From Eledone cirrhosa (taxonomy: Eukaryota), in assembly GCA_964016885.1 (NCBI GenBank), contig OZ024742.1:282534001-282598000 (forward strand): 64,000 nt of DNA. The letters run 5' to 3'. Each line of letters opens with the position of its first letter. The stretch's first letter is position 1. Both the position numbers and the translations under genes were made by a program. Under the pieces are notes generated by a model that was given only the letters and a program-made list of their open reading frames with translations, did no database searches and was not told the origin of the DNA. Shown in pieces: positions 1 through 64,000 of the stretch.

Positions 1-1120
1 ACTTTTTGCCTCCGCCACTCGGGCCCAGCTGACAGCTTTCGCTCCTTCGTTTCCTAGAGCACGTGTTTTGCTTCTGACCACGCAGCCTTCGTGTTTCGCA
101 TCGAAGAACTGGTCCAGTGCCGTTCTCGACGCTAACACTCTAGCCGCGTTGCCACTTCTAAGTGCCTCCTCTACCTTGGCTACTAGTTCTCTTTCTATTC
201 TGTTTTTCTCTAAGGCTAACTCTCTGCTATACCCTATCGATTCTATTCTAATTGCTTTCTTGAGAGAGTACCACCATCTATTGTTGACGATGGCTCCCGT
301 TAACTGTTGCTTGACTAGTTTACTTATCCGTTCACTGTAAGCTTTACGTGCCGGCAACGACACGTTCAGCTTCCAGTATCCGGGACCCTGTCTATGTATT
401 CTATCACGGTTGACTAAGCAGACGACTAACTTGTGATCTGAATAGGCAACCATGTGCATTCGTGGACAGCTTAACATATCCTTGTCCCTTTCTCTAATGA
501 AGAACCTATCTAAATACGATCTAGATGTCCCACTGCGGTTTACCCACGTCCACTGTGGTGCAGTCGGGAAATCCAGTCGATACCTATCGGCCAGTTGGAA
601 TTGGCCGATTAAAGTTTTGAGGCTGTTGCACCCCGCTCTACTGGGACATGCTCCCACATAGTCCCATCGTGCATCTAGGATACCATTCCAGTCCCCCACT
701 AAAAGTAAGGAGCGAGACGTTCCCAGAAAAGACTCTAGACGCTTAAAGAAGTCTGGCCGTGATTGCGATTGCCCGGTCGGGGCATAAACGGCTACCAGTC
801 TGAAGGCTCCAACTCCAATACTGTCCACGTCTAGGACTACCAGTCTACCCTCCGGGTCCAAGTGTACTTGCTGTACTCCGACGTCCAGGTTCTTCCGAAA
901 CATAACAGCCACTCCACCTCCACCTCCTGGCTGACAGAGAGATGCGTAGATCTCAAAGTCGTCGAAGATGGGGGGTTAGTTGCTGCCTGTTGTGGATTCT
1001 GGACTCGGTGATGGCTATCACATCCATACTGTGTGACCTAAGGTCGTTTAAAAGTTGGCCCTGTTTCCAGGGCATCCCTAGGCCACGCACATTCACGGTT
1101 CCAACTCGTAAACCAGCCAT
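1..1120 (-). CDS. ORF2 N-terminal apurinic-type endonuclease domain (partial, continues beyond window)
   Basis: Motifs NVRGL, VAVYAP, GDWN, SRSYLDRF, YSDHKLV, GPGYWKLN read from the minus strand. Confidence 0.85.
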
Positions 1121-2118
1121 GTTGGTGAAGAAAAGTTGGAGAAAAAGGACGAAAGGTGCACTTACCTTTTCGTTTCCTGGAGATCGGGTTGTTCAATCTC
1201 CATTTGGGTGCTGGATGGGGTGTTGGGTGGGGTGGGGAAACCTTTCAACAGGACGCGGTTGATGGGTTTGTGGCAGGGGTTGCCCACGTCCTGTGAAAAT
1301 TTAATTTTCAGGTCTTTATAGGTTTCCATAGAAACCCTTATAAGTTTAAGGTGTGGAGACGATTCTGCCTTGACGAAAGTTTTGCCCTCCGTCTCCACCT
1401 TGGGGTTTTGGGAGATGACCTCCATCAAACTCTTGTTGTTTGTGTTGATGTATGTGTATTGTTGTTTGTGTTTTTGTTGCATTGTTTTAGTTTGTTGTTC
1501 ATCCGGGAGTTTTCTTTTTATGGTGGGTGCTTGTGTTTGGGGTGGTGTTGGTGCTGGTTTTGCTGATAGGGGGATGTTTGACTGTGGTGTTGTTTGTGTT
1601 GTTGTTTGTGTCTGTGGTTGTGTGTTGGTGTTGGTGATTGGAGTTTGGGAGGTTTTGTGGTGTCTCTTTTTTTGTTTTTTGGATTTACGCGGTTCTCCCT
1701 CTTCTTCACTTAAAGAAGGAGAAGCAGCTTCATCCGTCGATGAATAATGGTCTTTCATCTTCCTCACCAATAGACTCGGTGGTCAACCGGATCGGTCCCA
1801 CCCTTGACAGCAGTTGTTCGACATAGCCCCACAGATCGGCAATACCCGAGCAGTGTACCAATGCGTGTGCAACGGTTTCCTCGTCGCACACGCATCTGGG
1901 ACAGATCTTTTTCGATGGGTCCTTACCCGGGCGCCCGTGTCTGTAGAGCCTTTCTCGAACGGGCAGAGCCCTTCTGTAGCATTGCCAGGCCAGGGACCAC
2001 TGGAAGTTATCCATAGGTCCCGGGCTGAATGTCCTACCGAACAGGTTGGCCAGTTCGTCTTCCTCCATGCCTAGGGCTTCTCCGAGGGCGTCGTCGCACC
2101 TGCTAACCACCAGCCCTC
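1..2118 (-). mobile_element. Tx1/L1-like non-LTR retrotransposon, copy 1 (rearranged 5' end; runs off window start)
   Basis: ORF2 ATG at 1120 reads MAGLRVGTVNVRGLGMPWKQGQLLNDLRSH (APE endonuclease N-terminus). ORF1 C-terminus at 1162-1770 ends ..EQPDLQETKR as in copy 3. An ORF2 C-terminal piece lies at ~1771-2118. Abuts (GATA)n. Confidence 0.9.
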
Positions 2119-2205
<87 letters not shown>

Positions 2206-2206
2206 C

Positions 2207-2258
<52 letters not shown>
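2119..2258 (+). repeat. (GATA)n microsatellite between two Tx1-like elements
   Basis: About 35 near-perfect GATA units. Confidence 0.99.
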
Positions 2259-2472
2259 TTCTTTATTTACCATAAAGGCATAAAAAGAAGGGACAAATAC
2301 AAAGGGGGAGTTTACATATAATCGAGTAAAAAGGGTGTAACATGAAAATAATCGAAAATAACCTCAAAAGGGAGGGGACGTGATGGGGGTTGCACACACC
2401 CCCGAAAAAGTGTGCAATCCTTTGCCCGGGGAGCACATGGAGAAGGTGCTCCCCTCTCCTTTACTTCTTTAC

Positions 2473-5400
2473 CTACAGGATGGTATACAGAGAAGGCCCA
2501 TTTACACGAGCCATTCTCGCCACTATCACCCACCTTTCATAAAACTGCCTGTGGCCAAACACCTCTCTCTCCATTCTTATCCTTCTTCCGAAGTGATATC
2601 GGAAGAAGTAGACCAGACTATGGCCAGAGAGGAAGTTGCCTGACCTCAGACCTTTCAATCGTGTCCACCAAACAACCTCTTTCAACATGGCTATTACGCA
2701 CAGAAAAACCGCCTTTGCTTCCTTTGTGAAGAGGGGAGGCGGTTTGATTGTCATCACGGACTCGGCGGTCAATTTAATCGGCGCCACCCGCGACAGCAGT
2801 TGTTCGGCGTAGCCCCACAGATCAGCCACGCCCGGACATTGCACCAATGCGTGCGCTACGGTTTCTTCGTGACGCACGCATCTAGGGCAAATCTTTTTTG
2901 AGGGATCCCTGCCCGGGCGCCCGTGTCTGTAGAGCCTCTCTCGAACGGGTAGAGCCCCTCGGTAGCACTGCCAGGCCAGTGACTTCTGGAAGTTCTCCAT
3001 TGGTCCTGGGCCGAAAGTCCTACCGAACAGGCTGGCCAGTTCGTCTTCTTCCATGTCCAGCGACTCTCCAAGGGTGTCATCGCCCCTGCTAGCCACCAGC
3101 CCTCTATAGAATGATGAGGTGGATTCTCCACCGATGGCCCGGCCCGCTTGCCAGAGAGCCCTGAGCGCCTGAGCACACTCAGTGTGCCAGTCTCCCAGTT
3201 TTCCGGATCTTTGCTTGACCCAGGACTGTAGCTCGGTGAGTGAGACGAGTCTCGGAAAGGCTCGTTTCACGAACGGAGCCCACACCGGTTGACCAGTGAG
3301 GAATACCTGTAGGTGCCGTAGCCTTAATGCGTGCCTACGCATCATCAACCACGGCATCCCCAGCCCTCCTTTCGAAGGCAGCAGATGGATCTTCTCACCA
3401 TAGGAGGACGCTTCTTCCAAAGAAATTGGAAGAGCATGCGTTCCATGGTGGTGAGTGTTTCCTTAGGGCAAGGCACGACAGTCAGGCGGTAGTAAGTGAC
3501 GGACGCTATGTAAATGTTCGCCACCTCCGCTCGGCCTTTTAGGGACAGCTTACACTTGGCCCATTTCTGGGTTAGTGCAAACACCTTGTTCGTAACCTCG
3601 TTCCAGTTCTTTTCCACCTGGAGGTCCGGTCCAAACCAGACCCCAAGCAACTTTACCGGGCCCTCCGTCCAGTGTCCGACGACACCGTCAGGAGGCATCG
3701 GTTTGCCTCTCCACGTTCCGAGTTGCAGCCCGATGGATTTTTCCCGGTTCAGTTTCGCTCCTGACAACCTTTCGTACTCCTCCAGTAAGGTACCGATCGC
3801 CTCGATCTCCGAGTCGGTTGATACCATTACTGTTACGTCATCGGCGTAGGCCGACACCGCTTTGCTCAATCCTGGTTCCAGGGGGATACCCTGCAACAAC
3901 TCCAACTTCCTCAGTAAAGGCTCGAGAGTCAATACGTACAGAAGGGAGGAGAGAGGGCACCCCTGTCGAATGGATCGTGTGATTTCGAACGGCTTCGAAA
4001 GGTAGCCGTTCACCTTGATCCTAGAACAGATGTGGTTGCTATGTAGGGCAGTGATCCAGCCTCTGAAAACAGGACCGAACCCAGCCGCCGCTCGCACCGC
4101 ATCCAGGTAACCATGGTCGACCCTATCGAAGGCCTTAGACTGATCCAAGTTGATCAGGGCCCCACCGAAGCCGGGTTTGTTGCCAACCCTCTCTATGATG
4201 TATCGCATGAGGTGGAGGTTATCGTGAATGGACCTGGATGGGATAGCACATGTCTGCGCATCTCCCACCAGGCCACCCACGACAAGCGCCAACCTCTTTG
4301 CTAACACCTTGGCCAAAATCTTTAACTCTGTGTTTAGCAGGGTTATGGGCCGAAAATTATTTATACTATCCCCCTTGTTCTCGTCCTTCCTCACCAGCGT
4401 GACTACGCCCTTGGCTACAGAACAAGGAATTCTCCCGTTCTGCTGCCAATTGCAGTAGACCGCTTAGAGGAGTTCGGAGAAGAAGACCGGCATTGCTAAA
4501 TAAAGTTCGTAAGGTATACCATCGAGACCTGGAGATTTGCGTCTGCTGCATTGGCTCAGCGCATCTCCGATCTCATCAGCCGAGATTGGTCCCTCGCAGG
4601 ACTCTGCCTCTTTGTTCGAGAGACGCGGCAGGCCGTCGAGGTATGGACCGAAATCCACGCCCCGGCCCGGACCCTCGCCTCCCCCGAACAATCGGGCAAA
4701 GTGCTTTTGAAAGGCCTCGCACATCTGCTTAGGCTCCCGGATCACTCGTCCATCTTCGTCTTGCAACGACCGGATGGTGGATCGATTTCCACTTTTAGCT
4801 TCTGTCACGCGGGCCCATCCAACGGCTTTGGCCCCCTCATTACCTAGAGCACGTATTTTACTTCGAATGACGCAGCCTTCATGCTTTGCATCGAAAAACT
4901 GGTTCAAGGCCGTCCTCGATGCCAGCACTCTGGCCACATCTTCGCTCTTGATTGCCTCTTCTAATTTACCTGTTAATTCTTTCTCGTTTCTATTCCTATT
5001 GGCAGCTAACATCTTGCTATAACTTATTGATTCTGTTCTAATCTCTCTTTTGAGAGATGCCCACCATCGGTTGTTGACGATTGCACCCGTCAACCTCTCC
5101 TTAACTAATCTGCTAATCCGGTTTCAGTAAGTCTCTTTTGCCGGTAAAGACAAATTAAGTTTCCAGTAACCGGGACCCTGTCTATGTGTTTTCTCGAGAT
5201 TGACCACGCAGGTCACTAATTTGTGATCCGTGTAGCCAACCGTGCGCATTTCTGGACAGCTTAATATGTCCCTATCCTTACTTCTAACTAAGAATCTATC
5301 TAAGTACGATCTAGATTGACCACTGTGGTTTCTCCAAGTCCAGGTAGGCACAGTTGGAAAATCTAGTCGATATCTATCGACCAAGTTAAAACGGTCGAGT

Positions 5401-5905
5401 AACCCCTTGAGGCTGTTACACCCCCCCCTCTATTAGGACATGCTCCTGCATAGTCCCAACGTGCATCCAGGATGTCATTCCAATCCCCCGCTCGAAGCAG
5501 GGAACGCGACGTTCCCAGAAAAGTCTCCAAACGCTGGAAGAAGTCGGGCCGTTCAGCTCCGAAAGGGGAGTAGACGGCGACCAGTCTCAAGGCCGCACTT
5601 TCACTACTGCCAACGTCTAGCACCAACAAACGACCCTCCGGGTCCGAGTGCACAACCTGTACGGCAAGACCCAGGTGTTTTTGCAGCAGCACGACAACCC
5701 CACCCCCACCTCCAGGTTGACAGAGAGATGCATGCACCTCAAAGTCATCGAAGGTGGGGGCCAGCTGCCGCATGACGCTGATTCGAGTCTCACAGATAAC
5801 CATTACATTTATACTACATGACCTGAGGTCATTTAGAAGCTTTGCTTGCTTCCAAGTTGAGCCCAGGCCACGTGCATTCAAACATCCTACTCTTAACACA
5901 TCCAT
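2473..5905 (-). pseudogene. Tx1-like ORF2 (endonuclease + reverse transcriptase), frameshifted
   Basis: ORF pieces 5363-5905, 5124-5384, 4464-5093, 3345-4394, 2473-3420. Motifs KSPGLDG, FRPITLLN, LDQSKAFDRVDH, RQGCPLS, AYADD, CPRC..EETVAHALVQC. Confidence 0.93.
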
Positions 5906-5938
5906 GTGGGCGGCAGAGCCAAAGGAGAGTGTAGAGAC

Positions 5939-7834
5939 CTACCTTTCCGCTTCCCGGGGTTCGCGTTGCACGACTTCCATGGGGTCGGGGGTGTTGGGTG
6001 AAGGGGTGTCTTGTGGTGGTGTGGGGTCGTCAGTGTGTGGTGGGGTTGGGGTGTTTGGAGTTGTGTTGGGGAGGGGAGGGGGAAAGCTTTTTAGTAGGAC
6101 GCGGTTTATGGGTTTGACAGAGGGTGGTCCTACGTCCTCCTTAAAATCCTTTTTTAGTTTTTGGTAGAGGTTCATTGGGATTTTTATTAGTTTTAAATGT
6201 GGGTGGTTTTCTGACGAAACAAAGTTTACACCTTCGGTTTGTACCGAAGGATTATTGTATATGAGTTCATTTAATTTATTATTGTTTCTGTTGATGTAAG
6301 TATAGTGTAATGTCTTTTTTCCGATGGTGTGAGTGTTTCGAAGAGGGGAGGGGCAGGTTTGGTTTTGTTTGTTGCTGGAGGGGTGTTTTCTGTTTTGTTA
6401 GATTGTGTTGCGATTTGGGTGGGGGTTGTTTGTCCTTGTGTGTTTTGCACATGTTTTCTTTTTTTCCTTTTAATCTGTCTGAAGGACTCCGTTTCTTCCT
6501 CCGAATTCGTTGGGTTATCTTCAGTGTTGGAGGGAAGAGGTATGTTTGCTGGTAATGTTTCCGTGTTGGTTTTCTTTGTGGGGGAGATGGATGTCACTAT
6601 GTTAGACTGTGTTGTGTGTTGTGTCTGCGGTGGTTGTGTTGTTTTATTGAGTGAGAGGTTGGGTGGGCCTGTATTTTGTTTTGGGGTAATGTGTTGTGAC
6701 TGTTTGTGTTGTGGTGGTGTTGTGGTGTTACTGAGGGACGGGTTGGGTGGGACTGAGTTTTGTTGTTTGTTTATCTGTTGTGGTGGTGGTGGTGGAGCTG
6801 GTGTTGGTAGCAGGGTTTTCTTTTTGTTGAGTTGGGGACAAGCGGCCTTCAGGTGCCCTCTGCCTGCACAGATATGGCAGGACGGCCTTCTCCCCTCCAC
6901 GCTAATGTTTATATACCCGTGGTCCTCCAATAGGATTCTGTCGGGTATTTGGGCGATGCGTTCAGGCTTCATTTGTACTACCAGCTCTATACCTGTTCCA
7001 CTGAACGCATTGCCTGTGGTTTTCCCAATGGAAATCACGTTGTCATTCACTGGATCGATGAAGCCAGCTATGAGCCAGCAGTAGTCCACATCTGGCATCA
7101 TTGCATCCAGCCATATGCGTTGAGTTTTTTTTCCCATATAAGATGGATAAAAGGTGAAATTTTTCGAACGAATCGGTGACAAAGCACATTTTTTTGCCGC
7201 CGATTCGTTCTTCATGATAATTGCTAGGCTTCCATACAGTCTGTCTTTTCTTATGAAAGTTGTTTCATTCAGTACTTCTGTGAGTACTGTTTTGATATCT
7301 GCTTGAGAAGGCTGTTCAGGTTTTTTTGTACTGTTGTTGATGGTCCGAAACTTGACCGTTCGGCTTTCAATGTCTTTCTTGAATTCTTGAGGCATTTTTA
7401 CCAATAAAATACCATTCTCACCTTCACTTATGTATTGTTTTGCGTCCGTGATCCTTCGTACCACATCTGAAATGTTTTCCGCTATATAAGTCAAAGATTT
7501 CTTTGTTTTCTGTGCAAATGAAATCTTGTCGTCTGCTTTGTTTTCTGATATGATGTTATTTTCAACTGTTATTTTTTTTGTTTGTTGTGTCTTTGTTTGT
7601 GTTATTAGTATTGTCATGCAATTTTTCAAATTTTTTTTTTTCGTTGTTGGAATCCAAGTCCAGATTTATGTTTTCGTCATTTAATTTTTTCTCCGCAGAT
7701 TCGTCCGTTTTTATTTTAATTTTTCCTTCCTTCTCTATGACGTTAGTTGGGAAGGAAGGAAGGACTAAAGCGTGCGAGCTTACAACTCTTACCGCTGTCC
7801 CCCCACCACTATTTTCGTTCGCTGCGTTTAACAT
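5939..7834 (-). pseudogene. Tx1-like ORF1 (gag-like, zinc knuckle), frameshifted
   Basis: CHICAGRGHLKAAC (CX2CX4HX4C) followed by a Pro/Thr/Gln-rich linker. Pieces 7562-7834, 6271-7629, 5939-6175. Confidence 0.88.
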
Positions 7835-8065
7835 TTCTGTTAGACGATTGAAATTTTTTACACAAAATTTTTTAAAACAGGTTTTTCACCTCTAGGAGGG
7901 GTAAAGATGAGCTGACCCACCGCCTGACAGTTCAGACGGAGGGTCAAGCTACACAATTGTATCAAAATTAAGTTTGAACTCACAAAATTTCCTCAATAAA
8001 TTTGAACAAAACTTCTGTGCGAAGTGAATGACATCCACACTGTAGAGCAGACGACAGCTAGATCA

Positions 8066-8105
<40 letters not shown>

Positions 8106-8230
8106 ACAGGTAGGTAGATAAACGGACAGACAGATAGATATAAACGAAAGAAAAGACCATTGGACGCCTTTTGTAGAGATTATATTGATATATATCTAAA
8201 ACATCTCTTAACTTTCACATTCGGTTGATG

Positions 8231-8388
8231 CAGTGCTCGATTTACCATTGTGCTTAGATGTGCTTAAGCATAAAGCCACGTTGGCCGGCGGGAGGCGGAC
8301 ATCTTCCTGCGAAAAAAAATATTTTACCTCCTTCAGGGCCGAATAACTTAACTAGCACAGGGCCTCATTTGTCCTAAATCCGGCACTG
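8231..8388. mobile_element. hAT-type MITE (158 bp)
   Basis: Imperfect TIRs CAGTGCTCGATTTA / TAAATCCGGCACTG and a perfect 8-bp TSD GGTTGATG (8223-8230, 8389-8396). Confidence 0.85.
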
Positions 8389-9100
8389 GGTTGATGTTAA
8401 CTTTGCCTTTCATCCTTTCTGCGTCGTTAAATAATGTATTAGTCAGGCAACACTCGTGTTGATTTAATCGTTTAAGCAGTTTTCCATCCACCCTCCAACT
8501 TCTGGAGCTGTGCCTTTGGCAGCATACAGATATGGCCCTTTACGTTCTGAGTTCAAATCGCGTCGAGATTAGCTTTACCTTTCATCCTTACTGGGTCGAT
8601 AAAATAAAGCACCAGTAATGTATTGGGGTCGATTTAATCGACTTTCACCTCCCCTTCAATATGCGGGCCTTGTGCCTAAAGTAGAAACAATTATATTTCT
8701 TAGTTCAACAAGGATCGGGCAGAAGAAAAAGCAGCGTACCAGACAAAATGTATTGTGGTATGTTCGTGTGCGGCCTAATGGTTGAGCTGTTGGGCTAATT
8801 ATTATAACGTCACGGTTTCGATTCCCAGATCGAGCGGCGCATAGTGTCTTTAAGCAAGACAATTTCTGTTGTTCTAGTTCACTAAAAGTAAAATTGTTTT
8901 GGAGTCGAGTTAAGCTGCGGTGGGGTGGAGTAATAATCTCCGGCCTGGTGAGTTTCTGAGCTTGAGAGAGACTATAACGTAACTAATTTAACGCTCTGAG
9001 TTTCAAATTCTGCTGGTAGAGTGAGGTTTTCCTTTCATCCCTTCTAAGGGTGATAAATAAACTAAGTACCAGTAGATCACTGAAGTGAATCCTATCAACC
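8389..9100 (+). mobile_element. Cluster of tRNA-derived SINE copies/fragments
   Basis: Recurrent B-box-like GAGTTCAAAT and central domain ctttgcctttcatcct..gggtcgataaaataaagtaccagt (~8397, ~8549, ~9020). A second SINE type at ~8770-8885 (ggtttcgattccc..gtgtctttaagcaagac). Confidence 0.7.
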
Positions 9101-9701
9101 ACACTACAAAACACATTGTTATTTCATTAGTTATCTATTTTATTTGTCTGTTTCTTCACTTTCTTTATTGTGTTTCCTGTTTTCCTGCATATTTCCTCTT
9201 TTTTACTATATATCACGTCCATTTTGTTTTGCTGTTTGGTTTTTTGGTTTGTGATTTCTATTTATATTACAAAACAAAGGAAGAAATTTATGCAATAATG
9301 TATTAGAGGTTAAAAACGGAAATACTATTAGGCTATTGTTAATAGACAAAACAACTACTACAAACAACTCAAGTGTGACGAGCTGTGTATATGTGTATAT
9401 GTGTGAGTTTATGTTCGTGTGTTTGCATATGTGAATGTTTGAAAATCTCTTTTACTCTGTCTCTTCTTGTCTCCCTTTATCTCTATACTACTTTACATAC
9501 ATGCATACATATATAAACATACATACAAACAAACATACATACATACATACATACATACATACATACATACATACATACATACATACATACATACATACAT
9601 AGACGTATACATGCATACAAAAATATGTATATACTTATTATGTGTGTAAACATATATTGGTATATTGATCGCTCGTCTTTCTCTATCCCCTGTCTCTTTT
9701 T

Positions 9702-9742
<41 letters not shown>

Positions 9743-9811
9743 TACAAACGTATATAAATACACATACATATATGTATTTATTTATATATATACATACATA
9801 TATATATACTG

Positions 9812-9882
<71 letters not shown>

Positions 9883-9949
9883 TATGAGCGTGAAGCTAAT
9901 AAACATTTGTCGTACTGCCTCTCTGTTCTGTCCCTGTTCAATTTTTTAT

Positions 9950-10105
<156 letters not shown>

Positions 10106-10904
10106 CGCATAATGTGATCACTTACCACGCTAGAGATAGCAGCCGAATCATTCTTGAACCGGACTTTACTGTCTAATGAAAGAGCATGCTGGTTAATGTT
10201 GTCCAGGATACACAATTCCAGAAGAGTAGACGGCATTGTAATAACTGGAAATTTCTTTGATCATAAGCTTTTCTAAGACGGCAATTATCAGGTTCCTTAG
10301 GGTATCGGATGAAATGCGTGTCTATTTGTTCTGGCTCGCTGCACTTTGAGCTCAGATCCTACCGAAGTCAGCTTTGCATTTTATCAGACCTTTCAACTCC
10401 CATTGTTGGACAGGTAGATCTCCCACTCACTTTGGGGTGGGCGAGAGATGTCTTTTCTTGTGAAAATGCGTTTAGCTTTCATTATGTAAAATCTCCCTAT
10501 TTTACATTATTTCTCGCCGTTTTAGGGGCACTTTTTTTCATGGTACTCTCCATTGAGGTTTTTAGAGGTTCGCAGGTCTGATTTTATCCTTGCGAGCACG
10601 ATAAATATATATACTACTAGTCAAGTACTAGGGTTCATTCTTCCTCAATATTTCTTTATACCCTTTTCACTTCTCTCTTTTTTTCCGGAAGAAATCAGTT
10701 ATGTATAAATCTGAAGAAGGAAGGGCTCCGCTAGCTGTTAAGTAGCGAAGAACACACAGTGTGTCAGGAAGGCGTCTCTAAGACTCAATCGGGAGTTAGG
10801 GGCTCTTTCCTCTCCTTTCCATAGATCTGTCTACCCTATCGGATCTTATCTAGAGCCAACAACAAAAACACTATGTGTGAGTATCATCATTACACACACA
10901 CACA

Positions 10905-11320
10905 CCAGTCAGTTCCGGAGGACTTTGGAGCTAGGAACTATGGCTAACTTTCAGAAAAACCTAGCTGGCCTGTGCTACAGTGGGGCACTGCCGATTCGGG
11001 ATAAACTCTACAGGCACGGAAGTGCTGTCAGATGGACCTGCCTTAGATGCGTATTGTGTGACGAAAGAGTTCTGCATGCACGTGTCCAGTGTTCGTGCAT
11101 TACTGACTTGTGGACTTATTTCGAAAAGCTGTTGTCGTGTGTGAGATGGTTCCGGCTATCGACCGAGTCCAGAGTGAAGATGTCCCCGCTGCCTTCTTTT
11201 GGCTGGGAAGAGCAGGGAGTTTTCCTCTGTCTGGTGCGTGTAGTGGAACAGGTTGTGTGGTGGACCAGATTTAAAAGTCTGTAGACAGCCACTTTTCTCT
11301 TCGGTCAATCCCTCATCAAC
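10905..11320 (+). mobile_element. Degraded Tx1-like ORF2 C-terminal fragment
   Basis: CYSGALPIRDKLYRHG..CLRC..VVWWTRFKSL aligns by eye with copy 2 ORF2 C-terminus. Starts after a short (CA)n. Confidence 0.85.
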
Positions 11321-11558
11321 CCTAACCCTAACCCTAACCCTGACCCTGATCCTGACCCTGACCCTAACTCTAATCCTAATCCTAATCCCTGATGAACCCT
11401 AACCCTAGCCCTAACCCTAACCCTAAACATAACCCTAACCCTAATCCTAATCCCTCATCAACCCTAACCCTAACCTAACCCTAACCCTAAACCTAACCCT
11501 AAACCTAACCCTAAACCTAACCCTAAACCTAACCCTAACCCTAACCCTGACCCTAACC
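11318..11558 (-). repeat. Interstitial telomeric repeat (TTAGGG)n with variants
   Basis: (CCCTAA)n with CCCTGA/TCCTAA/ACCTAA variants. Confidence 0.95.
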
Positions 11559-11786
11559 AGTCGGTGATGAACATAATAGATTTACGGAAGCAAACCGTAC
11601 TAGTGATAGCATAGATATTTGGGTGCCTGTGTATTATTAATTTCCTGTTTTTATTTTTATTTCTGCTGTACCCCAGTAAGGATTACTTAACTAAATATAT
11701 TATAATCATACCATCTGATGACGTCGCCGATCATTTTGCTTCTTGGTCTGATGTCATAAATTGATCTGCTACAGAAATACGTATTA

Positions 11787-12140
11787 TCTATACTATAAAG
11801 CTGACGGCCGTATGTAAGTATCAAACTTTCCGCCAAATTTGCACCATAGATGTAACTTTTTCCAAGTAAGAAAGTGAGGGTATTTTTGTCTACTGAATTT
11901 TGTTAAAAGATTAAAGACATTATATAAATATTCACTTCTTTAAAATTTTCAAATGTCAACATTTCCGGGTATACGACATTCCTAACGTCTTCACGAACCA
12001 AAGTATCATCTTCCTGTTTTCTTTCGGTTGCAACGTTTTTCGAAATATTTACTTCTGCGTTCACAGATTGATTGTTTTAGTTTTAGAAGATCCCGTTAAA
12101 GGTGAAAGCAGCGATTCTTTGCTTAAACTTTAATCTGTTA

Positions 12141-12199
<59 letters not shown>

Positions 12200-12390
12200 A
12201 AAAAGTATGACCCCGACGGCAGAGCTCAAGCCGTTTCGACGGCTATTTCTGGAGTCCAGAAATAGCCGTTGAAACGGCTTGAGCTCTGCCGTCGGGGTCA
12301 TACTTTTTCCTTTTTCCCACTCTACTACCCTAAGTATTGAGTACTCTGGTGCGTTATGGTCCTTCTGGTTCCTTACCACAATTCCTTTGG

Positions 12391-12422
<32 letters not shown>

Positions 12423-13506
12423 TATATTCGTGTACAGATATTTTTGCATACACAAAAACAAAATATAAACAAACGTATTTATTTCACGAAAGCACAGACG
12501 GCTTATCCTCATTGTTACTGCCGATATGCCACCCAAAAAGTCCTAGCCTGGCCGCAAGATCAGATTTTCCAGAAGAAAAAAATGTTACTAGAGCAACAGA
12601 GAGACTAAGCTTCGCGATTACCATCAACAAAGCTCAGGGTCAAACCCTAAAAGTGGCTGGCCTTCATCTGGGAAAACCATGGTCAATTGTATGTAGGATG
12701 CTCTAGGGTGAGCTCGCCAAAAAATCTCTTCATCTTTGCTCCCGAGAGCCGAACAAAAAATATTGTGTACTCTGAGGCTCTAACAATGTAATTTATGTAT
12801 TTTCTGTTACTTGGAATTTCCATTATGGTTGTACAAATTATTGTAAAGTTTGTTAAACCTTTATTGTTGTAACTAGCAATTTACTTTAACGTACTGGCTG
12901 AGAAAAGAAACCTACAATGAAAGAACATCTTAAAGTTTACCCAAGCCAAATGTTGTATTTATTAACATTTCTATCTTAGCAAGCTTACTGGCGCTTTAGT
13001 ATGGCATTCAATTCTCATATCGTTTTTGATTGATATGGTGCATATATCGCAGCTAATCATATGTTTTAAACATTAGATTGCTGATGTATATTGTACGACA
13101 GAATTAGCTGAAAAATATCTTGAATGAACAAATAAAAGAGATATAAAAGAGAGATGTTTGTCGGTTGGTTCCTTCGCGTGTCACACGAAAAAAACGAAAA
13201 GTGACAATCGGAAAGTATGTACAGGATTGGGATAAGAGTATATCCAGGAAATGTTATTGATTCTAATTTTATAACACCAAAGAAGAAGAAAGACATACCA
13301 CGTATGCTAACCAACCTGACTTCTATTTCTAGCAGGTTGGGAATCAACCATAAGGGATTCTCTCTCGAGTTCGTTGTCAGTGATGATCGTGTTTCGCGGC
13401 CTATGTCTCCGATTCCAACGGTGGTTTACACACACACACACACACACATACACACACACACGAACACTCACACAGGCACACACACGAACACTCACACAAG
13501 CACACG

Positions 13507-13557
<51 letters not shown>

Positions 13558-13694
13558 ACACTCACACACACACACACATATATATACACAAACACACACA
13601 AACATACACACACACACTGTAAACAAGACAATGCATTCAATACAGATGTTTTCTCTTCTGCCGTAACCTTGGCGAAGCTGAGTACCTCAGCTAG
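11787..13694 (+). mobile_element. Non-autonomous Helitron with helicase remnant
   Basis: A|TCTATACTATAAAG 5' end; 3' GCTGAG..CTCAGCTAG|T. 12595-12790 encodes RLSFAITINKAQGQTLKVAG and, frameshifted, HGQLYVGCSRV..KNIVY (PIF1-type helicase C-terminus). Confidence 0.8.
12196..12390 (+). mobile_element. Fold-back element family F1 in (TA)n (117-bp hairpin + tail), copy 1
   Basis: Near-perfect palindrome 12196-12312 centred on 12254. Homologous to 52518-52719, 59262-59462 and 32236-32350. Confidence 0.85.
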
Positions 13695-13895
13695 TGTATC
13701 AATAAAGAAGGTTATTGAAATCCGGCCTTCTCATGTTTTTCATTAAAGTACTTAACTCATTTCCAGTACCACCCACGAAATACCACATCTATGGAAAATA
13801 CAGATGGCGTTAACTGCTTTTGCTTTTTATAGCCCAGTCCGCTGAACGGATTGATTGGATCACAGCTACCTATTAGTTAAACCATACAACACAAA

Positions 13896-13932
<37 letters not shown>

Positions 13933-13992
13933 GAAGGGGGCATAAAATAAGAAAATGTGATATATATTAAAGTAATGCGGAAGTGGTAGTGA

Positions 13993-14061
<69 letters not shown>

Positions 14062-14109
14062 AAATAAAATAAATAAGTCAAATGTTTAAAATTTGGCTTC
14101 GTTTATTAC

Positions 14110-14160
14110 TGCTATATATATTTCGGTGACAGCCATCTTTGGCTGTGACCTCTTCAGGCA
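14110..14160 (-). ncRNA. Minimal type-I hammerhead ribozyme motif
   Basis: Exact reverse complement of 14341-14391. Confidence 0.75.
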
Positions 14161-14340
14161 GTCCGAATTAGTGTGGTAGAGACGAGTACACATGTTGTTA
14201 TTTCACTGAGGAACTGGAATCATATGATTCCAGTTCCTCAGTGAAATAACAACCCAACCAGGAACTGGGTATATCAGAGTATTGACAAAGTTATACACCT
14301 CAACAACATGTGTACTTGTCTCTACCACACTAATTCGGAC

Positions 14341-14391
14341 TGCCTGAAGAGGTCACAGCCAAAGATGGCTGTCACCGAAATATATATAGCA
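14341..14391 (+). ncRNA. Minimal type-I hammerhead ribozyme motif
   Basis: tgc CTGAAGA ggtcacagcc-aaagat-ggctgtcacc GAAA tatata TA gca: 3-bp stem I, conserved core, ~10-bp stem II, palindromic stem III. Confidence 0.75.
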
Positions 14392-14539
14392 ATAATAAAC
14401 GAAGCCAAATTTTAAACATTTGACTTATGTATTTTATTTTATTTTACATTACTCCGGATAACCAAACCAACCTGCGCACTTCGTCGAGTGCTCCAATCTG
14501 CATACTTAGGTGTTGGTATACAACCAACATATACTCAAA

Positions 14540-14578
<39 letters not shown>

Positions 14579-14583
14579 TACCA

Positions 14584-14633
<50 letters not shown>

Positions 14634-14807
14634 TACCACTTCCGCATTACTTTAATATATATCACATTTTCTTATTTTATGCTCGCTTCCTTTTAAATCT
14701 TCCTTAAATGTATTCGTTAACAATACCCTCATTATTGCTATCACTAACAGCACCACCACCAACACTATCACCATCACCACTACTACGCAACCATATATCA
14801 CCACCAG

Positions 14808-14851
<44 letters not shown>

Positions 14852-16429
14852 TCATTATTTCTTCGTGTTAATCTTTTCCCCATTCTATTAATAAACCATA
14901 ATATTCCCAACAACGCACCGTATCATGATGTAGCTGTGAAACAAATTGTCAGAAATATTACATTCTGTTATTCGTCCTTCGTAGCGGTTGGATAAAATGT
15001 TTACCAGGCAGACTCTATGGTCAATTTAATGGACTGTTTAATGTCTTTGGATGTGTATAACAGTAGAACCTGAGAAAAATAGTTATAGTCGTGAGATAAA
15101 ATAGTAACGAAATAGAATCTTTTGTTGTAGTCAAGAAGAGAAGTCTAACGTTTCGAACAGGTATACTTTGTCAGAAAATTATGAAGTTTTTAAAGATATA
15201 CAAAGAGATATCCTAGACTCCATCGAGAGAAAAGCCACTCGACAAATTGTTGTAAAATCACTCAGAAACATGTTGCAGTCTCTGGTACAAAAAGATGACC
15301 CACTATTCCTCTGACACATGGATGTGCCTCTGCTTCTCGGCATTGGCTAATCTAGTGCCGCCTCTCTTCAGACATTTCCGTCTCATTCACTTTGCCTCTA
15401 TTCATCACCATGTTCTCTGTTGCATTCAAGAGCTCTACCTTCAGACACCATTACAGTCTGTCCTTTCTGTCAAAAGCGTCAATACTCTTCAATTCCCTCA
15501 TTGCGCCTGTTTTTCCTAGAGACGTCAGATTGATACCTTTGAAGCGAAACACCAATGACATCAATATCGCTTCCATACTTAGCAGATACAAAAAGTTCAT
15601 ATTTTAGTTTAATTGAAAATCTGAAGGCGCAAGGCTTAATGATTACTTGTAAGCTGGTGTGTTCGATTTCTGAACTGGTCGGCATAGTATGTCCTTGAAC
15701 AAGACATTTCATTTCACATTGCTCAAATGCACTCAGCTGAAGAAAAGTGTAATTAAAATCAACTGCGACGAACTGGATTCCCCTCTAGAAGGGAATCTTG
15801 CATTCTCTGTTGGTTAACATCAATGAACGCAACAAGTTTCTGGGCTTTTTCAAAACATTAGTTAAATAATGATCAAAATAAAATCTGAAACAAATATAGC
15901 AAAATAAAATAAACATACTAACGCATGCTTTAGGTGGAATTATTACCGAATGCCCATGATATTATGATACACTGTGTATGATATGAGAAATTTTAATCTA
16001 ATAAACCGTAACCTAAGAATATCACATCTTTAATAGAAATGAAAGTAGTTGTAACGGTTTTATCTCATTGGTAAAAACCTTTATGATAAGATTCGTTTTA
16101 AAAGCATAGATTAAACCAATAGATTAAACTATCTAAAATAGATTAAAACTATCACAAATACGGAAGATAGAAAAGAAAATTTATCTGTGAGACGTTATCG
16201 TAAATTACTACAGTTTAGATATAGCATAGGAAACTATTAGCTTGAAGGGCTTCACATTTGAAGACGCAGCTTGCTACACGCTGTGAATATGTTATACATT
16301 ATGTGTTTCTTTGAATAATACAAGTTTAATCGTGCTGTCATTAATTGTATTTATCACAGGTACTAGGCCGCAAATTTATTAGTGTAGGAAAGTGTTTGTT
16401 GATTAAATCTTTCCCTTTTATTAACTAAT

Positions 16430-16805
16430 ACTTTATTAATCGACCGGAACACTTCGTTGGTACTTTATTTTTCAAAGACTGCGGAACGATGAAGGTTATT
16501 ATTGACTTAGTTAGTATTTGAACTGAGAGTGTAAAGAATCGAAGCAAATACCGTGAAGTATTTTGTTCGACAATCTAACGATTTTGTCTACCGCCCTTTA
16601 ATCATTTTAAAGAGCGGCACAAGGCTAGGAATATGATAGGAAGGTGTTAGTCAATTAATTCGCACCCGACCCCAGGACTTGACTGGTGCATTATCTTTTT
16701 TGATCCAGGAAAGTTTAAAGGTAAATGTCACCTCGGTATGATGTGAACTCAGAACATAAAGAGCGGAAACAAACACTGCGAGGCGTTTTACCCAATGGTC
16801 AAATG
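16430..16805 (-). mobile_element. Two degraded tRNA-SINE copies
   Basis: tggtactttatt..gatgaagg..atttgaact pattern, the reverse complement of the SINE at 8549. Confidence 0.6.
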
Positions 16806-16827
16806 ATTTGGCCAATTCATCATATCT

Positions 16828-16887
<60 letters not shown>

Positions 16888-16916
16888 AGGTGGTAGGAGT
16901 AGTAGCAGTAGTAGTG

Positions 16917-16998
<82 letters not shown>

Positions 16999-17035
16999 CA
17001 GCAGCATCAACAGTAGTAGTGGTAGTAACAGCATC

Positions 17036-17066
<31 letters not shown>

Positions 17067-17067
17067 A

Positions 17068-17128
<61 letters not shown>
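16828..17128 (+). repeat. (TAG)n microsatellite
   Basis: Direct inspection. Confidence 0.98.
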
Positions 17129-17217
17129 CCGGGCAACACTGATGGTGGTGCATTTTTTTTTATTACAATACTTCATAATCCATCCATGATGACGAAAATG
17201 GATGAAAAAAAATCATG

Positions 17218-20200
17218 TCAACAGCAGTAACAACAGCAATAACAACCACAACATCAACAACATCAACAACAGCAACAACAACAACCACAACAGCAACAAC
17301 AGCAACAACAGCAACAACAGCAACAACAATAACAACCAAAACAGCAACAACAATAACAACCACAACAACCACAACATCAACAACAGCAACAATAACAACC
17401 AGAACAACCACAACATCATAAACAGCAACAAGAACAACTACAACAACCACAACAGTAACAATAACAAACATAACAACCACAACAACAACAATAACAACCA
17501 CGACAACCACAACAACAACAATAACAACCACAGCAACCACAACAATCACAACAACCACAACAACCACAACAACCACAACAACAACAATAACAACCACAAC
17601 AACCACAACAACCACAACAATAACAACCACAACAACCACAACAACCACAACAACAACAATAACAACCACAGCAACCACAACAACAACAATAACAACCACA
17701 ACAACCACAACAACCACAACAACCACAACAATCACAACAACCACAACAACCACAACAGCAACAATAACAACCACAACAACCAAAACAGCAACAATAATAA
17801 CCACAACAGCAACAATAACAACCACAACAACCACAACAGCAACACTAACAACCACAACAGCAACAATAACAACCAGAACATCAACAATAACAACCACAAC
17901 AGCAACAATAACAACCACGACAACCACAACAACCACAACAACCACAACAACCACAAGAACCACAACAACTACAAGAGCAACAATGACAGCCACAACAACC
18001 ACAACAGCAATAATAACAACCACACGACCAACAATAACAGCCACAACAGCAACAATAACAACCACAACATCAACACCAGCAACAATAACAACCACAACAG
18101 CAACAACAGCAACAACAACAGTAACAACAACAGTAACAACAACAGTAACAACAACAATAACAACAACAGTAACAACAACAGTAACAACAACAGTATCAAC
18201 AACACAAACAACAATAACAACAACAGTAACAACAACCGAAACAACAACAGAAACAAAAACAATAACAACAACAGTAACAACAACAGTAACAACAACAGTA
18301 ACAACAACAGTAACAACAACAGAAACAACAACAGTAACAACAACAGTAACAACAACAGAAACAACAACAGTAAAAACAACAGAAACAACAACAGTAACAA
18401 CAACAGAAACAACAATAACAACCACAATAACAACTACAGTAACAACAACAGTAATAACAACTGTAACAACAACAGTAACAACAACAGAAACAACAATAAC
18501 AACAACAGTAACAACAACAGAAACAACAGTAACAACAACAGTAACAACAACAGTAACAACAACAGTAACAACAACAGTAACAACAACAGTAACAACAACT
18601 GTAACAACAACAGTAACAACAACAGTAACAACAACAGTAATAACAACTGTAACAACAACAGTAACAACAACAGTAACGACAACAGTAACAACAACCGAAA
18701 CAACAACAGAAACAACAACAGTAACAACAACTGTAACAACAACAGTAACAACAACAGTAACAACAACAGAAACAACAACAGTAACAACAACAGTAACAAC
18801 AACAGTAACAACAACAGTAACAACAACAGAAACAACAACAGTAACAACAACAGTAACAACAACAGTAACAACAGTAACCACAACAATAACAACAACAGTA
18901 ACAACAACAGTAACAACAACAGTAACAACAACAGTAACAACAACAGTAACAACAACAGAAACAACAACAGAAACAACAACAGTAACAACAACAGTAACAA
19001 CAACAGTAACAACAACAATAACAACTACAGTAACAACAACAGTAACAACAACAGTAACAACAATAACAACAACAGTAACAACAACAGTAACAACAACAGA
19101 AACAACAACAGTAACAACAACAATGACAACAACACTAACAACTACAGTAACAACAACAGTAACAACAACAGTAACAACAGTAACCACAACAATAAAAACA
19201 ACAGTAACAACAACAGTAACAACAACAGTAACAACAACAGTAACAACAGTAACAACAACAGTAACAACAACTGTAACAACAACAGTAACAACAACAGTAA
19301 CAACAACAGTAACAACAACAGTAACAACAGTAACCACAACAATAACAACAACAGTAACAACAACAATAACAACAACAGTAACAACAACAGTAACAACAAC
19401 AGTAACAACAACAGTAACAACAACAGTAACAACAGTAACAACAACAGTAACAACAACAGTAACAACAACAGTAACAACAACCGAAAAAACAACAGTAACA
19501 ACAACAGTAACAACAACAGTAACAACAACAGTAACAACAACAGTAACAACAACAATAACAACAACAGTAACAACTACAGTAACAACAACAGTAACAACAA
19601 CAGTAACAACAACAGTAACAACAACAATAACAACAACAGTAACAACAACAGTAACAACAACAGTAACAACAACAATAACAACAACAGTAACAACAACAGT
19701 AACAACAACAGTAACAACAACAGTAACAACAACAGTAACAACAACAGTAACAACAACAGTAACAACAACAGTAACAACAACAGTAAAAACTACAGTAACA
19801 ACAACAGTAACAACAACAGTAACAACAACAGTAACAACAACAGTAACAACAACAGTAACAACTACAGTAACAACAACAGTAACAACAACAGTAACAACAA
19901 CAGTAACAACAACAGTAACAACAACAGTAACAACAACAGTAACAACAACAGTAACAACAACAGTAACAACAACAGTAACAACAACAGTAACAACAACAAT
20001 AACAACAACAGTAACAACAACAGTAACAACAACAGTAACAACAACAGTAACAACAACAGTAACAACAACAGTAACAACAACTGTAACAACAACAGTAACA
20101 ACAACAGTAACAACAGTAACAACAACAGTAACAACAACAGTAACAACAACAGTAACAACAACTGTAACAACAACAGAAACAACAACAGTAACAACAACAG

Positions 20201-21343
20201 TAACAACAACAGTAACAACAACAATAACAACAACAGTAACAACAACAGTAATAACAACAGTAACAACAACTGTAACAACAACAGAAACAACAACAGTAAC
20301 AACAACTGTAACAACAACAGTAACAACAACAGTAACAACAACAGTAACAACAACAGTAACAACAACAGAAACAACAACAGTAACAACAACAGTAACAACA
20401 ACAGAAACAACAGTAACAACAACAGTAACAACAACAGTAACAACAACAGTAACAACAACAGTAACAACAACAGTAACAACAACTGTAACAACAACAGTAA
20501 CAACAACAGTAACAACAACAGAAACAACAACAGTAACAACAACAGTAACAACAACAGTAACAACAACAGTAACAACAGTAACAACAACAGTAACAACAAC
20601 AGTAACAACAACAGTAACAACAACAGAAACAACAACAGTAACAACAACAGTAACAACAACAGTAACAACAACAGTAACAACAACAGTAACAACAACAGTA
20701 ACAACAACAGTAACAACAACAGTAACAACAACAGAAACAACAACAGTAACAACAACAGAAACAACAACAGTAACAACAACAGTAACAACAACAGTAACAA
20801 CAACAGTAACAACAACAGTAACAACAACAGAAACAACAACAGTAACAACAACAGTAACAACAACAGTAACAACAACAGTAACAACAACAGTAACAACAAC
20901 AGTAACAACAACAGTAACAACAACAGTAACAACAACAGAAACAACAACAGTAACAACAACAGTAACAACAACAGAAACAACAGTAACAACAACAGTAACA
21001 ACAAGAGTAACAACAACAGTAACAACAACAGTAACAACAACTGTAACAACAACAGTAACAACAACAGTAGCAACAACAGAAACAACAACAGTAACAACAA
21101 CAGTAACAACAACAGTAACAACAACAGAAACAACAACAGTAACAACAACAGTAACAACAACAGTAACAACAACAGTAACAACAACAGTAACAACAACAGT
21201 AACAACAACAGTAACAACAACAGTAACAACAACAGAAACAACAACAGTAACAACAACAGTAACAACAACAGTAACAACAACAGTAACAACAACAGAAACA
21301 ACAACAGTAACAACAACAGTAACAACAACAGTAACAACAACAG
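17218..21343 (+). repeat. 4.1-kb AAC-based minisatellite (12-bp unit ACAACAACAGTA; 5' part AAC/CAC/AGC variants)
   Basis: Direct inspection; accounts for the poly-N, poly-T and poly-V ORFs. Confidence 0.97.
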
Positions 21344-21474
21344 CCGCGGTAGCAACATTTGGAGATGGAAGAAAAATAAACAAAGCGAAATACGAAGGAT
21401 TTAGAGAAGAATGAAAGAGAGGAAGTGAGGAAGAAAAAGAAGTTGAATAAATGAAAATTGAAAAGAAAAGAACC

Positions 21475-22730
21475 GCTTGGTTGGGTTATAGGAATTGTGG
21501 TGGTCTGGAGGCTGGCTGGCTAGCGGGTCGTATGGATGATTGGATAGCTGTCTGGTTGGCTGGGAGTGGTTGGCTGGGTGGTTGGCTGGGCTGGTTGACT
21601 GGTCGTATGGATCATTGGATAGCTGGTTAGTTGGCTGATTGGTTGGCTAGGTTGTGTGGTTGGCTGCCTGGTTGTATGGATGATTGGATATCTGGCTGGG
21701 TGGCTGGCTGGTTTGTTGGCTGGGATGGTTGGCTGGGCTGGTTGACTGGTTGTATGGATGATTGGATAGCTGGCTGGTGGGTTGGCTGGTTGATTGGTCG
21801 TATGGATGATTGGATAGCTGGCTGGTGGGTTGGCTGGTTGACTGGACGTATGGATGATTGGATAGCTGGCTGGTTGGTTGGTTGTTGGGCTCTGTGGCTG
21901 GCTGCCTGATCTTATGGATGATTGGATAGCTGGCTGGTTGGTTGGCTGGGTTATTGGTTGGTTGGGCCGGTTGGCTGGTAGGTTGGCTGGTTGGGCTGTT
22001 TGGTTGGTTTGCTGGCTAGCTGGTAGGCTGTTTGGTTTGCTGGCTAGCTGGTTGGTTGGCTAGTTGGATTGCTGGCTAGCTGGTTGGCTGGTTGGCTAGT
22101 TGGTTTGCTGGCCAGCTGGTTGGTTGGTTGGTTGGCTGGTTGAGTGGTTGCCTGGTTGAATAGCTGGCTGACTTGCTGGTTTGGATTGCTGGTGTGCTGG
22201 AAAGCTGGCTAGTTACGTAGTTGTTTGGCTGGGTGTTTGATTGGGTAGTTAGTTTGTTAGGTTGTTGGCCGGGTGGTATTTATATATAGATATATTTTAG
22301 TGGGATGGCTGGTTGGTTGGGGTGGCTGTTTGGCGCTTGAGTGGTTAAATTGCTCGTTGGTTTATGGGTGTTGTGTAGGGTGGCTGACTGGATTGCCGCT
22401 ATGTGATGCGGCTATGTGATGAGGTGTGTGGTTGTTCGACTGAGAGGCTAAATGACTTGCCGGATGGCTAGCTGGCTGGCTGGATGGATGGCTGGTTGGT
22501 TGATTATTAGAGAGAATGGTGGAGTGGTTAGCTGGTTAGCTGGTTTTGTGGCTGGATCGTTGACTGCCTGGTTAATGTGTTTGTTTACTGGTTGGTTAGC
22601 TGGTTGGTTGATTGTCTGTTTTGTAGGTTGTTGGGTGGTTTGTTGGCTGGTAGATGGTTGGTTGATTGGCCAACACACCCATATAGAGATAGTGGTGGGC
22701 TGGCTGGTTGACTGGTTGGGTGGTTGGGTG
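21475..22730 (+). repeat. Degenerate (GGTT/GGCT)n with higher-order unit gtatggatgattggatagctggctgg
   Basis: The motif recurs about 7 times in 21530-21940. Confidence 0.85.
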
Positions 22731-22873
22731 TTTCTATAATTAGGGTGGATAACAAAGGCATTACAATTTCTGAAATGGGGAACATTATTCTTGGACAACG
22801 GTGGTATGATGGACAGATGCGAAGTTTAAAATGGACGGTATAGTATGAATTAGACTTCAGATGAAAGGACATA

Positions 22874-22947
<74 letters not shown>

Positions 22948-23423
22948 TAGATATATAGATATATAGATATATATATATATAGATATATATACATATATAC
23001 CATATATATATATGTGTGTGTGTTTGCGTGTGCGTAAAAACACATTCATACACACACATACACATGTATACATACATAGAGAAATATACATACATGTATA
23101 TACACAAACCCCGCTAGAAAGATTTTGAAAAGGAGACGGTTAAAAAAGTATTACAAACAAACATGAACAAATACATAAAAGAATGTAATGAAGGGGAAAA
23201 GTTTTTTTGAAAATAATAAATACGAAAGGAAAAAAATAGGCGGGAATGAGGGGGAAAAATGAATCAGAAAATGGCGGAAAACGAAGAAATAGAAGATAAA
23301 ATGGCGTCGAAAAGGCATTGACTGTTGTAGAAAAAAGTCTGAAGTGGTTAGCTGTTGGTTAATAATTCACAGGGATGATGGTTAGGATGTTACTTTTAAC
23401 AAGCTAACATACTGATCGATGTG

Positions 23424-23473
<50 letters not shown>

Positions 23474-23835
23474 TGTGTGTGTGTGTGTGTTAATGTCTGT
23501 GTGTGTGTGTGTGCGCGCCCGTGTGTGTGTGTGTATCGTCTTGTGTCCTGTGTATTGTGTGTCATGTGAGCGTGTGTTTAGTTCAGACAGTGGAGAAAGA
23601 GGCGAGAGAGAGAGAGATTTTGTAGATGTGAATGTATGCGATTATATGACTGTATGTGTGTATGTGCATATATAGTGAGTCATGTATGTGTGTGAGTGGA
23701 AGTGTGACATTGGGGTGAGAGACAGATTTTGTATGTGTATGGATGTGGTTGTGTGGCTGTATATTCGTGTATATATATTTATATGTATATATGTGCGTGT
23801 GTGTGTGCTTATGTGTGTGTGCATGTGTGTGTACT

Positions 23836-23898
<63 letters not shown>

Positions 23899-24107
23899 TT
23901 ATGTGCGTGTGTGTGTGTGTGTGTGTCTGTCTCTGTATCTATTTGTGTTTGTGTGTATGCACGCTTTAGCCAAAATAACCCTTTCAGTCTCCGCGAGTTT
24001 TTGTACGTGTGGAGGTGTGAACAGCTTTGTATGTGTGTACATGTTTAGTAGATTTCTTCCTGTGTGTGTGTGCGTGTTTAGTTACATGCGTGTGTCATGC
24101 CGGGATG

Positions 24108-25037
24108 TGTGTAAGTGAACATGTGTAAGCGAACATGTGTAAGCGAACATGTGTAAGTGAACGTGTGTAAGCGAACATGTGTAAGCGAACATGTGTAAGC
24201 GAACATGTGTAAGCGAACATGTGTAAGCGAACATGTGTAAGTGAACATGTGTAAGCGAACATGTGAAAGTGAACATGTGTAAGTGAACATGTGTAAGCGA
24301 ACATGTGTAAGCGAACATGTGTAAGCAAACATGTGTAAGTGAACATGTTTAAGTGAACATGTGTAAGTGAACATGTGTAAGTGAATATGTGTAAGTGAAC
24401 ATGTGTAAGTGAACATGTGTAAGCGAACATGTGTAAGTGAACATGTGTAAGTGAACATGTGTAAGTGAACATGTGTAAGCGAACATGTGTAAGTGAACAT
24501 GTGTAAGTGAACATGTTTAAGTGAACATGTGTAAGTGAATATGTGTAAGTGAACATGTGTAAGTGAACGTGTGTAAGTGAACATGTGTAAGTGAACATGT
24601 GTAAGTGAACATGTTTAAGTGAACATGTTTAAGTGAACATGTGTAAGTGAACATGTGTAAGTGAATATGTGTAAGTGGACATGTGTAAGTGAACATGTGT
24701 AAGTGAACATATGTAAGTGAACGTGTGTAAGTGAACATGTGTAAGCGAACATATGTAAGTGAACATGTGTAAGTGAACATGTGTAAGTGAACATATGTAA
24801 GTGAATATGTGTAAGTGGACATGTGTAAGTGAACATGTGTAAGTGAACATGTGTAAGTGAACGTGTGTAAGTGAACATGTGTAAGTGAACATGTGTAAGT
24901 GAACGTGTTTAAGTGAACATGTGTAAGTGAATATGTGTAAGTGAACATGTGTAAGTGAACATGTGTAAGTGAACATGTGTAAGTGAACATGTGTAAGTGA
25001 ACGTGTGTAAGTGAACATGTGTAAGCGAACATGTGTG
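24108..25037 (+). repeat. 14-bp minisatellite (GAACATGTGTAAG[C/T])n, ~66 units
   Basis: Direct inspection. Confidence 0.98.
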
Positions 25038-25247
25038 TGAAGATTTTGTTTATTCGTCTGTGTGCATCTGTTGGCGTGTGTGTGTGTGTGTGTATGTGTC
25101 TCTGCATGTGTAAACATGAGTGTTTATTTGAGTGAATTTGTGTGTGTGTGTTTCTTCATGTATAACTCTCAGTGTCTCTCTTCGTGTATATGCCTTTTTG
25201 TGTGTTTTACACATGTATATCTGTGTGAACATGTTTAAATGTGTGTA

Positions 25248-25290
<43 letters not shown>

Positions 25291-25348
25291 GAGAGGGGAG
25301 GAGGAGAGACAGCTATCAATGTGTGTTTGACTGTCTGTGTATGTATCT

Positions 25349-25449
<101 letters not shown>

Positions 25450-25544
25450 GAAGAAAGAGTCGATCGACTTTCGTCAAATCGGACCGAGGAAACAATGTTT
25501 CCGTTGGCCTTTCCAATTGCTAATACTATCTATCGGTCGCAACT

Positions 25545-25672
25545 CCAGGTAGAAGGAGCAACGTGAAATAAAGTGTCTTGTTCAAGGACATAACGCATCA
25601 TCTGGTCCAGGAATCGAACTCACAACCTCACTATTGTGAATCTAATTCTCTAACCACTCAGCCACGCGCCTT
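25545..25672 (-). mobile_element. tRNA-derived SINE head fragment
   Basis: Reverse complement reads ggcgcgtggctgagtggttagag..gagttcgattcctgg..gtccttgaacaagacac (A/B boxes). Relatives at ~15625-15790 and 59608-59670. Confidence 0.7.
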
Positions 25673-25720
25673 CATTATATATATATATATATGCATGTAT
25701 GCATGTTTTTATATATGCAT

Positions 25721-25784
<64 letters not shown>

Positions 25785-26252
25785 TAGATAGAGAGAGCAA
25801 AAGAGAGGGAGAGACAAAACAGCTATTAATGTATGCATGGCTTTCTGTGTGTGTATGTGTGTATGTGTGTATGTGTATGTGTATGTGTGCGTGTGTAGAT
25901 GCATGTGTGCGTTCTTTTACATTATGCATATCTGTGTGAACAATTTTAAGTGCGTGTGTGTGTATCAGAGAGAGAGAGAGAGATGGGGAAAGAGCAAGCG
26001 AGGAGTGGAGAGACAGAACATCCATTAATGTATGTGTGTCTGTGTGTGTATGTGTGTGTGTGCATGTGGGTGTGCGTGTGCATGTGTATATGCATGTGTG
26101 TCTGCTTTTACATTATGCATATCTGTGTGAACAATTTTAAATATGTGTGTGTGAGAGAGAGGGGGAGAGAAAGAGAGACCAAACGAGGAGGAGAGACAAC
26201 ATCTATTAATATATATATGACCGACTGTGTGTATGTATATTTATGAGTAAGT

Positions 26253-26291
<39 letters not shown>

Positions 26292-26413
26292 TGTGTCTGT
26301 GTGTGTGTGTTTCTGTGAGTGTGTGTGAGTGTATGTATGTCTTTCTCTCTCTGTATGTGCGTATGTGTGTGTGTGTGTGTGTTTCTGTGAGTGTGTGTAT
26401 GTGTGCGTAAGTA

Positions 26414-26541
<128 letters not shown>

Positions 26542-26565
26542 CATGTATATATTTAGCTGCATATT

Positions 26566-26715
26566 CAGTCTCTGCATTTTAAGAAGGTCTTAAGAAGCAG
26601 GTTTGTTATTGTCCCCAATATCGTGATCTTCTGTAGCATATGAATTATAGAGCGACATTCATTCTTAAAGAACACAAGTTCAGCCATACTTTTTTTCGAT
26701 CCAGAAGAATTACTA
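26566..26715 (-). mobile_element. RLE-type (R4/Dong-like) C-terminal fragment, degraded
   Basis: ..[24 protein letters not shown] resembles the C-terminus at 31523-31738. Confidence 0.5.
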
Positions 26716-26721
26716 CATACA

Positions 26722-26753
<32 letters not shown>

Positions 26754-26757
26754 TATG

Positions 26758-26861
<104 letters not shown>

Positions 26862-27077
26862 TACATATATATATCTTATCGCTCCAATAATAATAGCATA
26901 AAAAGATGAAAGTGTGTATTTTTGGAGCTGGATTTTCAGACTTCTTTTCAATAGTCCATAGATGTCTTCTATATTTTACATATTAACTTTTTTATCATCA
27001 TATTGACTTCAGAAGAGCAGCTGACGTCCACAACAGAGCATGCTTTTATTTATTTATTCTTTCTCATTATTATCATT

Positions 27078-27165
27078 TTTTCTTCTGTGGTCCCAGACAA
27101 CAATATCAGGTCGGTTGTCTTTTATAGTTTCATTGGTATTTTGTTGTATTTCGTTGGTATTCTTG
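27078..27165 (-). mobile_element. RLE endonuclease fragment
   Basis: IKDNRPDIVVWD, resembling the PD-(D/E)xK motif region of R4-like elements. Confidence 0.6.
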
Positions 27166-27222
27166 TATATGTGTGCATATATATATATATATGTATATAT
27201 ATGGAGGCTGTGTCTGTCTGTG

Positions 27223-27271
<49 letters not shown>

Positions 27272-27360
27272 ATACATACATTTCGTGTCTTAGGTTCCAT
27301 CAATAATCTTTTTATCTATTTTTCGTTTTCGTTTATATTGATTGTTGTCGTGCGTGTGTA

Positions 27361-27674
27361 TGTTCTTCTGGTTTTATAATTTCACAAATTTTTTACCAAT
27401 AGAGAGAAAGTCGGTTTCTAACATAGACACAAGACTCTCTCATTTGAATTTACACATCAACTAGGTAGATATGTATGTATGCATGCATGTGTAGATATAG
27501 ATGTTATTGTATGTGTGGATGTGTATGTTCTGAGTTGTAGGTGTGCATGTGTATATGCTTTGTAGCTGTACAAGTGTATATGCAGTTATTAGATGCGAAT
27601 TTTTTGGAATGTTTTACATATTTTTACTGTTCCATTAATGGATTGTACTTGTAATTTCCAAACTAGTTCTGTTT
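27361..27674 (-). mobile_element. 5'-truncated R4/Dong-like non-LTR element (ORF end + 3'UTR) in (TACA)n
   Basis: LVWKLQVQSINGTVKICKTFQ*. Highly similar to 31293-31600. Shorter 3'UTR-only copies at ~27814-27912 and ~44944-45035. Confidence 0.75.
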
Positions 27675-27964
27675 GTATGTATGTATGTATGTATGTATGT
27701 ATGTATGTATGTATGTATGTATGTATGTATGTATGTATGTATGTATGTATGAATGTATGTATGAATGTGTGTGTGTGAATGACTGTGTAAGAGTGTGAAT
27801 GTGTATGTATAAATGTTCTGATTATGGTTATAAAAATTCTCATCAATACAGAAAGTTACAGTTTCTCAAAGATAGAAACCAGGCTTTCGTTGAAATTTAG
27901 ACAACTAGGTAGTATGTATGTATGTATGTATGTATGTATGTATGTATGTATGTATGTATGTATG

Positions 27965-30207
27965 AGAAGGCTGATGAGATACAAACTGCGTCAGATTCCA
28001 ATAACACAAAGCTGTTGTACAGTCTCTTGCGTGAGGTTTATGGACCGTCTTCTTCTCTGGTGACACCGCTTCGCAGCAAGGATGGCAAAGAACTTCTTCG
28101 TGACTCACAAGGAATTCTACGAAGGTGGCGAGAGCACTTTGATGACCTTTTGAATCAGCGGTCTGTCGTCAGTGAAGATTTCCTCAATCTCATTCCAGAA
28201 AGTCCTGTGAAAGTAGCTCTCGCAGAACCTCCGACGCTTGTGGAGGTTGCAGTGGCTATTTCGAAGCTGAACAGTGGAAGATCTCCAGGTATAGATGGCA
28301 TACATGCTGAGCTCCTACAATATGGTGGTGAGAGACTCCTGCAACATCTTCACTCTTTGTTTGGCAGGATATGGGCTAATGAATCCGTACCTGAGGACTG
28401 GAGAGATGCAGTAATGGTGGTCTTGTACAAGGGAAAGGGTAACAGGAACGATTGTGGGAACTACAGAGGTATATCATTGCTTTCTGTCGTAGGGAAAGTT
28501 TTATGTAGGGTGCTTCTGGACCGTCTGCTGACACACATTGCAGATTGTGTTCTTCCTGAAAGTCAATCTGGTTTTCGTGCTGGACGCGGCACTACTGATA
28601 TGATCTTCTCAGCTAGACAGCTCCAGGAGAAGTGCATTGAACAAGGCTTGGATCTGTATCAGGTTTTTGTCGATTTGACAAAGGCTTTTGATACTGTCAA
28701 CAGAGATGCATTATGGAAGGTTCTCCAGAAACTTGGTTGCCCTGATAAGTTCCTTGCTTTAGTTAGGTCTTTCCATGACGACATGAAGGCTTGGGTTAAT
28801 GCCGGGGGTAACATGTCGGAGCCTATCTCAGTAAAAAATGGAGTGAAACAGGGGGATATTCCAGCACCGACCCTGTTTGCCATATACTTAGCAATGGTTT
28901 TCTGTATTGCATTCAGGAATTGCGAGCATGGTGTTTACATCCGATATCGAACCTCAGGCAGCGTATTTAACATCAGGCGCTTTGCTGCGAAGACAAAAGT
29001 ATTTACATCAATCATAAGAGACCTCTTGTATGCAGATGATTGCGATCTTGTAGCGCACACAGAGAGTGATATGAAGCACATTTTGAATGCATTTTCTGAC
29101 GCTTGCACTGCCCTACGTCTGACTGTCAGTCTCAAGAAAACCGTCGTCATGTACCAACCTGCCCCTGGTAAGCAGTACACTGATCCAAACATCTATGTGT
29201 ATGGCAAACGACTTGGAGTGGTTGATCAGTTTGTCTACCTGGGAAGCACTGTCAATCGATACAGCAACCTTGACAGTGAAATCTCACTTAGGATTAGGAA
29301 AGCAAGTGAAGCTTTCGGAAAGCTAGAAAGGCGACTCTGGGGTCGGCGACACATATGCAGGAGGACAAAGGTAAAGGTGTACAGGGCATGTGTGCTCTCT
29401 TGTCTTCTTTATGCCTGCGAGACCTGGGTCACATATCGACACCACCTTAAGCAATTGGAGCGTTTCCATCAGATGTGTCTCAGACGGATCCATGGCGTTC
29501 ACTGGAGGGACCACATCAGTGATGTCGAGATTTTGGAAAGCTCTATGTGTGACAGTATAGAAGCTCTTGTGCTTAAGCAACGACTCCGTTGGAGTGGTTA
29601 CCTTGCCAGGATGAAGGATTCTAGAATACCAAAACAACTCTTTTATGGAGAGTTGGTTAAAGGAAAACGACCGCCACATAAACCAAAAAAGAGGTATAAG
29701 GATTCCTTGAAAGCCTCTCTGAAAGACGCTAACATCTCTGCTGATACATGGGAGAATATTGCTGCTGATCGTAATAAATGGAGAAAGACTGTATATGAGG
29801 GAAAAGTTGCCTTTGAGGCATCTCGAATCGCATACGAGAAAGTAAAGCGGGATGTGAGGAAGGGCATTGCTGTTGCACTTCCAGACGGCGAGGGTCCTCC
29901 TATGGTGCTGATATGCAGCGTATGTGCGAGACTGCCTAAGCAAAGCTGGACTCGAAAGTCATCTTCGCAGTCATAAAGTAAGACCAGTGGTTGACTACCA
30001 GGCTGCTGTTGGAGATGCTACTCATCATGCTTGCCAAACATGTGGTAGAGAATGTAAATCAGCAGGAGGGCTCAAGCGACATGCAAAAGTACACGAACTC
30101 CAACCACAGCCGACTATTCCCAGTAAATGTTTTGGTTGACGACTCTGTGCAAGACATTTTAGATCATTGGCTGGGCTAAAAAGCCACATTCGATCGCAGC
30201 GCTGTTA
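27965..30207 (+). CDS. RTE reverse transcriptase (endonuclease missing) with C-terminal C2H2 zinc fingers; frameshifts near 29930 and ~30130
   Basis: NYRGISLLS, PESQSGFR, FVDLTKAFDTV, GVKQG, LLYADD, RIPKQLFYGEL; CxxC..H..H motifs. Confidence 0.9.
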
Positions 30208-30418
30208 GTTGCTATCGTGTGTGTGTGTGTGTGTGTGTAGATATGCTTATGTGTGTGCGTGTGTGTGTATATATATATGTATATGTATATTATTATTGTT
30301 GTTGTCGTTATTATTATTGTTGTTATTATTATTATTATTATTATTATTGTTATTAATGTATGTGTGTGTGTATATGTGTGTGTGAGTATGTGTGTGTGTG
30401 TGTGTATATATATGTATG

Positions 30419-30473
<55 letters not shown>

Positions 30474-30592
30474 CTTTTTTTTATTTTTTTTTTATTTTTT
30501 TTTATTATTTTTTTTATTTATTATTATTATAATTTTTTTTTTTTTCTCCTCGTGCAATGGCCATACTCGATAACGAGGGGGCAGCCATTATC
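27965..30592 (+). mobile_element. 5'-truncated RTE-clade LINE flanked by (TATG)n
   Basis: RT ORF plus a 3'UTR invaded by microsatellites. 3' end tggccatactcgataacgagggggcagccattatc followed by (ATGT)n. Confidence 0.92.
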
Positions 30593-30672
30593 ATGTATGT
30601 ATGTATGTATGTATGTATGTATGTATGTATGTATGTATGTATGTATGTATGTATGTGTGTATGTATGTATGT

Positions 30673-31278
30673 CAGGTCACCAGTTGGTGCTACTGGTAAC
30701 ATGTATCCCAGTACAACCTGTCTCATGGCCGGGTCGTTGGCGACTAAACTGGCAACCCCACCAAGGTGTCTTGGTGAGGAGGGTGACTTTGGACATCCTG
30801 CAGGACTAAAAACAAAACCTGTCAAAGGGCAAAGGAGCTCTTAAGAGTCAATGGCCATCCAAAATCACCGGGAGAGATGACCCCTTAGCCTTTGTCAAGG
30901 CAGAATTCTAGGAGAAGGAAAACTCTGATATAACACCTACAACCCTGATGGTATCCAATGATGTTGACTTGTTCTTCATTTTGGTAAATATTATCTTGGT
31001 TAAGAGAGTGGGACTGGCTTTGTGCAGTGCCTTTGTTCACTATAAAAGCTTCACGGCACAGGCATTGCTTTATATCTGGAGATCTCTCTGCATTTGTCGT
31101 CACATGGTGCCATGGGCCCAGCACTATGTGTCAATAATTGTCACAGTTGCAGTGTTTGTGCCAGAGTTTTCAAGTTGTTGGCTGGACTAAGAAGTCGCAC
31201 TCGTTCGGCGCATCGGTGGGGGTTCTCCTACATGGATATAAAGTTGTGGCCGTACTCGAAAACGAGTTGGCAGCCACC
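30673..31278 (+). mobile_element. ~600-bp non-autonomous RTE derivative (element A) flanked by (TATG)n
   Basis: The 3' part encodes CSVCARVFKLLAGLRS (like the last RTE finger) and has the same 3' terminal motif. Homologous to 59847-60359 and 60508-60808. Confidence 0.8.
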
Positions 31279-31292
31279 ATGTATGTATGTAT

Positions 31293-31760
31293 GTTCTTCT
31301 GGTTTTATAATTTCACAAATTCTTTACCAAAAGAGAGTGAGTCGGTTTCTAACATAGACACAAGACTTTCTCATTGGTATTTTCACAACATCAACTAGGT
31401 AGATATGTATGTATGCATACATGTGTAGATATGGGTGTTATTGTATGTGTGGATGTGGATGTTTTGGGTTGTATGTGTGCCTGTGTATATGCTTTGCATC
31501 TGTACATGTGTATATGCAGTTATTAGATGCAAAATGTTTGGAATGTTTTACATATTTTTACTGTTCCATTAATGGATTGTATTTGTAATTTCCTAACTAG
31601 TTGTGTTCTTTCTATTCCTGTGAAGCCTAGCTTCTCAAGATTTGTATTGAGGCAGTTACTAACATATCCCAGTGCCCCAATAATCACAGGCATAAATCTG
31701 AAGGTGTAATCGGGGTGGAGTATCTGCAGATTTCTCATCAGTTCTGCATAAATATTCTCC
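31293..31760 (-). mobile_element. 5'-truncated R4/Dong-like non-LTR element in (TACA)n
   Basis: MPVIIGALGYVSNCLNTNLEKLGF..LQIQSINGTVKICKTF*; PVIIGALG is typical of RLE-type C-termini. Confidence 0.8.
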
Positions 31761-31784
31761 TATGTATGTATGTATGTATGTATG

Positions 31785-31818
<34 letters not shown>

Positions 31819-32385
31819 TGTATGTATGTATGTATGTATGCATCTATGTATGTATGTATGTATGCATGTATGTATGTATGTATGTATGCATGTACGTATG
31901 TATGTACATATGTATGTATGTAGGCATGCATCTATGTATGCGTGTATGTATATATGCATGCATCTATGTATGTATGTATACAGGCATCTATGTATGTATG
32001 TATGCATGTATGTATGTATGTATGTATGCATGCATGCATCTATGTATGTATGTATGTATGCATGTATGTATGTATGTATGTATGCATCTATGTATGTATG
32101 TATGTATGCATGTATGTATGTATGTATGTATGTATGTATCTATGTATGCAAGCATCTATGTATGTATGCATGTATGTAGTATATATGTATATATATCAGG
32201 TTTTAACCAGTTTTAAACTAGTAAAACCATTATTCAGCAGAGTACTCGATACTTGGGATAGTAGAGTCTGACTATATTAGAAAACGTCGGAGCTCGAAAG
32301 CTGAGTTTTTGCCGTTTCGACAGCTAATTCCAGACTGGAAATAGCTGTGAAATCTGGGAGGTTCTCATCGAGTGTGTTGTGTGTT

Positions 32386-32462
<77 letters not shown>

Positions 32463-32582
32463 TCTCTCTCTCTCCCTCTCTCTGTAAATATGTAGTATAT
32501 CTATTTGCGGCAAAAGAACTCAGCCGTTGAGCCCCAACTCTTTCTAAGACATACGCACTCACAAAACACACACACTCACAAA

Positions 32583-32613
<31 letters not shown>

Positions 32614-32676
32614 AAACACACACATATGCACACACATATATATATATATATATATGTGTGTATGTGTGCATATATA

Positions 32677-32721
<45 letters not shown>

Positions 32722-32806
32722 GAAGATAAAAATAATCAATCAGTATAAATCAGTTGAGACGAAACTATCATAATAGTCATTTACATAGGGAAGACAACAT
32801 TTGAAG

Positions 32807-32856
<50 letters not shown>

Positions 32857-33329
32857 GTGATTGTGTGTGTATCTACGTGTTTGTGTGTGGGCGCGCGCGG
32901 ATAAATTGATAAACGACTGGAAGTGAGAAATAGGTGAATGCCTAACTTTGATAATGTTTTTTTGTTGTTGTATTTTAGATGTGGTTAATTGATAAATATC
33001 GAGAAACTGTGTTATAACTAAGTTTTAAAACGTTCTGTCGATGCCTACGTTGCAGTTACAAGAAGGTTTATAGTATAGCGCATTACTTGTTATAACATAG
33101 TACGTTACTGAAGCTGTTAATGTTGCAGGTTGATGATGTGTTTAATCTCAAGCTTATATAGAACTCCTATATAATGATCTGTTGCGTTGTTAAAAGATGT
33201 TTCGTCGTACTCATGGCGAGATAATCTGAAACTAATGTATTTCCATAGATTTTTTAAGATAGTGGGTGTTCTGAATACTATGGATAAATAATGTGTATGC
33301 ATTTCATTATATCTATGAATGTACGGATG

Positions 33330-33381
<52 letters not shown>

Positions 33382-33407
33382 TAACGTATATCTTCCACGC
33401 AAGTATG

Positions 33408-33483
<76 letters not shown>

Positions 33484-33488
33484 CATAC

Positions 33489-33564
<76 letters not shown>

Positions 33565-33781
33565 CGTTTTCTGAATTTGTTTAGCAAGATTCTTTATCTG
33601 AAATCGTGTGTTGAAACCGATATTGTTATACTTTGGGAGGGTCATGTTGCCAATAAGAAACACACGCACCAGTTGCTTTCACTTCAATTTATTATAATAA
33701 ATTTATAAATTTAGTAATTTACAAATTTATAAATTTCTGGTTGGTTGGTTGGTTCCACAACCAGATAGTTGTTTATATATT

Positions 33782-33824
33782 GTCAAAGTTCTTTCGTCAC
33801 ACATTATGTGACCTCTTCAGTGAC
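33782..33824 (-). ncRNA. Minimal hammerhead motif (stem III imperfect)
   Basis: Reverse complement reads gtca CTGAAGA g gtcaca-taatg-tgtgac GAAA gaac TT tgac. Lies in a (TA)n-flanked insert at 33562-34145. Confidence 0.6.
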
Positions 33825-34142
33825 CGGGTTTCTTTTCTTTGTTTTTGTGCCTCTCCTTTGTTCTGTCCTACACCATTTTGTTTCTGTGTGTGTGTTGTGT
33901 GCTCAGTCTGCGCATGCGCCACATCCGGGTGTCTGTGTGTGTTTATATTCGTTTATTTATTTGTTTATTTACATGTTACCGGTTGGTTGTTTGTTCTATG
34001 TGTGTGTGTGTTTTCATTTTGTCCTTAATTGTAAGTTGTGATGTTGCAGTTCCACTCATATTTTCTATTTAATTTTGGTTGTAATTCTTTTATGTTTATT
34101 GCCTCTGTGATTGGTCTGTGATAAAAGAATTACAACCAAAAT

Positions 34143-34210
<68 letters not shown>

Positions 34211-34317
34211 TGTGTGTGTGTGTATGAATGCGTCTATGTGTGTTTGTCTATCTAGCTTTCTACCTCTATATTTCTATTCTCACTTTTTCCCTCTCTCTCT
34301 CCCTCCCTCTCTCTCTC

Positions 34318-34367
<50 letters not shown>

Positions 34368-34483
34368 CATTAAGAAGTTAGACGTCGTAGATGTAATAGT
34401 TTGTGACTCAATAGAAAGAGGTTATGATGCTAGCGGTTTGCGGCATAATTTTGGTGAAGTTATTATCGGCTGTGTTATCATCT

Positions 34484-34545
<62 letters not shown>

Positions 34546-34637
34546 CCTTCTGTCTCTCCCTCTCTCTCTATCTCCCTCTCTCTATAAATATGTAGTACAT
34601 CTGGTTACGTTAACTGAATGAGTGTGTGTGTATCATT

Positions 34638-34689
<52 letters not shown>

Positions 34690-34690
<1 letters not shown>

Positions 34691-35105
34691 CGTTTAACAT
34701 CCATATTCCACGCTTGCATGGGTTTGGACGGGAGTTTTCCCACTTGAGGCAAGAGTGGTTGTCTTGCTCTTGGAGGACTGTCTGGCGGGTTTTCTACGGC
34801 TGGATGCCCTTCCTGACACCAACCACATTTACAGTGTGGGGCTGGGAGGTTTTTACCGTGTTATTTACACGGCCACATTACAGCGTGGAATGTGTGTTTT
34901 TTTGTCGTGACACCTACACGACCTCATTTGTTTCGGTCTGGATGTTGTGGTACCAACATAACTTTACATTGAAAGGGGTGGTGTGGGGGTAGTGGGACGG
35001 GGGTGTATTTTGTTAGAGGTGCCTACTGACTGTAGTAGGTTTCACTTTGTACTTAGGTAAAGCGGGTCTTCTCTATTACTGAGTACCGCCAAAGATCTCG
35101 GTCCA
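34690..35105 (-). mobile_element. Interspersed retro-repeat with (GAT)n tail
   Basis: tttaacatccatattccacgcttgcatggg directly after (CAT)n. Similar stubs after (CAT)n at ~33381 and ~35525. Confidence 0.55.
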
Positions 35106-35239
35106 GTGATATATATATATATATATTGGTGTGCAGGTAGGTGTTTGCATATATATTTATAGCGGCGTTCCTACAAGGACGCTATCCAATGACTGAAACC
35201 AATAAATGAATGAAACAATAACTTCATAAACGTGTATAT

Positions 35240-35288
<49 letters not shown>

Positions 35289-35289
35289 C

Positions 35290-35330
<41 letters not shown>

Positions 35331-35341
35331 TGTGTGTATAT

Positions 35342-35372
<31 letters not shown>

Positions 35373-35387
35373 CGCGTGCGTGCGTGC

Positions 35388-35457
<70 letters not shown>

Positions 35458-35566
35458 ATGTGCGTGCATATGTGAGAATATATATAAGTATCCACATATA
35501 TGTATCATCATCATCATCAACATCGTTTTACGACATCCGTTTTTTCATGCTTGATATATATACATG

Positions 35567-35646
<80 letters not shown>

Positions 35647-35843
35647 ATGTGCGTGTGTGTGTGTGTGTATATATACATATATATATGTGTATATGTGTAT
35701 GTATACATATACATATACATATTTTTACATATATATATATGTATATACACACACATATATATATATATATATATACATATATATATAAATATATATATAC
35801 ACATACATATACACATATATATACATATATATATATATACATG

Positions 35844-35915
<72 letters not shown>

Positions 35916-35942
35916 CATATATATATATATATATATTATAAG

Positions 35943-36771
35943 TACATTTAGAAACACACAGATACATGCGGACACACACATATATACATGAATGCATCCG
36001 CACCCAACTGTGAGTTAAGGGTGCCAACTTCACCGATGTTGCTCAATGAATGACTGGGACAGACCAATTCAGTTTGAACCAGACTGAACCAGTATCAGAG
36101 TTAAAAACACATTATGAAGAGAGAAGAAACATTTAGATATAATTAGTAATAAAATGTATCATACCTAAACTGTTCCTAAATTCCTCGACTACGTAGTTTC
36201 GTGGCATAAACAAAAACAATATATCAAAGATATAGAGTCCTTGCGAGGTCTGCCGACTTATCAAGAGGATACCTCATTTTACTAGTCTCAAGAACGCGTC
36301 TACACGACGTGAGAAAGAATCCCAAAAGGCGGAGGGGGAGATAGTCACGCGATATAACGGTCGAGAAACAGAGCTAAGCCTCCTATAACCACGAAAAAAA
36401 TACCACGGAGGCGGAGGGGGTATTCATATCGAGGCCGTAGAAGAGGTAGTGAAGAAGGCGAGAAGTATGAGTAATGGAAGCTTTCCAGTTGTCCCCACAC
36501 TTCAAAGATTGCTCGACCAGAGGGAGTTATTAATACATTTAGAAACACACAGATACATGCGGACACACACATATATACATGAATGCATCCGCACCCAACT
36601 GTGAGTTAAGGGTGCCAACTTCACCGGCAGACCTCGCAAGGACTCTATATCTTTGATATATTGTTTTTGTTTATGCCACGAAACTACGTAGTCGAGGAAT
36701 TTAGGAACAGTTTAGGTATGATACATTTTATTACTAATTATATCTAAATGTTTCTTCTCTCTTCATAATGT
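35943..36771 (-). mobile_element. Terminally redundant 591-bp hammerhead element with 147-bp inverted extension, in (TA)n
   Basis: Direct repeat 35943-36035 = 36534-36626; inverted repeat 36109-36255 / 36625-36771. Confidence 0.8.
36182..36269 (-). ncRNA. Type-I hammerhead motif with U3-A8 core variant and long stem II
   Basis: Reverse complement reads tcctc TTGATAA gtcggca..tgccac GAAA ctacgtag TC gagga. Confidence 0.65.
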
Positions 36772-36783
36772 ATATTATAAGTA

Positions 36784-36853
<70 letters not shown>

Positions 36854-36864
36854 ATATATATATG

Positions 36865-36916
<52 letters not shown>

Positions 36917-36934
36917 CATATATATATATACATC

Positions 36935-37001
<67 letters not shown>

Positions 37002-37052
37002 TACTTATAATATATATACATATATACATACATATATTATATTTATATACAT

Positions 37053-37094
<42 letters not shown>

Positions 37095-37221
37095 TATATA
37101 TATATTTATTTATTTATTTATATATCTATATATATATATATTATAGTCATGTAGATATACATACATATATATATATATATATACATACATACATACATCC
37201 ATCCATCCATACATACATACA

Positions 37222-37252
<31 letters not shown>

Positions 37253-37474
37253 CTCTGTGTGTATGCTTGTTTGCGCGTGTATACAGCACAGAGGGTGGTA
37301 ACACAAAACAACAAGAAAGGAATATGTTCCTAATATATGCTGAACACATGTCTATATAGTCGTTGTTGGTGTTCCTGTTGTATTGCACATGTCTATACAA
37401 TGTGTTATGCACTGGCCCATACAGCTTGCAGTCGATGCACATGGTCAGTCAGCTGGTCATAATGGTGAGCTGCT

Positions 37475-38190
37475 ACTGGTGATGGTGGTGGTGACGGGAT
37501 TCTCGTTGCAGTTGGGATGTTGCTAGTGCTTGTGGTGGTGCTTGTGGTGCTGGTGGTGCTGGTCGTAGTGTTGGTGTTGGTGCTCGTGGTGGGGGGTGTA
37601 CTGGTGGTGCTGGTGGTAGTGTTGGTGTTGGTGCTCGTGGTGGGGGTGCAAGGGGGGGTGTACTGGTGATGCTGGTGGTAGTGTTGGTGTTGGTGGTGGC
37701 GGTTATGGTGGTGGTGGTGGTGTGTGTGGGGGGGGTACATGTGGTGCTGCTGGTAGTGTTGGTGTTGGTGCTGGTGGTGGTGGTGGTGTGTGGGGGGAGG
37801 GGTACTGGTGGTGCTGTTGGTAGTGTTGGTGTTGGTGCTGGTGGTGCTGGTGGTGCTGGTGGTGCTAGTGGTGCTGGTGTGTGTGGGGGGAGGGGTACTG
37901 GTGGTGGTTGTGCTGGTGGTCGTGGTGGTGGTGGTGCTGGTGCTGGTGGTCGTGGTGGTGGTGGTGGCGGTGGTGCTAGTGGTGCTGGTGGTAGTGTTGG
38001 TGTTGGTGCTGGTGGTGCTGGTGGTGGTGGGGGTAGTGGTGCTGGAGGTGATGGCGGTGGTGGTGGTGGTGGTGTTGGTGGTAGTGGTGGCAGTAGTGGT
38101 GGTGGTGGTAATGGTTGTAGTATTGGTGTCAGTAGTAGTGGTGTAGGCTGTAGTGGTGGTGGTTGTGGTGTCACCACTAATGCTGGTCAT
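37475..38190 (+). repeat. Degenerate (GGT)n low-complexity tract with internal block duplications
   Basis: Repeated ggggtactggtggtgctg blocks. Confidence 0.85.
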
Positions 38191-38315
38191 CGTGCTACAT
38201 CTACATTATGGCTAAAGATAACAGTGTGATAATTGGTTAAATTGCAATGGATATTTTGACCGATACATACGAACTATTAAACAATCAAATGCATTAACAC
38301 ACACATATATATATA

Positions 38316-38425
<110 letters not shown>

Positions 38426-38555
38426 GGTGCGTATATATGTGTGTGTGTGTGTGCGTGCACGTATGTATGCGTGTATGTGTGTGTATACATACCTATCTAT
38501 ATACATATTTATATACATACATAAGTACGTATAAATATGCATTCATATATATATA

Positions 38556-38840
38556 TAAATGTAAGTATGTATACGTACATACATATATGTATACAGACGT
38601 ACAATAGTATGTATATATATACATACATGCACACATATATATATCTACGTATGGGTTTACCGAACATTATAATAAATGTTCGGTAAACCCATACGTAGAT
38701 ATATATATATGTGTGTGCATGTATGTATATATATACATACTACTGTACGTCTGTATACATATATGTATGTACGTATACATACTTATATTTAAGTATCAGC
38801 CCTACTAAGAGTGAGAAATGAAATTTCGTTTCATTCTTTT
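38556..38840 (+). mobile_element. Fold-back fragment of the 55-56 kb hammerhead element family
   Basis: Palindrome 38556-38791 centred near 38670. Tail tactaagagtgagaaatgaaatttcgtttcat is shared with 55904 and 56366. Confidence 0.8.
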
Positions 38841-38842
38841 CC

Positions 38843-38875
<33 letters not shown>

Positions 38876-38962
38876 TCCCCCTTACCCCATATATATGTAT
38901 ATACAGACAGACAGGGGGATGGATAGATAGATAAAAAGATACGTAATAGATAGCTAGCTAGC

Positions 38963-39048
<86 letters not shown>

Positions 39049-42000
39049 TCTTCATTTGCCACAGGGGCTACAAAAATGGGACATTAAAAGACGTGACGGC
39101 GGGCGTTTTACATAAAATCTTTAACAATGATAAATAACAATAAACTATATGAAAATAAAACAATTTAAATCCCCATTAGGGGGGAGGGGTTAACGCTACT
39201 GCGGGGTTGTTTTACACCCCGTAGATAGAACAACCCTCAACACCAGCCGGATCTCTGCCAGGGCGTCCATGCCTGTAGATTTTGTCTCGAACTGGTAGAG
39301 CTCCTCGGTAGCACTGCCAGGCCAGAGACCTCTGGAAGTTACCAATAGGCTGGACAGAAAGTCCTCCCGAACAGACTGGTCAGTTCGTCTTCCTCGATGC
39401 CTAGAGTTTCCCCGAGAACGTCGTCGCACTTATCCTCCACTAATCCCCTATAGTATGTCGAAGTGGAGTCTCCGCTGATTGCCGTTTCCGCTTGGTAGAG
39501 GGCTGTGAGCGCCTGAAGGCACGCGAGGTGCCAGGCGCCCATTTTCGGTCTTCGCTTGACACAGGACTGCAGCTGTTAGTGAAACGAGTTGTGGAAGAGC
39601 TCGTCTCACAAACGACAGCCACACCGGTTCACCGGTCAGGAATACCTGGAGATGGCGTAGCCTCAGCGCGTGTTTGCGCATCATCAGACACGGCATGCCC
39701 AGCCCTCCATTAGAAGGGTGTTGACAGCAGATGGATCTCCTCAACAATGGAGCCTGTTTCTTCCAGAGGAACTTGAATAGTAGGCGTTCCATTTTGGTGA
39801 GGTATTCGTGGGGACAAGGCACGACTGGCAAGCAGTAATAGATGACGGACGCTATGTAAGTGTTCGCCACTTCCGCTCGACCTTTCAAGGAGAGTTTGCA
39901 CTCAGACCTCTTCTGGGTGAGTGCAAACACCTTCGCCGTGACCTCGTTTCTGTTCTTGTCTACCTGGAGGTCTGGACCAAACCAGACCCCGAGCAATTTC
40001 ACCGGTCCTTCCGTCCAGCGTCCAACGACATTGTCGGAAGGCATGGGTTTGCCTCTCCATGTGCCGAGTTGCAAACCGACAGACTTGTTTGGGTTTAGTC
40101 TTGCTCCTGTCAACGTTTCGTATTCCTGTAATAGGTTGCCGATTACCCCGATGTCCGAGGTTTTTGACACCATTACGGATATGTCGTCGGCATAGGCCGA
40201 CGCGGCTTTCCGCAGTCCTGGTTCGATCGGGATGCCCTGCAACAGCTCCAACTTCCGCAGTAATGACTCGAGAGTCAGTACATACAGAATGGAGGAGAGA
40301 GGGCATCCCTGACGGATGGAACGCATGATTTGGAATGCCTTCGATAGGTAGCCATTCACCTTGACTGCTGAGCAGATGCTGGTGTGCATGGCAGCGATCC
40401 AGCCTCTGAAGACGGGATCGAAGCCTTGAGAACCGCTTCCAAGTATTGATGGTCGACCCTATCAAATGCCTTAGACTGATCTAAATTGATCAGAGCCCCA
40501 CCAAAGCCAGGTTTACACCCTACCCTCTCTATTACGTATCGCATGAGGTGGAGGTTGTCGTGTATGGACCTGGTCAGGATTGCACACGTCTGCGCTTCCT
40601 CTACCAGGTTCTCGACGACAAGCGCCAGCCTCGCTGCTAACCCCTTGGCCAAAATCTTTAACTCTGTGTTAAGCAGAATTATGAGCCTGAAATTGCTTAT
40701 CTCATCCTCTTGTTCTCATCTTTCCTGATCAGCGTTACTATGCCTCTGCCTACAGAACTGGGAATCCTCCCGTTCTGCTGCCAACTGCAGTAGACCGCTT
40801 CGGGGACGCCAGAGAACAAGTCTGGCAAGCCTATGTAAAACTCATAGGGTAGACCATCTAAACCGGGTGATTTTCATTTCCTACAGAGGCTTAGGGCATC
40901 TTCTATTTCGCCCGCTGTGATTGGCCTTTCGCAGCTCTTTGCATCCGTGCTCGCGAGTCATGGTACGCCGTCGAGGTAGGAGCTGAAGTCCATCCCCTCC
41001 CTTGACGTACCACTTTGCCCGAACCCTTGTGCAAAATGCTGCTGGAAGGCCGTGCACATCTGCTTGGATTCAAGTAGAATGCGTCAATCTTTGTCTTGCA
41101 AAGACCGAATTGTGGATTTGTTGCCACTTTTCGCCTCTCCCACTCGGGCCCAGCTAACAGCTTTGACTCCATCGTTTCTTAGAGCACGTGTTCTACTTCT
41201 GACAATACAACCTTTGTGTTTCACGTTGAAGAACTGGTCTAGTGCCGTTCTCGCCGCTAGCACGTCAGCTGTACTGCCATTCCTAAGTGCCTCTTCTACT
41301 TTAGCTACCAGTTCCTTTTCGGTTTTGTTTTTTTCTAAAGCTACTTCCTTGCTAAATGCTATCGATTCTATTCTAATTGCTTTCTTGAGAGAGCTCCACC
41401 ACCAGTTGTTGACGATCGCCCCCCCCCCCCTCAACTGGCACTTAACTAAGGAGTTAATCCGTTTACTGTAGGCCTTACGCGCCGGAAGCGACATGTTTAG
41501 CTTCCAGTATCCGGGTCCCTGTCTATGTGTTCTATCAACGTTGACTACGCAGGTGACTAATTTGTGGTCTGAATAGGCAACCATGTGCATTTGTGGACAG
41601 CTTAATGTTTCCTTATCATTCTGTCTAATTAAAAATCTATCTAAATACGATCTAGAAGACCCAGTGCGGTTGCTCCACGTCCACAGTGGTACACTTGGGA
41701 AGTCTAGTCGATATCTATCAGACAGTTGGAATTGGCTGATGAGATTTTTTAGGCTATTACACCCCCCCCCCCCCTCTTCTATTATCACAATCTCCTACAT
41801 AGCTCCAACATGCATCTAAGATGCCATTCCAGTCCCCCGCTAACACTAAGAAGCGAGATATTCCCAGGAATGGCTCCAGACGCTTGAAGAACTCTGGTCG
41901 CGATGTGCCAGTCGGGGCATATACGGCCACCAGTCTGAAAGCTCCACCTTCACTACCATTCACGTCCATGACCACCAAGCTGCCTCCGGGTCCAAGTGAA

Positions 42001-44351
42001 TCGTCTGTGCTGTGAGATCCAAGCTTTTTCGAAACAGAACAGCAACTCCCCCACCACCTCCTGGCTGACAGAGAGATGCGTAGATCTCAAAGTCAACGAT
42101 CATGGGGGTTAGCTGCTGCTTGTCGTAAATCCTGGACTCAGTGATGGCTATCACATCTATACAATGTGACCTGAGATCATTTAAAAGCTGGCCCTGTTTC
42201 CAGGGCATGCCCAGGCCACGTACATTCAAACATCCAACTTGTATAGTCACCATGTTGGTGAAGAAGAGTTAAGGAGAGAAAAGGCAGGAACACATACCTT
42301 TTCGTTTCCTGGAGGTCGGGTTGTTCGATCTCCATGTCCAGATTGGGGGTGTTTGGGGAGGGAGAGAATCCTTTTAGCAAGTTTCAGTTAAGGTGTTTTT
42401 GGCAAGAGGGGGGAGGGACATCATGAGGGAAGGTCCCTTTCAATGTTTCGTGTTGTAGGGTTGTTACCCTGATCAGTTTGCGGTTTGCGGGTGGGTCGTT
42501 GGTGGGGAAGGTTTTCCCTTCCGTTTGGATAGTAGGGTCCTTTCGGAAAGTTTCTACTAGTTCTTTGTATGTGTAATGTGTTTTGTTTTTATGTGTAGTG
42601 TTTCTGTTTGTAGTTTTCTTTTTGTGGTTGAGATTTGTGATTGTGGTGGTGTGGGTGTTTGTTTTATTGGTGAAGTGTTTGGTTGTGTTGGTGGTGTCTG
42701 TGTTGTTGGTGTGTTTGTCGTTTGTGGCGGTGTGTTTATGGTGGGGTTGGGTGTGTGCGTGTTTTCTGTAGATGTTTTTGTTTTTTTGCTTTTTTTCTCT
42801 CGTTTTTGTTGTTTTGGATTTTTGGGGTTCCTCTTCATTCTCCCTTGGAGATGTAGATGTTCCCGTGTCTGAGACTTCTGAATCAGGGGTTGATGGGAGG
42901 GGTATGTTGTGTGGTGGAGTGTTTGTGCAGGTGTTTGTGGAAGTATTTGACAGGGAGGGAGGAGGCATTGGAGGGTTTTTCAGTGGGATTTTGTGTGTGT
43001 GGTTGTCTCTCGTCTGTGGTGGTGTGGGAGTGGATATTGTAAGTTTTTGTTTTGTATTTGGTTTGGGATGTTGATGTTGGGGTTTTGGTGTTGGTAATAA
43101 CACCTTGTTTGTCCTCGGTTTGTTTAAGAGAGGGCAAAAGGCCTTTAAGTGTGTGGTTTTCACACACTTATGGCACTGAGGTCTTTTCCCCTCCACTAAA
43201 ATGGAGATGACATCTTCATCAAGGACGATCCTGTGCGGGATTTTCTCAACTCTCTCTGGCCTCATTTGTACCAGAACCTCGATGCAGGTTCCAAACCAGT
43301 TATTCCGGTCTGTCTTGTCTACAGATAGGAGGGTGTCTTCATCCTTCTTCAGAATGCAGCGTAGGATCCACCATATGTTGACCTCTGCTGGGATCCTGGT
43401 TATTTTTATTTTGTATGATCTTCTTCCCATGTATGTGAGGAAGAAGATATGTTGATCCGTTTTCATTGGGTGAACCGAGTGTTTTTGAGCCAGAGTTTCG
43501 CTCTTAAAGAGCACTGACACACTTCCATACTGTTAAGCCCTTTGGCTTGATATCTTTTAGTGCAGCTTCAATAGTGCTTGTTGGGAGCGTTATGGGATTT
43601 TTTTGGTAGCGATGTCAACTGTTCTATAGATCAGTTTCTTTTTCTGTGTCATCTCTCTTACTTATGGGGGTATGTGTATGTGTGGGGTGTCTCCCTCAAA
43701 CGTCACAGAGTTGGAAGCTTCTTCCAAATATTGGGACTTTTGGGAAATATCCATGGGCTAATATTTAAAATCCTGTTGCTTAGCAACGGTTGCTGCAAAT
43801 GAAATGTTGTTATTGTTGTTGTTGGTGGTGATGATGGTCTCATTCGTTGTGTTGCCGCTGATTCCTTTTGTTGTATTGTTGTTGTTCTCACTTATCGTGT
43901 TGTTGTTGTTGTTGCTACACATTCTTCCTTCTGTGTGTGGATACATGTGACGTTTGTGACGTAAGGCGTGTTCAGTTGCTTACAAGCAACTGAAGCTTGT
44001 CCCTCTTCTAAATGTTGAGGCGAAGATGTTGGCATTCCCTTGTCCATGTCTGCTACTACCTGCTGGTCAAGTAGGCATGGCTTTCACTTCCCATCTTCTT
44101 GTTTTGACAAAGAAGTAGGTGCCTTTGCTTCGGCCATTTTTTAAAAATTGAAGTGTTTTGCAAAAATATTTTCGAAAATATGTTGGATGTTTTTGTCCTG
44201 AGGGGCACGGTATTTTGGGAGACTGACCAGATCAAAATTTGACCTGTCAGTTCCTCTATAAATTGGTATAAAAATAAGAGTTCACAATGCCAAATTTCTA
44301 AAGAAATTTAAACAAAACTTACCGAGCAAGTTTAACACATGTGTCCATCCC
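39049..44351 (-). mobile_element. Tx1/L1-like non-LTR retrotransposon, copy 3, degraded, flanked by (GATA)n
   Basis: ORF1 (~42297-44137, CHKCVKTTHLKAFC) and ORF2 (42253 to ~39250; APE, LDQSKAFDRVDH, RQGCPLS, AYADD) with multiple frameshifts and a C-terminal deletion. (GATA)n at ~38960-39048 and 44352-44424. Confidence 0.93.
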
Positions 44352-44424
<73 letters not shown>

Positions 44425-44698
44425 CCGCCCGCTAACAGGCAGGATAAAAGTGAATACGTAATTAGGACATTGTACTTACAATTCCTCATTAGCGCTTCAT
44501 AAATATCTAAGTTGCATTTATTACCATACTCAGACACTTCTCTCTATTTCTCTCTCTTTCTCTGTCTCTCTCTCCCTCTCCCTCTATTTCTCTCTCTCTC
44601 TCTCTGCATAATGTATATATATATATATATACATAAAGATAGAGAAAACATATAAGTTTGTGTATACACACATACACACATACACACACACACATAGA

Positions 44699-44790
<92 letters not shown>

Positions 44791-45589
44791 GATATATGTT
44801 TGTAGGTATGTATGTATATGTATATGTACATTTAAACAAATAAATGCATACTCACATAATTGGACGGACTCACCATCATATGTGTCGCTTTAATATATAA
44901 AATTAAATGTCGGCTCATATATATATATGTATGTATGTATGAATGTTCTTGTGGTTTTATAATTTTATAAATTTCCACTAATAGAGAGAGACGGTTTCTA
45001 ACATAGAAACAAGACTCTCTCATTGAAATTTAGACACTTTTTTATCTTCTCCTTCCTATTCTGTGTCCACTTATTCATGGGAGGGTCGTGGAGGTAGAGT
45101 CCTCAAGCCTGCTTTCCAGCAGGTCCTGCTGCACAACCCCCCTCCCTTTGGTGCCCACACCAAACCGCTTTCCCCCGCTGCATTTAGCAGTTGATGCAAA
45201 AACTGCTGAACCTAATATACGCCATAGTTTCAACGTCCTCACTTTTCTCAGGAAATTCCCTGAATTTGGATGCAATGGTATTTGCATACCTGACCCTGAA
45301 TTTCTTATCTGCCAGCCTTTCCCACTTTATTTTGTAGGTCCAGCTGGACCTGCCAGTTTTGTGGACTTTCTTGGCTTTTGTGGACTTTCTTGGCAGATAA
45401 CTAAATGGTGATCAGTTGACTGCTCAGCCCCTGTCTTAACATAAACATCCAGCACAGTACCAAAGAGATCAGAGACAATAACAAAATCAATTATTGATCT
45501 ATATCCCCAGTTTTCTTTATACTATATGTATTTATGGATGCTTTTGCGCTAGAAGACATTGTTCGTAATAGAGAACCCATTACTAGAAC

Positions 45590-46100
45590 AGAAATCCATT
45601 AAGACATCTCCATTCGTATTTAGATCGGGATCGCTGTTCCTTCCACTCACACCTTTCCATGTCAACATGTGCATTGAAGTTTCCCATCAGGATATATGAC
45701 TCAGTCGTAACTACATCTAATGTTGCAGTAACTTCATCAAGGAAGGATCTGTATTCGGACTCTCTGTCTGGCTCATAAACTTGCACCACTCATTGACGCC
45801 TTTCTTTCAGCCTGAGATTCAAGAAGCAAATCCTCCCTTCTAATAAGATCCGGTCCATAACACATTCTGACAGACAGAGGCTTGTGAGTATCCATACTCC
45901 TATCTTTGTAGTCTTTTCTGGAGCCACACCTAGATATTTCAGTTTCCATCCTCCATCCAAATCTACAGTACCAGAGCCATGGAACTTTGTTGAGGAAACC
46001 TCGAATATATCTAGCCAATATCATGTGGTTCCCTCCACTATATTCTGCTCCTTTCCTGTACGGGTTGAAACGTTCCAGTTACCAATTGTCCAAGTTTACT
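45590..46100 (-). pseudogene. Degraded APE endonuclease fragment, RTE-like
   Basis: GNWNVST..VVQVYEP..SFLDEV..ILMGNFNAHV. Confidence 0.75.
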
Positions 46101-46209
46101 CGCCTCCAGACCTTCCCTGGTGTCTGGTGATACGTAACTTTTGTGTTTCCATCCCACACCTCCCAGGACATGTCACAGCCCATCAACTATGTAAATACGT
46201 ATTTCTATT

Positions 46210-47350
46210 CTTGGTATAGTTTCATGTCATCCACAAAGACGTTATGTGATAGGTTTGTGTTTCTGCACCCTGTGAATCAATTACATATCCTTCATATTTC
46301 CTCAGTATAAAGGACCAGAGGTTTACTGACAGTATAAATATCATGACAGACAGATTGTCTCCTCGAAATATACCCCTGTGATATTCTATTTTATCGGTGT
46401 AAATAAAGTTCTCCTCTGTACTTAACTTCGGGATAGTGGCCCAGGAAGAAGATAGGTTTTCTATTACTCTGATAATAGTATCTGAATCTTTACCAAATCA
46501 AAGGACCTCTAGCATCCAATAGTGGGGAATAGAATCGAACAGTTTCCTAAAGTACAACCAGACTGTAACCAAATTCCTCCTATGTCACCGCATCTCTGAC
46601 ATCGTGGTTTTGGAAAGTAGGAGTTGCTCAGTACACACCCAAAATTTCTTTCTTCCCAGCTACTTGTTCATCTCTGATAATATTGTTGTTGTCACAGTGA
46701 TCCTGGGATCAGACAGGCTGTATACATTTTATACATAAGATTCATGAATGGAAGAAGTCGGTGGTATTTTACCAAGTAGTTTTCTTTCTTTTGGAGGATC
46801 AATCTTGATTCTGTTAATGTCAAACAATTTGAAATATATATCTTGCTGGCAGCTCTGAGTTCTTGTTTGAGGGTGATTAACTTATATTGAAAACTTCTGC
46901 TTGTACTAATTTCAAACATCATTTCTATTTTATTTTTTCCCCATTCATGGTGAGGAGTGTAGTTTTATTTTTATTTTTGTGGGGTGGGGGTTACACGTAG
47001 GTCAGGGATCCTTTTTTTCTTTTCTACCTTTGAAATATACGATGGCATTTTTTGCGTTGTATTGTTTCAGTTAACATCTCTATTATCAACAAGATATTAC
47101 TTCACTGTGGTTGCTCGTGCATACAGGCTGGCGTTAATTTGCCATAATTTAGAGGCTTTAATTTGCTGTAAATATTTTCTTCTAATTCCATCGATAGCAC
47201 AAAGAATTTCATTATATGGTTTCTTGTTTAATATTGTTATTTTATGTCGTTTTCCGAGAAAAGGTTTCATACATAAATTAATCTCTCTTTGGAAAGTTTC
47301 ACTAATGATATATTTTATCTGTTTGTCCCCTTCACTTTACCAGCTAATTG
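46210..47350 (-). pseudogene. Degraded reverse transcriptase of an R4/Dong-like element
   Basis: Read across frames: NLVTVWLYFRKLFDSIPHYWMLEVL, RISQG, NLSHNVFVDDMKLY. The upstream boundary is approximate. Confidence 0.65.
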
Positions 47351-48094
47351 TAGACTTAGTATCATTGACGGTATTTTGATGTTGATGGTTATCGTGGCTG
47401 CGAAATATAACAGATGAGGTAAAATCTGTTGACATGTGGTGCCAAATGTGTTGCCGACATGGCTGTTTGTGTATTGCTCTTGTTTATGGCTCATGGTCAG
47501 GCTGCCTCCAAAAAAGCCTAATATTCGTGGGCCTGAGAAAGTACCAGCTTTGTGACTTGTGCGAATAAGACTCCCAAAACTGCAATATGGTGAGCAGTAC
47601 CTATAAATGTGTCTGTTTATTTTAATTTATTTTTGCCTACATTTTCATTGATACGAAATATTCACTCACATTTTCACAAATCTATTTCTGTATATATGTG
47701 TCTTCAATTAGGATATTTAAATGTGGCATTTTCATTTATTCAATATTACAGTCAATAAATTATATATATATATATATGTGTATATACGTGTGTGTGAGAG
47801 AGAGAGTGTGTGTGTGTGTATGTCTGTGTTTGTGTGTGTGTGTGTGTCTGAGTGAGTGTGTGTGTATGCTTCGTGAGTATGTATTTGCATGTTTGTGTGT
47901 GTGTGTGTTTGCGTGTATAGATGCATATGTGTATATGTATGGTTTTTATAAAGACCCAGTGTTAATAGTTTTTATTGAATATCTAACTAAAACATACAAG
48001 GAACCAGGAACAATTACATGCAACTAAATGACGAGGTGAATGTCCTCGCAACATATACAGCAGAACGAGTAGAACTTCTAAAAACACGTACTCC

Positions 48095-48250
48095 TTCTTC
48101 CATCCCATCCTCATATCTGAGAGTCGGGGGTCATGGACCAGCACTCTCCATCTTTTCCTGCCTCTTGCCATTGCCATACATTCCGCCAAACTTCTTCCTG
48201 TCCATTCCTTAATATCATCTGTCCATCTCGTTTCCTATGACCACAAGGAT
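48095..48250 (-). mobile_element. RTE 3'-end fragment
   Basis: RWTDDIKEWTGRSLAECMAMARGRKRWR. Confidence 0.7.
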
Positions 48251-48699
48251 AACTTCGCAGCTAATACAATTCAACAGAAAACTAAATATGTTTCCTCACT
48301 AAATGTATTTGTGTTCGTGAATGTATGTTGCTTAAAGATATGTGGGTTCAGTGCATTCTGTCTTTGAGCGAGACACTGTGTTTTCTGTTGCTCTAATTCG
48401 CTCAACTGGAAAAAAAAGTTAGTTGAACCTGTGGTTCATACGGCCAGCTTTGTCGGACAATGTTACAGATTGAATCTCACTGAGAATTACGTTAACGGTT
48501 ACATGTATCTTTGGATTGCTCAGCCACTCGCCCATTAATACTCACGACAAAGCTGTTCCATTGGTTGAATGACTGGAACACTGGTTGTCGAAACCGACGG
48601 AGGTCTAACACACATGTTTTAAATTCTATAACTAGAAAAATAACACGAGCAACAATTTTAACTCAATGGAATCACAACAGCACCAAAATTAAGTGGTTT

Positions 48700-49060
48700 A
48701 ATAATTGTTTCTACTTTGGGCACAAGGCCAGCAATTATCCCAGTGTATTACTGGTACTTTATTTTATCGACCCCGTAAGGATGAAAGGCTAAGCTAACCC
48801 CGACGGGATTTGAACTCAGATCGTAAAGGGCCGTAACTCTATGCTGCAAAGCATGGCGTCCAAACCTCTACAGATACTGCCATTTAGTAATTGTTTCTAC
48901 TTTTGGCACAAGGCCAGCAATTACCCAGTGCATTACTGGTACTTTATTTTATCGACCCCGTAAGGATGAAAGGCAAAGTTAACCTCGGCGGGATTTGAAC
49001 TCAGAATAGCAAGAGCCGTAACTCTATGAGTGAAAGCATGTTACCGATACTGCCAATTCA
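48700..49060 (-). mobile_element. Tandem pair of tRNA-SINE copies
   Basis: 48700-48885 is closely similar to 48886-49060. Same family at 49633-49745 (+) and 53697-53822 (+). Confidence 0.8.
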
Positions 49061-50164
49061 TCCCAGAGTATTAAGCAAATGGAGAATTCTGTCCATCCTT
49101 TTCTAAACTTCTACTTCGAGAATTACTAGAATTTGGTAAGACACATATCACCGAACAAACCACATACCAACATAACCGATACCTATAGCGAAATTGCAAT
49201 GTCAGAATATCTGAGAAATCCGTCTAGGTTAAAAACAGGAAAATGATTTAGGGTAGGGGGGTAGGGCGGGGGATAACTCAATGAATGAATGGCAACCTAC
49301 ATATTTGCTCAGTTCGACATTGTAGAATTTTATCCATTCCTCTCTAAAAGTCTTCTTCGAAAGTGTCTAAAAACCGATAATAACATCACGAATGCAAGAT
49401 ATTTCTTACAGACACTGATAAATACAACAATATCAAATAGTATATGATTAACAGTTGTAATACATGTTTTTTATCCCAAGGGTTAGCGCTAATGGAGGAA
49501 GCAGACCTTTTATCAAAAGTATTTCGCTCATCGTCATCTCGACAGATTTTCTTTTAATTTATATCTAAACATGGTGTAAAAGAGGCCACAAGCGGTGGAC
49601 ACCTTGCTTTGCAGCATAGAAATACGTCTCTTTGCGTTCTGAGTTCAAATCCTGCTGAGGTTAACTTTGCCGTTCATCCTTACGAGGTCGAGGAAATAAA
49701 GTACCAGTCACGCATTGGGGTCGATTAAATCGAATTTCCTCTCCCATCAAATTTAATATGTTCTTTCTTGCAAGATATTAAGATATGAGTTGTGGAAAAT
49801 ATAGTTGCTCTTTCTGACAGGCTGAACACAGGCGTAGAGTTTTTTTAGTTGGTTTATTTAGGTGAAGCTTAGAAGATAGACTATGCCTCTATGTATTTCA
49901 GAAAAGGACGTAGTTGATATTTCTAGTAGCAGTAAGTAGAGAGAGAGAAAGAGAGAGAGAGAGTGAGAGAGAGAGTGAGTGAGAGAGGGAGAGAGCGAGA
50001 GAGAGATGTATAGACAAGAAAATAATAGACAGGCAGACAAAGACAAAGAACACCGCCATCTCTCAATACATCTACAGCTCCCGAAGTCTGTTGGCGAGTA
50101 TGCTTTTGCCAAAGAATCAGACGGCTTAAGTTGTTTCCTTGTATAGCAGTACCGTTGCCCTAAA

Positions 50165-50258
<94 letters not shown>

Positions 50259-50315
50259 GTACCACTAACACTCACATACACACATGCATGCACACTTCTA
50301 TATATATATAAATGT

Positions 50316-50413
<98 letters not shown>

Positions 50414-50468
50414 TTATATATATATATATATATACATAAATATATATGTATATATAAATATATATATT

Positions 50469-50520
<52 letters not shown>

Positions 50521-50538
50521 CACATAGATATACACACT

Positions 50539-50571
<33 letters not shown>

Positions 50572-50592
50572 TTACACATAGATATACACACT

Positions 50593-50642
<50 letters not shown>

Positions 50643-50966
50643 AGTGTATATCTATATATATTTATTACATATGTATATACATACGTGTGTGTATATGTGT
50701 GTGCGTGTGTGTGTAAGATTACAAATACATGTGACTGAATTGTAGACACCGATGCAGAGACCAGCTGATAATAACTGAAACATTTCTTGGGCCAAATTAG
50801 TGCCAAATTAGGTATAAAAGATGTACTTAATTTGGCATTAATTTGGCTTATATATTTCTAGGTCAACGTGTAATCTACGTTTCATGATTTTGAACACCTT
50901 TGTTTTGTAATCTTCCTTATTATGTTGTGTTGTTAATACTATAGTTTTTGATGTTTTTGATGAGGG

Positions 50967-51051
<85 letters not shown>

Positions 51052-51178
51052 TTGTATGTGTGCGTGTGTGTGTGTGTATAGATATTCATTCGCGCGCGCG
51101 CACAGACACACGCACATATGCATGTATATATATGTGTATATATATGTGTGTGTATATATATATATGTATATATATATG

Positions 51179-51219
<41 letters not shown>

Positions 51220-51381
51220 TGCTCCAATCAGTACACAAACACCCAGCTGACACCCTAAACTGAACGCTAACCTGTACTCATGACTCCTGCCAAACCAAAC
51301 CGTATCACGTTCCAAATTCGACAAAGCAAACGTGGACCACCCATCTTACCAAACTCGGCATATATATATATATATATACAC

Positions 51382-51517
<136 letters not shown>

Positions 51518-51904
51518 CGTGTGTGTAGCTAGCTAAATAGAGAGATAATAAACGTCAACAATAAAACAAAAACCCATGTGAACAGTATAATACAATTAAT
51601 GGTCTCTAAGTTTAACGCTTGGTAAAGCTGGAAAAGAGTCTTAACGTTTCTGATACTAGTCCTTCACCAAAAGATATAAAAAGAGGAGAGAAGGAGAAGA
51701 AGAAAGACTGACGCGAGTAGCAAATCAAACGAGGAAAAGGGCTGAGTGGTATTATTTGGACCTAATCCTCTGGCTATCTTTATAAGGGAAAAAGGCAAGG
51801 ATTTTCTTGTTAGGATTTAGTTGCGTTAATAAAGTATATATTGCCTACTACTGTGTATTGGGTTTCCTTTCAAACTGTTGTATTTAACTTCTATGTCAGA
51901 GAAT

Positions 51905-52150
51905 ATCTATGTTGGTGAAATAGTTCTGTCTTTATCTAATAAAGTGGAAAATTCATGTGAGTCTTTAGTCGTTAAAATTCGTACATCCTCACTTTTATCA
52001 TCATTTTCATCAGCACAATGCTGTTCTATCTCCATTAGGTCCTCATGAGATAGTTCTACGCTGTGTGATTCAAGTAACTCAACTACATAATTTTCATTTA
52101 TTTCATGAAATATATCTTGGTATGCCAGCCCAAAATCTCCTGACGAATAT
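51905..52150 (-). pseudogene. pogo/Tigger-like transposase C-terminal remnant
   Basis: EINENYVVELLESHSVELSHEDLMEIEQ resembles the Tigger acidic C-terminal region. Confidence 0.6.
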
Positions 52151-52209
52151 TTCGTATCGGCTTCCCTAAACCCTGAAAGATTTGCTCTCATTGCAATAAT
52201 GATAAACCA

Positions 52210-52358
<149 letters not shown>

Positions 52359-52402
52359 TGCACATACATATATACATTTAAATATATATATACATATACG
52401 TA

Positions 52403-52503
52403 CAGGGGGTCCCCAAAAGATGTATACAAACTTCAACAGCATTCTTATAAATATTGCCTGTACAGTTAATCAAAATATTTATATATTTTGGGGGGACACC
52501 ATG
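52403..52503. mobile_element. Tc1/mariner-type MITE (~100 bp)
   Basis: TA|CAGGGGGTCCCCAAAA ... TTTTGGGGGGACACCATG imperfect TIRs. Confidence 0.6.
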
Positions 52504-52517
52504 TGTATATATATATA

Positions 52518-52719
52518 TAGGAAAAGAGTTAGGACCCCAACGGCTGAGCTCCGGCCGTTTCGATAGCTAGATCCGAACAGTTCGGATCTAGCTGTTGAAA
52601 CGGCCAGAGCTCAGCCGTCGAGATCCTGACTCTTTCCCTATTACCCAAACTACTACCCTATGTATCGAGTACTCTGGTGCGTTATGGTCCAACTGCTATT
52701 TTACCACACCTTCTTTGTT
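52518..52719 (+). mobile_element. Fold-back element family F1, copy 2 (divergent subfamily)
   Basis: Palindrome 52518-52640 centred on 52579. Tail gagtactctggtgcgttatggtcc is shared with copy 1. TA flanks. Confidence 0.85.
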
Positions 52720-53947
52720 ATATATATACATGTATATATGTTAGGTATTTTATACGGCTTCTAGGACCCAGATATTTTTTAAACTAATAGTTTAGAATCT
52801 GGCAAATCCAGTCGCTTTGTTTTTATTTTTTCAGCATAACTGTTTGCACATCCGTTTTAATATTACAGTTCTTGCGCACAGTTAAACAACTCTACATTTA
52901 CGTCATTATTCGCAACAATTATTTACCATTTACATTTAATAATATGTCTAAAATGCCATCAAAAAGATATACTTCTAGTAGAAAAGGAAATATTTTACGC
53001 TCAGTACACAAAGAATATAAAGTAGCTTATTAACATTTTCAATGGATCAAAAAAGATCAAATAAAACGGTATTAGAAGTGAATTAGTATTAAGTACACTT
53101 TTTTTCCTTTAGATGTATTGTATATTTTCTATTGAGAGAATTATCGTACCTTAGAGGAGTTACATATCCATGAAATAGGCAGAAGACATATAAAGATCGT
53201 TTCTAAAGTGACGATCGTTTAAATAAATGAGGTTAAATGATTAGCATCTTTATTCATCATTACTAATATTTTTGTAATTATATACTTTTTTTAATGAATC
53301 AGCACCATTATAAAACGCGATTGTCATATTTAGTATAAATTTACCCTTTAGTGACCGTACTTTTAATGAAATACTTTCCATTTCGATTAATTAATGAAGA
53401 AGCTTGAAGGAGTTACAAAGAAAATATTTATTATTTCATAACTGAAATAGTACTTCGACATACATTTATTCTATAAAATTATATTGGAAGATCTTAATTT
53501 AAATAGGAAACACTTCAAAATGTGCGGTTTTGTATCATAGAATAAAAGTCGGTTTTCGACGAGTTGGTATCAAAATGGCCCATAAAACCAGAATACACAG
53601 AAATTCAGGTCATCTCCAGTCACAAATCGAATTTGAAACGTACATTTATTATTAGTATCTGTACACTATGCTCTCCAGCATAGAGTTACGCCCCTTTATG
53701 GTCTGAGTTCAAATCCCGCCAAGGTTAACTTTGCCTTTCATCCTTACGGGGTCGATAAATAAAGTGTCAGTAATGCACTGGGATAATTGCTGGCCTTGTG
53801 CCAAAAGCAGAAACAATTATTATTATGCATATATATGATTAAAGTACAATTTAAAAAAGTTTATTTCCAATTATGTGGTTTAATTTCATATCGTAACACG
53901 TTTTTACAAATCGACGTTTACAGACCCTCATTACATATATTTTGTAT

Positions 53948-54005
<58 letters not shown>

Positions 54006-54019
54006 CCTGTTTCAATCAA

Positions 54020-54680
54020 CAAAAACACGGGGTGTGCAAAATTTCAGCTCAATCGGACAACTGTTAGGCGACCCTCAAACGCCTTGAAGTTGGAACATAA
54101 TATACGCAACGATTAATTCTGTTCAAAAGCGGTATACTATATCGATCATTTTCTTTTTTTCTTCTTAGATAAATTTATCTGAACACATCCAGGCAACCCC
54201 AGCAAATGTTTAAAAACGTTCTGAATCAAATTTACCAATAGTTAATTTGAAAAGTTCCATGAAAAACTGAAGAAATATTAGGTTTTCTTAAAGCACACAA
54301 CTTCTATAAGAGCAACGCATTTTTATTTACAACAATAATTTCTATAGAATCAAAAACATAATGTGAACACTGAACACTGAATATTGAACATTATTTTTGC
54401 ATAAGACAGGATTTAGTGGCAGTTGGGTATGTTTTACGGTTTTCGGTAACGTTCTGTAAAACAAATTGTTTCTCAATTTCATCTTTTGTGAGAATGTTAG
54501 TGTAATCCTGAATGACACCTCTTTCTGCAACATCATTCACAACTATCATCTCAATTTTTCAAGTCCACTTATGTAACCAGGATCATCTTTCCATGTTGAA
54601 GGGTCTTTGTCGAGGAAATCGATGTGGATAAAAAATCTCGTGAAGAAAGTTTTTGTACCAGGAGTTACAAAAGACGAAAA
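54020..54680 (-). pseudogene. DNA transposase C-terminal remnant (hAT-like; assignment uncertain)
   Basis: FLDKDPSTWKDDPGY then, frameshifted, VVNDVAERGV..ILTKDEIEKQFVLQ. Confidence 0.5.
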
Positions 54681-55055
54681 CTCGATGTTTGCGAAGGAAG
54701 AAAAGTCATTTTGGTGCAGAATGTACCTCTTCAGTTGATTTTTTTCTTCTTCCCCTTCTTCACCTTTGTCTGCTTCCAGCATAACTTGAGCAATATTTGT
54801 CTTAACCTTACCTTGCTCTCCTTTAATCCTTGCTCTCCTTTTATCCTTGCTCTCCATTTCGCCTTGCTCTCCTTTTCTCATTGCTCTATTTGCTCTCCTC
54901 TTCTCATTGCCCTCATTGCTCTCCTCTTCTCCTTGTATCTATGTACTTGTTTATATACAAATACAACGAGAAAAGGGGAGCAAGGAGAAATATGAAAGCA
55001 AGAATAGTAAGGAGAGTATATATATACATATTATATATATATATATGTATACACA

Positions 55056-55125
<70 letters not shown>

Positions 55126-55173
55126 TATGTATGTATACGTACATACATATATGTATACAGACGTACAGTAGTA

Positions 55174-55223
<50 letters not shown>

Positions 55224-55586
55224 CATACAGGTACACATATATATATATGTACGTATCAGTTTAGCGGACGTTTATTATAACGCCCGCTTTGTCCGTTTGT
55301 AAACAAACGGACAGCCTGATTTATGCCGTACGGTATTAAGGCAACCACGTCACCTTTTTGTTCAACACTGACACAGGAACGATGTACTAGTTTCAAGCTT
55401 CTTAGCTATCATCACCACCGTATACCCTTCTGCCAGATGGTTGAACGTTCGAAATTATATACTTTCCTTATGAAAATTAACTAGTTTCAAGCTTTTTAGC
55501 TATATGCAAATTAGGCTGCTCAGCCGTTAATTTTCATAAGGAAATTATATACTTTCGAACGTTCAACCATCTGGCAGAAGGGTATA

Positions 55587-55627
55587 TGGTGCTGATGATA
55601 GCTAAGAAGCTTGAAACTAGTACATCG
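55587..55627 (+). ncRNA. Minimal type-I hammerhead ribozyme motif
   Basis: tggtg CTGATGA t agct-aaga-agct t GAAA ctag TA catcg. Confidence 0.8.
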
Positions 55628-55778
55628 TTCCTGTGTCAGTGTTGAACAAAAAGGTGACGTGGTTTCCTTAACACCGTACGGCATAAATTCAGGCTGTCCG
55701 CTTGTTTACAAACTGACAAAGCGGGCGTTATAATAAACGTCCGCTAAACTGATACGTACATATATATATGTGTACCTG

Positions 55779-55834
<56 letters not shown>

Positions 55835-56070
55835 TACTACTGTACGTCTGTATACATATATGTATGTACGTATACATACATACTTACATTTAAGTAAGTG
55901 CCGTACTAAGAGTGAGAAATGAAATTTCGTTTCATCCTATTTCGACTTATCGTTTTCGGTGCGCCTGGCCGACTGAACTCACTCGATATGCACATTAGGC
56001 TGCTCAGCCGTTAATTTTCATAAGGAAAGTATATAGTTTCGAACGTTCAACCATCTGGCAGAAGGGTATA

Positions 56071-56111
56071 CGGTGCTGATGATAGCTAAGAAGCTTGAAA
56101 CTAGTACATCG
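56071..56111 (+). ncRNA. Minimal type-I hammerhead ribozyme motif
   Basis: cggtg CTGATGA t agct-aaga-agct t GAAA ctag TA catcg. Confidence 0.8.
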
Positions 56112-56261
56112 TTCCTGTGTCAGTGTTGAACAAAAAGGTGACGTGGTTGCCTTAACACCGTAGTGCATAAATCAGGCTGTCCGTTTGTTTACAAACGGAC
56201 AAAGCGGGCGTTATAATAAACGGCCGCTAAACTGATACGTATATATATATATGTGTACCTG

Positions 56262-56297
<36 letters not shown>

Positions 56298-56736
56298 TAC
56301 TACTGTACGTCTGTATACATATATGTATGTACGTATACATACATACTTACATTTAAGTAAGTGCCGTACTAAGAGTGAGAAATGAAATTTCGTTTCATCC
56401 TATTTCAACTTATATATATATATATATTACTCAATACCGAGTACTCATTTCAAATATAATGGGGAAGTTGCCTTCCCCATTATATTTATTGTCACTTATC
56501 CTTCTAATAACAAGAATAAGTCTGAACAAGTTTTTAATTTAAGAGAAAATTATATACGAGATGAAGAAATTTTATCTGAAAGAAATGACTTTCCGGACGA
56601 AAACTTCAAAATTTCACGGTCCGTGAGGGTCACCTTGCAGTTGCCTGCTTGAGCTAAAACTTTGCATATTTCGTTGTTTTTTTTTGTTAATTGTAATAAG
56701 ATAGAGGGGTGGGAACTAAACTTTTAGAAAGTTGAA

Positions 56737-56795
<59 letters not shown>

Positions 56796-57500
56796 TATAT
56801 AGATATATATTATATATATATTATATATATATATATATGCGTATAGATACAGACACACATACATAGCACAATTGTATGTACATTGTATCATTGCTAATCA
56901 TAAAACTGATGATTAATCATGTGAAAGCGAGCATTTGACAACAATATCTATGAAACTGATAATTTCTTGAATTTTTCTATTAATACCATGCATTAACATT
57001 TATAAATTACGTTAACGTTTACATACTAATATGATATTACACTCAAGTAACTATATGTATAGTTAATAAATGAAACAAACAAAACACAGGAGGCAATTTT
57101 TACAGTTATAAGGTTCACGCTTGGTGGAAGTGGAGGATATGTGATCATCAACATCATCATCAACGAATTAAGTTAGGTTTGCAAATATATATATATATGT
57201 GCGTGTGCGTGTGTGTGTGTGTCTGTGTGTGTGTGTGTGTGTGTGTATACATATAACTCACCTAAATATGCTTGAAATATTTCATTTTGATTATTGAATA
57301 CTTAGCTTCTAAGAACTAACAATTTCAGGAATATGTGTGTATGACTATATACAAACATGTGTTTGATTATGTACACTGCGCATGTTTATGTATGAGTACA
57401 AATCTATCACTTTTCCTATGTAAATAGAAAAGTACGCTATATCAAGTGAAAAATGAAAGTTTAAATAGATTAAACGTCACATGTGTATTTATGGTTGTGT

Positions 57501-57627
<127 letters not shown>

Positions 57628-57902
57628 TATAATATACAATATATATACATATATATAATATACAATAACACAGACACACATGATGTTTGTATATGATTGT
57701 GTATAAGTTTGTGCCTGATTGTGTATGTGTGTGTGTGTATGTGTGTATGTGTGTATGTGTCTCTATATGTGTGTATATGAGTAAATGTGTCTGTCTATTC
57801 TCATTAATACTGAACTTCAATAGCATTCACCAAAGACAAGTGCCAGTTGCTAACTGGACGATCGATAAGACTAGCTTTTATTGAAATGCAGCCAAAAATA
57901 CA

Positions 57903-57926
57903 AATAACAACAACAATAATAATAAC

Positions 57927-57987
<61 letters not shown>

Positions 57988-58081
57988 GTAATGAAGTAAA
58001 AACAATCAAAAATGGATAAATATGTTGAGAATCAAATGCTGAATATATCGGTAAAGAGCATAAGATTAATAATAACAGTAG

Positions 58082-58150
<69 letters not shown>

Positions 58151-58229
58151 CAACAGTAGTAGTAGCAGTAGTAGTAGTAGTAGTAGTAGCAGCAGCAGTA
58201 GCAGCAGCAGCAGCAGTAGTTGTAGTATC

Positions 58230-58285
<56 letters not shown>

Positions 58286-58298
58286 CAGCAGCAGTAGT

Positions 58299-58335
<37 letters not shown>

Positions 58336-58340
58336 ACAAC
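57903..58340 (+). repeat. (AAT)n and (TAG/CAG)n microsatellites
   Basis: Direct inspection. Confidence 0.95.
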
Positions 58341-58496
58341 ATGTAAATTATAATAACATCTCTTCAAATAATAATAGATATATTAATATTTGAAATGAAC
58401 TGCTAACATTAATAATAGTATTTACAATACTGAACGTTAAAGTCAAATGATAATGTTAATAATAACCTTGGCATGAATAAGGATATTATTAATAAT

Positions 58497-58860
58497 GCTT
58501 TCTTTATTAACCACAAGGGTTTACATAAAGTAGACATTAAGGACAGTACAGGACAATACAGGACGGTACAAATGGCCATTTATGCGTGTAAAAAACAAAA
58601 GCAGAGGATGTAACAAAAAAAATAACAATGAAAAATTCCCCAATAGGGGGGAGACTTCCGAGGGACATTCGTGGAGAAAGCCCATTAAAAAGCGACCCTG
58701 ACCACCAGGGCAAGTGCCCTCTCCCAGTTTTCCACCTTTAATTCACAGACACATACTCAGAGTAGGCCCATTCATTCGGGCCATACTTGCTTCTCTCACC
58801 CATCTTTCAACAAAATGCTGGGAAGAGAGCACTTCCCTCTCTACCCTGATTTTCCTTTTT
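58497..58860 (-). mobile_element. 5'-truncated Tx1-like copy (ORF2 end + 3'UTR) with TSD
   Basis: KIRVEREVLSSQHFVERWVREASMARMNGPTL matches the copy 2 ORF2 end. TTATTAATAAT at 58486-58496 and 58859-58869. Confidence 0.8.
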
Positions 58861-59193
58861 ATTAATAATAGTAATGCTATTAATAATTATGAATAATAAA
58901 AGTATTGATATTGAATCTAATTCGAATAATAAAGAAGTTGATGAACACGATAATGATGTTGCTAATAGCGAACTAGGTATACATACATATACACATTCCC
59001 ACACCCACACAACCTCCACGTATTGCTGTAGTTAGTATTTTATCACTCTAGCAAATTTAGTCCTTACGATTCGAACACATGTATATTTATATTAGTGTTC
59101 ATCTCTCTTGTTTATTCAATTATATTGTACGGCTCGGAAAAGCTTTTTTCTTAGAGCTATTTAATTGTAAGAGACTACTCTGAGTTCTTAACT

Positions 59194-59261
<68 letters not shown>

Positions 59262-59266
<5 letters not shown>

Positions 59267-59462
59267 GAAGGAGTTGTGGTAAGGAACCAGATGGACCATA
59301 ACGCACCAGAGTACTCAATACTTAGGGTAGTAGAGTGGGTAATAGGAGAAAGTTTGACCTCGACGGCAGAGCTCAAGCTGTTTCGACGGCTATTTCTGGA
59401 CTTTAAGTCCAGAAATAGCCGTCGAAACGGCTTGAGCTCTGCAGTCGGGGTCATACTTTCTC
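59262..59462 (-). mobile_element. Fold-back element family F1, copy 3
   Basis: Palindrome 59346-59462 centred on 59404; tail on the left; TA flanks. Confidence 0.85.
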
Positions 59463-59466
59463 ATAT

Positions 59467-59507
<41 letters not shown>

Positions 59508-59667
59508 TCTAAAGTCTGTCTTAAGCCAGAAGGCTCATTTGGCCGGTGCTTATCCCGGTTTCATGGTTTCATGGCATGAAGTGACTGAGAGTACAAGACT
59601 TCCCTCTGGAGCAACGTGAAATGAACTGTTTTGCTCAAGAACACGACAAGCAACCCAGGAATCGGAC

Positions 59668-59734
<67 letters not shown>

Positions 59735-59817
59735 ATACCTACATGCATACACACATACATAAATACATATACATACATACATACATACATACATACATAC
59801 ATACATACATACATACA

Positions 59818-59846
<29 letters not shown>

Positions 59847-59848
<2 letters not shown>

Positions 59849-60359
59849 TGGCTGAAAGTCTGCTAACAGTATTGCAATCGCTTGTCAGATTATAGAGTCT
59901 GGTGCATATTGAGGCTACGGCCAGCCACACGAACCTGTAACAGATCCTGAACAAGCAATGTGGTTTGAAGGTTTTTAAATGTGGAAAGGCCTTGCACTCG
60001 ACCCATCCCACTTTCTGACCATCGAAAATACTACCCCAAAAGGAGAACTGGTCAACATCATCGGATACTTCCGAAGCTGCAGTTTTTTCACTGAGTTTCC
60101 ATGTCTGAGGAAGGTGTTGTGACGAGAACTGGGGGCCTTTCACTCCCAGGTGAAAAAAAAACAAAACTACTGTTTGGATGACCGTTGACTGCTGGGTTCC
60201 TCCGCCCTTCACCGGGTCTTGTATTTTATCCCGCAGGGTGTCTAAATATCACCCTCCTCACCAAGCGAGCTTGGGGTTGCCAGTTTAGTGGCCGACGGCC
60301 CGACCATGAGACAGGTTGTACAGGGTTACATGTTACCAGTAGCACCCGAGAGTGACCTG
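59847..60359 (-). mobile_element. Short (TACA)n-flanked element B, diverged relative of element A
   Basis: Reverse-complement 5' end caggtcac..gtgctactggtaacatgta..acaacctgtctcatgg..ctaaactggcaacccc is shared with 30673. Confidence 0.8.
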
Positions 60360-60507
60360 ACATACATACATATACCTAGATATCTATATACATACATACA
60401 TACATATACCTAGATATCTATATACATACATACGTAAATACATACATACATACATACATACATACATACATACATACATACATACATACATACATACATA
60501 CATACAT

Positions 60508-60808
60508 GGTGGCTGCCAACTCGTTTTCGAGTACGGCCACTACTTTATATCCATGTAGGAGAACCCCTACCGATGCGCTAAACGAGTGTGACTTTTTAGT
60601 CCAGCCAGCGTCTTGAAAACTCTGGTACAAACACTACACTTGTGACAATTATTGACACATAGTGCTGGGCCCATGGTACCATGTGACGACAAGTGCAGAG
60701 AGATCTCCAGATATAAAGCAATGCCTGTGCCGTGAAGCTTTTATAGTGAGCAAAGGCACTAAACAAAGCCAGTCCCACTCTCTTAACAAAGAGAGTGGGA
60801 CTGGCTTT
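60508..60808 (-). mobile_element. 5'-truncated copy of element A with terminal hairpin
   Basis: Near-identical to the reverse complement of ~31000-31278; 20-bp inverted repeat at 60765-60808. Confidence 0.85.
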
Positions 60809-61392
60809 ACATACATACATACATATATACCTACATAACTATATACATATATACAGATGCGAATGTAGAATTTATTCAGATTTACCCATGTTACTACATT
60901 CATTAAAATCAAACGGTAAAGAACAAAACCAAACAACTCAATTCAAAATAATCCTTCAGTGAAAATATTATTCCACAGATCTTAAGTCCACGCCGTTAGC
61001 ATACAATATTTCCGTAGTTGATGTTTATTTCTCACTTTTGTCCTACTTCCTCTTCATCTATTTCCTCTTGTTTTCGTTTTTTTTTTTTCATTTTCTCTTT
61101 CTAATTCTTTTTTTATTTCTGTTGTTTTTTCTCTTCTTTGTTTGTTTGTCTTTTTGTTACAGATACTTTTATTCAAAACCCCTCACCAGCCACCTAAATA
61201 TTAACAACAATTTCGTCGACATCATCAGCGTTAGCAGAATCTGCGTTAACATCGACGTCGGCGCCATTACATCCATCGTTTCATATGTTTTGCACCTCTC
61301 ACTATTTTCCTCAACATTAACAGCAATGCCGTCGACAACATCGCCATTAGTAGATTGAACATCAATACTGATGTTACTGTAGGCGCCATAGT

Positions 61393-61910
61393 TGTGTGTG
61401 TGTGTATTTGTGTGTTTGTGTGTTTGTGTATTTGTGTGTTTGTGTGTTTGTGTGTTTGTGTATTTGTGTGTTTGTGTATTTGTGTATTTGTGTATTTGTG
61501 TATTTGTGTATTTGTGTGTTTGTGTGTTTGTGTATTTGTGTATTTGTGTGTTTGTGTGTTTGTGTGTTTGTGTGTTTGTGTGTTTGTGTATTTGTGTGTT
61601 TGTGTGTTTGTGTGTTTGTGTGTTTGTGTGTTTGTGTGTTTGTGTATTTGTGTGTTTGTGTGTTTGTGTATTTGTGTATTTGTGTATTTGTGTGTTTGTG
61701 TGTTTGTGTGTTTGTGTGTTTGTGTGTTTGTGTGTTTGTGTATTTGTGTATTTGTGTATTTGTGTATTTGTGTGTTTGTGTGTTTGTGTATTTGTGTGTT
61801 TGTGTGTTTGTGTATTTGTGTATTTGTGTATTTGTGTGTTTGTGTGTTTGTGTATTTGTGTATTTGTGTATTTGTGTATTTGTGTATTTGTGTATTTGTG
61901 TATTTGTGTG
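61393..61910 (+). repeat. 8-bp satellite (TTTGTGT[A/G])n
   Basis: Direct inspection. Confidence 0.97.
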
Positions 61911-61957
61911 CACGCGTGTTATATATATATATATACATATATACATATATATATACA

Positions 61958-62002
<45 letters not shown>

Positions 62003-62199
62003 CTGCATGTGTGTATATACGCTTATGTGGACGCGTGAATGTTGTAGTGTGTCTGTCTCTGTGTGGTGTGTCTATATGTATGTATGCACACATGTATATC
62101 TCTATGTGTGTCTGTATGTGTGTGTGTGTGTGTGAACATGCGTGTGAGTACATGTGAGTTAAAGTGTGTGTGTGTGTCTGTCTGTATGTTTGTTTGTGA

Positions 62200-62258
<59 letters not shown>

Positions 62259-62601
62259 TGTGTGCATGTATGTGTGTGAAAGTGTGTGTGTGTCTGTCTG
62301 TATGTTTGTTTGTAACAGTGTGTGTGTGTGTGTGTGTGTGTGTTATAATGAGCGTAGAAGCAACAGCAACAGCAACAACAACAACATAGCAATGTTTAAT
62401 GACTGCAGGTTTGAAACAACGTAAATGACCGCCGGTCTTTGTGTTTGCTTTCAATAGGCTTCCCTTTTTTTTTTCATCGTTGAATTAAATTTGTCCACAT
62501 ATGTTCGCTTTTGTATTGTATATTTCTGGTGGTGTTGTATACACCACTCTCATCTGCTCTCTCTTGATGTAGTATTCTTTCTCTCACCCCCACCCACCCC
62601 G

Positions 62602-62635
<34 letters not shown>

Positions 62636-63379
62636 CTATCTTTTTCTCACTCTGGCTCATACTGCGTGTGCATATTAAATGTATATACATATATACATTT
62701 ATACATACATACATACATACATACATACATACATACATACATACATACATACATACATAAATATGCATATATATATATATGTATGTATATATATATATAT
62801 ATACATTTATCTTTCTTTCTGTCGCTTTCTCAGCGAGGAAAATTAACACAAGAGAATAATAGGATTAACGCTTCTATATCGTAGGAGAGTCTTAACGTTT
62901 CGAACGATAGTCCTTCATCGGTAGAGAGAAGGAGAGAGAAAAGAAAGCATAGAAGAATAGACTTAGGTAAGAATAGGAAGAAACGGGAAAAGACTTTTAC
63001 AAACACAATGCCCCAAATGTCGGTGTGCGTGTGTGAGTATATATATATATATGTCTTACTCGCACATGTATTCACCCAGCTTATACTGACAGAATAACCA
63101 TGTTGCTTGTGTTTCTTTCTATCTTCGGTTAGCTTTCCCCTGTGTTGTTTACTTGTCTCACTCGCTTTACGCGTTTCAATTGTCCTAATAACTTATTTTA
63201 GTTATTCTCGCACCAATGTGAGGTATATGATTTTTAATGCGATGAAATACCAATGATCGTTGGCAAATCACTGATGAGGGACTCATTTTATAACATGTTA
63301 TCCATGTACAACCATGCAGTATTCTTCTCCCCATATTTTTCACATATATATATTTATATATATATATATATATATATGT

Positions 63380-63429
<50 letters not shown>

Positions 63430-63599
63430 TCTATTATCGATTTTTTATCGTATGGTTGATTTTAGACTTGTTCTATGTGTGACGGTATTTTAACGATAGT
63501 TATAGCTCTGATTCATCTGAATTATTGAGCACTCTGCCGCTCATTTCGAATATTGTTTATCGTGAACTCGTGCGCCGATTTTTCGATACTCGATCTTTC

Positions 63600-63649
<50 letters not shown>

Positions 63650-63671
63650 GGAAAATTTGAACAGGAACAAC

Positions 63672-63710
<39 letters not shown>

Positions 63711-63795
63711 TAAAAGGAATTTCAACTTTGCCTGATTTACTCGTTTTATTTACAATCCTTTAAAATTTATAATGGTATTAGAATGAAATAGTATG

Positions 63796-64000
63796 GTAGA
63801 ATATTAAATGTTAAGTGTTAATTGAACAAGTACTTTCATGCTTTCGCAATCTTCAGGTTCATAATGTGTGGTGACAGTCAAGTTTGAAATTTTCAACAGT
63901 TGAAAATTGCAAACTTGACTGTCACCACACATTATGAACCTGAAGATTGCGAAAGCATGAAAGTACTTGTTCAATTAACACTTAACATTTAATATTCTAC
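63796..64000. mobile_element. Palindromic element with two divergent hammerhead motifs (extends to window end)
   Basis: Near-perfect palindrome centred on 63898; hammerhead motifs at 63823-63861 (-) and 63935-63973 (+). Confidence 0.8.
63935..63973 (+). ncRNA. Minimal type-I hammerhead ribozyme motif
   Basis: tgaac CTGAAGA t tgc-gaaa-gca t GAAA gtac TT gttca. Confidence 0.7.

Follow-up and report, generated by a model that had tools for sequence, protein, structure and literature searches.

Metazoan non-LTR retrozymes, in the account of PMC7229834, are noncoding tandem units with type I hammerhead ribozymes that occur as monomers, dimers, and long arrays. A Penelope-like element (PLE) has been proposed as their mobilizer, and bioRxiv 10.64898/2026.07.22.740005 argues for an origin from PLEs. 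The transcription of animal retrozymes and the enzyme that mobilizes them are stated as open in both sources. Members of the PLEs themselves, such as PAc/Poseidon (PMC11167929) and the Hydra clade (as described in PMC8557442), combine a hammerhead with partial tandems and an inverted, 5'-truncated arm, together with a tail on one end, AT-rich or (TA)n targets, and stem-loops at initiation sites. The inverted arm is a described PLE feature and the tail usually measures 30 to 40 bp (PMC8557442); the tail reflects two internal start sites of the reverse transcriptase (RT), as shown in vitro (PMC11167929). Hammerhead tandems with an internal small-RNA promoter, in which one unit transcribes the next, are also described in PMC2220036 and PMC6765202: the promoter of newt satellite 2 is of snRNA type and is used by Pol II, and that of the schistosome hammerhead repeat is a SINE-like Pol III promoter.

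We analyzed a window of 64,000 nucleotides from Eledone cirrhosa (contig OZ024742.1, positions 282,534,001 to 282,598,000), in which a preliminary description had proposed two tandem hammerhead units that would release a 484-nt RNA. The anatomy given there held on re-reading. Both direct units contain CTGATGA (at 55592 and 56076), a 14-nt stem II region, GAAA, and CTAGTA, the predicted cuts have exactly the coordinates and the spacing claimed, and the inverted third unit does carry a core substitution, reading GTGATGA (C3G). The element was said to lack an ORF, and the longest ATG-started ORF in 55116-56413 encodes 54 amino acids; the reported (TA)n tracts are found within the element and at the ends of both arms. 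An snRNA-type promoter motif and a tail had been overlooked (Table 1). The three units differ from each other by 3.7%, and the 63-nt tail is bounded by ACTTA motifs ending at 56349 (site 1) and 56412 (site 2). C3G abolished hammerhead cleavage in PAc (PMC11167929), and the inverted-arm hammerhead is therefore predicted to be dead. The 24-nt fragment where the arms join likely arose by a template switch. Unit 1 keeps an intact motif at its truncation point, which in principle would let the locus give rise to the 484-nt monomer. An assembly artifact, the caveat attached to the tandem, is unlikely, as both the tandem and the inverted arrangement are found again at many loci and the family is present in the public run X1. 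This run, which is possibly not independent of the assembly, covers 30 of 30 bins of a 349-nt stretch; of two further runs, X4 placed no contigs and X5 five. In the 13-mer of unit 2, A is the common letter at position 55993.

TABLE 1 Features of the hammerhead insertion in the window and of an intact PLE ORF elsewhere in the genome
Feature	Position	Strand	Remarks
Whole insertion	55122..56412	.	One inverted arm and a direct arm of ~1.9 units; both 3' ends outward into (TA)n
Inverted, 5'-truncated arm	55122..55481	-	3' end (ACTTA, then TA repeat) is tail site 1
Inverted-arm hammerhead, GTGATGA (C3G)	55385..55415	-	Sequence; predicted dead
24-nt inverted hammerhead fragment, stem II to stem III	55480..55503	-	Where arms join
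Octamer-containing 13-mer TATGCAAATTAGG, unit 1	55503..55515	+	Match to host U6/U6atac/RNase MRP motif
TATA box, unit 1	55546..55551	+	43 nt past 13-mer start
Predicted +1, unit 1 (C/AG)	55576	+	47 nt ahead of predicted cut
Type I hammerhead 1	55581..55631	+	Core 55592-55622; predicted cut after 55622 (GUA)
Cut-to-cut monomer, 484 nt (predicted RNA)	55623..56106	+	Internal (TA)n 55783-55830
13-mer of unit 2, rare variant TATGCACATT	55987..55999	+	TATA 56030; predicted +1 56060
Type I hammerhead 2	56065..56115	+	Core 56076-56106; predicted cut after 56106
PLE-type tail, 63 nt, with hairpin	56350..56412	+	Direct arm ends here in (TA)n
Intact 750-aa Hydra-like PLE ORF	L124 2174-4423 (G000:C4:336033000-336040000)		RWR, DKT, CxCX5C motifs; C-terminal GIY-YIG

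Genome-wide pattern searches over the 3.0-Gb assembly show that the window locus is a single insertion belonging to a larger family, in which the exact 31-nt hammerhead has 479 copies, against 0 for a reversed control. A pattern with alternative letters at the stem II base retrieved 11,385 matches (24 for the control) representing sister subfamilies, of which 1,063 fit the C-subfamily pattern, and a further variant hammerhead pattern gave 368 matches, again against 24 for the control. A single unit from each of three subfamilies (T, C, and G) was taken for comparison, and these aligned along their entire length, with identities of 84% between T and C and 59% between T and G. In the T subfamily, the cleavage triplet is GUA and stem II has a basal U-U. 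The G subfamily, the largest with approximately 10,000 matches (for example, L046 and L049), has a canonical G-C pair at that position and mostly a GUU cleavage triplet. Units of 430 to 491 nt are laid out as monomers, short tandems, and one array of at least 69 units, and in tandems or arrays of 3 to at least 69 units there is no ORF between the units, which are joined head to tail directly. Units within the array of at least 69 differ by 4.5% on average. Periodic variation along this array (G000:C2:60568000-60606000; L032-L035) suggests higher-order repeats.

The element carries no ORF with the RT and GIY-YIG domains of an autonomous PLE. Copies attached to such an ORF, a prospect raised in the preliminary description, were not found among the loci inspected, which are a minority of the family, and the search for an ORF-linked version via sister patterns returned only more noncoding subfamilies or chance matches. 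Widely spaced hammerhead pairs that might have flanked an ORF (L031 and L032-L036) proved to be arrays, duplications, or elements inserted into the remains of other PLEs. In L031, a SINE-like repeat with a short duplication, putatively of tRNA origin, is nested at the identical spot in two tandem units (2312-2450 and 3012-3150) and was therefore copied along with the unit; the same repeat is present in the window at about 53690-53820 and 48697-49040.

In the direct units of the window, the base of stem II is a U-U mismatch, and stem III consists of either a single base pair closed by a CUAG loop or, when two units pair, a palindromic duplex of 6 bp, for which the computed energy of the ACUAGU intermolecular pairing is -4.8 kcal/mol. 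Among the axolotl retrozymes described in PMC7229834, HHR_Amex1 shares the palindromic stem III and HHR_Amex2 the U-U at the base of stem II; the T-subfamily hammerhead unites the weak stem III of the former with the U-U of the latter, and both features weakened cleavage in axolotl. Rfam gave a single match, Hammerhead_HH9 at 18.1 bits (E 0.046), far short of its gathering score of 52, and the 66-nt hammerheads form stems I and II on folding but do not exceed shuffles in stability (z 0.13 and 0.27). Given the weak Rfam match and the ordinary folding energy, it is covariation that carries the argument for a real hammerhead. The fetched loci contain 286 hammerhead matches, 82 of them distinct (overlapping loci counted repeatedly), and in these, compensatory changes between subfamilies occur in stem I (G-C to A-U and C-G to U-A) and in stem II (A-U to U-A, G-C to U-A, and C-G to G-C), which indicates that the hammerhead fold is under selection. 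Together with the 479 exact copies against none for the control, these changes mark the hammerhead as more than a chance match. Invariance of the core was built into the search pattern and was not counted as evidence; the lower variation of the core (1.0% versus 2.6% elsewhere) was likewise discarded as a conservation signal, being biased by the choice of loci through the exact hammerhead.

Dispersed insertions of the family have inverted arms with variable 5' truncation and fixed 3' ends. These 3' ends do not fall at the hammerhead cut and lie instead at two internal sites approximately 55 to 64 nt apart, both of which carry a short match to TA repeats. We examined 26 T loci (30 initial loci minus five overlaps or duplicates, plus the locus L037), of which 14 end at site 1 on one side and site 2 on the other and none uses the identical site twice, and 36 of 39 site ends continue into (TA)4. 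The same combination was found in 7 of 27 C-subfamily loci, with no same-site pairs. A further 40 loci, drawn from 100 places listed for the exact 31-nt hammerhead, comprise 8 with both sites, 24 with a single site end, and 8 that are complex or unassigned. Pooled across the T, C, and further loci, each site is used once in all 29 loci in which both ends lie at a site. The window insertion obeys the same rule: its inverted arm ends at 55122 (site 1) and its direct arm at 56412 (site 2). As the insertions end in (TA)n, no target-site duplication can be read.

The 5' ends are spread over the unit, from -261 to +109 around the cut (95 placeable ends, 65 loci), which is in keeping with a circular template. 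Within this sample, none of the 95 lies exactly at the cut, and the ends do not pile up at the predicted start site. A genome-wide pattern for arms with no hammerhead upstream gave 15 matches, a count without a denominator, of which 10 are arms starting exactly at the cut, 1 of these belonging to the same subfamily as the window insertion; the other 5 have mutated hammerheads.

The layout is that of a PLE, with an inverted, 5'-truncated arm, partial tandems, and a tail on one end. The proposal in the preliminary description that a noncoding hammerhead element is moved in trans by a PLE gains from the two-site tail, the inverted arms, and the (TA)n target. The observed pattern is that the two arms end at different sites, and priming by a PLE protein at one site per strand would be the mechanism behind it. 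Compared with PLEs, the element differs in lacking an ORF and in its tail of approximately 55 to 64 nt, longer than the typical length given above. Its tandem type I hammerheads in consecutive units, lack of protein-coding capacity, and unit of a few hundred nucleotides are those of a retrozyme; the 484-nt unit exceeds the 170 to 400 nt given in PMC7229834 and lies within the 51 to 972 bp of bioRxiv 10.64898/2026.07.22.740005. By sequence criteria, the element is therefore both a non-LTR retrozyme and a nonautonomous PLE. A PLE is the putative mobilizer here as it is for the retrozymes described so far; in the present family, the link is an insertion signature (the two-site tail and inverted arms) rather than homology to pLTRs.

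Following PLE fragments that lie close to several copies, we reached an abundant PLE family in the same genome, for which 150 of 25,675 first-look candidates were scored. Intact ORFs of 745 to 779 amino acids are present in 12 of 12 fetched loci. Pfam gave no family match for the 750-aa ORF in Table 1; its RWR, DKT, CxCX5C, and GIY-YIG motifs fit the definition of the Hydra clade, which targets (TA)n (as given in PMC8557442). This Hydra-like PLE has its own, different hammerhead, and 26 of its 39 TA-followed ends (some loci overlap) lie at two positions, +57 and +144, giving a two-site tail of 87 nt. The same two-site mechanism thus appears to operate in this genome without sequence shared with the unit, as we found no homology between the unit and the pLTR of the one intact family compared. 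A PLE protein search near family loci likewise found no autonomous element with a homologous pLTR. With one PLE family compared, the Hydra-like PLE is a partner candidate only.

The longest block invariant among T, C, and G units is TATGCAAATTAG, which exceeds either hammerhead block. We predicted its snRNA-gene nature first and then fetched the host genes: TATGCAAATTAG plus a TATA box is also found upstream of host U6, U6atac, and RNase MRP genes. The motif lies at -77 to -79 and the TATA box at -30 in 12 of 20 U6 loci from three independent places, comprising two U6 genes that stand alone and 10 of the 16 copies in an array setting, and it is also present at the best-scoring of 6 U6atac loci and at the single RNase MRP gene. 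It is absent upstream of host U1 (0 of 14 loci) and U2 (0 of 14 loci). The element matches the consensus TATG[CG][AT]AAT[TG]AG and has a TATA box; the consensus appeared in 9 of 5,000 shuffles of a unit and, outside the element, in none of 1.16 million strand-bases (matches near a hammerhead having been filtered as element). In the remaining 6 of 16 U6 array copies, the SINE-like repeat of L031 replaces the promoter motif. The host Pol III genes have the octamer-like motif unusually close, at -78, and host U1 and U2 genes carry TCAGT near -57 and a TATA-like box near -31 (L155-L182), a layout that is unusual for Pol II snRNA genes.

The distance from motif to TATA box is 43 nt in T and C and 42 to 44 nt in G, versus 47 to 49 nt in the host Pol III genes; because it is 4 to 6 nt shorter, we do not file the element as a member of the type 3 Pol III promoters. 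In Drosophila, a shorter spacing marks Pol II genes. The spacing of insect snRNA promoters is tightly conserved, according to PMC1761439. All three subfamilies have a pyrimidine-AG 30 nt past the TATA box, placing the predicted start 47 nt (T and C) or 59 nt (G) ahead of the cut. T-runs of 4 to 6 nt are found within units of every subfamily (for example, one G array has T5 at +274, and a TGG unit has T4 at +56), which weakened an exclusively Pol III interpretation that had relied on avoidance of T-runs. Since whole units, T-runs included, must be transcribed to be copied, Pol II is favored, and we consider it slightly the better bet that Pol II transcribes the unit, as in newt satellite 2, with transcription by Pol III a possible but rather improbable arrangement. 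Relative to the newt and schistosome repeats as described in PMC2220036 and PMC6765202, the motif matches the Pol III genes U6, U6atac, and MRP rather than U1 and U2, its spacing is shifted, and the element has PLE-type tails, which those descriptions do not include. The snRNA-type motif is also absent from the Hydra-like pLTR of the same genome.

The locus L037 speaks most directly to the template. It contains 3 inverted and 5 direct units, and all 8 are identical over 340 columns and share two private variants absent from every other dispersed unit, with the nearest other unit 1.1% away among 204 units compared. We regard L037 as apparently a very young insertion, for which a circular monomer copied repeatedly onto both strands would be a simple explanation; an unseen homogeneous source array also fits. 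L037 is a single case, and most other loci are older and uninformative: at most loci with several units, these are no closer to one another than to the nearest unit elsewhere. The junction of a circle is the same as the genomic head-to-tail junction, and divergent RT-PCR, suggested in the preliminary description, would therefore be unable to prove a circle here.

Overall, we lean somewhat toward a multicopy noncoding repeat with a type I hammerhead, two-site (TA)n ends, and a U6-like motif that is likely transcribed from within, cut, circularized, and copied by a PLE. The 13-mer and TATA box would probably start RNA 47 nt ahead of the cut, each unit driving the next, and read-through RNA past the T-runs would be required for copying entire units. 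Hammerheads would pair through the ACUAGU palindrome and cut weakly, with some monomers ligated into circles, a step on which our judgment is evenly divided. A PLE protein would then cut both (TA)n strands and prime cDNA at two internal sites approximately 60 nt apart, one per strand, and the product would be a pair of arms, variable in length, that face outward and meet at their 5' ends. That the RT/GIY-YIG protein is donated by a Hydra-clade PLE seems to us neither probable nor improbable. Long arrays would have grown additionally at the DNA level. We entertain more doubtfully a fuller version, in which a lineage of more than 12,000 units captured the U6-type promoter module of the host, respaced it so that read-through from every unit transcribes the following one, and moves as circles, through rolling-circle two-site TPRT by a Hydra-clade PLE that shares its structure and not its sequence; if true, this would be an snRNA-promoter "SINE" of Penelope elements, moving as a circle.

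The same element and PLE machinery could instead work from linear, uncleaved read-through RNA of tandem sources, with circles irrelevant to mobility and the hammerhead cutting rarely or only with the help of protein. Hammerhead cleavage is dispensable for insertion of PAc, whose main substrate is unprocessed, uncleaved RNA (PMC11167929), and 1 of 9 Xenopus retrozyme dimers was cleaved in vitro, as reported in bioRxiv 10.64898/2026.07.22.740005. Insertions of the family routinely include uncut hammerheads together with upstream sequence, the T subfamily has weak stems II and III, and the array of at least 69 units is a possible source. However, the 8 identical units of L037 match none of the 204 sampled while the known array is heterogeneous (mean 4.5%), the 5' ends show no pile-up at the predicted start, and the compensatory stem changes argue for a fold under selection; a linear template is thus an alternative that we take seriously and think somewhat unlikely. 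It is very unlikely that the copies are merely 5'-truncated 3' ends (pLTRs) of an autonomous PLE. PLE copies are mostly 5' truncated and form partial tandems, according to PMC8557442, and the inspected loci are the minority mentioned above, but arrays of 3 to at least 69 head-to-tail units have no unique sequence between them, long 5' arms enter another unit and not an ORF, and the PLE fragments near copies belong to Hydra-like families with a different hammerhead. Least credible is a satellite duplicated at the DNA level, or an assembly artifact, with an incidental hammerhead match, for which large heterogeneous arrays, the sub-threshold Rfam score, and the ordinary folding energy could be cited. 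It is contradicted by dispersed insertions whose arms are inverted and variably truncated at the 5' side while their 3' ends stay fixed, by covarying stems, and by the presence of the family in run X1, and the end pattern largely refutes it.

The preliminary description did not recognize the element as a described family. Nor did we find a description of this particular family in the literature; the kind, the non-LTR retrozymes, is covered in PMC7229834. The literature likewise yielded no published combination of a U6-like promoter with a PLE tail (Repbase, Dfam, and supplementary lists being outside the scope of this search), and a term search of the main text of an octopus repeat annotation (PMC13282606) found no mention of hammerheads or retrozymes. 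The kind of element and its PLE link are already published, and what appears to be new is a U6-like promoter motif on such an element. Because the basic kind is known, the surprise is moderate. On the open points of transcription and mobilizing enzyme, the family contributes a tail that is genomic evidence of PLE mobilization, a concrete putative promoter whose start can be predicted, a candidate protein encoded by intact ORFs of the same genome, and, in L037, a very young insertion of 8 units that would suit copying from a circle.

The window holds further repeats. An Rfam scan of 50000-62000 returned only microsatellite-driven microRNA matches among 150 of the 152 matches listed. At 63820-63976, an inverted pair of a different type I hammerhead, with the palindromic stem III AGTACT, adjoins (TA)n; as this hammerhead recurs in L036 and L079, it represents another PLE-type family. 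Hammerhead-core matches at 14107-14394 and 33778-33820, one of them an inverted pair and both near (TA)n, lack the U6-like motif and are likely ends of other PLE families. The window also contains a 4-kb tandem array with a 12-nt period (17219-21343) and a 14-nt minisatellite of 66 copies (24108-25036).
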